Source: an uncultured Nitrospira sp.
Lineage (GTDB): Bacteria; Nitrospirota; Nitrospiria; Nitrospirales; Nitrospiraceae
Direction of reading: 5' to 3'
DNA length: 64,000 nucleotides
NCBI GenBank assembly: GCA_964556305.1
Contig: CAZKVY010000012.1
Span: forward strand, 5,224 to 69,223
Part shown: in pieces, positions 1 through 64,000 of the stretch
How positions within the stretch are numbered: position 1 is the stretch's first letter
Layout: each line of letters starts with the position of its first letter
The notes under the pieces: generated by a model
Database searches by the model: none
The model's input: only the letters and a program-made list of their open reading frames with translations
What the model was told of the DNA's origin: nothing
Position numbers and translations under genes: made by a program

Positions 1-736
1 AGATTGTGTACTGATATCCCGATCCCAGATTCCCACACTTCCAGATATTAAAATACTCCCAGTTTCCGGCCTGTGTAGCGTCCGTGTGAATCGGATCGTT
101 GGTTTTTCCTCCTCCCCCTACTGCTGTAACATAGCGTCCATTGACGGTCTGAATGGTATTTCTCCATCCATACGAATCCATACCGAGCCTGAACATTTCC
201 CAAGAGCCGATCTGTGTCGCATCGGTATGGAGCACATCTGTCGCTTGACCACCTGGTAGGACTGGAGGTCCAGAAAGGCCTCCTCCATTAAACGCGGTGA
301 GATACGTTCCTTTTAGAGTCTGAATGATGTACTGACCCGAACCACCACTGAGGATTCGAAATTTCTCCCATGACCCAATGCCCGTCGCATCGGTGTGAAT
401 GGCATTCGTCGTCCGACCGCCCCCATCCACTGCGGTGATGAACGTCTGCTTCACCATGGTCCGTATGACAAACTCTCCTGGCAGGGGGGGCGGAGGCGGT
501 AGCGCAGGGGGCTGAATGGGCCGAACCGGCATGGAGGTGATCGCACCAGGGGCAACGCGCGAGGGAACCGCCCGTTCTTGTATAACCGGCTCCCCATCTT
601 CCATCGTGACTGCAGACGATGGGATCGCTGAGCTGTCAGAAGAGGGTTTACTTGGGTCCGCCGTGCATGCCGCCAGGCCCAAAACAACCCAAGCCAAAAT
701 CCACAACTCAATGAGTCCGACTCGATGGTGCCGCAT
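1..736 (-). CDS. Lipoprotein with Pro-rich linker and fascin-like beta-trefoil repeats (3' end beyond window edge)
   Basis: Translated by hand; absent from the ORF track because it has no stop in the window. Open frame from ATG 736: MRHHRVGLIELWILAWVVLGLAAC (lipobox LAAC), PPALPPPPPLP linker, then 3 repeats of TA.xGGG...(I/L)HTDAT.(I/A)G(S/N)WE.F. Confidence 0.8.
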   Translation of the reverse strand, partial: MRHHRVGLIELWILAWVVLGLAACTADPSKPSSDSSAIPSSAVTMEDGEPVIQERAVPSRVAPGAITSMPVRPIQPPALPPPPPLPGEFVIRTMVKQTFITAVDGGGRTTNAIHTDATGIGSWEKFRILSGGSGQYIIQTLKGTYLTAFNGGGLSGPPVLPGGQATDVLHTDATQIGSWEMFRLGMDSYGWRNTIQTVNGRYVTAVGGGGKTNDPIHTDATQAGNWEYFNIWKCGNLGSGYQYTI

Positions 737-914
737 GCTGCGCCTCATTGAACGGATAGATGTTGAATGCTTAGACTATTGTTTCCTATTACGCCTGTCC
801 GTCGAGTACAGAGTTGAAAGGGTTCAAGCGGAGTGGGAAATGGTAAACGATTGATGGGAGCGGGCGGGGTAGCACGAACATAGGGCAACTCCTGCGAGCG
901 CAGAAAATCTATCG

Positions 915-1174
915 TCACTTCGCTGTTGTCGGGGCCAAAGGTTCGAGCGGCAAATATTCTTTCCAGCGGCCGTTGTCGCAGATGTAGGTCTTGCCATTTT
1001 CCAGTGTCGCGGTCTTGCCGGAGTCGCGCACTTGGTCGCCGGAGTAGCATTTTTTGGCTTTGGCTTCGGAACCTTGTAGTGTTTCTTCGGATCGTCCGCA
1101 AGCGCCATCCCCAATGTCCCCATCGACAACGCTAAGTTCAACACGACCACTATCAATGTTGTGGTACGCATCAT
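915..1174 (-). pseudogene. Small secreted two-Cys protein split by an apparent frameshift in an A6 run
   Basis: RBS AAGGAG then MMRTTTLIVVVLNLALSMGTLGMALA-DDPKK (signal peptide). The plausible mature part KCYSGDQVRDSGKTATLENGKTYICDNGRW...TAK* is in another frame. The frames join at the T6 run at 1050-1055. Confidence 0.5.
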
Positions 1175-1332
1175 GGGCTCCTTGGTCTCTAGGTTTGAGA
1201 CGCACACAACCGATTCTGGCGGGAACAGTAGCGTCGGACCACGGAGTTGTCAATGCACTCATGGAGGCTCGTCGCCCGTTACACCTGCGGCGGGAGCAGA
1301 CAGATACGGAGTGATTCTTACTGGGCACCGTC

Positions 1333-1354
1333 TGTGCTATTTTTGTGCTACTTT
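1333..1354 (+). repeat. Tandem 11-bp direct repeat (tgtgctatttt / tgtgctacttt), candidate integrase arm-type sites
   Basis: Seen in sequence about 130 bp left of the tRNA-Lys fragment. The arm-site role is inferred from position. Confidence 0.45.
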
Positions 1355-1406
1355 TCTTCAAAACGGGCAGAACCCAATAGAATTAATAGACGATATAGAA
1401 TGGGTT

Positions 1407-1419
1407 CAAGATATTGATT
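1407..1419 (-). promoter_or_regulatory. IHF consensus site left of att core
   Basis: Reverse complement AATCAATATCTTG is an exact match to WATCAANNNNTTR. Confidence 0.55.
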
Positions 1420-1482
1420 CTTCGAGCAAAGATGGGGAAACCTTCGCAACAACGAACCTTTGCAAAAAATGGCCTTTTTACG

Positions 1483-1527
1483 CTCTTAATCAGCGGGCCG
1501 TAGGTTCGACCCCTACACGGCCCACCA
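1483..1527 (+). mobile_element. att core: 3' half of tRNA-Lys(CTT) from the anticodon loop to CCA (not an intact tRNA)
   Basis: ctcttaatcagcgggccgtaggttcgacccctacacggcccacca gives the CTT anticodon loop, T-arm (GTTCGA) and acceptor 3' strand with CCA. No D-arm or 5' acceptor strand lies upstream. Confidence 0.85.
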
Positions 1528-1531
1528 AAAC

Positions 1532-1544
1532 AATCAACTCCTTA
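1532..1544 (+). promoter_or_regulatory. IHF consensus site immediately right of att core
   Basis: AATCAACTCCTTA is an exact match to WATCAANNNNTTR. Confidence 0.6.
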
Positions 1545-1588
1545 CACGGAAATCGAGACACCGCTACCCATAAGGTGGAGGCAGGTGT

Positions 1589-1801
1589 TCATACCGTGTT
1601 AGCGCTGTCTACCACGTTCACCCGATGGACCTGCCGACTCGGGTTCCAGCGAGCATAATACTTCAACGAGATCGTCGGCTTCGTGTGCCCGAGTTGGTGA
1701 CTGACACAGAGCAAGGGCACATCTGAGGAGAGGAGCACGGAGGCGAAGGTGTGGCGCACCCCGTACACACGGAACCTCGGCAACCCAGCTCCATCAAGCA
1801 C
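1589..1801 (-). pseudogene. Tyrosine integrase C-terminal remnant
   Basis: RVYGVRHTFASVLL...VSHQLGH...ISLKYYARW retains the R-H, LGH and catalytic Tyr boxes. An in-frame stop lies a few codons upstream and no N-terminal domain is found. Confidence 0.85.
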
Positions 1802-2662
1802 GCGGCAGGCGGGAACCCATTACACGCGTGATCGAATACAATTTGAACCCCTCGATCAGCCTGGAGACAAATTACCCGGGAGGATCTGTTCGAAATAAAT
1901 ACTTCTCTAAAGTTAATAACTCTGGACCCTCGCAAGCTCCTCACCCCGCACTCCCAAGACGCCTCATGATTCGCTTTGCCACAAGGCCCCATGCCATCTT
2001 CCCTGTTCTCCTCAACGACGCGATTGATGAGATGATCGAGAAATAGAACTTGACCTAGCCGAGATGAGCAGCAGCAGGCATTTGAATCGCTCATACCGAG
2101 CAGTGGCAAAGCCTTGGTTGCAAGAGGCCAACCACGAACTTCGCGCGCTGCAGGCCCCAGTAGCGTAGACGGTGCGGTACAAGCCCACCGACTATCACTG
2201 GCTGCTGCTCTATGAGGTGCTGGAAGTCTACAGCGATGGGGCCATGAGATGCTCACGGCCGTGTGTGCGAATTTTTTTGAATTCATCACATTGATTTTGA
2301 CCTGCTGGTCGAGCTGTTCTTTTGACTTCTCGGCGAGGAGATTCCGGACCTGCCGCTCGACGCACGCGAGCGCTTAAACATATCCCCGGAAACATTCGGG
2401 CTCACAGCGGGCATGAAACTGCATCCGGAGGAACTTGCGCTACGGGTCTGTGGCGTAGAATAGTGAAAGGGTTCGATGCGCAGGGATGCATTGTCCTCTT
2501 CCCGGGATCGACAACGTACTCGTCCTGTGCTGATGTACATGGGAACTAGGGGGCACCCTACTTGAGAAAACCGGGAATTATGCCCACAAGATTATTGACA
2601 CCTTGTAAGTGAATGCCAAGCGTCCTACCTTTGCCCTAATGCGACGCTGAAAAGGAAGGGCC

Positions 2663-2965
2663 ATGGATGATAGGAGCAGCAACAGGAGAGAGCTGATCGA
2701 GACCTACCTGGCTGCATACAAGTTTTGTGATATCCGGTCTCGCGATGAGATCAATCTCCATTTCTGCATGAACGCCGAAGGCGCCCGCTATGACCTGGCG
2801 GTCGAACGTGAATGGCTCGACCTGACGTCAGACAGGACCATTGCGGAAAGATTGGACGGACTTGAACTCGTTCCGTTTCTGCGCCGGAACAAGGCCGCGT
2901 GGGTCGGCGTCACCGCCACTGGCCAAGAGGTCATTACCCACATGGAGCCGGATGCCAAGTCGTAG
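2663..2965 (+). CDS. Hypothetical protein (100 aa)
   Basis: ATG preceded by AAGGAAGG; protein-like composition; no recognisable domain. Confidence 0.55.
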   Translation: MDDRSSNRRELIETYLAAYKFCDIRSRDEINLHFCMNAEGARYDLAVEREWLDLTSDRTIAERLDGLELVPFLRRNKAAWVGVTATGQEVITHMEPDAKS

Positions 2966-3082
2966 CGCAACTGGCGCGATGTGCGAGCGAGCCCTGCTGA
3001 TAAAGCGTCTCTGACGAATATCGATCCCATCACCTCATACGATCCTGAGGCGGTTGCCATTTTTGAACTGAGCTCGAGTACG

Positions 3083-3517
3083 ATGAAATTGGGTCTCGTC
3101 ATTTTCTGGGCACTTTGGCTTGGATTGGTGCTGTTGAACAATGTGCTCGATGGATTACGAGCACTTCGAGTTGTGCCTCCATACTGGAAATTCGCATCGA
3201 ATAACTTGCAGGTCATTCGAGAAGCGGCCGGACGCTATCAAGTCCCCCGTTGGTTGCCAGAGGTGCTCTTTCTGGGAGTGGTCTTGTGGGAGCTTGGAGT
3301 ACTGATACTGTTTGGTCTGGTTGTGGTGCGATCACTCACCACAGAAGAGCTGGCGTTGGGCACAATCAATGCTGCCTTTGCAGGCAGTATCGCTCTTCTG
3401 GCCGCCTTTATCATCGCCGATGAAATCTTTCAGCTGTACGATTTGGAGCATACTCACGTTCTATTGCTGATCGCGCAGGTCGTGACAGTACTCGCTGTCC
3501 ATCTGGTGCCCGCCTGA
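3083..3517 (+). CDS. Integral membrane protein (about 4 TM)
   Basis: Four hydrophobic segments with embedded polar motifs (NNVLD, WE, ADE, EHTH); start chosen at MKLGLV. Confidence 0.7.
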   Translation: MKLGLVIFWALWLGLVLLNNVLDGLRALRVVPPYWKFASNNLQVIREAAGRYQVPRWLPEVLFLGVVLWELGVLILFGLVVVRSLTTEELALGTINAAFAGSIALLAAFIIADEIFQLYDLEHTHVLLLIAQVVTVLAVHLVPA

Positions 3518-3648
3518 GAAGGCTCACTCGTGCCAGAACAATGACAGGTCGGGGCAACTCGAGCTTTCAAGCTGTAAGCTGTAAGGCCCCCGTCGTACAA
3601 CTACAGCGCATAGAAAGGGCATGTGTGATTAAGACGCTCGTCGATACG

Positions 3649-3873
3649 ATGGCTTTTCTGATCCTCGGCCTAGCGGGCCTGGCCGTCATGTATGGACTGT
3701 TCGCATTCATGGTGGTCGCTTGGGTGTGGCTCGATGATCGGGCGCTTCTTTGGCATGCGGGAGTCGGCTTGGTGATGGTGAGTTGGTCTGCCCATCACGT
3801 TCTCAAAGTGTTGCGGGAGCCTGAAGGGGATGCGTCAGTTGAATCGGAATTTGTGAGACGGCCACCGCTCTAG
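3649..3873 (+). CDS. Small two-TM membrane protein
   Basis: MAFLILGLAGLAVMYGLFAFMVVAWVWL... has two hydrophobic helices. Confidence 0.45.
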   Translation: MAFLILGLAGLAVMYGLFAFMVVAWVWLDDRALLWHAGVGLVMVSWSAHHVLKVLREPEGDASVESEFVRRPPL

Positions 3874-4711
3874 AGGGTCTATGCGACCTTCGCTCATGGC
3901 ATCCGTGTGATGGGTCGAAGCACTCTGGTGAGGAATTGACTAATCGCTTCCGCGTGGAATTCGTGAGAGGACGAGAGATATGCGTTACGAGGTACTAGCC
4001 CAGGTGCTAGACTGCGCCTATGAAGCCGCCAGCACACACCGACGCTCACCAGTTCCCCGTGCCCTACCTCCTGCCACTGCACTTCTTGTGCATAGGTGGG
4101 AACCGGGATATTAAGGCTCACAGACCCACTTCAGGGACTCGAGGGATCATCCTTTGAGGTGTGCGCGGAACGGTAGGGGAGCACTATCCACAACACTCCA
4201 AGTATTCCTGCGAGCGTCAGGGCCGAACCCCCACCCTGTGCTGCCCAGAATCATCGTCGCGACGAGGTAAAAATCGAGGCTGATACATGACAGGCCCGCG
4301 GCGGTCCTATCCCCTCCACACTGCCGGATGGCAGCCCCGGAGTCACTACGAGTGTGCCGAGGGACACCGATTCCATCTCGGTTCGGGGACGCCCGCTTCT
4401 CCTGCGATTGTGCTCAGGAAAAGGGCCGCACGGGGGGAGGCTGCGCCCGAGACGGACATTAACTACAGTGCCCCCACATAAGTGCTTCCAAACTTCATAG
4501 GTCATAGTGATTCGCCTACGAGTTGGGCATCGACGCTAACTGCTCGAGTCGTATCTCATCTTGCATAACTTCCGTGTCATTTCGTTGGGGAAATCGATGA
4601 CGTGACGATTGGGGCAACGGGCCGACGATCGAGAGTACTGTTTGCGAATTGAAGCCCTGAAGGTTCCGCCTCGACACTGTTGGAATAGACCTCGCCAGGA
4701 AGGAGGAACCT

Positions 4712-7030
4712 ATGTAGAGAACTCCTTCTGCAGGGATGACATCTGCCAGCCAGCATTCTGTACAATTCCTCCTAAGCGAAGGGCTCGTGCAAGCTGATTG
4801 CCTGGTAACCCTTGCGACCTCCTTCCGAGACGTTGGAGCCACCATGTCTACACCCAATCCTTACCTGCGTTTTGCGTCGCCCCACATCGTGCAGTGCTTC
4901 GAACAGGATGCGACGTTTATCGAGAGATTACAGGAGTACCTCGATGCAGGGATGAGCCGTGGCGACTCAGTATTACTCTTTGCGACGCCCGCGCACGTTG
5001 ATGCGCTCGCCCTGCTGGGTGTCGGCTCTCCTCCCCGCGATGTCGCATTTTGGATGCGGCGCAAATGCTGCAGCAATTCTTCAATGCACCGAAATTGGCT
5101 GGAGAGCAATTCCGGTTGGTGGTGGACACATTGTGCGAAGACGTGACCGAGCGAGGCACGGGACGTATCCGAATCTTTAGCGATCTCATGGCCTTGTTGT
5201 AAGAGAGGGGCGCCACCGAAGCGGCTATGCAGCTCGAATCTTTATGGAATCAATTGGCTATGCGCTACCCCCTCTCGCTTGTCTGTACCTACCCCACGCA
5301 AGATGCGTCCGAGCGGACGCGGTCCTTCATGGCTCAGTGGGAAGGCGAATGCGACCAGAGTCGGCTCCTGACCGCACTCCAGCAGAAAGGGGCGGCTTGG
5401 GAAGTGGAGGTCGCTCGACGGCGAGAACTTGAACGACACCTGGGACAGCGTGACGCGGAGCTCGCCGTTTTTTTTGAGCAAGCGGCAGAATGCCTCCCCC
5501 AGGTGGGCACTGATGGCATTATTATCTGGGCCAACAGCTCTGAAATGAGAATGTTGGGTTATGAGCCGCATGAATACATTGGCCGACATATCTCCGCGTT
5601 CCACGTCGATCAAGATGTCATCGACGACATCTTGACCCGCCTCCTGCGCGGAGAACAGCTCTATAACTATCCGGCCCGATTACGGTGCAAGGATGGGTCT
5701 GTCAGAAACGTCTTGATTCATTCTAATGTTCGCTGGGACGAAGGCCGGATGAGCTACACCCGCTGCTTCACGCGTGACATTACGGAACAGAAGGCGATTG
5801 AAGCCGAGTTGGACCGACGAGTGGCGGATCGCACACAGGAATTAGTCGACGCGCAACAAAAACTGAGAATGCTCGCGGCAGACTTGAGCTTAGCTGAAGG
5901 ACGGGTGCGCAAGACGCTGGCGAGGGAGCTGCACGATTATCTGGCACAGCTCCTCATCGTCGTCCGCATGAAGTTAGCGCACATTTCGCGAGAAGCGAGA
6001 GAGCGCGACACGCTGCTCCCCTTGATCGACGATGTAGACAAGGTCCTTGATGAAGCGATCACCTATACACGCTCCTTGATGGCCGAATTAAACCTGCCTA
6101 TTCTCGAGTTTGAGTTGGAGATGGGACTGAAATGGTTGGCCGATAAATTCAAAAGCCATCATTTGCAGGTGAGCGTTGTGGTGCCCGATACGTTGAATGT
6201 CCATCTCTCCGAGACGCACACGGCCTTCCTATTTCAATGTGCGCGCGAATTGCTGATGAACGTGGTGAAACATGCCAAGACGGAGACGGCGGCCATCATC
6301 TTGACATGATGCCAAGACCCTTTCCCTCCAGGTTTCCGATGAGGGAAAAGGATTTGGGCCTGCCAGTATGCCCAGCCGACTGGCCACTGATCAGGGCCTC
6401 ACCCAATTCGGCCTCTTTAGCATTCGAGAACGGACAGGAGCGCTCGGGGGGCGGTTCGAGGTGCGATCAGCGCCCAATCAAGGCACGCATGCAAAATTAA
6501 TCACTCCGCTCTCCGAGCTCGCCCCTACGCCACCAGGGGCACAAGTGACTGAGCGGCCTCCTGCCCTCAAGAAGGAGGCATCCCTCACTGCTGGAGGATC
6601 CGGCCTGCGCGTGCTCTTGGTGGAGGACCACGCGATGGTCAGAGAGGGGTTGCGCGGGATCTTCGAGGGGTATTCGGATTTCTCCGTCGTCGGAGAGGCG
6701 GTGGATGGAGAGGACGCCATCGTGCAAACCGAGCGGTTGTCTCCCGATGTCGTCGTCATGGACGTGAATCTTCCGAAGCTCGACGGCATCTCAGCTACAA
6801 AACGGATTAAGGCTGCCTTCCCCAAGACCATTATCATTGGGCTCTCCGTGCATCAGGCGAGTCAGGTCGAAGCCGGCTTCAGGAAAGCGGGAGGCTCGGC
6901 CTATGTCACCAAAGATGCGGCGGCTGTATCTCTCTACGAAGCGATTCGCCAAGCGGTGCGGGATGAGCGACCAGGGGATGTCCTGTTTCAGAAGGGGCGC
7001 ACAAGCAATTCCTCGACGCCAGAAAGCTAA
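4712..7030 (+). pseudogene. Degraded MEDS-PAS-HisKA_3-HATPase-REC hybrid sensor kinase
   Basis: RBS AGGAGG + ATG 4712, then TAG at 4715. MEDS motifs (HIVQCF, LDAAQML, RIFSDLMALL, LESLWNQL..YPLSLVCTYP) carry a frameshift near 5050 and TAA at 5200. PAS and ARELHD (H-box) lie in 5227-6309. A frameshift near 6305 separates ELLMNVVKHA from SDEGKGF/FGLFSIRER and the NarL-type REC (VVVMDVNLP). Confidence 0.85.
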
Positions 7031-8433
7031 TTGCACGATGCTCGACTCACGAGCCGCCAGTTCCCTTCCTGCGTCAACGACGGTGAAACTAGCGGTGATA
7101 ATTGATCTCCTATTTGAACTACCCTGCTTCGATCTTCGGCGCAACCAAGACTTGAATGATTGATGAAGTCCCGCGCTTGGAGAGGTTGCGGCACTGACAA
7201 AGCCCATCAGTCCGAAGGAGCAACGTGGGATGAACCCGTTGGACGGAGAGGCCCCGACACGTTTCCTGGCCCCCTCCCTTGAGCGGCTTCTTACACAATA
7301 TTGCGGAAGGAAGGGACTAAACTATGAAATGCTCTCGATGCGGAGGATACCTGGCAGAAGAACCATCAAACGATTTTTATTGTCCGGAGGGTCGGTGGCG
7401 ATGCGTCAATTGCGGAGTTCGCAAGGCCCACCATTCTCGTGGCTCCCGTCGATCTATAGATTTATGACTGCCCCCGATGCCGACATCAGAACTTGGTCCC
7501 GACCGGAGGATTTTTGTATTGCGGACAATGATGACTATGCCATCACCGCCTATGCCTTAGCCGTCGAACAACGATCGCGCAACGCGTCGCGCACCTCGAA
7601 GCACTGACCTACCAAGCTAATGCACGGTGATTTCAAAAATTTCACCATCCATTATGCACGGGGGGAAAGCGTACTCGACCAAGCCACCTTATCTCACCTT
7701 TCATGCCCTTGGCTACGTGATATCGCTTGAGCTCACTCCTTCAGTGCGACTAGCTCCTGCGTTCAATCTAATCAGCTAAATTACTGGTGCCGCCCCCTAA
7801 TAACTTCCTACCTGCATGCTACCCCACGGACGCCAGACTCCAGCCAGTGAGCCTGGCCCCACCTCCACACCTTCTCGAGGCCGCAACTCATTGCGCCCGC
7901 ACTTGGCCTTGGTATCCGAACGGATTCATCATTATCGGATCGGATACAACCTACATACTCAAGCAAGACGACATACACTTGCCGAGACAGTACGAATGGT
8001 CAATCCAAAGGAATTTGAGCCTTCGCACATGGCCTCTAAGCGATTGCTGAGTGGTACGCGAGTTGCTATTCATGAGGACATAACATGTAAATTGATGGGA
8101 TAGCATGGCGACAAAGAAAGCGAGGGCATCATGATCTGGGCCATAATAATTGCCGGAACTTATGTAGCAGGAATTTACGTTATTCGCTTGGTATGGTGGC
8201 AGGAGTGACAAATTCTCAGGTGCAGTGCGGTCGAAGGAAATACGCAGGCTCTCTGCGCTACACCCCGCTTGACTTAACTCACTATACGGGGTATCGGGAC
8301 CGGTTATCCTGCATGGCAACACAGATTCACCCTGAGAGCAACCTCTGCACGGATATCCCCGACCCATCCGCGTCGGACTGATAACCCTGGGGCAGTGTAA
8401 TTTTTGTCAAAAGTTCTCTCCGCAGATCACCCT

Positions 8434-8604
8434 ATGCCCATCGCGGCTGCTACCGAGACCTCGCATTGTTGCCCGCTTTGCGCCGGAATCGCGCGTCGCT
8501 CTGAACGCCGTGGGTGGCGCGATTACTTTTGGTATCTCCTGGGTCGCTTTCCCTGGCGGTGTCGATCCTGCAGTTATCGCTTCCATGCTGCCAGCCGAGA
8601 GTAA
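8434..8604 (+). CDS. Small Zn-finger-like protein
   Basis: CPLC...RRSERRGWRD...FPWRCRSCSYRF contains two CxxC pairs in 56 aa. Confidence 0.6.
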   Translation: MPIAAATETSHCCPLCAGIARRSERRGWRDYFWYLLGRFPWRCRSCSYRFHAASRE

Positions 8605-8697
8605 GTTCCTCTTCAGTGGTCCTGGTACCAGTTTGATAAGCCACACTGGTGCAGCCCCTCTAACGTGGGATGTTACGGTCTCTCTGGCAGCATTACA

Positions 8698-9081
8698 ATG
8701 CCCTCCATGCAGTTACATCTATCATCACCACGAACGTCGCGCGTCCGTCCCTCTCCTTCAGAAACCTCCCTCTCTTTTCAACGTTCCCGAGATCGGCTGG
8801 GAATTGTCTGTCCTGTCATGTTCGCCGGTGCCAGATTCATTGGAGAAGGGAGTGTGCTGAATCTGTCACTAGATGGATGCCTTCTGGAAGGGGAGCGGAC
8901 CATACTGGGTGGCAGCTATCTGACGGTACGGCTCCTGCTGCCTGACAATGCCCGTGCGCTGGTAGTAGAACTCGCGGCCGTCCGCTGGGTTCGCACGCAA
9001 TATTTCGGCCTCGAATTTCTCCGGCTACCCGCTCTGGAACTCAGCCGCCTTGAGCACTTCTTGAGTGCCCACCGTTGGTGA
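8698..9081 (+). CDS. PilZ domain protein (c-di-GMP receptor candidate)
   Basis: RxxxR (RSRDR) and NLSxxG (NLSLDG) motifs; C-terminal VRW...FGLEF. Confidence 0.85.
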   Translation: MPSMQLHLSSPRTSRVRPSPSETSLSFQRSRDRLGIVCPVMFAGARFIGEGSVLNLSLDGCLLEGERTILGGSYLTVRLLLPDNARALVVELAAVRWVRTQYFGLEFLRLPALELSRLEHFLSAHRW

Positions 9082-9263
9082 ACTTCCGCTCACTACATAT
9101 CAACGGCGTTTCCTCTGTGATAGCAGTGGAGCTGCTGGAATTCTAGCCCAACGTGGAGCCAATCGCTCCCGTATAACTGGAGGGGGGGTCTGAAATACTG
9201 CAACAATAATAGTACTTGGAAGAAACTATGTCCGCGAAGCCCAGACGGATTCGGACCCACGCC

Positions 9264-9710
9264 TCATTTCTCGCCGAATGAACGCACATACATTAGCACC
9301 TGCCAGGCCTCTTCTTCCGTCAGGACCAAGGGAATGAAGGAGGCCATATCTGTCCCGGGGCTCCCATTTTTTAGAATCCAGAATAATTCGCCGTCCGTGC
9401 GTGCCTGCTGCCACATCTTGTCCGTGAAATTTCGTGGAAGCGGGCCCTTAAACGTTGAATAGTCCAAATCCATACCTAGGCCCTTCCCATCAGCCCCATG
9501 ACAGGCACGACAGAAGGCTTTTCCTTCAAACAGAGCCTTGCCTTTCTCGCGTATGTCCGGCGTCACAGGAAACGGATTCGTCACCATCCGCGCCGATTCT
9601 CTCTGATCGATCGGCACGCGAGGACGCAACACCTCGGAATCCGCTGGCCAGGCCGCGGCCCCCATGCCGACAAAAGCCCAGGCAAGAAGAAAGAGGCGTC
9701 CGGCTTTCAT
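9264..9710 (-). CDS. Periplasmic monoheme cytochrome c
   Basis: Signal peptide, CRACH heme motif, PRNFT...GELFWILKNG..GTDM (Met ligand). Confidence 0.9.
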   Translation of the reverse strand: MKAGRLFLLAWAFVGMGAAAWPADSEVLRPRVPIDQRESARMVTNPFPVTPDIREKGKALFEGKAFCRACHGADGKGLGMDLDYSTFKGPLPRNFTDKMWQQARTDGELFWILKNGSPGTDMASFIPLVLTEEEAWQVLMYVRSFGEK

Positions 9711-9797
9711 CCCAGCATCTTCCTTTCTACAAAAAATCACAGGCGGAGAAGGCACAGAAGTGTGCCCCCCCCCGCCCGGCAACTTCAGACACCCTGC

Positions 9798-10346
9798 TTA
9801 CTCAGTTCGATGCTTGTGCCCAACGGACTGTGGATGCCCTACTTCTCCATTCGGCGCCTTCGCTCCGTCCGGCCAGAGATGAAAAATGATGCCGTCGGTC
9901 TTCGCCGCGACCGCAGCAACTTCTTTGGCCTGCGCATCCGGCATATCCAGAATCTGAACACGACCGGTGGCAATTTCCACCTCATGATCGTGGTAGTACT
10001 TATTCCAGATGTCCAACGGAACATGAGCCCGCGAGACGGACTTCGCCACAAAGTATTCGATGTCGGTCAGCAAGGCGTTCGAATCCGTTGATTCAAATAA
10101 TAAGCACTGCAAGATCTCAGGTGAGATCGGCTTACAATAGTGATGATACGGACCATGTACCGACCCGTCTTCAAATTTATGAGGGGCCATCACGTGGATG
10201 GTATACCCCTGGGCGGGTGTCGGCATGGCCTTCGCCGCCGCCGGAGCAGCCGCGGCCGTGGACTTTCTTTCGTGGGACGTTTCGGCACAGCCGGCAACCG
10301 TAAAAGCAGCCGCGCACAACCCGATCATCGCAATCGCATTTCGCAT
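9798..10346 (-). CDS. DUF1264/OBAP-like His-rich lipoprotein (paralogue 1)
   Basis: Lipobox VAGC; HHYC...QCLLFES...EY...HDHEVE...HLW pattern matches the DUF1264 family as recalled; RBS AAGGAGG. Confidence 0.75.
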   Translation of the reverse strand: MRNAIAMIGLCAAAFTVAGCAETSHERKSTAAAAPAAAKAMPTPAQGYTIHVMAPHKFEDGSVHGPYHHYCKPISPEILQCLLFESTDSNALLTDIEYFVAKSVSRAHVPLDIWNKYYHDHEVEIATGRVQILDMPDAQAKEVAAVAAKTDGIIFHLWPDGAKAPNGEVGHPQSVGHKHRTE

Positions 10347-10399
10347 AATGGCCTCCTTACCACAGGTCAACAGATCGCCGATCTCTCATACAAGCACTA

Positions 10400-10906
10400 T
10401 TATTCCGTCCTGGGCTTATGTCCTACAGACGTGGGATGCCCGACCGATCCGTCAGGGGCTTTCGCACCTTTAGGCCATAAATGAAAGATGATACCGTCTG
10501 TTTTGGCTGCGGCCGCAGCAACTTCTTTGGCCTGCGCATCCGGCATGTCCAGCACCTGAACACGACCTGTGGCAATTTCTACTTCGTGATCGTGATAGAA
10601 CTTGTTCCACACATCGAGTGGTACCGCGGAGCGGGAAACGGGTTTCGCCACGAAGTACTCCACATCGGTCAACACAGCATTGGGCTCAGTCGACTCGAAC
10701 AGCAGACACTGCAAAACCTCGGGCTTAATCGCTTTGCAGTAGTGATGGAAAGGACCGGCCACCGATCCATCTTCCATCTTGTGCGGGGCCATCACGTGAA
10801 TATCGAATCCGTCGGCCGGACCCGCCTTCATATCCGCGGCCGATACTGGCCCGCCGATGGCGAGCGCCAGCGTGCTCGCACCAAGCACGCAAAGATGTCG
10901 AAACAT
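10400..10906 (-). CDS. DUF1264/OBAP-like His-rich periplasmic protein (paralogue 2)
   Basis: Sec signal (…GGPVSA-AD); same motifs and highly similar to 9798-10346; RBS AGGAGG. Confidence 0.75.
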   Translation of the reverse strand: MFRHLCVLGASTLALAIGGPVSAADMKAGPADGFDIHVMAPHKMEDGSVAGPFHHYCKAIKPEVLQCLLFESTEPNAVLTDVEYFVAKPVSRSAVPLDVWNKFYHDHEVEIATGRVQVLDMPDAQAKEVAAAAAKTDGIIFHLWPKGAKAPDGSVGHPTSVGHKPRTE

Positions 10907-11017
10907 AACAGGCCTCCTCTGGTTGGGGTTGGAATGCGTTGATGTGTCTTATCGACAGACCGATCCATCGTGCCTCTCTGCCCGTAAGAGTCACCGCCGT
11001 CAGAAAGGATTCGCGTT

Positions 11018-12094
11018 TTATTTCGGCAACTTCGGCATGCTGAACTTTATCGGCTCTCCCGTCAACGCCTTCAGGAACATCACGAGATCAACTTTCTCGT
11101 CCGCCGTCAAATTCAGCGGGTGCACGAGCGGACTGAGAGTGGGATTGCTGCCGCCTCCCTGGTCTAAGAATTCGACGACTTCCTCCAAAGTCTTGAAGGC
11201 ACCGTCGTGCATGTAGGGAGCAGTTTCGGTAACACTGCGAAGAGTGGGGGTTTTGAACGCCCGTTTGTCATTCTCCGCCCTGCTGACAGTGTAACGTCCC
11301 AGATCCTCTTTCATCGGCCCTACTTGAGGAACACCGAGATTGTGGAATTGGTTGTCTGTAAAGTTCGCCCCGTTGTGACACAGAATACATCGGGCCTTCC
11401 CTTTGAAAAGACTCAACCCTCGGACCGCCGCTTCATCCATAGCCTTTGCATCGCCGAGCACATATTTATCAAAAGCGGAATTCGTGGATAGTACCGTACG
11501 CTCATAGGCGGCGATTGCCTCGGCAATGCCCTGTAAATTGACGTCCGTCCCGAAGACGGCTCGGAATTGTTGTTGATAGCCCTTGATCTTTCCCAGTTTG
11601 GTCACCACATGTTCGTGAGTCTCCGCCATCTCAACAGGGTTATGAATCGGCCCGATCGCTTGCTCTTCCAACGACCGCGCGCGGCCGTCCCAGAATTGCA
11701 CCTGATTAAATCCCGTGTTGTAGACGGTCGGCGATTGGCGACCGCCGACGCCACCGCCTACGCCAATGGACGTCTGCCGGGAGTCCGCAAATCCAGTCCC
11801 CGGGTTATGACAAAACGCGCAGGAGATCGCGTTATTTTTTGATAGGCGTCCGTCAAAATAGAGCTGCTTTCCAAGCTCAAGTTTCGCCGCGTAGTTCACG
11901 TTCGAGGACGGGGTGGGAACCACCGTCGGCAGTGGCCCGATATCAGGCACTGCTATGCCGCCGATGGTCACCGTTCCGTGAGGCGCGTATCCGGAAGGTG
12001 AGGCACCCACGAGACTCTCGCCGATCCCAAATGCAGAGACACCCAACAGCACGAGGATACAGCAGAGCGGCAAAACCATTCGCACCATATACAT
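11018..12094 (-). CDS. Diheme bCcP/MauG-family protein
   Basis: CAFCH and CILCH heme motifs, PTVYN, QFWDGRA, NPVEM, FKTPTLR, APYMHDG; N-terminal signal. Confidence 0.9.
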   Translation of the reverse strand: MYMVRMVLPLCCILVLLGVSAFGIGESLVGASPSGYAPHGTVTIGGIAVPDIGPLPTVVPTPSSNVNYAAKLELGKQLYFDGRLSKNNAISCAFCHNPGTGFADSRQTSIGVGGGVGGRQSPTVYNTGFNQVQFWDGRARSLEEQAIGPIHNPVEMAETHEHVVTKLGKIKGYQQQFRAVFGTDVNLQGIAEAIAAYERTVLSTNSAFDKYVLGDAKAMDEAAVRGLSLFKGKARCILCHNGANFTDNQFHNLGVPQVGPMKEDLGRYTVSRAENDKRAFKTPTLRSVTETAPYMHDGAFKTLEEVVEFLDQGGGSNPTLSPLVHPLNLTADEKVDLVMFLKALTGEPIKFSMPKLPK

Positions 12095-12256
12095 GACCTC
12101 TTGTCTGGATTTCGTGTCATAGAACCAATGAGATTACTGACATCGCGCCGGGTATTGTACGCAGATTCATGGATTTGGTCGAGACTCTGATTCACCGTGA
12201 GACATGCCTCGAAATGCGTGGCACCCGACGATGGGCAGTGAAAAGGCGCAGCTTGT

Positions 12257-12850
12257 CTAGCGCATGGTGGAGCGCATGAGACTATCGGCTTGCGGAGGAA
12301 GAAATCCCTGATACCCTTCATGCCGTTCGGCGAGTTCGAGTACCGAAAAGGGCTGTCCGTCAATCATCTCAGGAGCAGTAAAAATCTGCCGCAGGGGGCC
12401 TCCGCGCGCGCCGACGATTTCGCCGGCAAAGACCACGCCCTTTGATTTTAGTTTAAGGATTGCCTGCTCGATATTCTCCACTCTCACTGCCACATGATGA
12501 AACACACGATCGCCGAACTTCTCCACCCAACGCGGAATGATGCTGGTCTGACCCCGAGCGTCCGGATAAGCCTGGTCGACAAACAAGGCCGGATATCCGG
12601 CTTTCCTGAAAACTTTTGCATACCAATCGTCGTAATAAATCGTTTCATCGTATTCATACCCGAGGGCGATGAACTCCTCCGCCCGGTGATCGATGTTCAT
12701 GGTTCGGATGGTTAAGTGATCCATTACCGGCACAAACCCAACGCCAATGTCGTCCAGTGCGCGACGAAGCATTCCGGCCGCGCTATTTTGTGAGAGGAAT
12801 TCAGCCGTCATTCGTGCAATGATGGCATCAAGCTCAGCGGCTTGCCCCAT
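12257..12850 (-). CDS. VOC/glyoxalase-fold metalloprotein (His/His/Glu), HglS/HPPD-like candidate
   Basis: DHLTIRT, FHHVAVRV and LELAER motifs; RBS AAGGAGG; start overlaps the ALDH stop. Confidence 0.65.
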   Translation of the reverse strand: MGQAAELDAIIARMTAEFLSQNSAAGMLRRALDDIGVGFVPVMDHLTIRTMNIDHRAEEFIALGYEYDETIYYDDWYAKVFRKAGYPALFVDQAYPDARGQTSIIPRWVEKFGDRVFHHVAVRVENIEQAILKLKSKGVVFAGEIVGARGGPLRQIFTAPEMIDGQPFSVLELAERHEGYQGFLPPQADSLMRSTMR

Positions 12851-14390
12851 GGGTCCCTCCTTCCGCCTGCCCAAAAGTGATACCCTGCGCCAACGGCAAT
12901 TCAGTCCCCCAATTGATGGTCGTGGTCTGGCGTCGCATGTAGGCCTTCCAGGAGTCAGATCCCGCCTCACGCCCGCCGCCTGTGCTCTTCTCTCCGCCGA
13001 ATGCTCCGCCGATCTCCGCACCGGAGGTGCCGATGTTGATATTGGCAATGCCGCAATCGCTTCCCGCCGTCGACAGGAATGTCTCGCTATGGCGAAGATG
13101 AGTGGTAAACAGCGCAGACGATAGACCCTGAGGAACGGCATTCTGCATTTGAATGGCTTCATCCAGGGTTCGATACGTCATGACGTACAAGATCGGCGCA
13201 AACGTTTCCTGCTGAACAATCTCCCAATGATTCTGGGCTCGCACAATCGTGGGTTCGACATAATATCCCGGACGGGATAACACCCGTCCTCCACAGAGCA
13301 CCTCCCCGCCGGCTTTCCTCGCCACATCGAGAGCCGATCGATAGCGCGCCACCGCTTCACCATCGATCAACGGCCCCATCATGACGTGAGGCTGAAGCGG
13401 ATCCCCGATCGTCACCTGCTCATAGGCGGAAAGGAGGCGCGGTATCAGCTTTTCACACTGGGACTCCTGCACAATCAGACGCCGGGTGCTGGTACAGCGC
13501 TGTCCCGCGGTGCCGACGGCGCCGAAGACAATCGCTCTGGTGGCCAAGTCGAGATCGGCGGTCTCATCGACAATGATGGCATTGTTCCCACTCAGTTCCA
13601 GCAAACTCCTCCCCAGGCGCCGCCCGACCACCTCCGCCACATGCCGTCCCACCGGCACAGATCCGGTAAATGAGATCAGCGGAAGTCGTTCATCCCCAAG
13701 CATGCGCTCGGCCAGTTCAATCCGATCCGTCGTGAACAGCCCGAACACACCTGGGTATCCCGCCTCTTCCATGACGCGATTGCAGAGATGCTGTATGGCT
13801 AACGCGCAGAGCGGCGCTTTCGGCGACGGTTTCCACAACACCGTATTTCCCGCCACGGCCGCGATAAACGCATTCCAGGCCCAGACCGCAAGTGGAAAGT
13901 TGAACGCGGTGATCACGCCTATTACGCCCAACGGATGCCATTGTTCATACATTCGGTGCTGCGGCCGTTCCGAGTGCATGGTATGTCCATACAGCATGCG
14001 GGAAAGCCCCACGGCGAAATCCGCCATGTCGATCATCTCCTGCACTTCACCATCGCCCTCAGCTTTGATCTTCCCCACTTCGAGCGAGATCAGGCTGCCG
14101 AGGGCATCCTTTTGTTCTCTCAATGCGTGCCCGATCAGACGAATTACCTCGCCGCGTTTGGGGACCGGAACCGTCCGCCAAGACCGATATGTCTGCTGAA
14201 GGCTGGTCAACAAGGCGTCGTAATCTTCATCGGAGCACCCATACACGCGAGCTAGGGGCATTCCTGTCGCTGGATTGTGGGATTCCATTACCCCAGCCTG
14301 CGTCGTACGCGTCCAGGCTGAGGACGAACAGCCTCCTCCCGACTGTTGCTGAGCCAAACCCAACCGTTTGAATAATTCTTGTGTGGTCAT
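12834..14390 (-). CDS. Aldehyde dehydrogenase family 7 (piperideine-6-carboxylate / aminoadipate-semialdehyde dehydrogenase)
   Basis: TAFNFP, WKPS, FTGS, LELSGN, GTAGQRCT (catalytic Cys), ETFAPIL, GAEIGGAFGGEK.TGGGRE.GSDSWK.YM, typical of ALDH7. Confidence 0.9.
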   Translation of the reverse strand: MTTQELFKRLGLAQQQSGGGCSSSAWTRTTQAGVMESHNPATGMPLARVYGCSDEDYDALLTSLQQTYRSWRTVPVPKRGEVIRLIGHALREQKDALGSLISLEVGKIKAEGDGEVQEMIDMADFAVGLSRMLYGHTMHSERPQHRMYEQWHPLGVIGVITAFNFPLAVWAWNAFIAAVAGNTVLWKPSPKAPLCALAIQHLCNRVMEEAGYPGVFGLFTTDRIELAERMLGDERLPLISFTGSVPVGRHVAEVVGRRLGRSLLELSGNNAIIVDETADLDLATRAIVFGAVGTAGQRCTSTRRLIVQESQCEKLIPRLLSAYEQVTIGDPLQPHVMMGPLIDGEAVARYRSALDVARKAGGEVLCGGRVLSRPGYYVEPTIVRAQNHWEIVQQETFAPILYVMTYRTLDEAIQMQNAVPQGLSSALFTTHLRHSETFLSTAGSDCGIANINIGTSGAEIGGAFGGEKSTGGGREAGSDSWKAYMRRQTTTINWGTELPLAQGITFGQAEGGTHGASR

Positions 14391-14395
14391 TTCAT

Positions 14396-15487
14396 CTAGG
14401 AACGGAAACAGTCCCCGAAGCGATTGTCCAACACGTCCTGCAAGTGAAAATGTTCCTGCCTGATGAAGCCCCGATAGGCTGAGGGCTTGGCCATCACCAG
14501 ATCAAGCACGCAACAAAGGGATGACGCGGTGGTGACTTGAATCGCAGACCATGTACGTCCGAACATCGTTCGTGGATACACTTTCTTCACGTAAGTCTCC
14601 TCAAACAACTCACCCTGCCGGGTACCCGTGACAGCCGCGTACATCAACACCACATCCTGATGCGTCTGCGGAATCGCCCGCTCCAGGATCCGCTTGAGCG
14701 TCTCCCGGTCCTCGTTCAGCTTGAGATCGTTCATGAGAAATTGGATTTTTTCGCAATGGCCGGGGTACCGGAGGGTCTTGTAATTCATCGTTCGGACCCG
14801 GCCACGATAGGTGTCTGCTAAGGTGCCCAGTCCGCCGGAGGTGTTGAACGCTTCGTAGAGCAGACCGTCCAATTCAATCGTCTCGTATCCTTCCAGAGGC
14901 CTCAGGTGGACATCCTGCCCGCCTTCAATCCCGACGCACACGTTGCCGTACTCATTCAGCAACCCGTCGGTAGACCACGTCAGGGAATACTTTAAGGCAT
15001 TGCTCGGGTGGACCGGGAGCGCGCCCACACGCATCTTGACGTTGTCGATGGATTCGAAGTGGCCGATGAGGTCGTTCGTAACGATGCTGATAAAGCCCGG
15101 AGCCAAACCGCACTGAGGAAGAAACGCCCGATCGGCGCCCTCGCTAATCGCCTTGACGCGGCCGGTCACGGCCACGTCTTCGGTCAGGTCGAAATAGTGA
15201 AGATGATGAGCTCGCGCAATCTCGGCGACAGCCGGATTATAAAAATACGGCAGACTCGAGATAACAGCATCAAAGCGGTGCGAATTAACATAGGCGACCA
15301 CAGAGTCGGGTCGGCGTAGATCCAATGCGCAGGGAGTGACCGTCGAAAGCGTCAGGGCATCGATCAATCGTTTTGGTGCATCAAGGGTGATATCGGCCAG
15401 ATGCACCTGGTACTGCCCCATGGCCGACAGCAGCCCTGCAACGAGAGACCCGATTTTCCCGCATCCGAGCACCAATACCTGAGGCAT
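14396..15487 (-). CDS. Saccharopine dehydrogenase-family protein, probably lysine 6-dehydrogenase-like
   Basis: GCGKIG Rossmann motif, HYFDLTED, CGLAPG, LKYSLTWSTDGLLNEY, YKTLRYPGH; directly upstream of the ALDH7 gene. Confidence 0.8.
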   Translation of the reverse strand: MPQVLVLGCGKIGSLVAGLLSAMGQYQVHLADITLDAPKRLIDALTLSTVTPCALDLRRPDSVVAYVNSHRFDAVISSLPYFYNPAVAEIARAHHLHYFDLTEDVAVTGRVKAISEGADRAFLPQCGLAPGFISIVTNDLIGHFESIDNVKMRVGALPVHPSNALKYSLTWSTDGLLNEYGNVCVGIEGGQDVHLRPLEGYETIELDGLLYEAFNTSGGLGTLADTYRGRVRTMNYKTLRYPGHCEKIQFLMNDLKLNEDRETLKRILERAIPQTHQDVVLMYAAVTGTRQGELFEETYVKKVYPRTMFGRTWSAIQVTTASSLCCVLDLVMAKPSAYRGFIRQEHFHLQDVLDNRFGDCFRS

Positions 15488-15607
15488 CCGTCACCTCATG
15501 CTCATTATACTCTTTCAGATTCAAATCACGAGACTTTATGAGCGCAGCTGATGGATGACAAAAGACGGGTGTGCACAACAAACAGACGTATCGGAATGGG
15601 GGCCGGA

Positions 15608-16393
15608 TTACGAAGAGGCCAGACGGGAACGAGCGGGTGTGATGAGTGCGGGCGATTTCGACGAGGAAGGTGCGGGCTGACTTTCCATCGCCTCGAACAG
15701 GAGGCAACACTTGAGGCGGCCACAGACTCCTAGCAATTTGGGATCATCGACGGGAAGCCCCAACACACGAGCTTGCTTCACGGTTACCGGTTTCACTTCC
15801 GTCAGAAATGCCGCACAGCACAAGACCAATCCGCAGGTATCGATTCCGCCTAATCGGCTGGCTTCGTCCCTGACTCCCACCTGACGCATTTCGATCCGGC
15901 CACCGAACCGGCGAGCGAGCAAGCGCACTAATTCGCGGAAATCGATGCGATCCTCAGCCGTATAGACGAAGGTCATCTGCCGGCGATGAAACGAACAAAA
16001 CACTTCGACCAGCTTCATCCTGAGTCCCAAGGCTGAGGCCTGCTCCCGGCAGGCCTTCATGCCCTCGGATGCCAGCCGTTCATAGCGATCGATGGTTGCC
16101 GCATCTTCAGCGGTGGCTTTGCGGGCAAGGGGCTGCAAGACACGCATGGGTGGGATAAATGGCATCGCCTGGGGAGCTCCGTATACAACTCCATAGCTCA
16201 GTTCACCCGCGACCTCGATCAGTACGCGATCGCCTACAGCGAGGTTGCATTCCCCCGCATCGAATTTCTTAACCTCGCCGCGGTCACGGATCTTCACATC
16301 GACGACCCTGACGACCGAGGGGTAGGGCTTGGCAAGTTCTTGCGCGAGAAGTTTATCGACCATGGCCGAATGATACACCATCCGATCTTTCAA
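15608..16393 (-). CDS. PSP1-domain (YaaT/RicT-like) protein
   Basis: RIDFRELV...RIEMRQVGVRDEA...GGIDTCGLVLCC and GVCGRLKCCL motifs. Confidence 0.85.
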   Translation of the reverse strand: MKDRMVYHSAMVDKLLAQELAKPYPSVVRVVDVKIRDRGEVKKFDAGECNLAVGDRVLIEVAGELSYGVVYGAPQAMPFIPPMRVLQPLARKATAEDAATIDRYERLASEGMKACREQASALGLRMKLVEVFCSFHRRQMTFVYTAEDRIDFRELVRLLARRFGGRIEMRQVGVRDEASRLGGIDTCGLVLCCAAFLTEVKPVTVKQARVLGLPVDDPKLLGVCGRLKCCLLFEAMESQPAPSSSKSPALITPARSRLASS

Positions 16394-16540
16394 TTGAAAT
16401 CCTCAACACTATCTCGGCGCTGGGAGACACAATCCGTAAAGAAGGAAGGCGAGTCGAGCAACCTAGACATAACTCAATGAAAATGTTGAGTTTATAAACG
16501 GGGAAGACGAAACAGGAAATATGTTAGGCTATCCGGGGGC

Positions 16541-16834
16541 ATGAATTCGGCGCAGTGGGCGCCCACAAGAAAGCCAGTGAGGGGCACAGTGCGAATACCA
16601 CACAAAGTCGTCCTTCCGTTCGGGTACCATATTATGGTCCGGCAAGTCACCGATTCTGAGATGGACCGCCAGGATGCCAACGCGGATGGGATTTGGGACA
16701 ATGAAGCGAAGACGATCTATATCCGCAAGCGGCTTCCCGTCACGCGACGACGCTACATTCTCGCCCATGAGCTCGGCCACGCATGGCTCGACTGGCAACA
16801 TCGCTATCTGGACGACGGAAAAGCCCGCAGCTAA
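16541..16834 (+). CDS. Stand-alone ImmA/IrrE (DUF955)-like Zn-metallopeptidase domain
   Basis: IYIRKRL...RRRYILAHELGH (HExxH); start codon uncertain. Confidence 0.7.
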   Translation: MNSAQWAPTRKPVRGTVRIPHKVVLPFGYHIMVRQVTDSEMDRQDANADGIWDNEAKTIYIRKRLPVTRRRYILAHELGHAWLDWQHRYLDDGKARS

Positions 16835-16892
16835 TCCTCCCCCTGAGAGGCACACGGAAGAATGACCAGACGATCCAAGCCAAGTAGCTTCC

Positions 16893-17375
16893 TCAATCGT
16901 TGTGAATACGTGCGAGTCGAAGGATTGCATTCCACTCGGTAGTCTTCACCTGCTGCACCGACAAGCGCGATCCCTTTCGAAGCAGTTCCATGCCCTTCAA
17001 GCTTGCCTCCTCTCTCAGCCGATCCAACGAGAGCGCGACAGCAAACTTGCGCACGAATCGGATATCCACCACATCCCAGCGGGGCTCGTCAGGATCGCTC
17101 GCCGGGTCATAATGCGCGTCCTTCTTATCGAATTGTGTGGCGTCGGGGTACGCAGTTTTGATCACTTCCGCTATCCCCACCACGGACGGAGGCTGAGCGT
17201 TGCTGTGATAAAACAAGACCTGGTCACCGATATTCATCGCCCGCATAAAATTGCGCGCTTGGTAGTTCCGCACCCCATCCCAGGACGTCGTCTGCTTCGG
17301 CGAGCGCGCCAAATCGTCGATTGAAAACGCGTTGGGTTCGGATTTCATTAGCCAATAGTGTCGTCCCTCTGCCAT
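16893..17375 (-). CDS. EVE domain protein
   Basis: YWLMKSEP, WDGVRNYQARNFMR, GD.VLFYHS, PRW.VVD, SRLSVQ.V. Confidence 0.92.
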   Translation of the reverse strand: MAEGRHYWLMKSEPNAFSIDDLARSPKQTTSWDGVRNYQARNFMRAMNIGDQVLFYHSNAQPPSVVGIAEVIKTAYPDATQFDKKDAHYDPASDPDEPRWDVVDIRFVRKFAVALSLDRLREEASLKGMELLRKGSRLSVQQVKTTEWNAILRLARIHND

Positions 17376-17457
17376 GCAATCCTCCTGAACACTTGGTGTC
17401 TGTCACGCCTCCGTGTATGCTGAGCGTTCCGCCTCTTCGGCCAACCTTGGAGCACCT

Positions 17458-18276
17458 ATGGAACTGACGCCCATGTGGTTCGGCGTGTATAAGACCTCGA
17501 AATTTCTGCTGTATCCCTTGTCCTGGATCATCGCCGCGGGACTACTAACTTTGCTCATCGCGGTCCTGCCGGTCACGCCCCGACGAACTACCTGGGTCAG
17601 GCGCTTCGCGTTCTGCACTATTCTGCTATTGCTGTTTACCGCCACCCCCCTTCTTTCAAACATCTATATCTCGCTGCTTGAGGCACGGTATCCGCCGTTC
17701 ACAGCGGCCCCTGCATCGAAATTTGACGCTGTGGTTGTTCTGGCAGGGGGCGTCTTTCACAAAGGATCGCTCCGACCAGCCGACGAACCCTCGGAAGACT
17801 CACGCCATCGTACCGCCTGTGGTGCTGAGTTATGGCGCCAGGGCCTGGCTCCCAGGCTGTTGCTCACAGGGGGCGACGCGACGGTTCTTCGAACCGGACC
17901 GCCTGAATCCCGTGAAATGAAACGGTGGGCGCTCCGCCTGGGTGTGCCGGAATCAGTCATCCAAGTGGAGGAGAACTCCCGAACGACATACGAAAACGCG
18001 GTGCAGACCAAGGCCGTTCTGGGGCCAAGCCACATCCTGCTGGTCACTTCCGCCTATCACCTCCCGCGCGCCGTAGGCTTGTTTCAAAAGCAAGGCTTTG
18101 TGGTCACCCCGGTGGCCTGCGGGTATGAAACGACCCACCATCCGCAGCAGGCATGGGAACAAAAAACCGTTTTCGACTTCATCCCCACGGCTCGCGCGCT
18201 TCTTCTGAGCACACAGTCCATCGACGAAGTGGCCGGAATCCTGGTCTATTGGATCACCGGGAAGTGGCAACCGTGA
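17458..18276 (+). CDS. YdcF family (DUF218) membrane protein
   Basis: N-terminal TMs, VVVLAGG, LLLTGG, EENSRTTYENA, LVTSAYHLPRA. Confidence 0.9.
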   Translation: MELTPMWFGVYKTSKFLLYPLSWIIAAGLLTLLIAVLPVTPRRTTWVRRFAFCTILLLLFTATPLLSNIYISLLEARYPPFTAAPASKFDAVVVLAGGVFHKGSLRPADEPSEDSRHRTACGAELWRQGLAPRLLLTGGDATVLRTGPPESREMKRWALRLGVPESVIQVEENSRTTYENAVQTKAVLGPSHILLVTSAYHLPRAVGLFQKQGFVVTPVACGYETTHHPQQAWEQKTVFDFIPTARALLLSTQSIDEVAGILVYWITGKWQP

Positions 18277-18309
18277 GCATCATCTTCATGATCTACCGCG
18301 CGGCATTGA

Positions 18310-18681
18310 TCACTCCGTCGCGGAGTCCTCTTCGAGATGTGTGATAAGCGCGGCGTACGTCAACTCTCGAATCCGCGCCTTGGATGAGCCCGGCGGACCG
18401 AGATTCGTTTCCAGCCACACCTGCTCCATCACCTGGCTGCGGGCCTCGTTACAATGCCGCCACATTTCATGGAGGAACTCAAGCGGCATGCCGACCTGCA
18501 AACCTTCTGACTCAATCCGATCGTCTAAAATCGAGAGCAAATCCGCAATCGCATGATCAGGGTGATACGGAGGCGTGGAAAAGCCGAACGCCTGCTGAGC
18601 CTGCGACTCCTGCCGAGCTTGCTCGACAAGATCACGCATGTACTCTTTTAATAAGCCGATGATATGGCCGGATACACGCAT
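18310..18681 (-). CDS. Hypothetical protein
   Basis: Helical, protein-like ORF from MRVSGHIIG; no motif recognised. Confidence 0.6.
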   Translation of the reverse strand: MRVSGHIIGLLKEYMRDLVEQARQESQAQQAFGFSTPPYHPDHAIADLLSILDDRIESEGLQVGMPLEFLHEMWRHCNEARSQVMEQVWLETNLGPPGSSKARIRELTYAALITHLEEDSATE

Positions 18682-18842
18682 CGGCGACAGAGTAGCCGCA
18701 ACCGTCCCCGGGGGGCAAGACCGGAGTCCGGAGCCTCTCGGTTGACCGTCGATTCGGTGGTTCTCTATGATAGCAGCGGAAACCAGTCCCAAGGGACGTC
18801 AGCCCTCTTCATGGCTGAAAAAAACCAGCGAGCGCCCTATCC

Positions 18843-19640
18843 GTGAGTCACCAGACGCTAGTGGAGCACTTCGAAATTTCTTTGCAGACCCCGATTGGCG
18901 AGGTCTCTACCGCCGTCGGAGTTCCAACGAGCTTCGTGCCGGTGACGGCAATCCTTCCCCTGATGCGCAGCCTCGGCGAAGAGGTCCAGACGCTGGAACT
19001 CGGCCATGTGCGTGACACCGGTCAGACCGTATCCTGTCACAAAGGCTGTGCGGCCTGTTGTCGCATGCTCGTGCCGATTTCAGCGCCCGAAGCCTTCGCC
19101 CTCGCACAAAGCATCGATCGCCTCGCCTCACCGGAACGCGAACGGCTCCTGTCCAAAATTGACGTCGCTCAACAGCATCTGGCCAGGGCCGGAATCCTCC
19201 AACAACTGTCCGCCTTGGCTGAGTCTCGAGACCCGCTCAGTGACGAAGCCATCGAGCCGTTGAACCGGGCGTATTATGCGCTTCGAATGCCCTGCCCCTT
19301 TCTGGACAATGAAGTGTGCAGCATCTACGACGAGCGACCGGCGGCCTGTCGGGAACTTGCCGTCACGTCGCCGGCCACGGACTGCCAGGACATGACGAAG
19401 CCAACAATCCGCCCAGTTCCAGTGGCGGTCCGTATGAGCACGGCGCTGAGCCTGCTCTGGGCGGACCTGACCGCCACCACAGCACGGTTGATCCCGCTCC
19501 CGTTGGCCGTAGATTGGGCCAAACGGCATCAGGCCGAGCAAGCGGGCCGATGGGCCGGCACAGAATTGTTCGAAAAAGCGATCGATAAGATCGGACGATA
19601 TCTTGGTCAGGAAAGGGCCCGACGCAGGAGCGGTGAATAG
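18843..19640 (+). CDS. YkgJ-family cysteine-cluster protein
   Basis: SCHKGCAACC and CPFL...CSIYDERPAACR. Confidence 0.88.
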   Translation: MSHQTLVEHFEISLQTPIGEVSTAVGVPTSFVPVTAILPLMRSLGEEVQTLELGHVRDTGQTVSCHKGCAACCRMLVPISAPEAFALAQSIDRLASPERERLLSKIDVAQQHLARAGILQQLSALAESRDPLSDEAIEPLNRAYYALRMPCPFLDNEVCSIYDERPAACRELAVTSPATDCQDMTKPTIRPVPVAVRMSTALSLLWADLTATTARLIPLPLAVDWAKRHQAEQAGRWAGTELFEKAIDKIGRYLGQERARRRSGE

Positions 19641-19730
19641 AGGATCGTTTTGCCTATTGAGCTTACGGGAGTGGTTCCGTACTCCACTCACCCCTCACGA
19701 ATCAAATGTGCGATTTTCTGGAGGAGATAA

Positions 19731-20351
19731 ATGCAGAATCCCGTCATTGTGTGTCTCGACCTTGAGGGTGTGTTGGTTCCTGAAATCTGGGTCAACTTCG
19801 CCATCAAGACCGGCATTGAAGAACTGAAGATCACCACACGCGAAATGCCAGATTATGACGCCTTGATGACGCGCCGGTTGAATATTCTTGATCAGCATGG
19901 ATACACCCTCGCCGATATTCAATCGGTGATCGACGCCATGGGCCCGATGGAAGGAGCAGCCGAATTCATCGCCTGGCTACGTGAACGAGCCCAGGTCATC
20001 ATCCTGTCCGATACATTTTATGAATTTGCCCTCCCGTTGATGCGGCAGCTGGGCTTTCCCACTATTTTTTGCAATCAATTGGAGATCGGACCCAACGGCC
20101 GCATTGTCAGCTACAAACTCCGGCAACCCAACCAGAAGAAACATGCGGTCGCCGCGCTGAAGAACCTGAATTTCCGCGTCATGGCCGCCGGGGATGCGTA
20201 CAACGATACCGCCATGCTGGGAGAGGCCCATGCCGGTTTCTTCTTCCGTCCGCCCGACCATCTCCCGAAAGAATTCCCGCAGTTTCCCGTGACCAGGACC
20301 TATGCTGAATTGCAGGAGCAGTTCCGCAAAGCGGGCGGACTGAGAGCCTAG
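19731..20351 (+). CDS. thrH: Phosphoserine phosphatase / homoserine phosphotransferase
   Basis: CLDLEGVLVPEIW, ITTRE.PDYD, ILSDTFYEF, AAGDAYND.AML..A.AG. Confidence 0.93.
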   Translation: MQNPVIVCLDLEGVLVPEIWVNFAIKTGIEELKITTREMPDYDALMTRRLNILDQHGYTLADIQSVIDAMGPMEGAAEFIAWLRERAQVIILSDTFYEFALPLMRQLGFPTIFCNQLEIGPNGRIVSYKLRQPNQKKHAVAALKNLNFRVMAAGDAYNDTAMLGEAHAGFFFRPPDHLPKEFPQFPVTRTYAELQEQFRKAGGLRA

Positions 20352-20404
20352 TCACAGCACCGGAGAAGGCAGGACCGGAGATCACGGAACGGAGGAATCT
20401 ACCG

Positions 20405-22261
20405 TCACTCTTCGTTCACGATTCCGAGCACCCGACGGCCGTACCGCTCCACCTTGATCTCCCCGATGCCGGGAATCTCCATCAGCGCGCTGAGCGTCAC
20501 GGGTTTATGCCCGGCGATCGTTCGAAGAGTTTTGTCGTGGAAAATCACGAAGGGCGCAACTCCCTCCTCCTCAGCCAACTCTTTACGCAATTGACGGAGC
20601 CGTTCAAACAGGTGCGGATCAACCGACGACGTGAGTGACTGGGGCAGGGGGTTATCCCGACTACTGACGGACAACTTTAGCGGCGACGCTGTCGAAGACT
20701 CGACCGCCTGACATACTTCCACGACGCTGATCCCTTTCAACACTTCCTGCCCGCGTCGAGTCAGGTCAAGCGTGGGATATTCCAGTCCCTCAACCTGCAG
20801 ATACCCGGAATCGATCAGGGCTTTCACAAGCCGGGTAAGCGCCGTCTTGCTCCAAGCCTGATACAGCCCGTACCCCGGACAATCTTCAGCCCCATAGGCC
20901 AGCAGCCCTTTCGATCGACTTCCACGAAGCATCTCCACGATTCGGGTTACCCCGAATCGCCCTCCGCACCAGGAGACTGCCGTGAGAACGGCCTTCGTGC
21001 ACCCTGCCTCATCGCTCGCGACGTCCCCGGGCAACTGCGACGGCATCTTGCAACGATCACACAACCCACAAGGGCCCAAGACCCGCTCCGCCTCATCGCT
21101 GAAATAATCCAGGATGGCAAGCTGGCGGCAGGTCGTCACCGACACATAATCTAGCAAGTCTTGAAGCAACGTCTTCATGCGTTCCACACGTGCCGAATTG
21201 CCGGATTCTTTGGAGGCCTGTTGAATGAAGTATTCCTGGGTGGCCACATCCCGCTCATGGAACAACAATAGGCAGGCGGCAGGCTGACCGTCACGTCCGG
21301 CTCGTCCGACTTCCTGGTAATACGCCTCCAGGCTTCCAGGAATATCGAAATGGACGACCAGGCGGACATCCGACTTATCGATCCCCATGCCGAACGCATT
21401 GGTGGCCGCCAATATCCGGATCGTCCCCACGCGAAACTCCTCATGAACCGACCGGCGCTCTTCATCCGACAGTCCGGCATGGTAGTACCCGACGGACGAA
21501 TTGGACCGACACAGGCAGGCCGCCACTTCCTCCACCGCGCGTCGTGTGGCGCAATAGATGAGGACCGTCCCCGTAGGATACTCGCGTACCACACGCTCCA
21601 ATTGGGTGAGTTTCTCCTGGCGTGAGCGGCAGAGACGAACGGAGAGGGCAAGGTTCGGCCGACGGAAACCCGTCACCAATCGCAACGGATCATGGAGCGA
21701 CAACCGCTCACAGAGGTCCCCCTGCACACGCGCAGTGGCGGTGGCTGTTAAGGCCAAACAGGGCGGATTCTCGAGTTCCCGGCGCAGGCGACCGATGTTC
21801 AGATAGTCCGGCCTGAAATCATGCCCCCACTGCGAAATGCAATGCGCCTCGTCCACGACCAGCAGAGACACCCATAACGATCGCAAAAGGCGAAGGAACC
21901 GTTCATGCTGCATCCGTTCAGGGGCAAGATAGAGTAATTGGAGCCGTCTCAATTTGAGGTTCAGCACGATTTTGTCCCGCTCCGGTTCAGAGAGGCCGGA
22001 GTGGAATGCCGCAGCGGCAATGTGGCGGGCTTTGAGACTATTCACCTGATCCTGCATCAGGGCGATCAACGGTGAAATGACGAGCGTGAGGCCGGGCAGA
22101 ATGGTAGCCGGCAACTGATAACAGAGTGATTTCCCCTGGCCGGTAGGCATCACAGCCATCGCATCGCGACGGGACAACACGGCATCAATCACCTCCCGTT
22201 GGCCGGGACGGAATGAGGAAAATCCGAATTGTTGGCTAAGCTGCTTACTCAGATCATCCAC
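20405..22261 (-). CDS. recQ: ATP-dependent DNA helicase RecQ
   Basis: MPTGQGKS, VDEAHCISQWGHDFRPDY, ATNAFGMGIDK, YYQEVGRAGRDG, Zn-Cys, RQC and HRDC domains. Confidence 0.95.
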   Translation of the reverse strand: MDDLSKQLSQQFGFSSFRPGQREVIDAVLSRRDAMAVMPTGQGKSLCYQLPATILPGLTLVISPLIALMQDQVNSLKARHIAAAAFHSGLSEPERDKIVLNLKLRRLQLLYLAPERMQHERFLRLLRSLWVSLLVVDEAHCISQWGHDFRPDYLNIGRLRRELENPPCLALTATATARVQGDLCERLSLHDPLRLVTGFRRPNLALSVRLCRSRQEKLTQLERVVREYPTGTVLIYCATRRAVEEVAACLCRSNSSVGYYHAGLSDEERRSVHEEFRVGTIRILAATNAFGMGIDKSDVRLVVHFDIPGSLEAYYQEVGRAGRDGQPAACLLLFHERDVATQEYFIQQASKESGNSARVERMKTLLQDLLDYVSVTTCRQLAILDYFSDEAERVLGPCGLCDRCKMPSQLPGDVASDEAGCTKAVLTAVSWCGGRFGVTRIVEMLRGSRSKGLLAYGAEDCPGYGLYQAWSKTALTRLVKALIDSGYLQVEGLEYPTLDLTRRGQEVLKGISVVEVCQAVESSTASPLKLSVSSRDNPLPQSLTSSVDPHLFERLRQLRKELAEEEGVAPFVIFHDKTLRTIAGHKPVTLSALMEIPGIGEIKVERYGRRVLGIVNEE

Positions 22262-22399
22262 GGGGAGAACTCAGGAACGGACCCAATGTGCACATTGCGG
22301 AAGAGCCGAGTATAAGATGGCCGGCGAACCACGAGCAAGCCGTAAGGCTCAAGAAAATCCCAGGCATTTCAGCATCTCTCAGCGCAGACCGACCCGCCG

Positions 22400-22437
22400 A
22401 AAAAGAAACCCCGCCGGGGATCACCCGGCGGGGTTTC
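22400..22437 (-). terminator. Intrinsic terminator after the porin / small-protein operon
   Basis: Perfect 14-bp stem gaaaccccgccggg / cccggcggggtttc followed by a U-tract on the minus strand. Confidence 0.85.
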
Positions 22438-22494
22438 AAGAATCGAGACAGATAGGGGATCTCCCCTCACACCTCGAAGATCGTCAAGATCTGG

Positions 22495-22923
22495 CTATGG
22501 CGCGGTGTAGCTACCGTACTTCGGCACCGTGTCGCAGCCTGGTCCCTGATCCTGGTTCCCCACACACAAATGACGGAGAGCGCCCTGTGCGGACAGCCGA
22601 GCTTCCTTGTGCAAGCGCGCTTTGCCGTAGTCTACAGCCATTTTCAATTGACGAAGGGCACCAGCGCTGGCACCGCCCGACTGGGCCTTGCTGAGCCCAT
22701 CCTGGAGTTTTGCCGTAGCACTGTCGGTGACGGATCGATCAGATCCCCACCGCTTCGTCACATCGACGGTTGTCCGCTTGCCCAGTCCCGGCGCATCGGT
22801 CAACTCGACAATGGCATCGTTCACCGCTTGAATCGCATCCGCGACCTGGGCCTGCGCGGTGACCGGCTGACCGCCGATCGCCAACGCCGCGACGCCCAGC
22901 GTTACGAACATGAGTTTCTTCAT
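22495..22923 (-). CDS. Small secreted helical protein
   Basis: Signal peptide ending AQA; amphipathic helices; C-terminal Cys pair; RBS AAGGAG. Confidence 0.8.
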   Translation of the reverse strand: MKKLMFVTLGVAALAIGGQPVTAQAQVADAIQAVNDAIVELTDAPGLGKRTTVDVTKRWGSDRSVTDSATAKLQDGLSKAQSGGASAGALRQLKMAVDYGKARLHKEARLSAQGALRHLCVGNQDQGPGCDTVPKYGSYTAP

Positions 22924-23034
22924 TGCGTGTCTCCTTTTCTTGTCATCGTCGGGGAAAGAAGAACCACCGTGGTCTGAATGACCATTCCAGCCTCCCTCTA
23001 TCCTGACGCATCACGTTTCACGCTTCACGCATGC

Positions 23035-24699
23035 TTAGAAGTTCATCCACAAGGACATGTACGCCCAGTGCTGATTTTGCGTCTGGTTCAAGGTGCTGGT
23101 CAAATAACCACCAGCGAAAATGGTGCCATATGCAGCCTGCAGGGCAACTTTCCCATCGGCAAACATCCGGGTGTAGGCCACGTCGATTTCGTCGCCGATG
23201 TGCGTCTTCGTGTTGTTGGCGTTCGAGAAGACGTAACAACCCTGAGCCCCTCGATACCAACAATCCTTCGAGTTGGCGAGATTCAGGTTCGTGTACCACA
23301 ATTCGATATGGTCACGCGCGGAAGGACGAGCCTGCAAGTTGACTGAAGGAGACAGCATGTTCTTCCACGCTTGCACGTCCATATACCCCATGTGGATATG
23401 GTTCGTCGGGAAGAAGTTTTCAAAAGTGTTCGCTGTCTTACAATTGGTCCCGTTGGTGCAGGTGTTGTTCCGGCTGTCGCCGGAGGCGTAATCGAGGTTG
23501 AACGCCAGGCGGGTCTTCCACGCCGTGTCGTAGAAGGTGTAACCGATCCAGTTTCTGGTCGCCCAGGCATTGATGTGCAAACATTTTTGTTCGCCTTGGC
23601 AAGCTCCAGCCTGCCCCATTTGGCCGAACTGCCAGGCAGTTTCGTTGCTGAAATCGAACCCGCCTTTGCGCACTTCAATCCGGTTTCCGATCATATGACG
23701 GGTCTGGTTGGAGTGCTTGGCCGTGCCAAGCCCTTGAGCCGCATTGTCAGCCGAACCATAGCGGTTCTGGTACAAGACATAGAACGGCTCGATGAGCATT
23801 CCAGGGACCATCTTGATCTGGTTGTAGAAAATGAACATGTCGGCATCGCGATTCGCATCCTGACCGCCGGTGCCAGCAATATTCGGAGCGCCGCTGCCGA
23901 CCGGGGAGGCCTGACCAAGATCGCTCTCTGAATTCCGGAACCAGCCGAAGTAGCTATCCCAATTCTTGGTCTGATAGGCGAGCATCACGCCATCATGTGA
24001 ATAGCCGGTGTTGGCCCAATCGAAGTGGCCGAAGAGCGAATGGTTACCAAAAATCACATACTGGCGACCGACCTTCAAACTCAGGCCCTGAATATCAGCC
24101 ACATTCCTGATCAGCATGTAGGCCGCACGGACACCCAACCGGCCTCCGTTGCCAGCGCCTCCCGCGGAGGCCCCGTTGTGGTTCAACGGATCGCCACCGT
24201 TACCCGCGTTCACAGCGCTACCATTGCTGCCCCAGTTCGCACTGTCGATGATTTCCACGTAGAAGTTCACATCCGGGGACAGGTCATACCCGATACCCAA
24301 GCGCATCCACTGCTGCACGAACATGTCATTGCCCTTGTTACCCCCACTCGGTGCCGCGCCCCTGGCGTTCGCGCCCCCAAAGGAGTTACAGGCTCCGGCA
24401 GCAAGCTGGGCCCCGCCGAAGCAGGCATTGTTCCGCATTTCCGGCCGCACGCGCAAATCGGCGCGCATCCAGAGGTTCTTGATGTCGAAGTTCCGGCCGA
24501 TAACCGGATCGTACAGCTCGTACGCTTCTTTCTGCGGCATGTTGCGAGGAATTGCGGGGAGATTGGTGATACGTTCGCCCGGGGGAAGTTCGAATCCGGC
24601 AAAGGCCGGGAGCGTCAGGCACTGCAGAGCTGAGATTGCCGCAGCGCCGAAGATGGCGGCCAACCGGCCCCATCTGGTCCGTCCATGGATGCTGTTCAT
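23035..24699 (-). CDS. Alginate-export (AlgE-like) family outer-membrane beta-barrel
   Basis: Signal peptide, R.RPE.R, KVGRQ....G...LFG..DW.N, F...FPTNH, amphipathic beta strands, C-terminal Phe; RBS AGGAGG. Confidence 0.85.
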   Translation of the reverse strand: MNSIHGRTRWGRLAAIFGAAAISALQCLTLPAFAGFELPPGERITNLPAIPRNMPQKEAYELYDPVIGRNFDIKNLWMRADLRVRPEMRNNACFGGAQLAAGACNSFGGANARGAAPSGGNKGNDMFVQQWMRLGIGYDLSPDVNFYVEIIDSANWGSNGSAVNAGNGGDPLNHNGASAGGAGNGGRLGVRAAYMLIRNVADIQGLSLKVGRQYVIFGNHSLFGHFDWANTGYSHDGVMLAYQTKNWDSYFGWFRNSESDLGQASPVGSGAPNIAGTGGQDANRDADMFIFYNQIKMVPGMLIEPFYVLYQNRYGSADNAAQGLGTAKHSNQTRHMIGNRIEVRKGGFDFSNETAWQFGQMGQAGACQGEQKCLHINAWATRNWIGYTFYDTAWKTRLAFNLDYASGDSRNNTCTNGTNCKTANTFENFFPTNHIHMGYMDVQAWKNMLSPSVNLQARPSARDHIELWYTNLNLANSKDCWYRGAQGCYVFSNANNTKTHIGDEIDVAYTRMFADGKVALQAAYGTIFAGGYLTSTLNQTQNQHWAYMSLWMNF

Positions 24700-24949
24700 A
24701 GCGTTCCTCCTGTGAATTGGATGGCAACCCTTTGTGTACCCATTCACTCCGGGTGCCGCCTATACATCCAACCGCTATTGCACTACAAAGCTAACTCGTG
24801 TGTGCGGGTCTAAGCCTGCCGAATCCGAATGGTGCCCACCATCCGGCGATGCCCCTGCTTCAATCCCGAAGCGAGCCCCTCACACCGTCAGTCTTGTATT
24901 GTTGCCGTGGTCACCTCCCTTCACAGCCGTAGAGCGAGATGAAATGGTA

Positions 24950-25249
24950 TTAGGCCTGCTTGGGCAAACCCGATTCCTCTGCCCCATGCTCTACGCCCGA
25001 TGTTGCGTGGTTAATTTGTTCTTCCGCTTCTTTCATCGACGATTCGAAATCCTGCTCCACCATCTTCATTTCCTGCTGGATCATGTTGAGTTCGGGCTCT
25101 ACCGTCTTCTTCAGGTCGTCGGCCGTCTCCTTGAATCCCTTGACGGCCTTGCCCACCTGACGCCCGATTTCGGGCAATTGCTTGGGCCCGAACAACAGGA
25201 ACGCGATGACCAGGATGATGAGAATTTCTCCAGCGCCAAGACCGAACAT
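24950..25249 (-). CDS. TatA/TatB-family translocase subunit (GPKQLP, TatB-like)
   Basis: MFGLGAGEILIILVIAFLLFGPKQLPEIGRQVGKAVKGFK. Confidence 0.85.
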   Translation of the reverse strand: MFGLGAGEILIILVIAFLLFGPKQLPEIGRQVGKAVKGFKETADDLKKTVEPELNMIQQEMKMVEQDFESSMKEAEEQINHATSGVEHGAEESGLPKQA

Positions 25250-25342
25250 GGTGTTCCTACTGAGGTGGTTGTGTGAAAGACCAGGCGGCGCGACTTCGAG
25301 GGAACATCGCCATCACGTGGTCTGCATCCTCAGTCTCGCAAG

Positions 25343-25627
25343 TTACCCCTGCGTAGTTCGTGGCGGTGGAGCCGCACCGGCCTGCTGCGCAGGCGGCGGT
25401 GTGGGCGACTGTCCCGTTTGCTGGATCTGTGCCGCCGGCTGAGGCGCAGCAGATTCTGCCTCGTTTGCCGTGACATCAATGGCATCCGCTTCGTGAACAG
25501 ATTTCTTGAACCCCTTGATTGCTTTACCTAATCCCTCACCGAGCTGGGGAATTTTCCCCGCTCCGAAGATGATCAGCACGATGATGAGAATCAGCAGCAG
25601 CTCCATCCAGCCGAACGAACCAAACAT
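25343..25627 (-). CDS. tatA: Twin-arginine translocase TatA
   Basis: [41 protein letters not shown]. Confidence 0.9.
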
Positions 25628-25808
25628 GGTACTGTATGCTCCTTGTTACAGCTGTGCGATTATTCGCACGACTTATACCCACGGACCAGCGACTCTGCTG
25701 CCTCTCGTGAAGTACGTCGTCTGAGATGATCTTGCCTGCGAGCCCATTCCCTTCTGAATTTCGCGCCGCACGGGAGAAGGACGGGTCTTCTATCCGAAAT
25801 CGCGGGAA

Positions 25809-25837
25809 AGGCTATAGAAACGACTGGAATTAGTCAA
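25809..25837 (-). promoter_or_regulatory. Candidate sigma70 promoter for tatA
   Basis: TTGACT-N17-TAGCCT on the minus strand. Confidence 0.4.
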
Positions 25838-25896
25838 GCTCTTTCTCCTCGAAGCGGCCCTCTTACGGCTCTTTCTCCCGATGGCGAAACCAACGA

Positions 25897-27354
25897 CTAT
25901 GTCCGAAACGCAAAGTGATAGTATTCGACGGGACTCGGAGGTGCGCCGAGCGCCATCAACCAGGCCTCCCGCTCGTACCCGAGAAGTTCTAATTGACCCT
26001 GCGCCTGGCTCAACTCTTCTTCGGTGATATAGGCAATGGTATCGGGAATCCCATTGGGCTTCATCGAGAGAAGCGTACCTTGCGCGGCCTCCCGTTCTTC
26101 CGCGGGCATTTCACTCCGCAGCGGGAACTCGATCTTCCGTTGATACGGGCTCTCGTAGATGTCATTCAACGTGCGAATGGTTTTCAGCGTAAGCTGATCC
26201 AATTGCCATGGCTGAACCTTAGAACCCACCGTCGGATGGCAAGCGAGCAGATCCATCAGCGTCATTACATTCGTCCCGAGCCGACTTCCCACGAATTCCC
26301 GTTGGGTCTCAATGGTGGAAGTCGTAATTCCCAAATGTTTTGCAACGGCCTGAATGAGAGCCAGGTTCACCATGAAACTGTATTGGCCGCCGAATTGGCC
26401 ATAACAGGGCTTCTCGGGATCATTAAGTACCTGCATGTCCGCCGTTCCGGCATCGAAACTACTGAACCCCACGGCATCCGGCGCCAGCACCCGCTTCGCC
26501 TCCTTGATCGACGCGCAGGCGCCGAGATTCACCGGCACTAACACCTCATCATCAATCGCCTTCATAAATTCGGTCAGGGTCTTGCGATACGGAACGTCCT
26601 TCCAATCTACCTTGTGATATTCGCGTTCCCAAATCAGGTCGTCCAGGAACGGCGGGAACTGTTTCAATTTTTCAATATCTTTGGCGTCGAAGGCGCGAAC
26701 AAACCCCGACCAATCGGCAATCGCCGCCGCCTTGCGCTCATTGAGGTTTGGGCGAAGATGCTCTTCCTCATACTCCCCGCCCTTCTTCACCACGAGCTTG
26801 GTGGCCAGTTCATTCCACAGCTCATTACAGATGATCCGATCAACCGTGCCGTCGGCGATCGTCGCCAAGTCTTCGACATCGGCACACAAGGACTCGACCT
26901 TCGACAGGTGCGGAACCAAATCAGGATGCGCGCGCGCGCGGTCCAGCGCAGGGGCGTGGGAATCAACCAGCAAATATCGCACTCGGGGATAGACCTGACC
27001 GGCCTTGTCGAGGCGCTGCAGATGGGTGAGAAAGCAGGCCGCCAAATTGCCGTTGCCAGGTCCCCACTCCATGACGGTCAAGGACCGGGAGGGTGAATCA
27101 CCGGACACAGAAGCCTTCGTAGCGGCTTTCTTGTCGCGTTTGACCACCTGATCGAAATAATCGGCCGCCAACGCATGGGCCAATCGATAGTCGGCCGAGG
27201 CGAAGGTCTGATAGAAGCTGCGTTGCTGATCACCACGCAGTTGATAGAATAGAGTGTTGATATGAGCCTGCCAGTAATCGACGGGCTTGTATTCCCCGAT
27301 CGGTTGCGGTAGCGCGTCGGGATCCTCAACCTGTGTCATGAGGTGCTGTTCCAT
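25897..27354 (-). CDS. SAM-dependent methyltransferase, MidA/NDUFAF7-like
   Basis: VMEWGPGNGNLA (motif I), YLLVD, IICNELWNEL; start trimmed to MEQHLM. Confidence 0.65.
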   Translation of the reverse strand: MEQHLMTQVEDPDALPQPIGEYKPVDYWQAHINTLFYQLRGDQQRSFYQTFASADYRLAHALAADYFDQVVKRDKKAATKASVSGDSPSRSLTVMEWGPGNGNLAACFLTHLQRLDKAGQVYPRVRYLLVDSHAPALDRARAHPDLVPHLSKVESLCADVEDLATIADGTVDRIICNELWNELATKLVVKKGGEYEEEHLRPNLNERKAAAIADWSGFVRAFDAKDIEKLKQFPPFLDDLIWEREYHKVDWKDVPYRKTLTEFMKAIDDEVLVPVNLGACASIKEAKRVLAPDAVGFSSFDAGTADMQVLNDPEKPCYGQFGGQYSFMVNLALIQAVAKHLGITTSTIETQREFVGSRLGTNVMTLMDLLACHPTVGSKVQPWQLDQLTLKTIRTLNDIYESPYQRKIEFPLRSEMPAEEREAAQGTLLSMKPNGIPDTIAYITEEELSQAQGQLELLGYEREAWLMALGAPPSPVEYYHFAFRT

Positions 27355-27515
27355 TCTGTCCCCCCCGTAGAAAGAGGGAAAGTCTAACAGGAAGCAAAAT
27401 TCAGCCGCAACCTCTTCCGGAGGAAGCCACTCTTCCATCCAACCACTCTCCTTCTCCGCCGAATGCCCTGATGCCTTCCTTGACAGGCCTGCCGAGCGGA
27501 GTGTACCAAGACAGG

Positions 27516-28091
27516 ATGAGATCGGTGTGCGCACTTGTCTGTCCCATCGTTCTGCTCTCTAGCTCCCTCGTCTGGGCCGAAGACCTTCCTCTGACCCGCA
27601 ACATACCGATTCCGGATTTCCAAAACCGTACCGACAGCGCCAAACCGTACAATTTCGATGCGCCACCCGAAGGCATGTTTCGCCACATTGTGCTGGCCGA
27701 AGGGTTCGATGAAGAACTGGGATTCCAACGGACCCATGAAATTGTTCCCGTCAAACCGACCGAACGGTTCTCCGCCGGTGCCAGGCCGATCTTCATCGTA
27801 TTTGAACTGCACCAGCACTACCAATCGTTCCAGGTCTTCGGGCGCTGCTATCCGGAGGATGTGGCTGGAGTGGACGGAGAACGCGTGGTCGCTGAAGATG
27901 CGATGTACATCGCCCTGGAAGATCAAACCGGCTATCTGAAGTTATTCCCCACAGACAGCAGCTGGAAACCGGGACGGTATAAGGTGGAAATCCATGCCGG
28001 CGAACAGATCAACGACATGAGCCTGATGGGCACCATGCGCTTTACCATCACCGCCGCATCGGAATCGGAAGTCCCTGCCAGGAGTCAATAA
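27516..28091 (+). CDS. Secreted hypothetical protein
   Basis: Signal peptide ending VWA-ED; beta-rich mature part (WKPGRYKVEI). Confidence 0.7.
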   Translation: MRSVCALVCPIVLLSSSLVWAEDLPLTRNIPIPDFQNRTDSAKPYNFDAPPEGMFRHIVLAEGFDEELGFQRTHEIVPVKPTERFSAGARPIFIVFELHQHYQSFQVFGRCYPEDVAGVDGERVVAEDAMYIALEDQTGYLKLFPTDSSWKPGRYKVEIHAGEQINDMSLMGTMRFTITAASESEVPARSQ

Positions 28092-28461
28092 ACGAACAGG
28101 CCCGCGGCACACCGATTGACCGGCCTCCTCACAGCTGGGCTATACCGGGCTGGAAAGCTCTTCGGCACCACAATCCTGCTCGTGCTCGGCCACGATTTCA
28201 TCGCCCCCTGACCATCCTTCAAGCATTTCCCTCCGCCCTCCGACCATTGTCGCATCCACCTCGGCACCCTCTATATGCCGAGTAAGTATGTTATTCGCGC
28301 GCCGCTCTCCACAACCGGCCATCATACGAACGAGTGTTCCACTCGACCCACAAAGAAAGTGAGCATTCACCGATGCGGGTTTGACCATGCATCAATTCCT
28401 TTTGTAGAATGTGCCCCGTGCATACTGATAAACGGCTGCGTGAAGGAACTGATCCCGCTCC

Positions 28462-29238
28462 ATGACTGTGGCTACCCGCCCATGGGCTTCCGTTGTCATC
28501 CCTATCAAGGATGAACGCGACAATCTGGTCCCCCTGACAGAGCAACTGGTGAAGGTCTTGGACGGCCGAGAAGAGTCGCGATCGGCCCCGTTCGAGTTGA
28601 TCTTCATCGACGACGGCAGTTCGGACGGCAGTTCAGACGTGCTGGATCGTCTGGCCGCGCACTACCGCACGGTCAAGGTCTTTCACTTCGATCGAAACTA
28701 CGGGCAATCGGCGGCCTTCGACGCGGGGTTTAAGCAGTCGACAGGAGACCTGGTAATGACCATCGACGGCGACCTGCAAAACGACCCGGCCGATATTGCC
28801 ACACTGCTGCCGCATATCAAGACCTTCGATCTCGTCTGTGGCTGGCGCAAAGACCGTCACGACAACCTGACACGGAAAATTTCGTCTCGTATTGCCAACA
28901 GGGTCCGCAGCGCAGTCACGGGCGATCGTGTGCACGACACCGGCTGCTCACTCAAGTTGTTTCGCCGGGCGGTGGTGGAAAAAATGCAGCTCTTTGAGGG
29001 CATGCACCGATTTTTCCCTGCCCTTGCCCTGATGCACGGGTTCACCGTCACGGAAGTGCCGGTGCGTCATTATCCGCGCACCCGCGGAACCTCGAAATAC
29101 GGCGTGGGCAACCGTCTGTTCAAAGGCCTGTACGATCTAGTGGCCGTGCGATGGATGCAGCACCGGTGCCTGCGTTATCACTACCGTCTTTCCGCCACGT
29201 CCCCTTCCCGTTCGACCTCGGCTTCCGTACCGCTATGA
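28462..29238 (+). CDS. GT2 polyprenol-phosphate glycosyltransferase (ArnC/DPM-like)
   Basis: SVVIPIKDE, IDDGSSDGS, RNYGQSAA, DGDLQNDPADI, DTGCSLK, HRFFPAL. Confidence 0.9.
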   Translation: MTVATRPWASVVIPIKDERDNLVPLTEQLVKVLDGREESRSAPFELIFIDDGSSDGSSDVLDRLAAHYRTVKVFHFDRNYGQSAAFDAGFKQSTGDLVMTIDGDLQNDPADIATLLPHIKTFDLVCGWRKDRHDNLTRKISSRIANRVRSAVTGDRVHDTGCSLKLFRRAVVEKMQLFEGMHRFFPALALMHGFTVTEVPVRHYPRTRGTSKYGVGNRLFKGLYDLVAVRWMQHRCLRYHYRLSATSPSRSTSASVPL

Positions 29239-29534
29239 CACTCGATACCATTTGGCTCATTATCGGTTTCCTCGGACAGGGGATCTTCTTTATGCGCTGG
29301 GTCGTCCAGTGGATCGCCTCCGAACGCCATGCTGAAAGCCGTGTGCCGACGGCGTTCTGGTATATGAGCATGATCGGCGGGTTGATCACGCTCGCGTATG
29401 CCATTTATCGGCAGGACCCGGTCTTCATTGCAGGACAGAGCATCGGCAGTATCGTCTACCTCCGCAACCTCATGCTCATTCACCGCCCGAATTCTGCCGA
29501 CTCCGACACGGCATCCCCGGCGATCAAATCGTAA
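29235..29534 (+). CDS. Lipid A biosynthesis N-terminal (LAB_N) domain membrane protein
   Basis: GFLGQ..F..RW.VQWIASE...S.VP.AFWY.S..GG...L.YAI...DPVFI.GQ; ATGA overlap with the GT2 gene. Confidence 0.88.
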   Translation: MTLDTIWLIIGFLGQGIFFMRWVVQWIASERHAESRVPTAFWYMSMIGGLITLAYAIYRQDPVFIAGQSIGSIVYLRNLMLIHRPNSADSDTASPAIKS

Positions 29535-31327
29535 TGGAACCTCATATGAACGGAGAAGTCCCGTCCCTGCAGACGCCTGCGCCGATCGACCGGTCGATCC
29601 AGCCCTTGACGCTCGCCGTTTTGCTGGCGTTGGCCGCCGTGTTGTTCTTTGTCGGGCTTGGCTCCCTCGGCTTGACCGACCGGGATGAAGGGCGAAATGC
29701 TGAAGCCGGCCGGGAAATGTATGAAACGGGCAATTACATCAGCCCCACATTCAATTACGAGCCGCGCTTCGCCAAACCGGTCTTCGTCTATTGGCTTATG
29801 ACGGGCTCGTACCATGTCTTCGGGGTAAACGAATTCGCGGCGCGGTTCCCATCCGCCATTTTCGGCATAGGCCTCATTCTTCTCCAGTATCTCTTTCTGA
29901 CACGCTGCCGGGGGCCGGTGATCGGCTTATTCGGCGCGGCCATGTTGTTGCTGAATCTAGAGATCATCGGGCTGAGTCGCATGGCACTCACCGACAGCGT
30001 GTTGATCTTCTTTACCACGCTGTCTCTCTACGGGTTCTGGCTAGGCCTCTACGGAGAGGGACGTGAACGCCACTGCATATGGTTCTTTTACATTGGTATG
30101 GCGCTGGCCACGTTGACGAAAGGCCCAATCGGCTTTCTGATTCCTCTGTTAGCAGTGGGACTGTATCTGTGGCTGACTCGCTCCTGGTCGCTATTCCGTC
30201 GGCAGGGACGTCTCCTTCCCGGCCTTCTCCTCTTTCTCGCCCTGGCCCTCCCTTGGTATCTCATGATGTTGAACCTTCATGGGCAACGGTATACAGCCTC
30301 CGCACAGGGGGATACGATCGGCCGTTTCTTTGGAACCATGGAAGGACACGGCGGCACGCTACTGTTCTACCTGCCCGTCTTTCTCCTCGGGTTTTTCCCT
30401 TGGAGCGGTCTCCTTCCATTTGCCTGGTATCAGGCCTATCGAAGCTGGCGAGAGGCGAAACAGGCCGGGGTACTCACGTCGTCTCCCAGCCATGACGCAC
30501 CATCTTCCTCACAGGCACTTGAGTGGTTTGCCGCCGTCTGGGTCCTGGGTGGGCTCGTATTTTTCAGCCTCTCGTCCACGCGTCTGCCGCACTACATCGG
30601 GCCTTTGTTTCCCGCTGCAGCGATCCTGACGGCATCATTCTGGAATCGTTGCGTGACCGACCATGCCGCGCCGAGCCTGCGTGCCGCCATCCACATGATG
30701 ACCGCGGTCGGGTACATTCTGGCGCTGGCTTTTGCTTCGCTCCCGCCTCTGTATGCCAAATTCGCTGTGAAACTCGTGGATGAATTTCCTCTTGCCGGAC
30801 AGGTGACACTCGGACCGGGGCCCTATACCATCGCCTCGATCTTTTTGGTGGGAATGGGGCTGGTGGCGTATTTCGGACTCAGCGAGACACGGCGGCCGGC
30901 CGCCTTCTGGGCCGCCGGAGGATCATTAGCACTCGTGGTCCTGGCCGTCACACAACTGGCCTTTCCTCTGGTCCATCACTTTGTCATCGACCCGCCGCAG
31001 CGGCTGGCGGATGTCGCAGGACTCAATCTCGGTCCTAACGACCGGCTGATTCTCTATGGACAACCACGCCCCTCGCTGGTGTTCTATGCCAAACGGAAAG
31101 CCATCGTCGTGCCGAAGGGTGAAGAAGCCAACATTAAGCCCTATTTGACCCAGCCGGGCCGCACGATGATTCTCTTACCGGCAGCCATGCGCAATCGATT
31201 GCCGTTTGAAACGATGGAATATCCGGTCATGCTCGAACGGTACGGCTATATCCTATTGGCCAATCAATCAATGATCCATGTGCCCGAGGAGGCAGAGAAA
31301 CCTGCCGTTCGGATTCCAGGACACTGA
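29534..31327 (+). CDS. ArnT/GT83-like (PMT_2) membrane glycosyltransferase
   Basis: DRDEGRNAEAGREM, RFAKPV..YW, EFAARFPSA, LTKGPIG, LPHYIGPLFPA; many TMs. Confidence 0.88.
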   Translation: MEPHMNGEVPSLQTPAPIDRSIQPLTLAVLLALAAVLFFVGLGSLGLTDRDEGRNAEAGREMYETGNYISPTFNYEPRFAKPVFVYWLMTGSYHVFGVNEFAARFPSAIFGIGLILLQYLFLTRCRGPVIGLFGAAMLLLNLEIIGLSRMALTDSVLIFFTTLSLYGFWLGLYGEGRERHCIWFFYIGMALATLTKGPIGFLIPLLAVGLYLWLTRSWSLFRRQGRLLPGLLLFLALALPWYLMMLNLHGQRYTASAQGDTIGRFFGTMEGHGGTLLFYLPVFLLGFFPWSGLLPFAWYQAYRSWREAKQAGVLTSSPSHDAPSSSQALEWFAAVWVLGGLVFFSLSSTRLPHYIGPLFPAAAILTASFWNRCVTDHAAPSLRAAIHMMTAVGYILALAFASLPPLYAKFAVKLVDEFPLAGQVTLGPGPYTIASIFLVGMGLVAYFGLSETRRPAAFWAAGGSLALVVLAVTQLAFPLVHHFVIDPPQRLADVAGLNLGPNDRLILYGQPRPSLVFYAKRKAIVVPKGEEANIKPYLTQPGRTMILLPAAMRNRLPFETMEYPVMLERYGYILLANQSMIHVPEEAEKPAVRIPGH

Positions 31328-31334
31328 TCGTTCA

Positions 31335-32414
31335 TCATTGTAACGGCACCAGGCCTTTGAGGAATTGGATCGCGATGACCCCCGCAAGACCTGCCGCCGC
31401 ATAAAGCCCAACACTGCGCCGAGACGGCCGAATAGATGAACCGGGGGTTTTTGCCGCAGCATACCATCGTGCCACACAAAGGAGTACGGTGAGCCCGATA
31501 ACGATCGGAGCTCCGGTCGCAACTCCTAATCCTGACAGCAAGAAGCCGTTCGAGGTTACGACCGCCGCAACATCGCGGCCGGTTGCTGACCTCCATTGAG
31601 GCATCACCTGCAGAGCCCAACCTGCGACCACCAGCATCACTCCCGACGCAACCAGCATGCGGTCCGTCATCGGATCGGCAATGCGATGCGTCAAGACCCA
31701 GAACATACCTGCCAGCAACAACACGATAGGCGCGATGCGCACGAGCGCGCGGCCGCAGGACCGTCCCCACCAGCGCAGCGGCCCGTTGAAGACTGATCCG
31801 ACCATAAAGCCCAACACCATTCCGCCCACCACGTCTCCGGGAAAGTGCGATCCTCTCCAGATCCGGCTGGCGCCGACCCATCCGGCCAGGGCAAACGGTG
31901 CCCATGCGAGCCTGGGCAGCGCCCGCGCCAATACGGTCGCCACGGCGACCGTCGCAGAAGTATGGCCTGAGGGAAACGAGTCCAACCCGGACTCTAACGA
32001 GGGCCACCAGTGCCACCCGCTCGAATGGGTCAGACGCGGCCTCGGACGGCCGATAATATGTTTGAGGCTGTTCACCACCAATGCCACCACCCCGTGGGCA
32101 AGCAAACTATCCACCGCCGTGCGTATCCAGGCCTGGCGCTTGAGCCAATACCCGGTTCCCAGGAGAAGTACGCTGATGGTAATCAGCGTCCCCCCGTTAC
32201 CTAACTTTTCGCCAAGATCGCCCAACGATTGGAGCGCCGACAAATTATGCGAGCGGAGTAACCGGAGAATGGGAATATCGATGTGAAAGAGCGCGGCGAA
32301 CGACCCTAGCACCACCAGCACGGAGAGGATCACTGCCGGGACCGGCGGGCAATCCGGAGGTGGCTCAGGCTGCGCCGAGGTCGGCACAGCCTGCCCGTCA
32401 CCTGATTCGTTCAT
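31335..32414 (-). CDS. PAP2-family phosphatase with extra C-terminal TMs
   Basis: KHIIGRPRP, SFPSGH, SRIWRGSHFPGDV. Confidence 0.85.
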   Translation of the reverse strand: MNESGDGQAVPTSAQPEPPPDCPPVPAVILSVLVVLGSFAALFHIDIPILRLLRSHNLSALQSLGDLGEKLGNGGTLITISVLLLGTGYWLKRQAWIRTAVDSLLAHGVVALVVNSLKHIIGRPRPRLTHSSGWHWWPSLESGLDSFPSGHTSATVAVATVLARALPRLAWAPFALAGWVGASRIWRGSHFPGDVVGGMVLGFMVGSVFNGPLRWWGRSCGRALVRIAPIVLLLAGMFWVLTHRIADPMTDRMLVASGVMLVVAGWALQVMPQWRSATGRDVAAVVTSNGFLLSGLGVATGAPIVIGLTVLLCVARWYAAAKTPGSSIRPSRRSVGLYAAAGLAGVIAIQFLKGLVPLQ

Positions 32415-33559
32415 GGAATCCAGTCGGCAAGAAACACGTTGAATTCTCCCGGCTCTTTGGCGTTTCGGTCGGACACCCACACGAGATGCTTACCATCCGG
32501 AGAAAACATGGGGAAGCTGTTGAACTTCCCGTCAACCGTCAATCGCTCCAGACCGGAGCCGTCCTCATTGGTGAGATAGAGATGAAAATCAGGCCGCCCC
32601 CCTTCATTGCGCGTCTCTACGTTCGACGAAAAGATGATGCGATGCCCATCCGGATGGAAATAGGGAGAGAAGTTGGAGGCGCCGTTACTCGTGACCTGCT
32701 GCTTGTTCGACCCGTCGGCATTCATGATAAAGATTTCTAAGCGACCCGGTTCCACCAGGTTTTGAGCCAGGAGCGATTTGTACTGATCCAATTCTTCCTG
32801 ATTGCTCGGATGCTGAGCGCGATACACGATCCGTTTACTATCCGGCGAGAAAAACGCGCCGCCGTCGTACCCGATTTCCTGGGTCAACCGCCTGGGATGC
32901 GTGCCATCCAAATCCATCGCGTAGATATCCAAATCTCCGTCGCGCATGGAGGTCCAGACAATCGTCTTGCCATTGGGTGCCACCGTGGCCTCGGCGTCAT
33001 AGCCGGGGGTATTCGTCAATCGCTGTGGATCCAACCCGTCGATCCGAACGGAAAACAAATCATAGTCGTCCAACGCCCACCGGTATGCGCCGCCATCCCG
33101 TTTCGGTTTAGGAGGACAATTAGGGCCTCTCAGATGAGTGGACGAGTACAACACACGCCGATCCCCGGGAAAGAAATAACCACAAGTCGTAGTGCCTGAA
33201 CCGGTGCTGACCATGCGGATCTTTTCGCTCCCGAGATCCATCACGTACATTTGATAACAGCCCAGCGGAATGTCGGCCGGATGCATAGCCGCAGCAAACG
33301 TGTCTTTCATCCAATTATTCGTGGACTGAAAGATCAGTTTATCTCCGCTGAATGAGAAATAGGCCTCGGCATTTTGCCGGCCGAACGTGAGTTGCCGGAT
33401 ATTCGTCAGATGCCGCTCGACCGAGGCGGACGCTTTCACCGAAGCCTGCGCCGGCTTCGGCTCGGCCGCTCCCAGCGCGCTCGTCACAACGACAGAGAGC
33501 GCGAGCCCCAGCATTCCCACCATGACCTGTTTAACGTGTTTCAATTCGCACCTCTGCAC
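32411..33559 (-). CDS. TolB-like PD40 beta-propeller periplasmic protein
   Basis: Repeated A.FSPDGK.IV / YDAEAT / P.FSPDG motifs; signal peptide (start may be 33523). Confidence 0.85.
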   Translation of the reverse strand: MQRCELKHVKQVMVGMLGLALSVVVTSALGAAEPKPAQASVKASASVERHLTNIRQLTFGRQNAEAYFSFSGDKLIFQSTNNWMKDTFAAAMHPADIPLGCYQMYVMDLGSEKIRMVSTGSGTTTCGYFFPGDRRVLYSSTHLRGPNCPPKPKRDGGAYRWALDDYDLFSVRIDGLDPQRLTNTPGYDAEATVAPNGKTIVWTSMRDGDLDIYAMDLDGTHPRRLTQEIGYDGGAFFSPDSKRIVYRAQHPSNQEELDQYKSLLAQNLVEPGRLEIFIMNADGSNKQQVTSNGASNFSPYFHPDGHRIIFSSNVETRNEGGRPDFHLYLTNEDGSGLERLTVDGKFNSFPMFSPDGKHLVWVSDRNAKEPGEFNVFLADWIP

Positions 33560-35720
33560 TCATCCTGTCCTCCCAATCTCCCCGTGCCACCACGGCTCCT
33601 TCGTGAAACACCACATAACTCTGCCATCCGTAAAAAAACAAGAGCCGCGCTACGCGCCCCAACGCCTGCGGCGTCACCCCGGAGAGGATGGTCACCACGC
33701 TACCCGGCTGATCGTCGCGTCGGCAGGACACCAGCACCGCCATCGTGTCGCCCTCGTAGACCTTTCCCTGCACCGCAAAGCCCTTCTCGGTAAAACGCAC
33801 CCGGTCACCGCAGTATCGTAGCATGGCTGTCGCCGACGGATTTTCCTCAGGCCCGCCCAACACGAGCAACGATCCAGTCGGCACAGCCATAGAGGTTTCT
33901 TCCGGCTGACTCACCGTGGTATGCGACATCCCTGGCTTTGCCGCCTCCTGCGCGATGATGCGTTGAACAATGTCGGTAAAAGGACTCGCTTGTTCTGAGG
34001 ATTGCCGGGGCAACAGCACAGTCCGCCGAGCGTCCGTTACGTACAGATTCAGCATGGGCGCCAATGCATTCCTCGCCACTCGGCGAAACACATGCAGGCC
34101 GGGGTCAAGCCTGACCGCCAGCGGACGCTCCTTAAGCTCCACGATCACATCCTGCTGCGCATCCGTCAGATGAATACGCGCTCGATGACTACGTCCTTCG
34201 TTCAGCACAAATTCCAGATCAACGGCGATCCGATACGGAACAGTATGCTGGACGATGTGCACCATCGCCTCCATCGTACTCGGCTCCCCGGCAGTGCCGG
34301 TTGATGGCTGCACCCGGAGACCGGTCACCTCAATGTCTGGGGCTCCTGCGCGCTCGACCCATTGGGCAAAAAACCAACGAAGATCGCGTCCCGCCACGTC
34401 TTGGAACACTCGCTCCAGATCACGCCACTCGGCCGCCTTTCCCAGATACCGTACCGGAATCTCTTTCACGGCCTTCCAAAACACTGCGTCGCCGATTTCC
34501 TGCCTCAATGCATGGAACACCATGGCGGATTGTTGATAGCCGATGGCATTGTCTTTTTCATCGTGCTTCTGAGCGAACTGTATGACGGGATACTCCTCGC
34601 CGGGGCGAACGTACACGGAATAGCCCATGAGCATCAATCGTCGCTGCTCGCGAGCTTGTGCTTCATCGCCCATGAGCTCATGGTAGTAGTAATTGGACAG
34701 ATAGGTCGTCAGCCCTTCCACCCAGTTGCCGCGATCGACCCTGTTGAACACGCCGTTTCCGATCCATGAGTGCACGATCTCATGCCCGAGCGCATAGGGC
34801 TGCGTATAGTGGCGCCTGATGACTCCACTCCCGAGCAGGGTAAAGGAGGGCATGCCCAATCCGCTTGAAAAGAAATTTTCGACCACCGCAAATTGAGCAA
34901 ACGGATAGGGGCCAAGCAGGGGTATGTACGCGTCAAGGTATCGCGCCGAGGCGTCCAGATACTCATCTGCTAAAGAGGCTTCGTCTTCAAAGAGGTAGGT
35001 AGAGAGCCGGATTGTCTGCCCCGACTGCGCCGTCCAAGTACGGGACTTCACCATGAAACGGTTCGCGACGACCGTCAACGCTTCGCTCTTCGTGGAAACC
35101 AGCCAGCGCGTCGAGTCGAGCTGAGGGGTTCCCTGGGTCACCGCAGTCCACCCTTCAGGCACGGTCACGGTCACGTCATAAGTGGCGAGCGAACCATCCA
35201 GGTCCGGATACCATTGGCTTTCACTGCTGAGATACACCCCCTCGGGACCAATGTGCCCCGAGGTCTCGCTCGGGGTGACAAAACGAAGGTGCCGGGGATC
35301 CCGTGGCGGATCGTCGATCACCCCGCGATAGGAAAACTTCAGTTCTATCGTGCCATCTCGCCGATCAGTGGCAGGCTGCTTCAGGATCACGCGCCGCGGC
35401 TCCGACCGGCCTGATGCCTCGTCCCTTTCGAAGGCCACCTCCGGAGCAGCTTCGCAGGAGGCCTGACAATGCGTGACATCCTGAATGTGCTCGACTTGCA
35501 GGGCGGGGGCGAGGGAAAAGGCAAGCGCCTGACCTGAAGAGCCTCCCGAGAGGATGAGACGATCGGTCGCGATGAGCTGATGGGTATCCGGCAGCAGTTC
35601 CACCGTCAGCTGATGATGTTCGATGGTCGGTGGAGAAGAACCGGTCTCAGCGACTGCAAGCGCAGGAAAGAGACAACCGGCAAGCAAACTGAAACGGATG
35701 AGGCGATGCAAACAATTCAC
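33531..35720 (-). CDS. Secreted M1-family Zn aminopeptidase
   Basis: HEIVHSW (HExxH) with downstream EGLTTY; GMPSF at the usual GAMEN position; signal peptide. Confidence 0.85.
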   Translation of the reverse strand: MNCLHRLIRFSLLAGCLFPALAVAETGSSPPTIEHHQLTVELLPDTHQLIATDRLILSGGSSGQALAFSLAPALQVEHIQDVTHCQASCEAAPEVAFERDEASGRSEPRRVILKQPATDRRDGTIELKFSYRGVIDDPPRDPRHLRFVTPSETSGHIGPEGVYLSSESQWYPDLDGSLATYDVTVTVPEGWTAVTQGTPQLDSTRWLVSTKSEALTVVANRFMVKSRTWTAQSGQTIRLSTYLFEDEASLADEYLDASARYLDAYIPLLGPYPFAQFAVVENFFSSGLGMPSFTLLGSGVIRRHYTQPYALGHEIVHSWIGNGVFNRVDRGNWVEGLTTYLSNYYYHELMGDEAQAREQRRLMLMGYSVYVRPGEEYPVIQFAQKHDEKDNAIGYQQSAMVFHALRQEIGDAVFWKAVKEIPVRYLGKAAEWRDLERVFQDVAGRDLRWFFAQWVERAGAPDIEVTGLRVQPSTGTAGEPSTMEAMVHIVQHTVPYRIAVDLEFVLNEGRSHRARIHLTDAQQDVIVELKERPLAVRLDPGLHVFRRVARNALAPMLNLYVTDARRTVLLPRQSSEQASPFTDIVQRIIAQEAAKPGMSHTTVSQPEETSMAVPTGSLLVLGGPEENPSATAMLRYCGDRVRFTEKGFAVQGKVYEGDTMAVLVSCRRDDQPGSVVTILSGVTPQALGRVARLLFFYGWQSYVVFHEGAVVARGDWEDRMSAEVRIETR

Positions 35721-35753
35721 CCTTCACCGGCACCCCAAAGTGGACGGTGAAGA

Positions 35754-36545
35754 TTAACACTCCCGGCAGACCATCACAAGCTGGATAGCCATCAACGCCC
35801 GCTCCAAATCCAGCGGCTTATCCAACACTTCTTGCGGCCCCAATGCCCAGGCGTCCGCCAGCAAGGGGTCGTTTTGATGTCCGCTCAAAATGATCGTCCG
35901 TCCGGCATAGTCACGCTCGGCCAGTACCTTCAATAATTCCACGCCGTTCATCTCGGGCATGACGAGATCGAGGATCAACAAATCTGGCGCTGACTCCTCG
36001 ATCATTCGCAGGGCTTCACGACCATCCTTGGCACCGCGAACACGGTATCCGCGTAGACTGAGAAAGCGCATCAACAGATCGCGCGCCATCACATCGTCAT
36101 CGACCACGAGGATCTGTTCCTCGGAAGGATGATCGGGCTCATTGCCCACCAGAGACTGCCGGCCTGACGCCTCACGCCTGGCCTGTTGGGCGATTCGATG
36201 CACCGCGCCAACAAGCACGTCAAGCGACAATCCCTTCCGGAAAAAATCCGTGACCTGTAATTTTCTGGCGAGATTTTCCAAATCTTCGGTGGCGCCACCC
36301 CCCAGAATGATCACGCCCGCGCGCGGGTCATATGTCCGAATCTCTTTGAGCACCGCCAACCCATCCATTTCCGGCATGCGCAGATCCAGCAAGGTCACGA
36401 CGGGACGAAGCTGCCGAAACAGGGACACTCCCTCACGCCCGCTTGTCGCCGTGCTGACTCGATACCCGTGGCGAGACAATGCCACCTGCAAAAGATCGCA
36501 GTGCAACCGGTCGTCGTCGATTACCAATAACGTGGTCATCGTCAT
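35754..36545 (-). CDS. Tandem receiver-domain (REC-REC) protein without output domain
   Basis: LVIDDD...LLDLRMPEMDG and LVVDDD...ILDLVMPEMNG...KP. Confidence 0.85.
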   Translation of the reverse strand: MTMTTLLVIDDDRLHCDLLQVALSRHGYRVSTATSGREGVSLFRQLRPVVTLLDLRMPEMDGLAVLKEIRTYDPRAGVIILGGGATEDLENLARKLQVTDFFRKGLSLDVLVGAVHRIAQQARREASGRQSLVGNEPDHPSEEQILVVDDDVMARDLLMRFLSLRGYRVRGAKDGREALRMIEESAPDLLILDLVMPEMNGVELLKVLAERDYAGRTIILSGHQNDPLLADAWALGPQEVLDKPLDLERALMAIQLVMVCREC

Positions 36546-36693
36546 TTCTCGCTCATGTGCAAATAGTCGCTGCTCCCAGGCCCATTCGCAGCCTGGAATC
36601 TCAATGAATAGCCTAGCATGAGGTTCGCGGGATGAGAAGAAATTGAGCGAAAGCGTAGGGAAGGCAGCGGAGGGTTCGGTCCGGCTTGACGGG

Positions 36694-37608
36694 TTAGAAC
36701 AATGCGTCGACAAAGGCCTTGGCGTTGAAGTCTTGGAGGTCCTCGACGGATTCCCCGACTCCGATCAACCTGACCGGAATCTTGAGCGTATCGGCAATCG
36801 CCACGACGATCCCGCCGCGTGCCGTTCCATCCAGCTTGGTCAACGCGATGCCGGTCACTCCAACCGCCTCATGAAACTGTCTGGCTTGAGCAATCGCATT
36901 CTGACCCACCGTGGCATCCAGCACCAATAACACCTCATGGGGCGCGCCGGGGCACTCTTGCGCCACAATTCGTTTGATTTTCCGCAACTCGTCCATCAAG
37001 TTCGTTTTGGTGTGCAGTCGTCCGGCGGTATCGATCAGCACCACATCCGATCCGCGCGCTTTGGCCGCCGTGATCCCGTCGTATGCGACGGCGGCGGGAT
37101 CGGCACCGGGTCGATGCCGGATGATGTCAACCTGAGTGCGGTCTGCCCACACCTGCAATTGCTCGATGGCTGCCGCCCGAAATGTGTCGCCGGCGACGAG
37201 CAGAGCAGTCTTCCCCTGTTGGCGAAACCGCTGCGTCAATTTTGCCACGGTAGTGGTCTTGCCGACTCCGTTCACTCCCACGGCGAGAATCACAAAAGGA
37301 TGCGGCCCCTGCGCAATCAGTTGGTCGATCGACGCCGCCTGTGTGGGAAGCAGAATATCCAAGACGGATTGCCGCAGCAGCTCCCGCACCTTCTCGGCGG
37401 CCGAAAAATTTCCCCCACGCATCTGTGCACGCAGGGTCTCCATGACGCGATCGACGACCGGCATACCCAGATCCGCACTGATTAAGGCGATCTCCAACTC
37501 GTCCAGAAGAGCCGGGTCCGCCGCGCGCCCAAGAAGTCGATCCAGTTGCCCAGTCACTGCATCGCGGGTTTTTGAGAGCCCTTCGCTTAATTTCTGAAAC
37601 CAACCCAC
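36694..37608 (-). CDS. ftsY: Signal recognition particle receptor FtsY
   Basis: GVNGVGKTTT, DTFRAAA, DTAGR, TKLDGTARGG. Confidence 0.96.
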   Translation of the reverse strand: MGWFQKLSEGLSKTRDAVTGQLDRLLGRAADPALLDELEIALISADLGMPVVDRVMETLRAQMRGGNFSAAEKVRELLRQSVLDILLPTQAASIDQLIAQGPHPFVILAVGVNGVGKTTTVAKLTQRFRQQGKTALLVAGDTFRAAAIEQLQVWADRTQVDIIRHRPGADPAAVAYDGITAAKARGSDVVLIDTAGRLHTKTNLMDELRKIKRIVAQECPGAPHEVLLVLDATVGQNAIAQARQFHEAVGVTGIALTKLDGTARGGIVVAIADTLKIPVRLIGVGESVEDLQDFNAKAFVDALF

Positions 37609-37671
37609 CGCTCACCTCAATCCCTTGCCGTTGTCTACCTTCACATGCCCATCATGCGCTCCAGGCACGCA

Positions 37672-38142
37672 TCATACTGGATCTGAATCGCCGGATACCA
37701 ATAACCTTGGAATCGGGCCGATGCCACGCAGAACGGCCCTCTCGCGTCGGGCCATTCGTCTGGCCTCGGGTTCGCTCCGCTCGTGATCATATCCGCACAA
37801 ATGCAGCATGCCGTGAATCAGGAGTACGACCACTTCATGATCAATACCCTGTTGATGGCGGCGCGCCTGACGAATGGCTTGCGGCAGGGAGATGACGACA
37901 TCCCCTAGCAAGGCCGATGGCGGGCCGGGCCCTTCCCTGGTCGCAAACGCGAGCACATCGGTGGTTTTATCACGATGACGAAAGGTTCGATTCAAGCGGC
38001 GCATGCGGACATCGCCCACAATTTCGAGGCTCAGAAGTGCCTCGCGTTCACCGATGGACTGAAGAATACGACTGGCGAGTTTCCTGAGAGGCGCGAGGCG
38101 CAGCTTCCACTTGGTAAGCCGCATGCCAACCACGACCGGCAT
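37672..38142 (-). CDS. ybeY: rRNA maturation RNase YbeY
   Basis: DKTTDVLAF, LGDVVIS, HGMLHLCGYDH. Confidence 0.95.
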   Translation of the reverse strand: MPVVVGMRLTKWKLRLAPLRKLASRILQSIGEREALLSLEIVGDVRMRRLNRTFRHRDKTTDVLAFATREGPGPPSALLGDVVISLPQAIRQARRHQQGIDHEVVVLLIHGMLHLCGYDHERSEPEARRMARRERAVLRGIGPIPRLLVSGDSDPV

Positions 38143-39203
38143 TAATGTGATTGGCCCCAGGAACCTGGGGAGGATGATGAAGGACGGGCAGCCTTCGGAT
38201 CTGAACGCTCACCCTTCACAAGACTCTCGCCTTTTCTGGGTGATCCGGGATTCGCGGGTGCAACCGAATGCCGATCATAGGCTTTGATAATTTCTTGGAC
38301 GAGCCGATGCCGCACGACATCCCGCTCATCGAAATACACGAACTCAATACCGGCGATGTCCTGGAGAATGTCCCGCACTTCAATCAGGCCTGAGACGCGA
38401 TCGGACGGCAAGTCAATCTGCGTGATATCTCCCGTCACGACGGCCTTGGAATGAAAGCCTAACCGGGTCAAGAACATTTTCATCTGCTCAGCGGTCGCAT
38501 TCTGCGCTTCGTCCAGGATCACGAAGGAATCGTTGAGGGTACGGCCGCGCATAAACGCAAGGGGGGCGATTTCAATATCTCCCCGATCGATGAGACGATT
38601 GGCTCGTTCCATTTCCATCATGTCGAACAGCGCATCGTAAAGCGGGCGAAGGTAGGGGTTCACCTTGGCGTACATGTCGCCGGGAAGATAGCCGAGCTTT
38701 TCTCCGGCCTCGACCGCGGGACGGGCAAGGATGATGCGGCTGACATCCTTTTTCATCAGCGCGCTTACCGCCATTGCCATGGCTAAATACGTCTTGCCAG
38801 TTCCGGCAGGACCGATTCCGATAACGATATCATGCTTTTCGATCGCGTCGAGATAGTATTTCTGCGTCGGGGTCTTAGGGACAATGAAGCGCTTTCGAGT
38901 CACGATGGGGGAAGCGCTGAAGAGCAGTTCTTTCAGGGAGGCGTCTTGGTTGTGGCGGAGAGCAGTCAGCGCGTGGGTGACGTCATCCGATCTGAGATCG
39001 TAGCCTTCGTTGGTGAGCGACGCGAGCTCGTTGAGTACTCGCTCCGCCTGCTTCATGGCTTCGGGCGTACCCTCTACCGTGACTTCTTCGCCCCGTGCGG
39101 AACACCGGACCCCGAACTCTTCCTCAATCAATTTGAGGTGACGATCGTGGTGTCCAAAGAGAACCGCAGTGTTCGTGCCTTCACGTAGTTTGATCTTGCG
39201 CAC
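38142..39203 (-). CDS. phoH: PhoH-family (YbeZ) ATPase
   Basis: GPAGTGKT, RPAVEAGEKLGYLPG, APLAFMRGRTL, DEAQN. Confidence 0.95.
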   Translation of the reverse strand: MRKIKLREGTNTAVLFGHHDRHLKLIEEEFGVRCSARGEEVTVEGTPEAMKQAERVLNELASLTNEGYDLRSDDVTHALTALRHNQDASLKELLFSASPIVTRKRFIVPKTPTQKYYLDAIEKHDIVIGIGPAGTGKTYLAMAMAVSALMKKDVSRIILARPAVEAGEKLGYLPGDMYAKVNPYLRPLYDALFDMMEMERANRLIDRGDIEIAPLAFMRGRTLNDSFVILDEAQNATAEQMKMFLTRLGFHSKAVVTGDITQIDLPSDRVSGLIEVRDILQDIAGIEFVYFDERDVVRHRLVQEIIKAYDRHSVAPANPGSPRKGESLVKGERSDPKAARPSSSSPGSWGQSH

Positions 39204-39331
39204 GCCGGTGTCGAGAACTCCTTTCGCCAGGCCTACGGTTAGATTCTAACAAACAGCGAAAGGGATGAACAAGATCGGAACGGGGGGGGGGTGGAAGAAA
39301 AATCAGAAGGGCCGAGGGCCGGGAGAGGGAG

Positions 39332-40330
39332 CTACCCTTGAGACGGCAAAGACATCTGCGATTGAGCCGTGGAGGGGATCGAGATTTCAAACTCCTGCCA
39401 TGCGATCCCGCCCTGCCCGTCCTCCGCCATGATCTTCACCCGATGAGTCCCAGCCACACCAGGGATGACCTTCCAGATCACCTGTCCCGTGGACTTGTCG
39501 ATGGTCATTCCCGGAGGCCCTGTTTCCAGTCCATAGATGACCGTGTCTCCGTCGACGTCCTTGGCCTGGACGACATATTCATACTGCTCTCGATTCGTCA
39601 ACGCCGCCGGATTCGAGACTATCAACGGCGGGGAATTGCCTAGGGCGCTCGGGGCTGACCGGACCGGCGCAGCGGCCGTATCTTGATCCCGCGCGGTCAC
39701 TTCGACCACCACCACATCTTTTCGCCCAAATCCGGTAGTGTCGAGGACGCTTTCCTCGCCTTCCTTAATCTGCTTGTCGTTTCGCCACCACCGATAGCTG
39801 TAATGAATCTCATCCCGATCCGGATCGAGTGCATCGACCTTAGCAAGAACGCGACTCCCCTTTTCAGATGCATCTGTTTCGACCGTTACATGTGACACGA
39901 CAGGGGGGGTGTTCACCACAGTAACCGGCTCCGTACGATAGGGCGCACTCTCCAACTCACCGTCCACAGCAACCACTTCGAGCGCGACCTGATCACCCCG
40001 CTTTGCATGGACCGGGTCAAGTTCAGGGCCGGTTGCACCCAGGACAGGAGTGCCGTTGATGATCCATTGAAATCGCTTCGTAGGTGCGGTTCCGTCAGGA
40101 TCATCTGCCATCACATGCGCCGTGATAGGACCCGCCAGGATGAGAGGATTGGGCACAATTGTCACGAGTCGAACTGTAGGAGCATGGTTATTCTTTGTCA
40201 CGCTACCGGAAACTGATTCGTCTTGGGGCGAGGACGAACACCCCCAACACGTCGCAACGACGACAGCCATCACGCCAAAGCGAGAGACTTGAAGGAAGGG
40301 AGGACGCAGCCCGCGCACCCTTCCTTCCAT
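39332..40330 (-). CDS. Putative lipoprotein with tandem Ig-like / cadherin-like domains
   Basis: CWGC lipobox; repeated N.AP / D.DGD / Y.W motifs; C-terminal GPPGMTID..TG.V.W (putative Ig domain); start uncertain. Confidence 0.7.
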   Translation of the reverse strand: MEGRVRGLRPPFLQVSRFGVMAVVVATCWGCSSSPQDESVSGSVTKNNHAPTVRLVTIVPNPLILAGPITAHVMADDPDGTAPTKRFQWIINGTPVLGATGPELDPVHAKRGDQVALEVVAVDGELESAPYRTEPVTVVNTPPVVSHVTVETDASEKGSRVLAKVDALDPDRDEIHYSYRWWRNDKQIKEGEESVLDTTGFGRKDVVVVEVTARDQDTAAAPVRSAPSALGNSPPLIVSNPAALTNREQYEYVVQAKDVDGDTVIYGLETGPPGMTIDKSTGQVIWKVIPGVAGTHRVKIMAEDGQGGIAWQEFEISIPSTAQSQMSLPSQG

Positions 40331-40350
40331 AGTCCGACCAGTTCTTCTTA

Positions 40351-43300
40351 TCACAGGTTTGTCCATGAGAAAAAATGACTTCGTGGATCGATAGCAACGG
40401 GAACATTGATGCCCGAGCTCGGCGCACCTCCTGTTCCTCCGCACGTCGAACAATCACCGAAGTTCCCCTGACTCATATTGATGAGGAGACCGAACGGACT
40501 GCCGCCGTCTCGACCTGAACCCATATGGACCACGATACCGAACGCCAATCCTTCACCGAGGGATCCGAATTTATTCACCGTCTGATTTGTACCCGATGCT
40601 GTGGTGCCGATAATCGGTTCTTGATAGGCGCTTCCGGTCTTGTAAAACAGCGCCCAGAGTCGGCTTGTTCCGGACGAAACGCAGATATCGTTGGTAGGAA
40701 TGAAGGTGGGAAAAAACACCACCCCCCCGAAGACCGTCGGACTACTGACTGCCCGCTCTCCGATGCCATACGGAACCGGCTTCGTGGGTGGATTGGCCGG
40801 CTCGACGAGCTTGGTCACCCACCCATCCTTGCTCTGTACCAGACTGATCAGGCCGGTAAACGTCGACGCTCCGGTCACGCCTGAAACCTGATTTGTGCCG
40901 CTGGCCAGGCCACAGTCGCCGACGCCTACCACACACACCGTTGCAGCCGTGACATCGACAAGGTCGTTGTCCATGCAGTTGGTCACACCGGCGGACTGAT
41001 TACACCCGGCATTGAGTACCGAATCTTTTATCCCTACGAAATACTGGGTCGAGATGTCCGTCTTATCCGACTTACTGTAATAACGTCCGCTCCCCGCAAA
41101 GACCCAGACATTGGCCGCGTCATCCAGCGTCACCGACGGCGCAGTCGCGACCGGTCCCATTTCCGCTCCGGACGTAAAGGTATCCAGCATCTCGGTCGGG
41201 ACTCGATCGCTGCCGGATGCGATACCCCATTGCGTAGGGCTCGTCACCGTGCCGAACTTCGACGTCGCCCCGCCGGCGCCCATCGTCAGCCGATAAATCT
41301 TTCCTCTCCACGGGAGAGCCCCATCGTTAATTACTCGACCGAAATACACGACGTCATGCCGATAATCGAGATCTCTGTCGAACGCCGTCATATCTCCGAC
41401 ATACGAGTCCCACGAACCAATAGGATACGAAGTGACCAAACTATTGCTGCTTCCGGGTCCCGTTGCCAGATCGATGACGAACACCTTTGCGCCTTGCGCC
41501 GCGCTGGCGTCATAACCGGTCGGGCCGGATCCCACGACCATGTGCCACTTCGCATTCGTGTTGCTGGCCTTGGCGTCACCGCCTGGATTTACCCGTAGGA
41601 CTGCCGGGACACTGGTCGTCAACCCCAAGTCGGAGCTGTTAAATGACCAGAGCAACTTCGGACTGTCGGGATTCGTTACGTCCATGACGAAATAGGAGCT
41701 ATAAAAATTATAGTTTGTGCCGCTAATGGTGAGGGTCATGGGTGGGGCCCCAGTCCCCGCCACACAGGCGCCGCAACTTCCTCCCATTCTGAATCCGCCG
41801 ATCAAAATTGTGCCCCATCCATTGGGGTGATCAGTATCCGCAGTAAAGATTCGCACATCCGCCACCCTGAGGGGTAAATCGACATAGTAGGCATGCTGGT
41901 AATCCGCTCGACTCAAAAACTCCAGCTGCGGGAGGAGTTCATAGGGTACAAATCCCCACAATTCATCGCCCAACGGAGCTCCTGATGAATTGTCTGCCGG
42001 AGCCGTCGTAAACCAACCATGCTCCGTGGTATTTGCGGGAGCAGAGCCGCTTGTGTCATCGCCCGGGTGATAGTATCCGGCATTGAAGGCGTGTAGCATG
42101 CCGTCGTTGCCTCCTACATAGGCGACCTGACGGCGGTTGTACCACTTCTGCAAAAACGCCGAATAACTCTGATCTCCATAGATCGCATCATGCCGATCTT
42201 TGGGCCCCGCCACCACTGTGGGCGTCGAATGAATTACATCGCCTAATTTCCACACTTTTAGCGTTCCGCTTCCGGCAGGCACCTGAAGACGGCGATCTCT
42301 GGTGGCCGCCTGTTCCGTACAAGTCGTGGCATCACATCCACGCACAAAGTTGATGATTTTTGTACCCTCCGCGCTCGAGGCGGCGCGCAGATAGGGACGA
42401 AGAGTCGGCTCGTTCGCCGTCGAAAACGCCATCTGCTCACCGGAATCAACGACTCCGTCATGATCAGAGTCGACCCAGGTGAGGATTGTACGAGTTGATG
42501 AATCTTTCAATGCCAGCTGTTTGCCGGCCTCCCAAATTGGAAGGATGTCGCTTAGCAATTTGCCGCAGGGATTACAATCGGCCACCGTCACTTGACCGTC
42601 GCTATTCTGATCGTTCGGCAATCCGTCGCCGTCACTATCTACATATTTATCGACCTTCACTGAGTTCGATACCGAATCGAAGCGAGTCTTGATGATCTTG
42701 TCGACCTTATAGTCAAGACGGCCATCTTGATTCGTATCTTCGCGGGTATTACCAAACGTGTCGATGAAAAGTGCTTGCGTGTAGCCCGTCCATTTGACAT
42801 CGCTCAGCGTAGACGGTTCGATGGTGCTCGGATAGAAGTAGGACTGGTACAAGGCACCTTCTCCGGTCGAGGCTGTGGCCAACACGGAGACGGATGACCC
42901 GGAGGCGCTGCGTCGGAGAATACTCGCGATCGTTGCCAGCAACTTATCCTGGAGATCGTCCACATTGGAGGATTCGAAATAGGCGTCCGGAACGCCGTCG
43001 GGGGTTGAGGCGCCGGTCAAATTGTTCTCTTTGTCCCATTCGGAGGTCTGCGGGATCCCATCTCCGTTCGAATCCTCAAATCCACCCAGGCGCGCGGTTT
43101 GTGCCAGGATTCCTCGGCCATTGATGTTGCCAAAGGCAAAAAAGGAATACACCGTCAAATTCTGTGTGCCGGGGATGCAATGGCCGGTGACGGATAATCC
43201 CGCAATCGTGCCGTCACTCGTTCCACTGCAAGGACGCAGATCACTGGTGTGCACCCAATAGGCCACATCATCCAAGTAATGGGTTCCATTGTCTGCATAA

Positions 43301-44775
43301 TCGGTCTTGTGCTCCGCCAATAGATCACTGAACGGTGTTGCCGCATTGGTATTACAGGTACCGTTAATGGGGCGAGGAGGAGCGGCGCTATCACTGCCAT
43401 TGCAATGCTGCCCGTGATGAGCATGGCCGAAGTCCTGGAGCGCCGTGGGGATATTCACGTCTTGCGTGGGCTCACCGTCTGTAAAGATAATGACGAACGT
43501 TCGGCAGCAATTTACCACCTGAGATGTCGATGCCCAGGGCGGGGTGTGATTTTGACCAAAAAAGTACGGGTCTCGACCACAGGCACTTGCGATGTACCCA
43601 GCAGGGCAGGTTTCGGTTCCGACTAATGCCGTGATTTCGCTCGTCCCAATCGAACCGGCACCGGTAGTGGCAAAATTGACGGCGTTTGAAATGCCTCCTG
43701 AAAACGCGATCGGATACACATAGCCTGTTGTAAACGTCGATTGAATCTGCGCGACATATCGCGCCGTCTCATAGAGCGATTCGCTCAATGGCGTCCAGGT
43801 CGAGGGATACGATTCCTCCACCGCATCGACCATGGCCGCCATGTTCGTATTGAACGTCTCCACGGTCGTACCGGACCAGTCAATGGACTGTCGGGAACCC
43901 GCGCCCACGAGCATGCGCGCGCCTTCACTGCTGGACTTGAATTCGACGAGGCCAAAACGGGCTTTGCTGCCAATTTGCTGAATGACCCCTGTGGGTTCAG
44001 TCGAATACCCCACTTTCAGCTCATACTTGCGGACGCTGAATGAATCGCCGCAATTACTATTAAAGCTCGTGTCATTGTCCACACAGAAATAGGGCACGGC
44101 GGGGGTTCCGGATGTCGCCGAGATACCAATCGAAATGGTTGCCGGGTTTCCCGTTCTGTCGGCAGACGGAATTCTGCCAACATATGTATTCGCACCGGCG
44201 CCGGCATTGTAGGCCACATCGGCGCGCTCATCATTTACTCCGGTTGCCTGAGCACGGACGGTTTTTAAGGCAGGCGTCCCAGTGGTCGGACAGGTGCCAT
44301 CCGCAGCTCTGGCGGTGGCACAGTCGCCACCGGACATGGCTCGTTTTACCGCATCAAATCGGCGAAGTGTCGCCCAATTCAAAAAATTCCCATCCCATTC
44401 CGTCGTCGAGCAAGCCGTCGATACGGTCGCCTTTGCGGCACCGTTTTCAAATCTTTTGTCAGTCGTGTTGTAGATATAGCAGCGGAGCGAATCAAAGTAG
44501 CCCGAATAACGAGTGGTATTGGTCCACGTCGTCGTCGTAGAGGTGCTTCCATCCGCTAGAATCCCGCACGAAGTCGATTCGCAAGCCCGATTGCTCATAC
44601 TCCCCGAATTATCCATCAGAATGATGATATTCGGCGTGGTCGCACCTGAGACGAAGGGCGGTGACGCAGTGTAGTCCGCGTTGGAGACGACGGCCGCCGC
44701 CTCGCCGGATCCAAACAGACCGGCACTGACACTACCGACAAGGACCATCAGCGAGGCAACAGTTCGGCGATTCAT
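40351..44775 (-). CDS. pilY1: Type IV pilus tip adhesin PilY1
   Basis: Signal, vWA-like IIILMDNSGSM...TPLSESL...FVIIFTDGEPT, PilC-type propeller (LGDVIHSTP, YVGGNDGMLHAFN, ELWGFVP), several DxDxDG loops; downstream of pilX. Confidence 0.9.
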   Translation of the reverse strand: MNRRTVASLMVLVGSVSAGLFGSGEAAAVVSNADYTASPPFVSGATTPNIIILMDNSGSMSNRACESTSCGILADGSTSTTTTWTNTTRYSGYFDSLRCYIYNTTDKRFENGAAKATVSTACSTTEWDGNFLNWATLRRFDAVKRAMSGGDCATARAADGTCPTTGTPALKTVRAQATGVNDERADVAYNAGAGANTYVGRIPSADRTGNPATISIGISATSGTPAVPYFCVDNDTSFNSNCGDSFSVRKYELKVGYSTEPTGVIQQIGSKARFGLVEFKSSSEGARMLVGAGSRQSIDWSGTTVETFNTNMAAMVDAVEESYPSTWTPLSESLYETARYVAQIQSTFTTGYVYPIAFSGGISNAVNFATTGAGSIGTSEITALVGTETCPAGYIASACGRDPYFFGQNHTPPWASTSQVVNCCRTFVIIFTDGEPTQDVNIPTALQDFGHAHHGQHCNGSDSAAPPRPINGTCNTNAATPFSDLLAEHKTDYADNGTHYLDDVAYWVHTSDLRPCSGTSDGTIAGLSVTGHCIPGTQNLTVYSFFAFGNINGRGILAQTARLGGFEDSNGDGIPQTSEWDKENNLTGASTPDGVPDAYFESSNVDDLQDKLLATIASILRRSASGSSVSVLATASTGEGALYQSYFYPSTIEPSTLSDVKWTGYTQALFIDTFGNTREDTNQDGRLDYKVDKIIKTRFDSVSNSVKVDKYVDSDGDGLPNDQNSDGQVTVADCNPCGKLLSDILPIWEAGKQLALKDSSTRTILTWVDSDHDGVVDSGEQMAFSTANEPTLRPYLRAASSAEGTKIINFVRGCDATTCTEQAATRDRRLQVPAGSGTLKVWKLGDVIHSTPTVVAGPKDRHDAIYGDQSYSAFLQKWYNRRQVAYVGGNDGMLHAFNAGYYHPGDDTSGSAPANTTEHGWFTTAPADNSSGAPLGDELWGFVPYELLPQLEFLSRADYQHAYYVDLPLRVADVRIFTADTDHPNGWGTILIGGFRMGGSCGACVAGTGAPPMTLTISGTNYNFYSSYFVMDVTNPDSPKLLWSFNSSDLGLTTSVPAVLRVNPGGDAKASNTNAKWHMVVGSGPTGYDASAAQGAKVFVIDLATGPGSSNSLVTSYPIGSWDSYVGDMTAFDRDLDYRHDVVYFGRVINDGALPWRGKIYRLTMGAGGATSKFGTVTSPTQWGIASGSDRVPTEMLDTFTSGAEMGPVATAPSVTLDDAANVWVFAGSGRYYSKSDKTDISTQYFVGIKDSVLNAGCNQSAGVTNCMDNDLVDVTAATVCVVGVGDCGLASGTNQVSGVTGASTFTGLISLVQSKDGWVTKLVEPANPPTKPVPYGIGERAVSSPTVFGGVVFFPTFIPTNDICVSSGTSRLWALFYKTGSAYQEPIIGTTASGTNQTVNKFGSLGEGLAFGIVVHMGSGRDGGSPFGLLINMSQGNFGDCSTCGGTGGAPSSGINVPVAIDPRSHFFSWTNL

Positions 44776-44852
44776 GCGTTCTTCCTCCTCATCTCAAGCA
44801 GGACAACAGCCGTCCCATGATGGCTACGAGTTGAGACAAGACCTTTCATACG

Positions 44853-45182
44853 CTATTGCGGCAACTTCACGACCATCTTATCGATGTGGCCTTCTTTCAG
44901 ATGGAATTTGGCGAGCGAGGTCGGAATAATGCGTCCCAATTCCAGCGGTTCTCCTTCATGGGTTACCACCACGACTGCTGCTTTCAACACATAACTCCGT
45001 CCGTCTATGCGAATGGTCGATCCCTGCACCTCGTCAATCACACCAGACTGAAACCCGACGGTTGAAAACAGCATCGCTTCTTGGGGCGGCTCAGACTCTG
45101 CGCTCGCAATAGGCACCTCGGCCGGTCCTATTTGCCACCATGCGAGCATGCCAATCACCACGTAGAGGAGTGCGTTCTTCAT
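44853..45182 (-). CDS. Small secreted beta-protein between pilX and pilY1
   Basis: Signal peptide; G.IDEV...IRIDG..Y pattern. Confidence 0.65.
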   Translation of the reverse strand: MKNALLYVVIGMLAWWQIGPAEVPIASAESEPPQEAMLFSTVGFQSGVIDEVQGSTIRIDGRSYVLKAAVVVVTHEGEPLELGRIIPTSLAKFHLKEGHIDKMVVKLPQ

Positions 45183-45196
45183 CGCCAGACCCTCTT

Positions 45197-45829
45197 TTAG
45201 CTGATTTTCTTGACGCATGTATCCCCCTCCAAACAGCCATACACCGAGGTCACGGTACTGCTTGAGCCGGTTGCGGCATTGGTTGCGGTGCAGGTGATCC
45301 TGTAGACAACCTCGGTTGACGTCACCCCGGTACCCTGTCCGGACTTCGCGTGTGCATAGAGACGATCGATGTCGCCATTGACAGTGAAACCGGGCAGATT
45401 CGTCATCACAAAATTGGGCTCAGTCGCCGCAGAATCGGCATAATTCTCAGCCAATGTGCCGGTAGGGGCGGGAGATGGAAGAGGAGAAGAACCGTAGATC
45501 TCCTGCCAAAGAATCGTCGAATTGGCGGCGGGTACCGGACCTGCGGGTGCGATAAATGTAGCCGGCAGGACTCCCGGAGGAGACAGCGTCTGCTGGATGA
45601 TGTTGGCCGCAAGGCCTTCACACGAATCCGCAGCCGCGACCACGGCTTCGGTGGTGCGGAAAAATCCTGCCATGCGGTTTTCCATGCTTGTCACAGTGAT
45701 GGAGGCAATGCCAAGGATCGAGAGAATCAGCAACATCAGCATCACGGTCAGCAAGGCAATGCCGTGCTGATTCCGGCACGCGTCGTCTCCATACGCTGTT
45801 GTTGCAGTTCTAGCCTGTCGCAGATTCAT
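45197..45829 (-). CDS. pilX: Minor pilin PilX-like (cassette 1)
   Basis: QHG|IALLT prepilin cleavage site lacking Glu5, ENRMAG, AADS. Confidence 0.8.
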   Translation of the reverse strand: MNLRQARTATTAYGDDACRNQHGIALLTVMLMLLILSILGIASITVTSMENRMAGFFRTTEAVVAAADSCEGLAANIIQQTLSPPGVLPATFIAPAGPVPAANSTILWQEIYGSSPLPSPAPTGTLAENYADSAATEPNFVMTNLPGFTVNGDIDRLYAHAKSGQGTGVTSTEVVYRITCTATNAATGSSSTVTSVYGCLEGDTCVKKIS

Positions 45830-45843
45830 TGCGGCGTCTCTCG

Positions 45844-46953
45844 TTACAGGTTTCTCGGCTGAATTGTGCGGACCAGTACACGCCTTCGTTGCTGTTGGTA
45901 GGTGGTAGCGTCATAGCCCGTGTCGGCCGACGGATTGTGATCGCCGACGATAACAGGCCCCGTCGTGTTGACACCTTTGCTGCCCTTTTCGTCCAAGCCG
46001 TCGTCCGCCTTCGTCGGCCGGACCACCACGCTCACTTGTGCCATTCTGATCTTGTCCGGCGTCCTCGGTGTAATTGCCCAGGTGCCGTTAGAAACGAAAT
46101 CTCCCTGAGAAAAGGTGGGGAATCCTCCAGACGAAGACCCGTCTTGATCATCGATCACTCCGTCAGCATAGAGGGGATTGGGCGCCGCCTGGTTGCATCC
46201 GTCACAGGCATAGGTGATTTGCAGATCCTCCACACCATCGACGAGCGCCACGTTGTCCCGGACGAGGCACGGCGCATTGCTCCCGCAAGTAGCCGGGGTA
46301 TTGACGACGACTTGGTATCGCACACACTGCATCAGATACACGGGCGTCCCGATGGGAAATTGCCCGCTCACATAATTTCCGGCACCGAATCCGATGGAGG
46401 TCGCCCCGATGGCCTTGACGGTTTTTGAAACGGCCCCCCCGATCGAAATCGTTGAATCGAGGGCGAGTCCCTGAGCAAGCATTTCTGTGATGGCAGTGCC
46501 TGAGAGACTGATCGAATTGTCAAATGTCACCGCATTAGCAGTTCCGCCGGCCGCCGCTGTCAGCGTCCAGCCCGTCGTGTTCATGATCGGCAACACCATC
46601 GACACACCATCCGCTCCGGTATCAGCCCCACTCGGCGTTTGATCCTGCGGAAGTAACCCGACCGGCTTCGTCACAGCGCCGATGGTAGCGCTGCAGTTCC
46701 CCACCGCGGCCGTGGCCGGATCGGTCGCGTTGTAATTGAAGCCGGCCAGCTTGATGTCCCGACTCAGTAGGTCGGTCGCCAATCGGACATTCTGCTGGGT
46801 ATCCGCCACCTGCGTATTGACCACATTGGCACGATTCGACGTAACGACCGTGGTCATTGTAGCGGCCACGATCACGACCGTGATCAACACGGCGGCCATC
46901 AATTCCACCAGCGTAAAGCCCTGTTGGTTGCCTTCACATCGACGCATTGGCAT
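45844..46953 (-). CDS. pilW: Minor pilin PilW-like (cassette 1)
   Basis: QQG|FTLVE, QQNVR.A..LL.RDI..AG, LVDGVEDLQI.Y. Confidence 0.85.
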   Translation of the reverse strand: MPMRRCEGNQQGFTLVELMAAVLITVVIVAATMTTVVTSNRANVVNTQVADTQQNVRLATDLLSRDIKLAGFNYNATDPATAAVGNCSATIGAVTKPVGLLPQDQTPSGADTGADGVSMVLPIMNTTGWTLTAAAGGTANAVTFDNSISLSGTAITEMLAQGLALDSTISIGGAVSKTVKAIGATSIGFGAGNYVSGQFPIGTPVYLMQCVRYQVVVNTPATCGSNAPCLVRDNVALVDGVEDLQITYACDGCNQAAPNPLYADGVIDDQDGSSSGGFPTFSQGDFVSNGTWAITPRTPDKIRMAQVSVVVRPTKADDGLDEKGSKGVNTTGPVIVGDHNPSADTGYDATTYQQQRRRVLVRTIQPRNL

Positions 46954-46965
46954 GCTCCACAATGT

Positions 46966-47490
46966 CTATTCAGGCGCAACGACGGTCGTAAACACGGCCG
47001 TCTTAGTGCGAGTGGTGCTCACGTCAGTCTTCCTGGTTTGCCAACTCACTGTGATGGTCACCAAAAAGCGATTCATCGTCACCGGGTTCGCGGTGGGATC
47101 CGGATCGAGGCGAGTTGATGTCACCACTCCTGCGGCACCTGGCAGCCCCGAATTGGCCATCACGGCTTGCCACTGCGTACAGTCGCCCCACGCCATGCGT
47201 TGCGTGCTCACACTCTGCGGACACGCCGCGGCCGTTGTGGTGTTGTGGTAGTCCAACACGCGTTGCCGATTATTCTGAATTCGCTCGGCCATATCTGCGG
47301 CGATATTGGTCACGCGCGCCATATCGCTGGCATCCACGTTTTTTCCCAGGGACATTCCGGACAATCCTGCGAGGCCCAATAGCCCAACTGAGAGCACGCC
47401 GGCTGCCACCATGGCCTCTAAAAGGGTAAAACCCTTCTGCATGGGCGTCACCGTGCCTGGTGCTTCTTTTTGCCGTCTTACGTGTTTCAT
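46966..47490 (-). CDS. pilV: Minor pilin PilV-like (cassette 1)
   Basis: QKG|FTLLE, SVGLLGLAGL, A.DMAERI..N. Confidence 0.85.
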   Translation of the reverse strand: MKHVRRQKEAPGTVTPMQKGFTLLEAMVAAGVLSVGLLGLAGLSGMSLGKNVDASDMARVTNIAADMAERIQNNRQRVLDYHNTTTAAACPQSVSTQRMAWGDCTQWQAVMANSGLPGAAGVVTSTRLDPDPTANPVTMNRFLVTITVSWQTRKTDVSTTRTKTAVFTTVVAPE

Positions 47491-47497
47491 TCCGCCT

Positions 47498-47974
47498 CTA
47501 TGGACAGGTCGCATGAGCGCACCAGTTCACCTTGCCGGAGGGAGCGACGACCAGCGAATAGACCGTCCCCTGCTGGGAGACCAAGGTCAGGGGTACGTTC
47601 GCCGCTGCTCCGCTCAAGCCCTGCCGGGTGAATTGCACCGTTGGGCCCCCTGTAAATGCGACGATAGTCTGAGGCAATATGATGGGCGCCAACGCACCGC
47701 CAAAATCCACATTCACTCTGCCGGACACCAGCGCCAGCGTCACGGTGACGGCCAGATTACGATTCATCGCGGCCATGCGGGCCAGATTCAAACTGCCAGC
47801 CAATTCGGTCGTGCCCTGTTTCAGCTGATACCGGGCATTCCATTGCAGATAATTCGGCACGGCTACCATTGCCAGAATGCCGACAATCGCCACGGCGATC
47901 ATCACCTCGATGAGGGTGAACCCTCTCTGACAACGAGCCCCAGTGGACCGTTGGTGATAGGAAGAGACACACAT
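47498..47974 (-). CDS. fimT: Minor pilin FimT/FimU (GspH-like) (cassette 1)
   Basis: QRG|FTLIE, L...L..ARM.AM, V.F...G; start could be 48001. Confidence 0.8.
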   Translation of the reverse strand: MCVSSYHQRSTGARCQRGFTLIEVMIAVAIVGILAMVAVPNYLQWNARYQLKQGTTELAGSLNLARMAAMNRNLAVTVTLALVSGRVNVDFGGALAPIILPQTIVAFTGGPTVQFTRQGLSGAAANVPLTLVSQQGTVYSLVVAPSGKVNWCAHATCP

Positions 47975-47989
47975 AGCAACAGGCAGATG

Positions 47990-48006
47990 AGCAAGTGCCA
48001 TGCCGA
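47990..48006 (-). promoter_or_regulatory. sigma54 -24/-12 promoter for pilin cassette 1
   Basis: Minus strand CGGCATGGCACTTGCT has GG-N10-GC with a TTGC -12 box. Confidence 0.6.
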
Positions 48007-48030
48007 TGAAGATTCAGGAAAATGTTTGCC

Positions 48031-48043
48031 TAAACAATTGATA
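48031..48043 (-). promoter_or_regulatory. IHF site upstream of the sigma54 promoter
   Basis: TATCAATTGTTTA is an exact match to WATCAANNNNTTR, at about -52 to -64. Confidence 0.55.
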
Positions 48044-48358
48044 TGTCAGCTGCATTCATATCTGCAGCCGTACAATTCCGGTCGTTTTGTGATCACGGAG
48101 GTGACAATTTTCGTCGGATGTACGGCGATCTTTGCCCAAACACGGCAGGTGAGCAGCACCAGACAAGGGAAGTGTTATAAGCCTTGGCTACGGGTCACTC
48201 TGGGAAACGGAAGCATACCACTCTGATGATGCATCAATAGCACGGATACATCCTTTGACGACTCAACCCGCATGGAGCAGATTCATACGTCAACTGGTGT
48301 GGCTTCTCAGTGAGAGAAGTGTGGGAACAGGCAACGGAGTCAACTGAATGCAAGGGTA

Positions 48359-50155
48359 CTACTTAATTGCCACTGCGCGTACTTGCTTGTATGTAGTAAG
48401 CCCTTGAAGAACCTTCTCAATGCCATCCTGAAGTAGAGTGTGCATACCTTCACTTTTCGCTAGCATCAGCAATTCCCCGGTACGGGCTCTCCCTTGAATG
48501 AGCGATTTCATACGCTCGGAGACCACCATCAATTCATGAATTGGAATTCGTCCCCGGTACCCAGTGTGATTGCACACATCGCATCCTCGCCCACGAAACA
48601 ACATGCACGTCCCATCATACGTCGGCCGAGTCGCCCATTCTTTCTCCCCGAAAGCCTGCACCAATTCTTCGTATTCGCTGCGAGTCGGATGGTAGGACTC
48701 CCGGCAGTGAGAGCAAATGCGCTTACACAGCCGCATAGCAAGTACACCCAGCATAGCATCGGAAAAATTGAACGGATCACAGCCCATGTCGAGCAACCGC
48801 ACGACCGTTTCCACGGCGCTATTCGTATGGATGGTGCTGAACACCAGATGGCCCGTCAAAGACGCTTCAATGGCAATATCCGCTGTTTCCTTGTCGCGCA
48901 TTTCTCCGATCATGATCACATCAGGGTCGGCCCGCAGAAAAGCCCTCATGGTGGCGGCAAACGTCAGTCCGATCTTGGGGTGAACCTGCACCTGTCGTAG
49001 GCCATCTTGCGTGATCTCTATCGGGTCTTCAGCCGTCCAGATCTTTCGTTCGTCGGTGTTGATAGACGCCAGAATGGCGTGCAACGTCGTCGTCTTGCCT
49101 GACCCCGTCGGGCCGGCGCATAGCACGATGCCATGTGGTTTGTCCGCGAGCTGTTCCACCACACGACGAGTCTCCGCACTGAATTCAAATTCTTCCAGTC
49201 TCCTGGGACCGTTAGCGCTCAGCAAGCGGAGGACCACGTCCTCGTTAAATCCGGCAGTGGGAAGCGTTGCCACACGCAATTCAATCTCCTGCCCCGTGAT
49301 CAATTTGAAGCGGATTTTCCCATCCTGAGGCTTCCGCCGTTCTGCGATGTCCAGGCTGGCCATAATCTTCACTCGAGAGACAATGGCTCGACGATAGGCG
49401 GCGGGAATCTTCATGTAGGTGAAACACGTCCCATCCACTCGAAAGCGCACCGCCGTCTCCTTACGGTCGGCGTAGGGCTCGATATGAATATCCGACGCCC
49501 CTCGCCGATAGGCCTCTGCAATGATTTGGTTGGCGAGCCGGACAATCGCCGAATCGTTTTCGGTGATGGCGGAGATGGTCGCATTCTGCTGCTCTTCCAA
49601 CTGCGCTTCACTGACCAGTTCGCCGAGAATATCCGTGATCGGATCGCCGACGTCACGTCCGCACACATCACTCAACACACGTTCAATATCCGCCCGTAGA
49701 CCAACGCGATACGAGACTGTCTGACCGGGAAAGGCTCGCCGCACATCGAGTAGCTTGTCAGGATCCTGAGGATCGTTAATCAAAACTTCCACCGCCTGCC
49801 CCTGCCGTCTGAGAGGAACCCAATGGTTCATTCTCAGATAGTCGATACTGAGATTCTTCAGCAACTCCGGCTCGACGACCGTCTGCTCCTCATAGGCGAG
49901 GAACGGGCATTCGTAAAATTCTGCAAGGACTGCACCGATCGCCGGCTTGGGGATTCGATAGCGGTCCATGAGAAGCGTGGCCACATCGAGCCGCTTTCGC
50001 AACGCTTCTGAGAGGGCAATCGTCAATTCCTCTTGCCGGAGAAACCCTTGACGAACAAGCGGCTCATAGAGGCCGGACGGACGCACCCGAGGTGAGCAGG
50101 GTTTCCCTGAGGGCGGTCCGCTCGACAGTGACAGAGTCGAAATTGCGCGATTCAT
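48359..50155 (-). CDS. GspE/PilB-family secretion ATPase
   Basis: ASDIHIEP, LDIAERRKPQDG, GPTGSGKTT, TAEDPIE, RADPDVIMIGEMRD, GHLVFSTIH, tetra-Cys Zn motif. Confidence 0.92.
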   Translation of the reverse strand: MNRAISTLSLSSGPPSGKPCSPRVRPSGLYEPLVRQGFLRQEELTIALSEALRKRLDVATLLMDRYRIPKPAIGAVLAEFYECPFLAYEEQTVVEPELLKNLSIDYLRMNHWVPLRRQGQAVEVLINDPQDPDKLLDVRRAFPGQTVSYRVGLRADIERVLSDVCGRDVGDPITDILGELVSEAQLEEQQNATISAITENDSAIVRLANQIIAEAYRRGASDIHIEPYADRKETAVRFRVDGTCFTYMKIPAAYRRAIVSRVKIMASLDIAERRKPQDGKIRFKLITGQEIELRVATLPTAGFNEDVVLRLLSANGPRRLEEFEFSAETRRVVEQLADKPHGIVLCAGPTGSGKTTTLHAILASINTDERKIWTAEDPIEITQDGLRQVQVHPKIGLTFAATMRAFLRADPDVIMIGEMRDKETADIAIEASLTGHLVFSTIHTNSAVETVVRLLDMGCDPFNFSDAMLGVLAMRLCKRICSHCRESYHPTRSEYEELVQAFGEKEWATRPTYDGTCMLFRGRGCDVCNHTGYRGRIPIHELMVVSERMKSLIQGRARTGELLMLAKSEGMHTLLQDGIEKVLQGLTTYKQVRAVAIK

Positions 50156-50224
50156 AGCACCTATTCCTTTCCCACTGCTTTGAATATCAGTTGATGACCC
50201 GATGTCGAGGAGGCATCGGCCACC

Positions 50225-51712
50225 TCAAATTTTGGTCTGCCAGCTTCCTGGTGCGACAAATACCACCGGTAGACCCTGCATAAGCCCCTCGCGAAGATCG
50301 TGGTTGTACCAAACCTCCAACATTCCCGACCCATTGGCGCCTTCCAGAATCGCTCCTTGTGCCGCCACCCCACCGTAGACTTTGACATGGCCGGCAAATC
50401 GCACCTCACCTGCGGCATACAAGATCCCTTGAAGATGAATGTCGGAGAGTTGCACGGGTATCCGCGTTCCGAGCGACTGCTGACCCTCGGGCGGAGGACT
50501 CAACGCCGGCACGGCTCTTCCGCTGCGTCCTGCCTTCCAAAGAACATGCGCGTTTACAATAAAGATGCCTTCGGCATAGTCTTGATCGAGCACAATTGAA
50601 CCCAGGTTATCGAGGCGAGGCGGCATCCCGTCAAGCGTATCCACGAACACGAGCCCCCGGTGATCTCCCGGCCCCTTTGAGACAAACACCTCAGATGCAG
50701 GACGTCCCAAACCAGGCTGGATCACACCACCTTCGTGCAACAACCCGTCCCGATCGATCCCATACACTTGTCCAAATTGCATGGCCATTCGTTTCAAGGT
50801 CGCGTAGTCCCACTGATCGAGCTTGATGCCGGGAATCGGTTCCAGGTGAGCATGAACATTCAATGGCACACCTGACCAGGCCTCGGCCGGAAGCTGGGCA
50901 AAAAAGGCATCGCCCCCAAGCCGGATCGTCAGCCATCGATCCTCACGATGACCCATTTCGTCATACGCCTGTCCGCTCACCGGAGCCATTCCGCTCTTAA
51001 TCGGAACTTCCTCCGGCCGTGGGAAATAGGCTCGGCCACGAACCACCATTTCACCCCAATGTGCAAAGATGGAACCCGGTCGGGCTTGCGACGACTCGCT
51101 TCCAAGGGCGCCGCTCTGCAACGGTGCATGGAGGGCAGGAACAGCATAGGCTCCGAATTCCATGCTTAACGTTGTTGTCACACGCGAGGCCGGGCCAGCG
51201 CCCGCCGTCACTTCTACCGTACAGAGCAATCCTGGTCGCGTCGCCCCATAGACTCGTAGCTTGAGAATTCTCGCGAGACCCTTGAGTGATTTGAACCAAC
51301 CCGTCTGAGGATCGTTCAATAAATGGTCGTGCTGGTGATTCGCTGCATCGAAAACCATATCAGGATTCGCGCTCGTGCCGACGAATTGCGCATGCCCCTG
51401 CGCGTCAACATACGAGGGATCCCCTTGGGCATTGACTAATCGCTTGGTAAACCAAGTCGTCGCGACTTCCTGTGGTCGAAGTGCCGGATCATGAAACCAT
51501 CCCATCACAACATCCACAGCCGCCTCCGCAGCGTGGTGCGCCACACGCTCTTCTTGTAACGCGCTGGCACCAACGACTTCCTGCCCCGCCAGCTGCATGG
51601 AAGTCATCCCTAACAAGGCAAGCAGAAACACCACCATGAGCACTGCCAACAACGCCATTCCCCGTTCATCCCCCTGTTTCGTCTTCACTGACCGTTCCCC
51701 GCGCATAACCAT
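50225..51712 (-). CDS. Long PilX-like prepilin (about 495 aa) (cassette 2)
   Basis: ERG|MALLA prepilin site without Glu5, A..AAEAA; large C-terminal domain ending ..GGV.A.G...V.YN...W. Confidence 0.75.
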   Translation of the reverse strand: MVMRGERSVKTKQGDERGMALLAVLMVVFLLALLGMTSMQLAGQEVVGASALQEERVAHHAAEAAVDVVMGWFHDPALRPQEVATTWFTKRLVNAQGDPSYVDAQGHAQFVGTSANPDMVFDAANHQHDHLLNDPQTGWFKSLKGLARILKLRVYGATRPGLLCTVEVTAGAGPASRVTTTLSMEFGAYAVPALHAPLQSGALGSESSQARPGSIFAHWGEMVVRGRAYFPRPEEVPIKSGMAPVSGQAYDEMGHREDRWLTIRLGGDAFFAQLPAEAWSGVPLNVHAHLEPIPGIKLDQWDYATLKRMAMQFGQVYGIDRDGLLHEGGVIQPGLGRPASEVFVSKGPGDHRGLVFVDTLDGMPPRLDNLGSIVLDQDYAEGIFIVNAHVLWKAGRSGRAVPALSPPPEGQQSLGTRIPVQLSDIHLQGILYAAGEVRFAGHVKVYGGVAAQGAILEGANGSGMLEVWYNHDLREGLMQGLPVVFVAPGSWQTKI

Positions 51713-51733
51713 ATCCTCCACCCCCGTTGCTCA

Positions 51734-52510
51734 TTACATTCGGATCGCAATATCCCGCGAGAGCGTTGATCCTTGTCGTCCACCCTGTATCGTCACACGA
51801 ACCCGCACTACGTCCCGAGCATTTGTCTCCATGCCTCCCCTTCTGTTGAAATACTGCAGCTGCACCCCGCGCACATCGCTCAGCATCGTGCTCGCCACGC
51901 CGTCCACCTCGCGCATCAAACGCATGGCCCCGTCATCAGGGCGCTTCACGTAATAGCGCACACGGTTCAACAGAAAGACGGCGCTTTTCGCCTGATACTG
52001 TTCGAGAGTCGGGGTCGTGAGCATCAATGTTTGCTTTCGGCCGTCCGCAGCCAGACGATTCCAGGCGCAATGCACTGCCGTACAGAGCAGGACTTGTTTG
52101 CCTTTCGGCCAATCGGCGCCATCTTCTACCGGCAGATCCTGCCGACCGGCTTCCGCAACTTGCGTCAGGATGGTTGACGATCCACTCAGGTTGGCAAAAA
52201 ATTCGACTTCGTCCACCTCCTTCTTCATAAACGCGGCCTCCGCACCTAATAGCCCGCCTCCCGCCAACCGCAGTTCGCTACACAACACATCGAGCCCAAG
52301 CCGGAGTTCTTGATTGGCCGTCATGCTGGCGTGCTGGGAACTCAGGCGAAGACCGTATGAGGCAAAGGCTTGAATCGCAGCCGATATGGCGACGCTGCTG
52401 ATCGCCATGCCAAAGAGAAGTTCGATGAGACTCACCCCCCTGGCGTTGAGATGCCATCTCCTCCGGACCGATTCCATCCCTGGTGAAGAAAAAATCCTTG
52501 CGCATCTCAT
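51734..52510 (-). CDS. PilW-like prepilin (cassette 2)
   Basis: ARG|VSLIE, QELRLGLDVL.SELRLAG; ATGA coupling with the upstream gene. Confidence 0.78.
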   Translation of the reverse strand: MRCARIFSSPGMESVRRRWHLNARGVSLIELLFGMAISSVAISAAIQAFASYGLRLSSQHASMTANQELRLGLDVLCSELRLAGGGLLGAEAAFMKKEVDEVEFFANLSGSSTILTQVAEAGRQDLPVEDGADWPKGKQVLLCTAVHCAWNRLAADGRKQTLMLTTPTLEQYQAKSAVFLLNRVRYYVKRPDDGAMRLMREVDGVASTMLSDVRGVQLQYFNRRGGMETNARDVVRVRVTIQGGRQGSTLSRDIAIRM

Positions 52511-53034
52511 GACAGTGCCAACGAGCCGACATAGCGTGGATTTGCCCGGATCGTACGCACGCGCACCTCGCGCTCTTGACCTCCGAGTGTCTTGAAACTT
52601 GCGCGTGCCTCTATCGTCGCTAGACTCGAAGCCCCTGGCTGGCTTCCGCGATTCAGCTCCACCGTCCAGACTAGCCTGATATTGCCCCGCGTCTGACTGG
52701 CAGTAAAAATGCCGTCGCCGTTTGTTCCATCGTCTAGCAAACCATCGTCGCGCATGATGGACTCCAGTGTCCCGTTCTGATCGAGATCATCCGCGAGCAA
52801 CTGCTCCCACGGCAGACTACGCTTCGCCTCTACGCACGATTCTGCAAGGGCCAGTGCCGTTGCCGTCATCGCACCGCGTTGAAGGCCACGCTGCGACCAC
52901 TCACACATACTGATCGTCCCGACTATTCCAATCGACAGCACCACCATGGCCACCATGCTCTCCACCAGCGTAAACCCCGCGATACTCGTCGTCGGATCTT
53001 GTCGTTTCATATACCCCGCCTCAGATCGGTTCAT
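52507..53034 (-). CDS. PilV-like prepilin (cassette 2)
   Basis: IAG|FTLVE, VLSIG; acidic DDG..DG..GDGIFT insert. Confidence 0.78.
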   Translation of the reverse strand: MNRSEAGYMKRQDPTTSIAGFTLVESMVAMVVLSIGIVGTISMCEWSQRGLQRGAMTATALALAESCVEAKRSLPWEQLLADDLDQNGTLESIMRDDGLLDDGTNGDGIFTASQTRGNIRLVWTVELNRGSQPGASSLATIEARASFKTLGGQEREVRVRTIRANPRYVGSLALS

Positions 53035-53465
53035 GACATCGACACCCGTCCCGTGATGCTCACTGTTACCTGATGTGATACCCGCCTGGAATCGATCAGC
53101 ATCATGGTCGTGGCGGTAGCGGAACGGCCGCTGGATTGGAATAGAATTTCAGGCCGGGTGCTCATTGAGTCGATAACGGTGCCTGTGTGTGCGAACCCAT
53201 AGCGACGCAGCACATTCGTGTCACAGTCCTCACATTCGGTGCGTAACTCAGATTGTTTCATATTCACTACAACTCGAATACGTTGGTGCCGCGCCATGGC
53301 CAACTGACGGGCCATGCGCAATTCCGACGCAATCTCTGTCACCACCGCTCGCTGACGCTGTTTCGAGACAAGAGCTGACCACCCCGGTACACTGACCGCC
53401 ATCACAATTGCCACGATGGCGAGTACCGTACACAGCTCCACGAGACTGACTCCACGTTCGTTCAT
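53031..53465 (-). CDS. FimT/GspH-like prepilin (cassette 2)
   Basis: MNERG|VSLVE, IASELRMARQLAM, ILFQSSG; RBS AAGGAG. Confidence 0.8.
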   Translation of the reverse strand: MNERGVSLVELCTVLAIVAIVMAVSVPGWSALVSKQRQRAVVTEIASELRMARQLAMARHQRIRVVVNMKQSELRTECEDCDTNVLRRYGFAHTGTVIDSMSTRPEILFQSSGRSATATTMMLIDSRRVSHQVTVSITGRVSMS

Positions 53466-53497
53466 TTCGGCTCCTTTCGTCGAACGCGTAGGGCATT

Positions 53498-53513
53498 TCC
53501 AAGTTCCGTGCCG
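53498..53513 (-). promoter_or_regulatory. Candidate degenerate sigma54 promoter for cassette 2
   Basis: CGGCACGGAACTTGGA has a strong -24 box (GGCACG), but the -12 box reads TTGG instead of TTGC; lies about 33 bp upstream of the start codon. Confidence 0.35.
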
Positions 53514-53661
53514 TTGTCTTGATAGACAGCGCGTCTGGAAAGCCATCGACCCTGACTTTTCGAAACGTGGGAAAAGATGTTGAGATTGCGAGGTTATGGG
53601 CGGGCGGAGCTGCGTTCAAACTGTCGGATGATCAGCGCCAACAGGCTTGAACAATTGTGAA

Positions 53662-53703
53662 CTGTTCCGAATCGGATACAGTGCTTCATCCATTCGGATA
53701 CAG
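53662..53703. repeat. TCGGATACAG direct repeat (22-bp period), partly palindromic; candidate activator site
   Basis: Copies at 53672-53681 and 53694-53703; tgttccga-a-tcggataca forms an imperfect inverted repeat. Confidence 0.45.
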
Positions 53704-53756
53704 ATTCAGAAGTATGAACGTCTATAAACTGGCTCTGAAAGCCACTTTACAGGCAG

Positions 53757-54530
53757 TTACTGTGGGAGATTGATGAGAGACCAATACCAGTTGAGGAAAG
53801 GCTGGTGAAAGAGGAGAGCGAGAAGCGATCCCACCGCGAGGAACGGTCCAAAAGGAATATATTGATCGCGCCTGGTAATTCCGGCAGCAATAAGACCGAC
53901 ACCGACTACCGAGCCAAAAAACGATCCGATCATAATGGCCAACAACACCGGCTGCCACCCGATGAACGCGCCGACCATGGCCATGAGTTTAATGTCCCCG
54001 CCGCCCATTCCTTCTTTTCCGAAGACATAGGGACTGATCCACGCCAGGAACCATAAAATTCCGCCGCCCAAGGCAATACCGAGAAGCGAGTCAATCAGAC
54101 CGATCGGCAGAATCACGGCAGCACAGACCAGACCGACGACAATCCCTGGCAGAGTTACCGCGTCAGGGATCATCGTATGGGAAAGATCCGTTCCGGCAAT
54201 CACGATCAGGGCCGAGAGTAGGGCCGCATACACCCAAGCCTCGGCTGTAAAATCAAACACCCGAAAAATAAGGAGGTATCCAATCGCATTCGCCGCTTCG
54301 ACCAAAGGATATTGGATAGAGATGGGCACATGGCAGGAACGGCATCGGCCCCGCAGGATCAGATAACTCAAGACAGGAATGTTGTCGTAAACCGCGACAG
54401 GGTGCCGGCAGGCGGGACAATGCGAGGCGGGCCAGGCTACAGACTCTTCCCGCGGCAAACGGTAGATGCAGACATTGAGAAAACTGCCGATGACCGCACC
54501 GAACAACAGCAACATCACATAGGGGACCAT
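53757..54530 (-). CDS. pilD: Prepilin peptidase / N-methyltransferase PilD
   Basis: GSFLNVCIYRLP, SHCPAC, GRCRSC, D...MIPD, GMGGGDIKL, IPFGPFL. Confidence 0.95.
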   Translation of the reverse strand: MVPYVMLLLFGAVIGSFLNVCIYRLPREESVAWPASHCPACRHPVAVYDNIPVLSYLILRGRCRSCHVPISIQYPLVEAANAIGYLLIFRVFDFTAEAWVYAALLSALIVIAGTDLSHTMIPDAVTLPGIVVGLVCAAVILPIGLIDSLLGIALGGGILWFLAWISPYVFGKEGMGGGDIKLMAMVGAFIGWQPVLLAIMIGSFFGSVVGVGLIAAGITRRDQYIPFGPFLAVGSLLALLFHQPFLNWYWSLINLPQ

Positions 54531-54646
54531 CAAGCCTCCCGTCACGGCTCGCTTATATCATGTCCACGCGCGTGCATTTAAGTATACGTATCCACTCCTA
54601 GGATAATCAGAGCATGCATACGCCTCTCTTCGCCCGCCTCTTTTCA

Positions 54647-54676
54647 TTTACAAACGCCAGGAGCACTGCGTATAAT
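54647..54676 (+). promoter_or_regulatory. sigma70 promoter for the LuxR-type gene
   Basis: TTTACA-N18-TATAAT. Confidence 0.55.
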
Positions 54677-54744
54677 CCGACAACGTTTTGGCCCGAGAGG
54701 TCGAAGCCTCAGTCTGTAAACCCCCTTATTCCAAGTGGAGCGAG

Positions 54745-55035
54745 ATGTACATGCCGACAGTTGCCAGGACTACCAAAGGTCGAACTAGAGCATCATTACC
54801 CGAGCCGATTCTTCCCCCTCGCAAACGGCGTCCGGAAGCCCTGACGACACGCGAACAGGAAATTCTTGAGCTGATCTGGACTGGCTTCAAGAATAAGGAA
54901 ATTGCTCAACGGCTCAAGATCAGCGTGAAGACCGTCGAGGCGCACCGGGCAAACATGATGAAGAAAATCCGAGTCTCTAATACGGCTCAACTGCTCAAGG
55001 CCGCCATTCAAGGGAAAATGCTCAAGCTCAGGTAA
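54745..55035 (+). CDS. Stand-alone LuxR-family HTH regulator
   Basis: LTTREQEILELIWTGFKNKEIAQRLKISVKTVEAHRANMMKK; no receiver or ligand-binding domain. Confidence 0.9.
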   Translation: MYMPTVARTTKGRTRASLPEPILPPRKRRPEALTTREQEILELIWTGFKNKEIAQRLKISVKTVEAHRANMMKKIRVSNTAQLLKAAIQGKMLKLR

Positions 55036-55045
55036 TCCGCCGTCT

Positions 55046-55828
55046 TCATGTACAAATCTTCCCCTCTCTTCGTTCCTGACGCTGGCGTACAGCTTCATAT
55101 AGAACGATGGCCGCCGACGCAGAAACATTGAGCGAGCTGACTTTCCCTGACATGGGAATGTGCGCCGCATCATCGCAGGCACTACGAACTCCCGGCCGCA
55201 CCCCCTTCCCTTCTCCTCCGAACACCAGGGCGACAGGCCCGCGGAAATCCAGCTGCGTGTAGACCTTCGGCGCGTCGGCATCCAAGGCATACACCCAGAC
55301 GCCAGCGCTTTGCAGACGCTCAATCCATCGCGACAGGTTGGGAACCCTGCCGACAGGCATATAATCCACGGCTCCGGCTGACGCCTTAGCCACCACACTC
55401 GTCAACCCCACCGCACGGCGTTCGGGAATGAAGACGCCCTGTACCCCTGACGCTTCAGCCGTTCGAAGAATCGCCCCTAGATTGTGAGGGTCTTCGACAC
55501 CATCGAGCAGCACCAACAGGGAGGTCTGACCAGGGGTCTGGGCCGAAGCGAGAATAGCCTCCGGGTCGGCATAGGACTTGGCGGCTACCAGGCCGACCAC
55601 GCCCTGATGATGACCGGCGGGAACAAGTCGATCGAACGCCGCGCGTGGCTCGACATACACAGGCACGCGTTGCTCTCTGGCCAGCCTTACGATGTCTCCG
55701 AACTGCCGATCTGTCCCCAACACGAGTAGGCGTTGAAGAGGGCGGACCCCGGCACGTAGAGCCTCGCGTACGGCATGGAGGCCATAAATCACTTCCGGCG
55801 AATTATCTTTTCCATCGACTGGTGCCAT
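55046..55828 (-). CDS. rlmB: 23S rRNA (Gm2251) methyltransferase RlmB
   Basis: IYGLHAV, HQGVV, LDGVEDPHNLGAILR, GGEGKG, IPMSGKVSSLNVS. Confidence 0.93.
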   Translation of the reverse strand: MAPVDGKDNSPEVIYGLHAVREALRAGVRPLQRLLVLGTDRQFGDIVRLAREQRVPVYVEPRAAFDRLVPAGHHQGVVGLVAAKSYADPEAILASAQTPGQTSLLVLLDGVEDPHNLGAILRTAEASGVQGVFIPERRAVGLTSVVAKASAGAVDYMPVGRVPNLSRWIERLQSAGVWVYALDADAPKVYTQLDFRGPVALVFGGEGKGVRPGVRSACDDAAHIPMSGKVSSLNVSASAAIVLYEAVRQRQERREGKICT

Positions 55829-57263
55829 CAGGCCGGTCCTCAATGATGATCCCGTGGGACGACAGCTCGGCTCGCAGTTGGTCAGCCAGCTTATAGTTCC
55901 TGGATTGTTTGGCAGCGAGTCGGGCGGCAATCTTGCCAGCGACTTCTTCATCGGACAGCGTCTTCGTTGGGACACATGAAGCGCCATGAGATTCCTGCGA
56001 CCCGTGACTTTTGAATTGCCAGCGGTCAGGCTGGAGCAGGCCAAGCACCGCGCCCAAGCAGCGAAATTCATCTCGCACCGCATGGCGCATCTTAGCGGAT
56101 AATCCAGCATCAAGCGCCTTGTTCGCTTCTCCGCGCAACTTCTGCAAAGCCGCGACGGCATTGGGTGTATTCAAATCGTCATCCATGGCGGCAATAAACG
56201 CCTCCCTGGTTCGAGTGTTCGCCTCGCGCATCTGTTGATCGGCCGCGCCCTGGGCAGGTGTCGACTCCTTCAACCGTTCGAAGAGATCATAAAATCCATT
56301 GAGGGCGTTTTTGGCTTCCGCGACGCTTTGGTCGGAGAAATCCAACGGGCTGCGATAGTGCGTGGACAACAGGAAGTATCGCAACATCTCGCCGGTCACC
56401 CTTTCAGGCCATTCAGACTTGGCAAAAATTTCGCGAATGGTGAAGAAATTCCCTAACGACTTGGACATCTTCTCTTGGTTGATCTGGACAAAGCCGTTAT
56501 GCACCCAATAGCGCGCAAATTCCTTGCCGGTCGCGCCACAGGATTGGGCAATCTCGTTTTCATGGTGCGGGAAGATGAGATCCATCCCCCCACCGTGAAT
56601 GTCGAAGGTTTCACCAAGATGCCGCATCGCCATCGCCGAGCATTCGATATGCCAGCCTGGACGACCCGGTCCCCACGGGCTATCCCATGAAGGTTCGCCG
56701 GGTTTGCTCCCTTTCCAAAGGGCAAAATCCATGGGATGCCGTTTGCGCTCGTCCACATCCACACGTGCGCCGGCCTGCAAATCATCCATCTTTCGTTTGG
56801 AGAGGCGACCATACACTGGATACCGGTCGACTTGAAAATAGACATCTCCTTCGACGCGGTAGGCCATTCCCTTAGCCAGCAGGGTGTCGACGAGCGCGAC
56901 AATCTCGGCGATATGCTCCGTCGCCCTCGGTTCAAGCGTGGCTCTGCGCACGCCGAGTTTTTCCATATCCTCGTAGTACGCCTGAATGTAGGTCTTGGTG
57001 ACGTGTTCGCAACTCACGCCTTGTTCATGGGCCCGTTTGATGATCTTGTCGTCGACATCGGTGAAGTTCTTGGCAAACTCAACGGCAAAGCCGGAATATT
57101 CCAGATAGCGCCGCAGCACATCAAAAACCAACGCGCTGCGAGCATGGCCGATATGACAATAATCATAGACCGTGACGCCGCACACGTACATGCGGACCTT
57201 GCCGGGGACCATCGGCTCGAATAGATCCTTACTTCCAGACAACGTATTGTAGACACGCAACAT
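55803..57263 (-). CDS. cysS: Cysteine--tRNA ligase
   Basis: YVCGVTVYDYCHIGH, PGWHIECS, KMSKS. Confidence 0.98.
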   Translation of the reverse strand: MLRVYNTLSGSKDLFEPMVPGKVRMYVCGVTVYDYCHIGHARSALVFDVLRRYLEYSGFAVEFAKNFTDVDDKIIKRAHEQGVSCEHVTKTYIQAYYEDMEKLGVRRATLEPRATEHIAEIVALVDTLLAKGMAYRVEGDVYFQVDRYPVYGRLSKRKMDDLQAGARVDVDERKRHPMDFALWKGSKPGEPSWDSPWGPGRPGWHIECSAMAMRHLGETFDIHGGGMDLIFPHHENEIAQSCGATGKEFARYWVHNGFVQINQEKMSKSLGNFFTIREIFAKSEWPERVTGEMLRYFLLSTHYRSPLDFSDQSVAEAKNALNGFYDLFERLKESTPAQGAADQQMREANTRTREAFIAAMDDDLNTPNAVAALQKLRGEANKALDAGLSAKMRHAVRDEFRCLGAVLGLLQPDRWQFKSHGSQESHGASCVPTKTLSDEEVAGKIAARLAAKQSRNYKLADQLRAELSSHGIIIEDRPDGTSRWKR

Positions 57264-57272
57264 GATGCGTCA

Positions 57273-57908
57273 TTACTCCATTGATGGGCGGCGCTTGGGC
57301 CAATGCGACCAAACAAAATAGCCGAGGCCCACGGCAAGGAACAATCCGATCACCAAATCGGCATGATGGAAATACTGGTGTAATTCATTCCAGTGCTCCC
57401 CCATCTTCAATCCCACATAGGCTAACGCATAACAAAAGGGAAGCGCTCCCACGAATGAATAGAGCACGAACTTCTTGATGTCCATGCGTGCAATTCCCGC
57501 CGGGAGAGAAATGAACGTTCGTACGACGGGCAACAGCCGGCCGATCAACACCGCCGCCTCGCCATGTTTCGCAAACCACCGGTCAGCCACGTCCACATCA
57601 TGCTGCGAGATCAGGAAATACCGGCCATAGCGTTCAACAAACGGCCGCCCGCCCCATACCCCGACATAGTAAGCCACCAAGGACCCGAGCACATTGCCGA
57701 TCGCGCCGGCGAAGGCCACGCCCCACATTGAAAATTGGCCGGTGGAAACCAGGTAGCCCGAGAATGGCATAATGATTTCACTTGGCAGGGGAATGCAGGC
57801 ACTTTCGATCGCCATCGTAATCACGATGCCGGTGTAGCCAAATGTCGAGATGGTCGTAATGACGAATCGACCGAGGACGTCGATCAGCCATTCAATCAGT
57901 GCGCTCAC
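57273..57908 (-). CDS. DedA-family membrane protein
   Basis: ESACIPLPSEIIMPFSG, RLLPVVRTFISLPAG. Confidence 0.93.
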   Translation of the reverse strand: MSALIEWLIDVLGRFVITTISTFGYTGIVITMAIESACIPLPSEIIMPFSGYLVSTGQFSMWGVAFAGAIGNVLGSLVAYYVGVWGGRPFVERYGRYFLISQHDVDVADRWFAKHGEAAVLIGRLLPVVRTFISLPAGIARMDIKKFVLYSFVGALPFCYALAYVGLKMGEHWNELHQYFHHADLVIGLFLAVGLGYFVWSHWPKRRPSME

Positions 57909-58726
57909 GCGCGAGACCTCCGCTGAGAACGCCCGCTGACCGCCGTCCGAGTCGGGGACAGTTTGGAAAGCGGCTGCTCCCAGGCTTTAAAGTGTTCCAG
58001 CATGGCGTGGTAGGTCGTGTCGAGATGGATCGGGGTCACAGACACCATACGGCGCTCCAAGGCTTCATGGTCGGCGTCTTGCTTCCGGCTCCACGATTGG
58101 CGGGTCCCCGCAATCCAGTAATATTTGCGCCCCCTGGGATCTACCTTCTCGACAATGGGATTGTTGAATCGGCGCCGACTCAAACACGTGACCTTGACCC
58201 CCTTGATGGAACGTAACGGAACATCGGGAATATTCACATTCAAAATGGTTTCCGCCGGCAATCCGTGCTGCAACACTTCAGCAGCCACGCGAGCCGCATA
58301 CCGCGCGCCGACCTCGAACCGGAACGTCTCCCCGCCTTCCTGCGACACTGCTATCGACGGGATACCGAGAATCGTCCCCTCCAAGGCGCCAGACACTGTG
58401 CCGGAATACATGACATCATCTCCGAGATTGACGCCGCGATTGATTCCCGAGAGGATCAGCGCCGGAGGCCCGGGCAGGATTTTCACCAATGCGAGATTGA
58501 CACAGTCCACTGGGGTTCCGTTCACCATGAACGTGCGGGGCGCCATCTTAGTGATGCGGAGCGGCTTGTGCAAGGTGACTGCATGTCCCACGGCAGTCCG
58601 CTCCCGATCTGGTGCGACTATCCACACTTCCCCCAGCGCACCAAGCGCAGCGGCGACAGCGTGAATTCCGGGAGACGCAATCCCATCGTCGTTGGTTACA
58701 AGAATCCGTACGCGCGTCACAACCAC
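57905..58726 (-). CDS. surE: 5'/3'-nucleotidase SurE
   Basis: ILVTNDDGI, GTPVDCV, SGINRGVNLG, YSGTV. Confidence 0.96.
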   Translation of the reverse strand: MVVTRVRILVTNDDGIASPGIHAVAAALGALGEVWIVAPDRERTAVGHAVTLHKPLRITKMAPRTFMVNGTPVDCVNLALVKILPGPPALILSGINRGVNLGDDVMYSGTVSGALEGTILGIPSIAVSQEGGETFRFEVGARYAARVAAEVLQHGLPAETILNVNIPDVPLRSIKGVKVTCLSRRRFNNPIVEKVDPRGRKYYWIAGTRQSWSRKQDADHEALERRMVSVTPIHLDTTYHAMLEHFKAWEQPLSKLSPTRTAVSGRSQRRSRA

Positions 58727-58883
58727 TCCTTATGCATGGAAACCCCAGTGAAGAGGCAGAACCGGAAGCGTTGGCTCGAGGGTGGTGGGAGAGCGGCGAG
58801 CGGATGGATAGACAGGCGGAAGATGGTCGGTCGCAGTGATCAACGTATCTCAGGACAGTGCGTGGTGGACTACATCGTGCCGA

Positions 58884-58960
58884 TGGTCGGGGCGGCGGGA
58901 TTTGAACCCACGACCCCTCGCACCCCAAGCGAGTGCGCTACCGGGCTGCGCTACGCCCCG
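58884..58960 (-). tRNA. tRNA-Pro(GGG)
   Basis: CGGGGCGTAGCGCAGCCCGGTAGCGCACTCGCTTGGGGTGCGAGGGGTCGTGGGTTCAAATCCCGCCGCCCCGACCA forms a full cloverleaf, anticodon GGG, encoded CCA. Confidence 0.97.
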
Positions 58961-59022
58961 ACACGGCCGACATCGATGTTACCCACACGGTTGGACGCAG
59001 CCGCCCGCATCACCGGAACAGT

Positions 59023-59376
59023 TCAAGCTGAATGTGAATCGATCATCCGGATGATCGCCTGAAGATCGCCCCTGACACGTTGCGCCAGCTCTTTCCGCGA
59101 CCCGCTTTTTTTGACAGTTGCGCGCCCTCGGCGAGCCCAGTACCGCTTCACCCCGGCAAGCGTGTGCCCTTCCTCATAGAGCATACGCTTAATCTCCAGC
59201 ACCGTGTCCACATCACGCTGCACATACAGTCGCTGGTTACCACGGCTCTTCTTGGGCCTCAGGAAGCTAAACTCCGACTCCCAAAACCGCAAGACATAAG
59301 CCGGCAACTTAGAAATCTTGCTGACTTCGCCGATCTTATAAAAAACCTTACTTCCCAGTCCGGGATCATTCCCCAT
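59023..59376 (-). CDS. MerR-family regulator (ihfA-merR-tRNA-Pro-surE synteny)
   Basis: YKIGEVSKI...[17 protein letters not shown]. Confidence 0.9.
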
Positions 59377-59415
59377 GACCGGTCCTCATGCTGCGTGCTC
59401 GTGGCAAGGTAGCGA

Positions 59416-59691
59416 CTAGGAATTCACGTATTTTTTAAAGACCTGACTGGGCCGAAACGTCACCACGCGACGGGGGGTAATGCCAATTTCTTCACCGGTT
59501 CGCGGATTGCGTCCTTTACGGGCCCCTTTGCTTCGAACGACAAAATTCCCAAATCCTGCAATTTTGACTGCATCACCCTTTTGCAGCACTCCCTTCAGCA
59601 GATTGAGCACGAGTTCGACGATATCAGCTGCATCGTTCTTAGACACTCCAACCTGCTTGAAGATTTCGTTCGCGATATCCGCCTTTCTCAT
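59416..59691 (-). CDS. ihfA: Integration host factor alpha subunit
   Basis: VKIAGFGNF.V..K.AR.GRNPRTGEEI.I..RRVVTFRPSQ..K; upstream of merR. Confidence 0.9.
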   Translation of the reverse strand: MRKADIANEIFKQVGVSKNDAADIVELVLNLLKGVLQKGDAVKIAGFGNFVVRSKGARKGRNPRTGEEIGITPRRVVTFRPSQVFKKYVNS

Positions 59692-59773
59692 GCCTTTCCC
59701 CCCGCCATCCACTAGAGTCGTTCCTTAGGAAGTGCTTCTTGGTGTCGAGCGTCCAAGACAAAGAATTTTCCAT

Positions 59774-59802
59774 AAGTTACGTGAGGTTACCTGGCCTGTC
59801 AA
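59774..59802 (-). promoter_or_regulatory. sigma70 promoter for ihfA
   Basis: TTGACA-N17-TAACTT on the minus strand. Confidence 0.55.
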
Positions 59803-59835
59803 GGATTATGTGCACCCAGTGGAGGGAAAACAGCG

Positions 59836-61482
59836 TCAGCGATCGGCGAGGAGCAATTTGTACTCGATGCTGTCCGCCAGCGCCTGCCAACTGGCTTCCA
59901 TAATATTTTCAGAAACCCCAACCGTCCCCCACTTGTCTTTATGATCCCCTGATTCAATCAACACGCGCACCTTTGATTCCGTGCCTTTGTCCGCAGATAA
60001 CACGCGCACCTTGTAATCGAGTAATTTGACGTCACGAAGCTGCGGGTAAAACTTCTCCAATGCTTTCCGCAACGCGTGGTCGAGCGCATTCACAGGTCCG
60101 GCTCCTACTGCCGCCGTATGCTCGACCACGTCTCCAACCTTCACCATGACCGTCGCTTCTGACAGCAAAAGCCCATGCTCCTGCTTTTTTTCGACGATCA
60201 CCCGGAAACCCAGCAATTGAAAAGACGCCCGATGGCTTCCCATCGCTTTGCGCATCAATAATTCAAAGGACCCTTCAGCGCCTTCGAATTGATACCCCTG
60301 ACTTTCACGCTCCTTGAGCGTCTCGACGAGTTCCTGAAGTTTCGCATGATTTTTGGTCAGCGAAATGCCGTAGGCCTCGACCTTTTCCATCAATCCGCTA
60401 CGTCCTGCGTAGTCAGAGACCAGGATCCGCCGACGATTCCCGACGACTGCAGGATCGATGTGTTCGTAGGTCGCCGCATTTTTAAGGACGGCATGAATAT
60501 GCACGCCCCCCTTGTGCGCAAACGCCGCATCTCCAACATAGGGCTGCCGCTTATTGGGCATCAAATTGGCGATCTCCGTCACAAATCCTGAGACATCTTT
60601 CAGACGTGTCAGTTTGCTGCCGAGTGCCGGGCGCTGCATTTTCAACTGTAGATTTGGAATGATGGAGCAAAGATTGGCATTGCCGCATCGCTCGCCGATT
60701 CCGTTGATCGTGCCCTGCACCTGCAGAATTCCAGACTCCACGGCGACCAGAGAATTGGCCACGGCCATTTCACTGTCATTGTGCGCGTGGATGCCCAAGG
60801 GTACCGGGCACTCCTGCTTCACCACCCGGCAAATTTCCCGAATCTCCCACGGCATCGTGCCGCCGTTCGTGTCGCACAGAATCACCCGCTCAGCACCGCC
60901 GGCAATGGCACGGCGGATCGTCTGCAGTGCATAATCGGGATTGGCCTTGTACCCGTCGAAAAAATGTTCCGCATCATAGAACACGCGACGATCTTTGGAA
61001 CGGAGGTAGTGAACGGAATCTTCGATAAGTTCCAAATTTTTGGCGAGCGCGATACCGAGTGCATCCGTCACCTGAAATGACCAACTCTTCCCGAAGAGCG
61101 TGATGGTCCGCGTGCCCGAATCGAGAAGCGCCTGAAGATTTTTGTCTTTGCGGACCGGATTGCTGGCTTTCCGCGTCGAGCCGAACGCCACGACCGTCGC
61201 ATTCCGAAAAGGAATAGTTTGGATCTGTCGGAAGAACTCAATGTCTTTGGGATTCGCCCCCGGCCATCCCCCCTCGATGAAATGCACACCGAGTTCATCG
61301 AGCTGCTGCGCGACACGAAGCTTATCCTCGACGGAGAAACTCACGTCCTCCGCCTGAGCCCCGTCGCGCAACGTCGTATCGTAGATCTCTAGTGCGGAAA
61401 CCTGCGTGCTGGTGAGCGTCGGCACACGGGGGACGGATTCTGGAGTAGAAGACCGGCGTGAGGTGGTGGTTCGACGTTTCAT
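59836..61482 (-). CDS. cimA: (R)-citramalate synthase
   Basis: YDTTLRDGAQ, IEGGWPGANPKD, FGKSW, YDAEHFFDGY, HAHND, AHKGGVH, TVGVSENI..ASW.AL.DS; adjacent to lysC. Confidence 0.9.
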   Translation of the reverse strand: MKRRTTTSRRSSTPESVPRVPTLTSTQVSALEIYDTTLRDGAQAEDVSFSVEDKLRVAQQLDELGVHFIEGGWPGANPKDIEFFRQIQTIPFRNATVVAFGSTRKASNPVRKDKNLQALLDSGTRTITLFGKSWSFQVTDALGIALAKNLELIEDSVHYLRSKDRRVFYDAEHFFDGYKANPDYALQTIRRAIAGGAERVILCDTNGGTMPWEIREICRVVKQECPVPLGIHAHNDSEMAVANSLVAVESGILQVQGTINGIGERCGNANLCSIIPNLQLKMQRPALGSKLTRLKDVSGFVTEIANLMPNKRQPYVGDAAFAHKGGVHIHAVLKNAATYEHIDPAVVGNRRRILVSDYAGRSGLMEKVEAYGISLTKNHAKLQELVETLKERESQGYQFEGAEGSFELLMRKAMGSHRASFQLLGFRVIVEKKQEHGLLLSEATVMVKVGDVVEHTAAVGAGPVNALDHALRKALEKFYPQLRDVKLLDYKVRVLSADKGTESKVRVLIESGDHKDKWGTVGVSENIMEASWQALADSIEYKLLLADR

Positions 61483-61558
61483 AGAGATGAAAACGACTCG
61501 GCGTTGCTTGAAGTGTCGCGGGAGCCGCCTGCCCAGGGGACGGTTCTCTTCATTGCGA

Positions 61559-62794
61559 TCAGCCCAGCGCCGGCGCCGATACGCGATCCAGACCGAACGC
61601 CGTATGGAGCGTGCGCATGGCCAATTCAAGATACTTCTCTTCGATGACACAGGAGATTTTAATTTCCGACGTGCTGATCATCATGATATTGACGCCCTCG
61701 CGCGACAATACCTCGAACATTTTCGCCGCGACACCCGAATGCGAGCGCATGCCCACCCCGATAAGCGACACCTTGGCAATGGATTCGGTTACCGCAACCG
61801 ACCGGGCGCCGATTTCCTGAGACAAGCGCTCCACGAGATCGACCGCGTTGCGCAGGTCCGGCTTCGGTACCGTGAACGAGATGTCGGTCATGGACGCCTG
61901 GCTGACGTTTTGGATGATCATGTCGACGACGATGTTGGCGTTCGCCACAGCACCGAATACGCGTGCGGCGATACCCGGTCGATCCGGAACCCCGACAATC
62001 GTAATCTTGGCCTGATTGCGGTCACCCGTCACACCCGACACCATAACCCCTTCCATATCGGCATCTTCACGTGTCACGAGCGTTCCCTTTCCTTCCTTGA
62101 AACTTGAATTGACCTCCACCGGGACGGAATATTTCGCGGCAAATTCAACCGAGCGACTCTGCAATACCTTGGCGCCCAGGCTCGCCATTTCCAGCATCTC
62201 TTCGTACGAAATCTTGTCCAGGCGACGTGCGGCCGGCACGATGTTGGGATCGGCGGTGTACACCCCGTCGACATCCGTATAAATAATGCACCGATCCGCT
62301 TTGAGTGCCGCGGCCAAGGCCACGGCGGTCAAATCAGACCCTCCCCGTCCAAGGGTCGTGACATCCGAGCTGGCATTAATCCCCTGAAATCCGGCTACGA
62401 CCGGAATGACCCCTCCGGCAAGTGCTTCCTTGATACGTTCGGCCGTCACGCGGGAAATTCTCGCCTTGGTATGCGCACTGTCAGTATGAATGCCGACCTG
62501 GCGACCCGTGAAGGAACGAGCGTTCACGCCGCGCCCCCGAAGCTCCATGGCCAATAAGGCGATGGTCACCCGCTCTCCCGTTGAAAGCAGCATGTCCAGT
62601 TCACGCTCATCCGGGGAATTGGTCGCGTCATGCGCCAGCTTGAGCAGCCGATCCGTTTCGCCGCTCATTGCCGATAGCACCACGACGACCTGATGCCCGT
62701 CTTTCTGCGCGCGCTCGACTCGTTCTGCGACGCGATGAATCCGCTCAATGTTCCCGACCGAGGTGCCGCCGTATTTCTGAACGATCAATGCCAC
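61559..62794 (-). CDS. lysC: Aspartate kinase
   Basis: [28 protein letters not shown], two ACT domains. Confidence 0.97.
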
Positions 62795-62799
62795 AACCC

Positions 62800-64000
62800 T
62801 TACGCTCCACGAGGAAATAACCGCATCATGAGTTTGGTAGCATCGCGCGGCGCGGATTCGGCGATAGCCTTGTCCTGCTCATGAAAGCGGGTTACCGAGC
62901 CTACCGGTGGCTGGGTGGCACCGTCGCATAGCGCATACAAAATCGGCGGAACATCTGAGCCATGCCCCTTCGCCAGACCGGGATCACATACCACGAGCAG
63001 GCGGTACGCCGGATACTTCGCCAGGGCCGCAAGAATCGGCCCGACCACCTGGGCATCGAAACGTTCAATGGCCTGCACCTTGCCGTGAACACTGGTCGCA
63101 TGCAACACATCGTCCGACAAACCGGCATGGAGATAGACGAAATCCTTCTTCGCCAGCTCTTGGACGACCGCATTCACACATCCGGCGAATTTGTCCGATT
63201 CGTCGCCGCTATCGGCCGGCAACTCGGCCGCGTCCAACCCGGCGCACAGACCGACCCCGCGGTGTACATCACTGGCTGATACCACGACGCCGGTGATCTG
63301 AAAGCGCTCCGACACGGGTGGCCACAACGGAGCGCGGCCCTGCCCCCACAACCAGAGACAATTGGCCGGCTTCAGCCCTTCTTGCTCGCGCTCTTCATTG
63401 ACCGGATGATCGCGCAAAATAAAAAACGAGGCGTCCATGATTTTCCGCAGCACATCAGCGCCATCGCCGACTGGCAAGGCATCAGCGATCGATTGCCCGA
63501 CTAACTGCTGAGGATCCACGCAGGTCGCGCGCGATTTCCCTCCAACCCACACCATCAAGTGCCGATGACCGGAACCAGGGTAAAATTGAATGCTTTCCGA
63601 TCCCAGTTGTTCGTTGACAGCTTCCACCAACTCCCGGGCCTGGTCTGTCTCGATGAGTCCGGCGGTCGCATCTTCCATGACCACATGCGATCCCAGCTTC
63701 TTGATGTCGGCCGCGCGGTCTTTGCCGCCGGAGGCGGACTCGCCCCGCACCGTCACCATAGTGCAACGGAAGACGACATCCTGCTCACCCACCGTCACAC
63801 CGAGACCAGCGGCCTCCAGCGGACCTGGGCCGGGATAATACTTCTTGGGATCATATCCCAGAACGGCGACACCGGTGACATCACTGCCCGACGTGCCCGC
63901 GTCGGAAGGAAGGCTCAAAAGCCCTACTTCTCCGCGCTGGGCGATCTGGTCAAGATTGGGAGTCTTCGCCGCCTGGAGCGGCGTGCTCCCACCGAGTTCC
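62800..64000 (-). CDS. Cofactor-independent phosphoglycerate mutase-like protein (ApgM / 'proposed homoserine kinase' family); 5' end beyond window
   Basis: The frame stays open to the window edge (..[24 protein letters not shown]), then [33 protein letters not shown]. Confidence 0.85.

Follow-up and report, generated by a model that had tools for sequence, protein, structure and literature searches.

The described systems closest to the locus analyzed here are the MbnH-MbnP and MauG-methylamine dehydrogenase pairs, where, as in the present case, a di-haem gene adjoins that of an exported protein with a metal site and conserved Trp, and the classical bacterial cytochrome c peroxidases (CCPs), to which small c-type cytochromes donate electrons. 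The metal-site protein of the present locus belongs to DUF1264, a family that includes the oil-body-associated proteins of plants as well as fungal and bacterial members by the thousand, and whose biochemistry, to our knowledge, is not known. Nearly all of the literature mentioning DUF1264 consists of plant and fungal omics lists, and its function is addressed only by the N-Zinclopedia preprint; in one Beggiatoa paper the name is given to a membrane domain, in all likelihood another DUF. The preprint predicts a binuclear site within a buried pocket, and a purified Salmonella homologue, a distant protein of the long type produced in E. coli without its signal peptide, contained 0.5-0.9 Zn per monomer, zinc being the predominant metal (10.64898/2026.10.18.759936). 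So far, zinc is the sole metal measured in the family.

Within the window, that is, the whole stretch of 64,000 nucleotides analyzed from a contig of an uncultured Nitrospira sp. (CAZKVY010000012.1), an earlier note had pointed to four co-oriented genes for exported proteins, with gaps of 53-111 bp, as an undescribed periplasmic redox system. ORF coordinates, signal peptides and Pfam matches confirm the arrangement, and the four-gene periplasmic cluster of this nitrite-oxidizing Nitrospira is real; its status as an undescribed cluster is likewise supported. All four ORFs lie on the minus strand (9264-12094) and encode, in cluster order, a di-haem protein, two DUF1264 proteins (here 'a' and 'b') and a cytochrome c, separated by 111, 53 and 87 bp; a Shine-Dalgarno sequence precedes each start, and the N-termini of all four proteins were read from the sequence as signal peptides. 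Pfam searches returned CCP_MauG (3e-61), DUF1264 twice (6e-16 and 5e-15, both exceeding the gathering score) and Cytochrom_C (5e-10), and the flanks are occupied by genes for a VOC protein and an aldehyde dehydrogenase. The 162 bp that precede the di-haem gene contain a sigma-70-like promoter match (TCGACC-17-TACAAT; 12154..12182, minus strand), which is weak evidence, since matches of this kind occur across the region as often as expected by chance. A weak terminator-like hairpin (9230..9246, minus strand), located 18 nt past the cytochrome c stop, does not fold more stably than shuffled sequence. Rfam returned no RNA family in or near the four genes. The two-component genes of the window (5227-7030) were considered as regulators of the cluster and discarded, since their likeness to the kinase/regulator pairs found beside the module at five other loci is generic (23-37% identity).

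The gene heading the cluster (11018-12094, minus strand) encodes a 358-aa di-haem c-type enzyme with a signal peptide and the haem motifs CAFCH (92-96) and CILCH (236-240). It had been called 'MauG-like', a label that stands as regards the bacterial CCP/MauG superfamily and fails in its narrower sense. The protein shows the features of bacterial CCPs, namely two c-type haem motifs, an inter-haem Trp (W135, Pa W94), the Gln104/Glu114 pocket and a T-x-P calcium site, and its CAFCH, CILCH, QFWDGR, EEQAIGP, PVEMA and TAPYMH stretches align with 1EB7 and 1IQC. The distal His (Pa His71), which in classical CCPs ligates the peroxidatic haem of the resting enzyme, is missing, the SIGH of the PDB enzymes being replaced by SIGV (Val112), with Val at this position in 119 of 120 close homologues. 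Missing too is the Met (Pa Met275) that serves the electron-transfer haem as axial ligand, since AIM275 aligns with EFL310, a position occupied among 120 close homologues by Met in 68 and by Leu in 40, the ligand thus being kept in sister lineages. The same Leu310 stands at the place of MauG Tyr294, the ligand of the six-coordinate His-Tyr haem on which MauG chemistry hinges, in a phmmer alignment that pairs Cys92 with Cys31 and ends at query residue 313 (MauG 297); a Tyr is present at this position in the other di-haem paralogue of the genome and in the Nitrospinota neighbours. The scores against the MauG (TIGR03791) and MbnH (TIGR04039) models, 256 and 221 bits, fall below the respective cut-offs of 444 and 363, and comparison with the PDB places the protein nearer to a classical CCP (211 bits, 1IQC) than to MbnH (138) or MauG (93). 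No methylamine dehydrogenase (mau) genes lie beside the di-haem gene, whose neighbours are those of DUF1264, cytochrome c, the VOC protein and the aldehyde dehydrogenase, and the scanned flanks (DUF1264, cytochrome c, VOC protein) showed no gene of the MbnP type.

The genomic distribution of these genes was followed in 151 Nitrospiraceae genomes, mostly MAGs and not phylogenetically independent, with counts tallied by hand from tables; DUF1264 was found in 128 of them. A di-haem protein of the MauG/MbnH type, which would oxidatively modify a Trp or another residue of DUF1264 to build its metal site or cofactor, could be suspected from the two invariant Trp of DUF1264, from the loss of both classical CCP axial residues and from the name 'MauG' that public records give to a protein 95% identical to it. 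Consistent with such a role, ~42 of the 128 genomes, belonging to several genera, carry the di-haem gene immediately ahead of DUF1264, and di-haem genes of three subtypes are found near DUF1264-cytochrome c (in Nitrospira, downstream in locus L027, and in Nitrospinota), suggesting repeated recruitment. However, the neighbourhood is conserved only in part, as the orthologue is unlinked in ~39 of the DUF1264-positive genomes (~30%) and absent from ~47 (~37%), single-contig genomes included, and is present in 6 genomes devoid of DUF1264. In four syntenic relatives (L022, L025, L013 and L026) the di-haem gene has been deleted or has decayed, with DUF1264 and the cytochrome left intact. These clean losses, together with the scores below both cut-offs and the Leu, or the Met of many homologues, at the position of the MauG Tyr ligand, speak against the maturation of DUF1264 in the manner of MauG or MbnH that the earlier note had envisaged, and we regard it as very unlikely. 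Six DUF1264-positive genomes have no CCP_MauG gene at all, a number about that expected from MAG completeness of 91-99%, so that this total absence was set aside as a disproof of maturation. Most genomes carry another di-haem paralogue besides, and maturation by some member of the family is therefore possible. The di-haem gene of the cluster is an optional neighbour, not a dedicated or obligatory maturase.

The gene that does travel with DUF1264 is the cytochrome c, and the conserved core of the cluster consists of DUF1264 and its own cytochrome. The latter (9264-9710, minus strand) is a monohaem class-I protein of 148 aa with a signal peptide and a CRACH motif, for which an ATG start was chosen in place of the TTG at 9782 given in the ORF list, and it scores 41 bits against Cytochrom_C (PF00034; cut-off 21). 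Its orthologue, defined by E <= 5e-49, occurs in 124 of the 128 DUF1264-positive genomes and in 1 of the 23 negative ones (Fisher p = 2e-21, kinship ignored). At 56 of 68 loci, from Nitrospirota, Nitrospinota, Verrucomicrobiota and Binatia, a homologous cytochrome c is encoded within 400 bp downstream of DUF1264 on the same strand; the median gap is 105 bp (52 loci with a cytochrome at least 55% identical), and the identities of both proteins to the window copies correlate (r = 0.82). DUF1264 stands without a neighbouring cytochrome at the 12 other loci, which come from Acidobacteriota, Rhodoferax, Limnocylindria, Elarobacter, one Binatia and one Nitrospirales. Two proteins (P0241 and P0267) combine DUF1264 with 2-4 cupredoxin domains in a single chain, each fusion gene being located directly behind a multicopper oxidase gene. 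On this genomic evidence of co-occurrence and adjacency, the role of electron carrier that had been proposed for the cytochrome appears likely with respect to DUF1264.

Small c-type cytochromes being the donors that bacterial CCPs use, and the peroxidatic-pocket residues being conserved in the di-haem protein, the cluster could also be regarded as a peroxide-detoxification operon, in which the cytochrome would serve the peroxidase and DUF1264 would be an accessory or an unrelated passenger. Such an operon would suit nitrite oxidizers like Ca. N. defluvii and Nitrospina gracilis, which have neither catalase nor SOD and are assumed to depend on cytochrome c peroxidase (PMC3578206). However, the cytochrome tracks DUF1264 and not the peroxidase, whose orthologue is often found elsewhere in the genome with no cluster-type cytochrome beside it, and an OxyR-like LysR regulator adjoins the other di-haem paralogue of the genome rather than that of the cluster. 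Nor is the presence of DUF1264 anticorrelated with Fe/Mn-SOD (69/128 positive against 8/23 negative genomes, p = 0.11), and the genome of the window has a SOD; on the same counts, DUF1264 was rejected as a substitute for SOD. An operon devoted to peroxide thus seems a highly doubtful account of the cluster. As for the di-haem enzyme itself, a member of the peroxidase clade with a presumably open peroxidatic haem, it would most likely draw electrons from the cluster cytochrome to remove peroxide.

To judge from its Sec signal peptide, which ends VSA/A, DUF1264 'a' (168 aa; 10400-10906, minus strand) is the soluble periplasmic form. DUF1264 'b' (182 aa; 9798-10346, minus strand), whose start was placed at the ATG behind AAGGAGG instead of the TTG at 10370 of the ORF list, carries a lipoprotein signal (FTVAG/C, a lipobox) followed by an Ala/Pro-rich linker. 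With 82% identity over 136 residues, 'b' is a tandem duplicate of 'a', and this duplication, typical of the genus, would provide a soluble and a lipid-anchored copy of the protein. Both belong to the family according to their PF06884 scores (58.9 and 55.9 bits; cut-off 25), and the match covers only positions 3-122 of the 171 of the profile, which indicates a short subfamily. All the His/Cys/Trp motifs named in the earlier note were found in the two proteins (HxxxxH, HHYC, QC, HDHEVE, FHLW and GHP..GH), and a comparison of 66 short-type homologues shows conservation of at least 95% at each of H37, H42, H54, H55, C57, C67, E83, W100, H105, H107, E110, H142, W144, H157 and H163, both Trp residues included. 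The core HHYC...QC...E...HxH..E is invariant or nearly so across these 66 and 25 diverse sequences, and such a set of His, Glu and Cys supports the view of DUF1264 as a probable metal-site protein without known function. The AlphaFold2 model shows a confident fold (pLDDT 90.4), for which Foldseek gave no meaningful match in the PDB (best E 0.23, TM <= 0.31), and a phmmer search of the PDB with the sequence gave none. The exported protein is predicted to adopt a new beta-rich fold, where the invariant His, Glu and Cys residues would hold two metal ions at a buried pocket of small-molecule size.

Zinc is not redox-active, and its predominance in the purified Salmonella homologue would fit a DUF1264 that takes no part in redox chemistry, either as a zinc hydrolase or lyase, as a metal buffer or as a stress protein, the link with the cytochrome reflecting co-regulation or a shared localization. 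The His-rich C-terminal tail of DUF1264, the VIT1 iron/manganese transporter gene adjoining the Gallionellaceae copy and the lineages with no adjacent cytochrome point in the same direction, as do the stress and desiccation contexts of plant, fungal and many proteobacterial members (OsmC, HdeB, trehalose genes, CsbD, ProP, HtpG); the contexts of the long type are mostly general-stress genes, not redox or sulfur ones. However, zinc occupancy upon cytoplasmic over-expression in E. coli is a frequent artefact, and the near-perfect co-occurrence and co-loss of DUF1264 with one cytochrome c orthologue is not readily accounted for unless the two proteins are physical or functional partners. The covalent fusions to cupredoxins, next to multicopper oxidases, also argue for redox chemistry, and a non-redox DUF1264 seems to us unlikely. 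We favour instead, with moderate confidence, a functional unit of two genes, a periplasmic redox module composed of a putative di-metal DUF1264 enzyme and a dedicated cytochrome c. Gene order, co-occurrence, co-loss, fusions, fold and ligand substitutions are established features of this system. From them we infer electron transfer between DUF1264 and the cytochrome, its direction, the identity of the metal and the substrate, so that the monohaem protein encoded directly behind DUF1264 would connect the metal site of the latter with the cytochromes of the periplasm and, through them, with respiration.

The two halves of this module are separated by a GC-rich intercistronic stem-loop followed by U6 (9731..9786, minus strand), located between the stop of DUF1264 'b' and the start of the cytochrome. 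An equivalent hairpin, taken as a stable structure of <= -20 kcal/mol after DUF1264, was found 3' of the gene in 57 of 59 related loci despite their differing sequences (median -33.7 kcal/mol, median z -4), and within the genus five of its base pairs show compensatory changes. The motif looks like a partial terminator or an mRNA-stabilizing hairpin, and it would probably make the metalloprotein more abundant than its cytochrome; with its U-tract, it could also mean that DUF1264 and the cytochrome form separate transcription units.

A last question to consider is the substrate of the module, and here inorganic sulfur in a small compound, be it sulfite, thiosulfate or persulfide, offers the best lead. 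This lead comes from the neighbourhoods of DUF1264 elsewhere, as SorA/SorB-like genes lie within 5 kb at 6 loci of 3 phyla (co-oriented and directly downstream in 4 of them), SoxA/TsdA-like di-haem cytochromes are found near 2 further loci, and long-type DUF1264 genes sit inside ArsR / YeeE-YedE / TauE / rhodanese / MBL-hydrolase clusters of a Pseudomonas and an Azospirillum plasmid. Among 72 short-type loci, just ~8 have sulfur genes nearby, and the window contains no such gene. Reactive oxygen or nitrogen species are possible substrates as well. We would advance only tentatively, as a proposal with a limited chance of being right, that DUF1264 is the catalytic subunit of an unrecognized class of periplasmic binuclear metalloenzymes, possibly with copper. 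By oxidizing sulfite, thiosulfate or sulfane sulfur, it would supply electrons to its cytochrome c or, in other lineages, to the cupredoxins fused to it.

DUF1264 is present in ~85% of good-quality Nitrospiraceae genomes and is common to Nitrospina, the other major group of nitrite oxidizers with a periplasmic nitrite oxidoreductase. These organisms are key to wastewater treatment and to the global nitrogen cycle, and we know of no metabolic model of Nitrospira or Nitrospina that includes DUF1264. If the family were indeed made of redox enzymes, the periplasm would gain a new catalytic fold for its energy or detoxification metabolism, and, in the case of sulfur oxidation, Nitrospira, Nitrospina and many soil bacteria would possess an unnoticed electron-donating or detoxifying pathway. 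With a defined partner, a single cytochrome c, and a short, soluble and well-folding DUF1264, the Nitrospira module makes the chemistry of the family directly testable. The 'MauG' annotation of the neighbouring di-haem gene, tempting yet weak, is also corrected.

When set against the known systems, the di-haem protein has in common with MbnH and MauG the absence of the classical distal His, whereas it scores below both cut-offs, lacks the Tyr axial ligand and has DUF1264 as a partner rather than MbnP or methylamine dehydrogenase, in a pairing that is facultative in Nitrospiraceae (adjacent in about a third of the genomes) and obligate in the known maturase/substrate pairs. Classical bacterial CCPs (P. 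aeruginosa CcpA with c551, N. europaea CCP 1IQC) are its best sequence matches and have likewise a small cytochrome c encoded nearby, but the Nitrospira enzyme has Val for the distal His71 and Leu for the Met275 ligand (Met in many close homologues), and the nearby cytochrome co-varies with DUF1264 and not with the peroxidase. The best named relative of this cytochrome is the cytochrome 579 of Leptospirillum (NF033864, E 1.6e-30), from the same phylum, of which it would be a relative and not an equivalog (106 bits; equivalog cut-off 280), the iron-oxidation context being absent at the Nitrospira cluster. Plant OBAP1 and other long-type proteins share with the Nitrospira pair PF06884 and the invariant HHYC / QC / HxH..E core, whereas the latter are short (~140 residues when mature), exported and cytochrome-linked, with 23-29% identity to long-type members. 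Finally, the architecture of the module equals that of SorAB sulfite dehydrogenase and like pairs, where an exported catalytic metalloprotein is followed by its own monohaem cytochrome c, and in several phyla the DUF1264 module even has SorAB-like genes as immediate neighbours; in contrast to SorAB, DUF1264 has no molybdopterin domain and would adopt an unrelated fold with no solved counterpart.

Four ORFs are found on the minus strand between 9264 and 12094 in the ORF listing of the window: a CCP_MauG di-haem protein of 358 aa (11018-12094), two DUF1264 proteins with 82% identity over 136 residues ('a', 10400-10906, and 'b', 9798-10346), and a monohaem cytochrome c (9264-9710). With the starts taken behind Shine-Dalgarno sequences, the intergenic gaps are 111, 53 and 87 bp, and all four proteins carry hydrophobic N-terminal signal sequences, which bears out the four co-oriented exported genes, with gaps of 53-111 bp, described in an earlier note. 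The second DUF1264 protein shows a lipobox (TVAG|C), so that one copy of the pair is soluble and the other membrane-anchored. The source organism is a lineage I Nitrospira, the nearest public loci belong to Nitrospira MAGs, and DUF1264 'a' shares 95% identity with its Ca. N. defluvii counterpart. The DUF1264 motifs named by the earlier note are real. Among 66 short-type sequences (exported DUF1264 proteins of ~140 residues when mature), H37, H42, H54, H55, C57, C67, E83, W100, H105, H107, E110, H142, W144, H157 and H163 are each conserved in at least 95%, and an HHYC...C...E...HxH..E core persists in the distant, OBAP-like long-type members too.

The conserved unit is formed by DUF1264 and cytochrome c, and it is very clear that the two are present together and lost together. 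The window proteins were mapped onto 72 loci from species-representative genomes, 68 of them with enough flanking sequence; 56 of these 68 have a homologous cytochrome c downstream of DUF1264, at a distance of no more than 400 bp. The cytochrome is at least 55% identical to the window copy in 52 of the 56 (median gap to DUF1264 of 105 bp) and 38-46% identical in the other four, from Nitrospinota; the sampled DUF1264-cytochrome loci span Nitrospirota, Nitrospinota, Verrucomicrobiota and Binatia, and the identities of both proteins to their window copies co-vary (r = 0.82). An even set of 151 Nitrospiraceae genomes (147 of high quality), tallied by hand from tables and uncorrected for shared ancestry, contains DUF1264 in 128 cases (126/147 among the high-quality ones). 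Orthologue-level cytochrome c (E <= 5e-49, 61-100% identity) occurs in 124 of the 128 DUF1264-bearing genomes against 1 of the 23 DUF1264-less ones (Fisher p = 2e-21, a value that ignores shared ancestry), the remaining DUF1264-less genomes having only paralogues of ~50% identity, and the two genes adjoin wherever the coordinates of both were listed in this sample.

In the window, the gap that separates the stop of DUF1264 'b' from the start of the cytochrome gene holds a GC-rich hairpin of ~24 bp, ending in a U6 tail (folding energy of -31 to -36 kcal/mol; z = -2.3), and no comparable structure was seen at the other three junctions tested. Of 59 cytochrome-bearing loci, 57 have a stable structure behind the stop codon of DUF1264 (median of -33.7 kcal/mol; median z of -4 against mononucleotide shuffles). 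The hairpin sequences vary by lineage, with compensatory changes at five pairs within the genus and canonical U-tracts in several. Hairpins with such U-tracts could mark two separate transcription units; in our proposal, they would act as an attenuator or 3'-stabilising element, leaving DUF1264 more abundant than its cytochrome.

In the case of DUF1264, AlphaFold2 gives a confident model (pLDDT 90.4), and neither a structural match to it (best E 0.23, TM <= 0.31) nor a sequence match was found in the PDB. In a 2026 preprint (10.64898/2026.10.18.759936), DUF1264 independently appears among the novel folds, its binuclear site being predicted to lie in a buried pocket, and 0.5-0.9 Zn per monomer was measured there in a purified Salmonella homologue. 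The strongest hint of a possible redox function comes from domain fusions: in two metagenomic proteins, DUF1264 is joined to cupredoxin stretches (two in one protein and four in the other, one of the proteins also having a beta-propeller), with a multicopper oxidase gene immediately ahead of each fusion gene. Cupredoxins and small cytochromes c do the same job, so that a carrier that is fused in one lineage and operon-linked in another would indicate the same partnership. Both metagenomic contigs (L077, 4768-9303; L085, 909-4738) show a conserved two-gene copper unit, in which the fusion, with DUF1264 as its C-terminal domain, comes directly after a multicopper oxidase that itself ends in a cupredoxin domain. 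Sec export of the short-type DUF1264 favours the idea that it would take up Cu or Zn in the periplasm, and some long-type members apparently carry twin-arginine signals, as read from their sequences. In four separate assemblies, Gallionellaceae-like contigs (L079-L082) have a VIT1-family Fe/Mn transporter gene behind a DUF1264 of the short exported type, which shares 56% identity with the window copy. Most likely, DUF1264 would be a di-metal enzyme exchanging electrons with its dedicated cytochrome c, and the peroxidase-like di-haem protein an optional add-on to this module; the earlier note was right in claiming an undescribed periplasmic system around a metal-site DUF1264 and a cytochrome.

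Sulfur compounds offer the best current lead to a substrate. SorA/SorB-like sulfite dehydrogenase genes are found near the module in six loci of three phyla, co-oriented and directly downstream in four of the six, and two further Nitrospirota loci (L028, L032) encode a 271-aa SoxA/TsdA-like di-haem cytochrome near the DUF1264-cytochrome pair. A long-type DUF1264 occurs within a typical reactive-sulfur cluster on one Pseudomonas fluorescens and one Azospirillum plasmid, together with an ArsR-family regulator, a split YeeE/YedE, a TauE sulfite exporter, a rhodanese/sulfurtransferase, an MBL-fold hydrolase, Dsb proteins and c-type cytochromes. Most remaining long-type contexts consist of general-stress genes, which counts against this lead, and no sulfur genes were found within the window. 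Other recurrent neighbours of the module are universal stress proteins and two-component systems, and an outer-membrane beta-barrel gene lies immediately behind the cytochrome in 14 loci. Ca. N. defluvii and N. gracilis lack SOD (PMC3578206), and DUF1264 was considered as its replacement; phyletic patterns gave no support.

Elsewhere in the window, a PAS/HisKA_3 'kinase' ORF on the plus strand ends at 6309, within its ATPase domain, which resumes in another frame (…HDAKTLSLQVSDEGKGF…IRERTGALGGRFEV…) and is followed by a receiver domain. The region 5227-7030 looks like a single hybrid sensor kinase with a frameshift near 6305-6310, either a pseudogene or an assembly error. The ORF listing shows no long ORF in 7030-8400. 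A small Cys-rich ORF of 66 aa (8404-8604, plus strand; CCPLC…CRSCSYRF) precedes a PilZ gene (8665-9081) and is kept beside the PilZ-domain gene in related Nitrospira loci.

As a neighbour of DUF1264, the di-haem gene is facultative. Orthologues with at least 66% identity to the window protein lie immediately upstream of DUF1264 in ~42 of the 151 Nitrospiraceae genomes, from several genera, and at another place in ~39; ~47 DUF1264-bearing genomes, single-contig assemblies among them, have none. Six DUF1264-less genomes have the orthologue, and any association between both genes in the 151 genomes is gone once the 58-64% identity tier is added (p = 0.81). Close relatives keep the order lysine-catabolic genes, di-haem, two DUF1264, cytochrome and PilZ; the di-haem gene is cleanly absent from two loci (L022, L025) and reduced to fragments in two others (L013, L026), all with intact DUF1264 and cytochrome. 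An obligate maturase would not behave in this way, and the earlier proposal that the di-haem enzyme matures DUF1264 is probably wrong. Some functional affinity is likely, for instance through a shared cytochrome or peroxide handling, since three di-haem subtypes occur near the module by lineage (upstream in Nitrospira, downstream in locus L027 and in Nitrospinota). A minus-strand trio immediately upstream, at 12257-15487, comprising a saccharopine-dehydrogenase-family gene, an L-piperidine-6-carboxylate dehydrogenase (above the NCBIfam cut-off) and a small VOC-fold protein, adjoins the module in several Nitrospira lineages, also where the di-haem gene is missing.

The 'MauG-like' label of the earlier note is apt only in a loose sense. 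The di-haem protein scores 256 bits with the MauG profile and 221 with that of MbnH (curated cut-offs of 444 and 363), the classical peroxidase 1IQC matches its sequence better (211 bits) than do MbnH (138) and MauG (93), and Leu310 occupies the position of MauG Tyr294, judging by the alignment register (Cys92 = Cys31, 313 = 297); the protein is not a MauG. Contig C45 of the source genome (locus L004, 1066-2139, minus strand) encodes a second CCP/MauG di-haem protein, a paralogue with 46% identity that has Tyr at the MauG Tyr294 position. An OxyR-like LysR regulator gene (L004, 2521-3435, plus strand) is divergent from it, suggesting that this paralogue is probably the peroxide-stress enzyme of the genome.

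At the residue level, the window protein retains the two haem motifs, the bridging Trp, the Gln/Glu pocket and the calcium site. Unlike classical CCPs, it has Val in place of the distal His71, as do 119 of 120 close homologues, and Leu310 in place of Met275, a position where 68 of the 120 have Met and 40 have Leu. The sub-cut-off scores and this residue pattern indicate a peroxidase-clade enzyme, in which the peroxidatic haem would always be open and the other haem would have a variable sixth ligand.

Follow-up and report, generated by a model that had tools for sequence, protein, structure and literature searches.

A compact VOC protein encoded after lysine-catabolic genes in Nitrospira, predicted to act as a D-2-hydroxyglutarate synthase

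The last gene of a three-gene operon in an uncultured, nitrite-oxidizing Nitrospira sp. is predicted to encode an Fe(II)/O2-dependent enzyme that converts 2-oxoadipate to D-2-hydroxyglutarate (estimated probability, roughly 0.6), and it is considered very likely that the product belongs, more broadly, to the 2-oxoacid oxygenases of the HPPD/HMS/HglS class. The 197-aa protein (P0001) most likely represents a compact new family within this known enzyme class, one that combines the fold and active-site motifs of much longer proteins with a recurrent position beside genes for the conversion of lysine to 2-aminoadipate.

Results

An operon ending in a short VOC gene

Within the window (the whole 64,000-nucleotide stretch of DNA that was analyzed), direct translation of the minus-strand ORF 12257-12850 yields a 197-aa single-domain VOC protein, P0001. 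The three motifs singled out by an earlier, sequence-only reading (DHLTIRT, HHVAV, and LELAER) were read from the sequence at residues 44–50, 118–122, and 171–176, respectively, and translation, residue positions, and conservation (below) all bear that description out. The features of the locus, all on the minus strand, are as follows.

12257..12850, minus strand: P0001 gene, predicted mini HglS/HPPD-like enzyme (translation, family alignments, AF2 model, Foldseek)
12275..12313, minus strand: C-terminal tail YQGFLPPQADSLM, residues 180–192 (aligned to GFGAGNFKALF of HPPD and YEDFLPVSAAGIF of YdcJ; model helix 185–194)
12323..12340, minus strand: LELAER, residues 171–176 (counterpart by alignment, FLEVIQR in HPPD; cf. 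GEIEQR in E. coli YdcJ)
12485..12499, minus strand: HHVAV, residues 118–122 (aligned to (Q)HIAL of HPPD; model strand 119–123)
12701..12721, minus strand: DHLTIRT, residues 44–50 (counterparts by alignment, DHIALRT in 3LHO and DHFAFRT in FLO7)
12834..14390, minus strand: predicted ALDH7-type L-piperideine-6-carboxylate (P6C)/2-aminoadipate-semialdehyde dehydrogenase, 518 aa (NF050084; PDB antiquitin/AASADH)
12856..12862, minus strand: Shine-Dalgarno sequence AAGGAGG, 5 nt 5' of the ATG at 12850 (direct sequence reading)
14396..15487, minus strand: saccharopine-dehydrogenase-family protein, 363 aa (Pfam Sacchrp_dh_NADP and Sacchrp_dh_C)
15533..15561, minus strand: weak promoter-like candidate 5' of the operon's first gene (promoter scan)

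The three genes form a single tight row, in which the saccharopine-dehydrogenase-family gene comes first and the ALDH7 gene, separated from it by 5 nt, overlaps the P0001 gene by 17 nt. The ribosome-binding site of P0001 is strong and located within the end of the ALDH gene, and P0001 is predicted to be translationally coupled to this upstream P6C dehydrogenase gene. A longer ORF of 301 aa from the mechanical list (12257-13162) was rejected as an artefact because the homologues share the later Met that begins the 197-aa protein and because AAGGAGG lies 5 nt before that ATG. Scans for promoters and terminators around the operon returned no more sites than were found in shuffles, and the promoter-like site at 15533..15561 is considered a candidate only, since such sites were not commoner than in shuffled sequence.

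The 518-aa ALDH scored 751.7 bits against the NCBIfam equivalog NF050084 (L-piperidine-6-carboxylate dehydrogenase; cut-off, 730 bits) and matched PDB structures of antiquitin/AASADH with E-values down to 6e-191. The top PDB match of the 363-aa protein was PH1688 (3ABI), which we take to be the L-lysine 6-dehydrogenase of P. horikoshii, and from this likeness the 363-aa protein is probably an L-lysine 6-dehydrogenase (LysDH) that would act on lysine. With the P6C dehydrogenase (P6CDH) above the equivalog cut-off and its partner nearest to a lysine 6-dehydrogenase structure, the pair can be read as a lysine-to-2-aminoadipate module (LysDH plus ALDH7). A gene for a 2-aminoadipate aminotransferase was not found in the Nitrospira operon.

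A small family below the thresholds of curated models

Against Pfam, P0001 had a single sub-threshold match, to Glyoxalase_4 (22 bits vs 27), and no match to HGLS (PF07063; gathering threshold, 25 bits) even at E = 10. Among 29 diverse family members, two matched PF07063 weakly (best E, 9.8e-5), and the orthologue in genome G281 scored 21 bits, below the 25-bit threshold. The top NCBIfam match of P0001 was the methylmalonyl-CoA epimerase model TIGR03081 (29.6 bits, well under the cut-off of 114.95), while the HPPD model TIGR01263 gave 13.3 bits (cut-off, 277), P0001 having one domain, not two.

When 1.8 billion cluster representatives were searched exhaustively, only 151 sequences, including many fragments, were recovered at E ≤ 0.001, and relatives in the public record go under ‘HPPD-like’, ‘VOC family protein’, or ‘hypothetical’. 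It is a small family without annotation. The proposal of an unannotated miniature family accordingly stands, in that P0001 has 197 aa compared to 267–460 aa for HglS/DUF1338 proteins and the libraries return sub-threshold matches only. The nearest relatives of P0001 carry Nitrospira labels, and the orthologues in N. defluvii and N. moscoviensis are 82–85% identical. Searches of the literature turned up neither a description of a short HglS nor a study of lysine catabolism in Nitrospira.

A fold shared with DUF1338 and HPPD

An AF2 model from a shallow alignment (23 sequences, 72–98% identity) was discarded (pLDDT, 63; C-terminal half disordered), and the model used was based on a diverse alignment of 47 sequences (28–85% identity; pLDDT, 95.3; pTM, 0.90). 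It consists of two N-terminal helices, eight strands arranged as two beta-alpha-beta-beta-beta modules, and a C-terminal helix, with these three helices being the only elements outside of the VOC core. H45, H119, and E172 are placed on strands 1, 5, and 8, and alignment puts them on the metal ligands of DUF1338 and HPPD. An oligomer, as had been suggested for so small a protein, would not be required to build the site, because in the model one chain supplies eight strands with all three putative ligands.

Compared to the PDB using Foldseek, the model ranked the DUF1338 protein 3LHO first (E, 5e-10; TM, 0.76), human HPPD second, and the rice HglS FLO7 with 2-oxoadipate third (6W1K; TM, 0.72–0.77), followed by hydroxymandelate synthase (HMS), the DUF1338 protein 3IUZ, and, from the sixth rank on, further HPPD/HMS structures. 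The three DUF1338 structures (3LHO, 6W1K, and 3IUZ) had TM scores normalized to the query of 0.68–0.77. Methylmalonyl-CoA epimerase (MCE) and glyoxalases ranked later and covered the VOC core only (TM by query, ~0.5), though that core was matched about equally well when scored per target (0.65–0.75). The reading of P0001 as HglS/HPPD-like is thus supported by Foldseek, as by the sequence profiles (below), which favor DUF1338, HPPD, and HMS. A best match to glyoxalase or MCE, named beforehand as the outcome that would speak against it, did not occur; in structure, both rank later.

Two halves with different affinities

A profile of the 29 diverse family members matched HPPD (1e-12) in the C-terminal half and the tail, MCE (3e-11) over the whole VOC core, 3LHO (1e-7), and 6W1K (9e-6). 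In the alignment to HPPD, motifs are found at identical spacing (HH-IA/QH-IA, LRQIFT/LLQIFT, LE..ER/FLEVIQR, and, in the tail, GF....LM/GFGAGNF..LF). With a profile of the N-terminal half, the significant PDB matches were to DUF1338 only (3LHO, 1.2e-6; 6W1K, 3e-4), in an alignment that spans the two N-terminal helices and sets DH(L/I)T(F/I)RT on DHIALRT of 3LHO and DHFAFRT of FLO7. Because the N-terminal half matches DUF1338 and the C-terminal half follows HPPD, with HPPD-type rather than DUF1338-type spacing, P0001 looks like a composite of a DUF1338-like N-terminal half and a C-terminal half of HPPD type, from which all helical insertions, including those between the strands of the DUF1338 proteins, are gone.

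Based on these alignments, His45, His119, and Glu172 are the putative first, second, and third metal ligands. The profile alignment adds a residue that was not part of the earlier reading, Arg49, located four residues after His45 (His+4) and aligned with the Arg by which FLO7 and HglS hold their substrate, which suggests that it binds the distal carboxylate of the substrate. In HglS and FLO7, Arg74 and Arg64, respectively, form a salt bridge with 2-oxoadipate at its distal carboxylate, the HglS R74A variant is inactive, and Val402 and Ser403 of a mobile HglS loop touch the substrate (PMC7286885). By motif comparison, Val402 and Ser403 probably lie in an FLPVS motif equivalent to the tail of P0001. 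E. coli YdcJ carries four matching elements (RH68GAIR72, INH224LTPRT, GE290IEQR, and YEDFLPVSAAGIF). When the family was aligned to the single YdcJ sequence using hhalign, the tail alone was matched (YEDFLPVSAAGIF on YQGFLPPQADSLM, 17% probability), which is a pointer to the motif and not proof.

In all 142 relatives with >65% identity, H45, R49, H118, H119, E172, and R176 are invariant, as are R154, Q155, and the tail. Among 94 relatives with 45–65% identity, the six residues are present in 89–94 sequences (R49 in 91) and the full set in 88–94. The most distant relatives do not retain Arg154, and a few divergent relatives lack the first His (DY..F). The motifs of P0001 can be considered more than chance because of this near-complete conservation and because the gene trio is retained while its outer neighbors change (below).

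Lysine genes recur beside the family

The best 80 loci from a profile scan of genome contigs were all of the Nitrospira type, and the more distant contexts came from a search of encoding contigs and a metagenome scan. Essentially every Nitrospira locus among the best 80 with enough flanking sequence has the LysDH-ALDH7-VOC trio, with outer neighbors that vary (e.g., a PSP1-domain gene and a di-haem peroxidase). Of 301 Nitrospirota genomes, 64 possess the mini-VOC, all of them within the class Nitrospiria. An ALDH gene adjoins it, of the ALDH7 type in the Nitrospiraceae and of another type (~400 bits) in a second family; in one genus (g10), the ALDH is present in 8/8 VOC-positive genomes and absent from 10/10 VOC-negative genomes.

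Several gene orders were observed. In a genome from another family of the order (G148), the VOC gene sits in the middle (ALDH-VOC-LysDH), and in a clade with only 40% identity (P0130 plus eight metagenome loci) it is divergent from LysDH-ALDH. Two loci (L086 and L127) provide two further placements of the VOC gene with lysine genes. On a maximum-likelihood tree, counting well-supported branches only, the lysine context requires at least four separate placements, such that lysine-to-aminoadipate genes adjoin family members in no fewer than four clades and three arrangements. Other combinations occur as well: a soil clade of Nitrospiraceae (29 loci) has the VOC gene beside hflK-hflC, and genome G285 has neither LysDH nor ALDH7, while another genome (G183) possesses LysDH and P6CDH without the VOC.

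On the other side of the gene, an FAD oxidase of the GlcD/D-lactate/D2HGDH family is located directly 3' of the VOC gene at 21 loci in two clades, starting 12–25 nt past it or overlapping it by 4 nt, with outer contexts that differ. These oxidases are nearest to lactate and glycolate oxidases, not to D2HGDH. L127, where LysDH and ALDH are present, is nested within a GlcD-linked clade. Two very distant members are located after an NAD-dependent D-2-hydroxyacid dehydrogenase, and one distant member precedes malic enzyme. With genes for making 2-aminoadipate on one side and oxidizers of D-2-hydroxy acids on the other, the position of the family is therefore that of HglS. The argument from operon position, originally made for the one operon, stands and is borne out by further clades and arrangements of the genes.

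In Nitrospira, no dedicated D-2-hydroxyglutarate dehydrogenase is linked to the VOC gene. The source genome does encode a 1016-aa FAD/FeS oxidase of YdiJ architecture (contig C2, 6320-9367), a D-2-hydroxyglutarate dehydrogenase candidate. Across the 301 genomes, this oxidase did not track with the VOC and was near-universal in the class; since it is near-universal irrespective of the VOC, it neither supports nor refutes the proposed function.

A longer relative, a paralogue, and the missing canonical enzyme

A genome of another Nitrospirota family (G095) carries a cluster composed of an ALDH7 P6CDH, an L-lysine 6-transaminase (TIGR03251, 687 bits), a GlcD-like oxidase, and a 456-aa protein (P0380) with no match in Pfam, NCBIfam, or the PDB. 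In hhalign, residues 223–447 of P0380 match the mini-protein profile over its whole length (96% probability; E, 2.9e-9), and the match takes in the N-terminal helices, DHHTFRS, MHHFAARF, LENIER / LENIERREGYKGF, and the REGYKGF tail. P0380, an example of an unannotated HglS-like family of ~460 aa, differs in having an extra N-terminal domain of ~220 residues and long insertions, with the mini-protein corresponding to the catalytic domain alone, and, like mini-proteins, it adjoins P6CDH or a GlcD-like oxidase, in its case both.

The source genome has a second one-domain VOC protein, P0379, which resembles HPPD (87.5 bits against TIGR01263), shares 37% identity with P0001 over the C-terminal half, and is encoded directly upstream of homogentisate-dioxygenase-like and fumarylacetoacetase genes. 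P0379 lacks the Arg at His+4 and serves as an internal control, because this Arg goes with the lysine context and not with the homogentisate context; the P. fluorescens HPPD motif (IDHLTHNV) presumably lacks it as well. As judged from these genes, the organism seems to employ this oxygenase class in single-domain form in two pathways. Canonical HglS (PF07063) was not found in the source genome (99.8% complete), and nothing exceeded the PF07063 threshold in the 301 Nitrospirota genomes, where the sole weak match was a mini-VOC.

Discussion

Relation to known enzymes

P0001 lies outside of the Pfam HGLS family by score and architecture, yet it is homologous to HGLS and is predicted to work like it. 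With HglS/YdcJ/FLO7 (DUF1338, PF07063; 2-oxoadipate dioxygenase/decarboxylase) it appears to have in common a VOC core that would carry a His/His/Glu site, a DH..xRT motif (Arg at His+4) preceded by N-terminal helices, an E-x3-R after the ligand Glu, an FLP..A tail motif, and, for HglS, placement after lysine-to-2-aminoadipate genes. HglS (PP_5260 in P. putida KT2440) was crystallized with Ni, which is inhibitory. The catalytic C-terminal domain of HPPD/HMS provides the strongest profile match, with motifs at the same spacing. HPPD has an N-terminal structural domain, which P0001 lacks, and belongs to a tyrosine/homogentisate context rather than a lysine context, and the one-domain HPPD-like paralogue does not have the Arg at His+4 found in P0001. 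MCE and glyoxalase I resemble P0001 in size, in the paired beta-alpha-beta-beta-beta core, and in a His/His/Glu set on equivalent strands, but they do not possess the two N-terminal helices, an Arg at His+4, or the C-terminal tail helix, and a CoA or glutathione context is absent at the P0001 locus.

Proposed reaction

In the proposed route, lysine would be converted to 2-aminoadipate by the lysine 6-dehydrogenase and then the P6C dehydrogenase of the operon, and an aminotransferase encoded elsewhere would produce 2-oxoadipate. In P0001, Fe(II) would be coordinated by His45 on strand 1, His119 on strand 5, and Glu172 on strand 8. The substrate, 2-oxoadipate, would chelate this metal through its 2-oxo-acid group and be anchored at its distal carboxylate by Arg49, while the C-terminal helix may close the active site. 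O2 would then drive decarboxylation and hydroxylation to yield D-2-hydroxyglutarate, the D configuration being part of the prediction, and CO2. A D-2-hydroxyacid dehydrogenase, presumably also encoded away from the Nitrospira operon, would oxidize D-2-hydroxyglutarate to 2-oxoglutarate and return it to central metabolism.

Alternative functions

An enzyme of the same class may instead act on another substrate, such as 2-oxoglutarate (giving malate), 2-oxopimelate, 6-amino-2-oxohexanoate, or an aromatic 2-oxo acid, and form a different 2-hydroxy acid. The fold and motifs are common to HPPD/HMS as much as to HglS, the partner dehydrogenases are generic and nearest to lactate/glycolate oxidases rather than D2HGDH, and the neighboring malic enzyme of one distant member, the soil clade without lysine genes, and the loss of Arg154 in the most distant group are all consistent with such a shift. 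Against this, Arg49 at His+4 is a DUF1338 signature, absent from the HPPD-like paralogue, that would engage a distal carboxylate at the distance found in 2-oxoadipate, and lysine-to-2-aminoadipate genes recur as neighbors in at least four clades. HglS, for its part, accepted 2-oxoadipate only (PMC7286885). On balance, a different substrate for P0001 is considered unlikely, though far from negligible. It is somewhat more doubtful that the ~200-residue protein represents the minimal, perhaps ancestral, catalytic unit of both DUF1338/HglS and HPPD/HMS, with at least some clades (e.g., the solitary soil clade or the relatives near a ferredoxin gene in putatively anaerobic lineages) running a non-HglS reaction, either another 2-oxo-acid conversion or one without O2.

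A role independent of O2, in which a metal-dependent, MCE- or glyoxalase I-like epimerase, isomerase, or lyase acts on an intermediate of the lysine branch (racemization of 2-aminoadipate, or a reaction of P6C or the semialdehyde), would fit the top curated-model match (TIGR03081), the whole-core profile match to MCE (3e-11), and the per-target TM scores of MCE/glyoxalase structures (0.65–0.75). Relatives labelled Omnitrophica, which sit after a ferredoxin gene, also point in this direction, as an O2-dependent role is odd for them because the Omnitrophica are mostly anaerobic. This role is nonetheless judged improbable for P0001: the TIGR03081 score of 29.6 is far under the cut-off of 115, the two-helix extension and DH..xRT match DUF1338 only, and LRQIFT, LE..ER, and the GF....LM tail are features of HPPD/HMS/YdcJ that MCE lacks. 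Further, no CoA ligase or transferase is encoded nearby, and the recurrent D-2-hydroxyacid dehydrogenase partners fit a 2-hydroxy-acid product. Some VOC proteins are ligand binders only, and the divergent relatives without the first His, together with the predicted translational coupling to the P6C dehydrogenase, would suit a non-catalytic or protective protein that binds or scavenges the semialdehyde or P6C, or a regulatory subunit of both dehydrogenases. Such a function is very improbable given that His/His/Glu, Arg49, Arg154, Gln155, and Arg176 are invariant in 142 sequences and nearly so in 94, a pattern typical of active sites, and that the VOC gene is also found without the dehydrogenases. 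The reading of P0001 as a 2-oxoadipate-converting D-2-hydroxyglutarate synthase is therefore preferred.

Implications

The step from 2-oxoadipate to D-2-hydroxyglutarate was discovered in 2019–2020 and, to our knowledge, is currently assigned via one Pfam family only (HGLS/DUF1338). The Nitrospiria, key nitrifiers, carry lysine-to-aminoadipate genes without an HGLS gene and have in its place a protein of less than half its size, labelled ‘VOC family protein’ by annotation pipelines. If the predicted function is true, two enzyme families that have so far been related by structure alone would become linked, and P0001 would be the smallest known scaffold of the HPPD/HMS/HglS oxygenases, of use for mechanism, structure, and the engineering of D-2-hydroxyglutarate or glutarate pathways. 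It would also supply a missing marker to pathway-reconstruction tools and would close a lysine-catabolic route to 2-oxoglutarate in presumed chemolithoautotrophs.

Genomic context of the mini-VOC gene

A comparable cluster occurs in genome G095, from another Nitrospirota family.

L104 5234-11355: G095 lysine cluster

Its gene order runs from an ALDH7 P6C dehydrogenase to an L-lysine 6-transaminase (TIGR03251, 687 bits), a GlcD-like FAD oxidase and a 456-aa protein with no match in Pfam, NCBIfam or PDB, the C-terminal half of which is homologous to the mini-VOC (hhalign 96%). The G095 cluster is a lysine route in which the transaminase replaces LysDH and a two-domain cousin replaces the mini-VOC enzyme.

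The mini-VOC gene also occurs in a soil Nitrospiraceae clade, with members 60–65% identical to P0001, the mini-VOC protein of the window.

L101 (G285:C4:190000-200000) and metagenome loci L124, L134, L140 and L149-L184: soil-clade mini-VOC loci

Here hflK-hflC lie immediately downstream of the gene, and LysDH and ALDH7 homologues are both missing from the soil-clade genome G285.

The stretch that directly follows the operon, 9264-12094 of the window, holds a peroxidase/MauG-like gene and the genes of two paralogous secreted proteins (168–190 aa).

11018-12094 of the window: di-haem cytochrome c peroxidase/MauG-like gene

Because this neighbour is kept in only some Nitrospira loci, it is outside the lysine unit.

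Elsewhere in the same genome, a candidate D-2-hydroxyglutarate dehydrogenase was found.

Contig C2:6320-9367 (L089 199-3249): FAD-linked oxidase with Fe-S domain, 1016 aa

The fusion of an FAD-linked oxidase to a GlpC/LdhH-like Fe-S domain is an architecture shared with the D-2-hydroxyglutarate dehydrogenase YdiJ; its score of 287 bits (cut-off, 1350) falls far below the YdiJ-type threshold. Nearly all Nitrospiria have an oxidase of this type, as does f17, a further family of the phylum, and it occurs in genomes both with and without the VOC protein.

Divergent relatives and an HPPD-like paralogue

Among divergent family members, P0137, P0160, P0162 and P0173 carry a tyrosine in place of the first metal histidine (DY..F), and in some of them the second histidine is also missing; with metal ligands lost, these proteins may be non-catalytic offshoots. 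In the representative library, 14 separate stretches of the 1816-aa P0205 match P0001 residues 43–101, which makes this protein a long array of half-VOC modules.

Outside the window, the Nitrospira genome encodes a second one-domain VOC protein (~197 aa), which is HPPD-like (TIGR01263, 87.5 bits).

Contig C11:13317-16172 (L099 2318-5173): mini-HPPD-like gene cluster

The paralogue has the motifs VDHITLCV, VQHIALEV and LELTQR and the tail ESLYRDIERDQ. Known HPPDs have two domains, whereas this protein has one. Homogentisate-1,2-dioxygenase-like and fumarylacetoacetase genes lie directly downstream, and the cluster looks like a homogentisate operon with a ‘mini-HPPD’.
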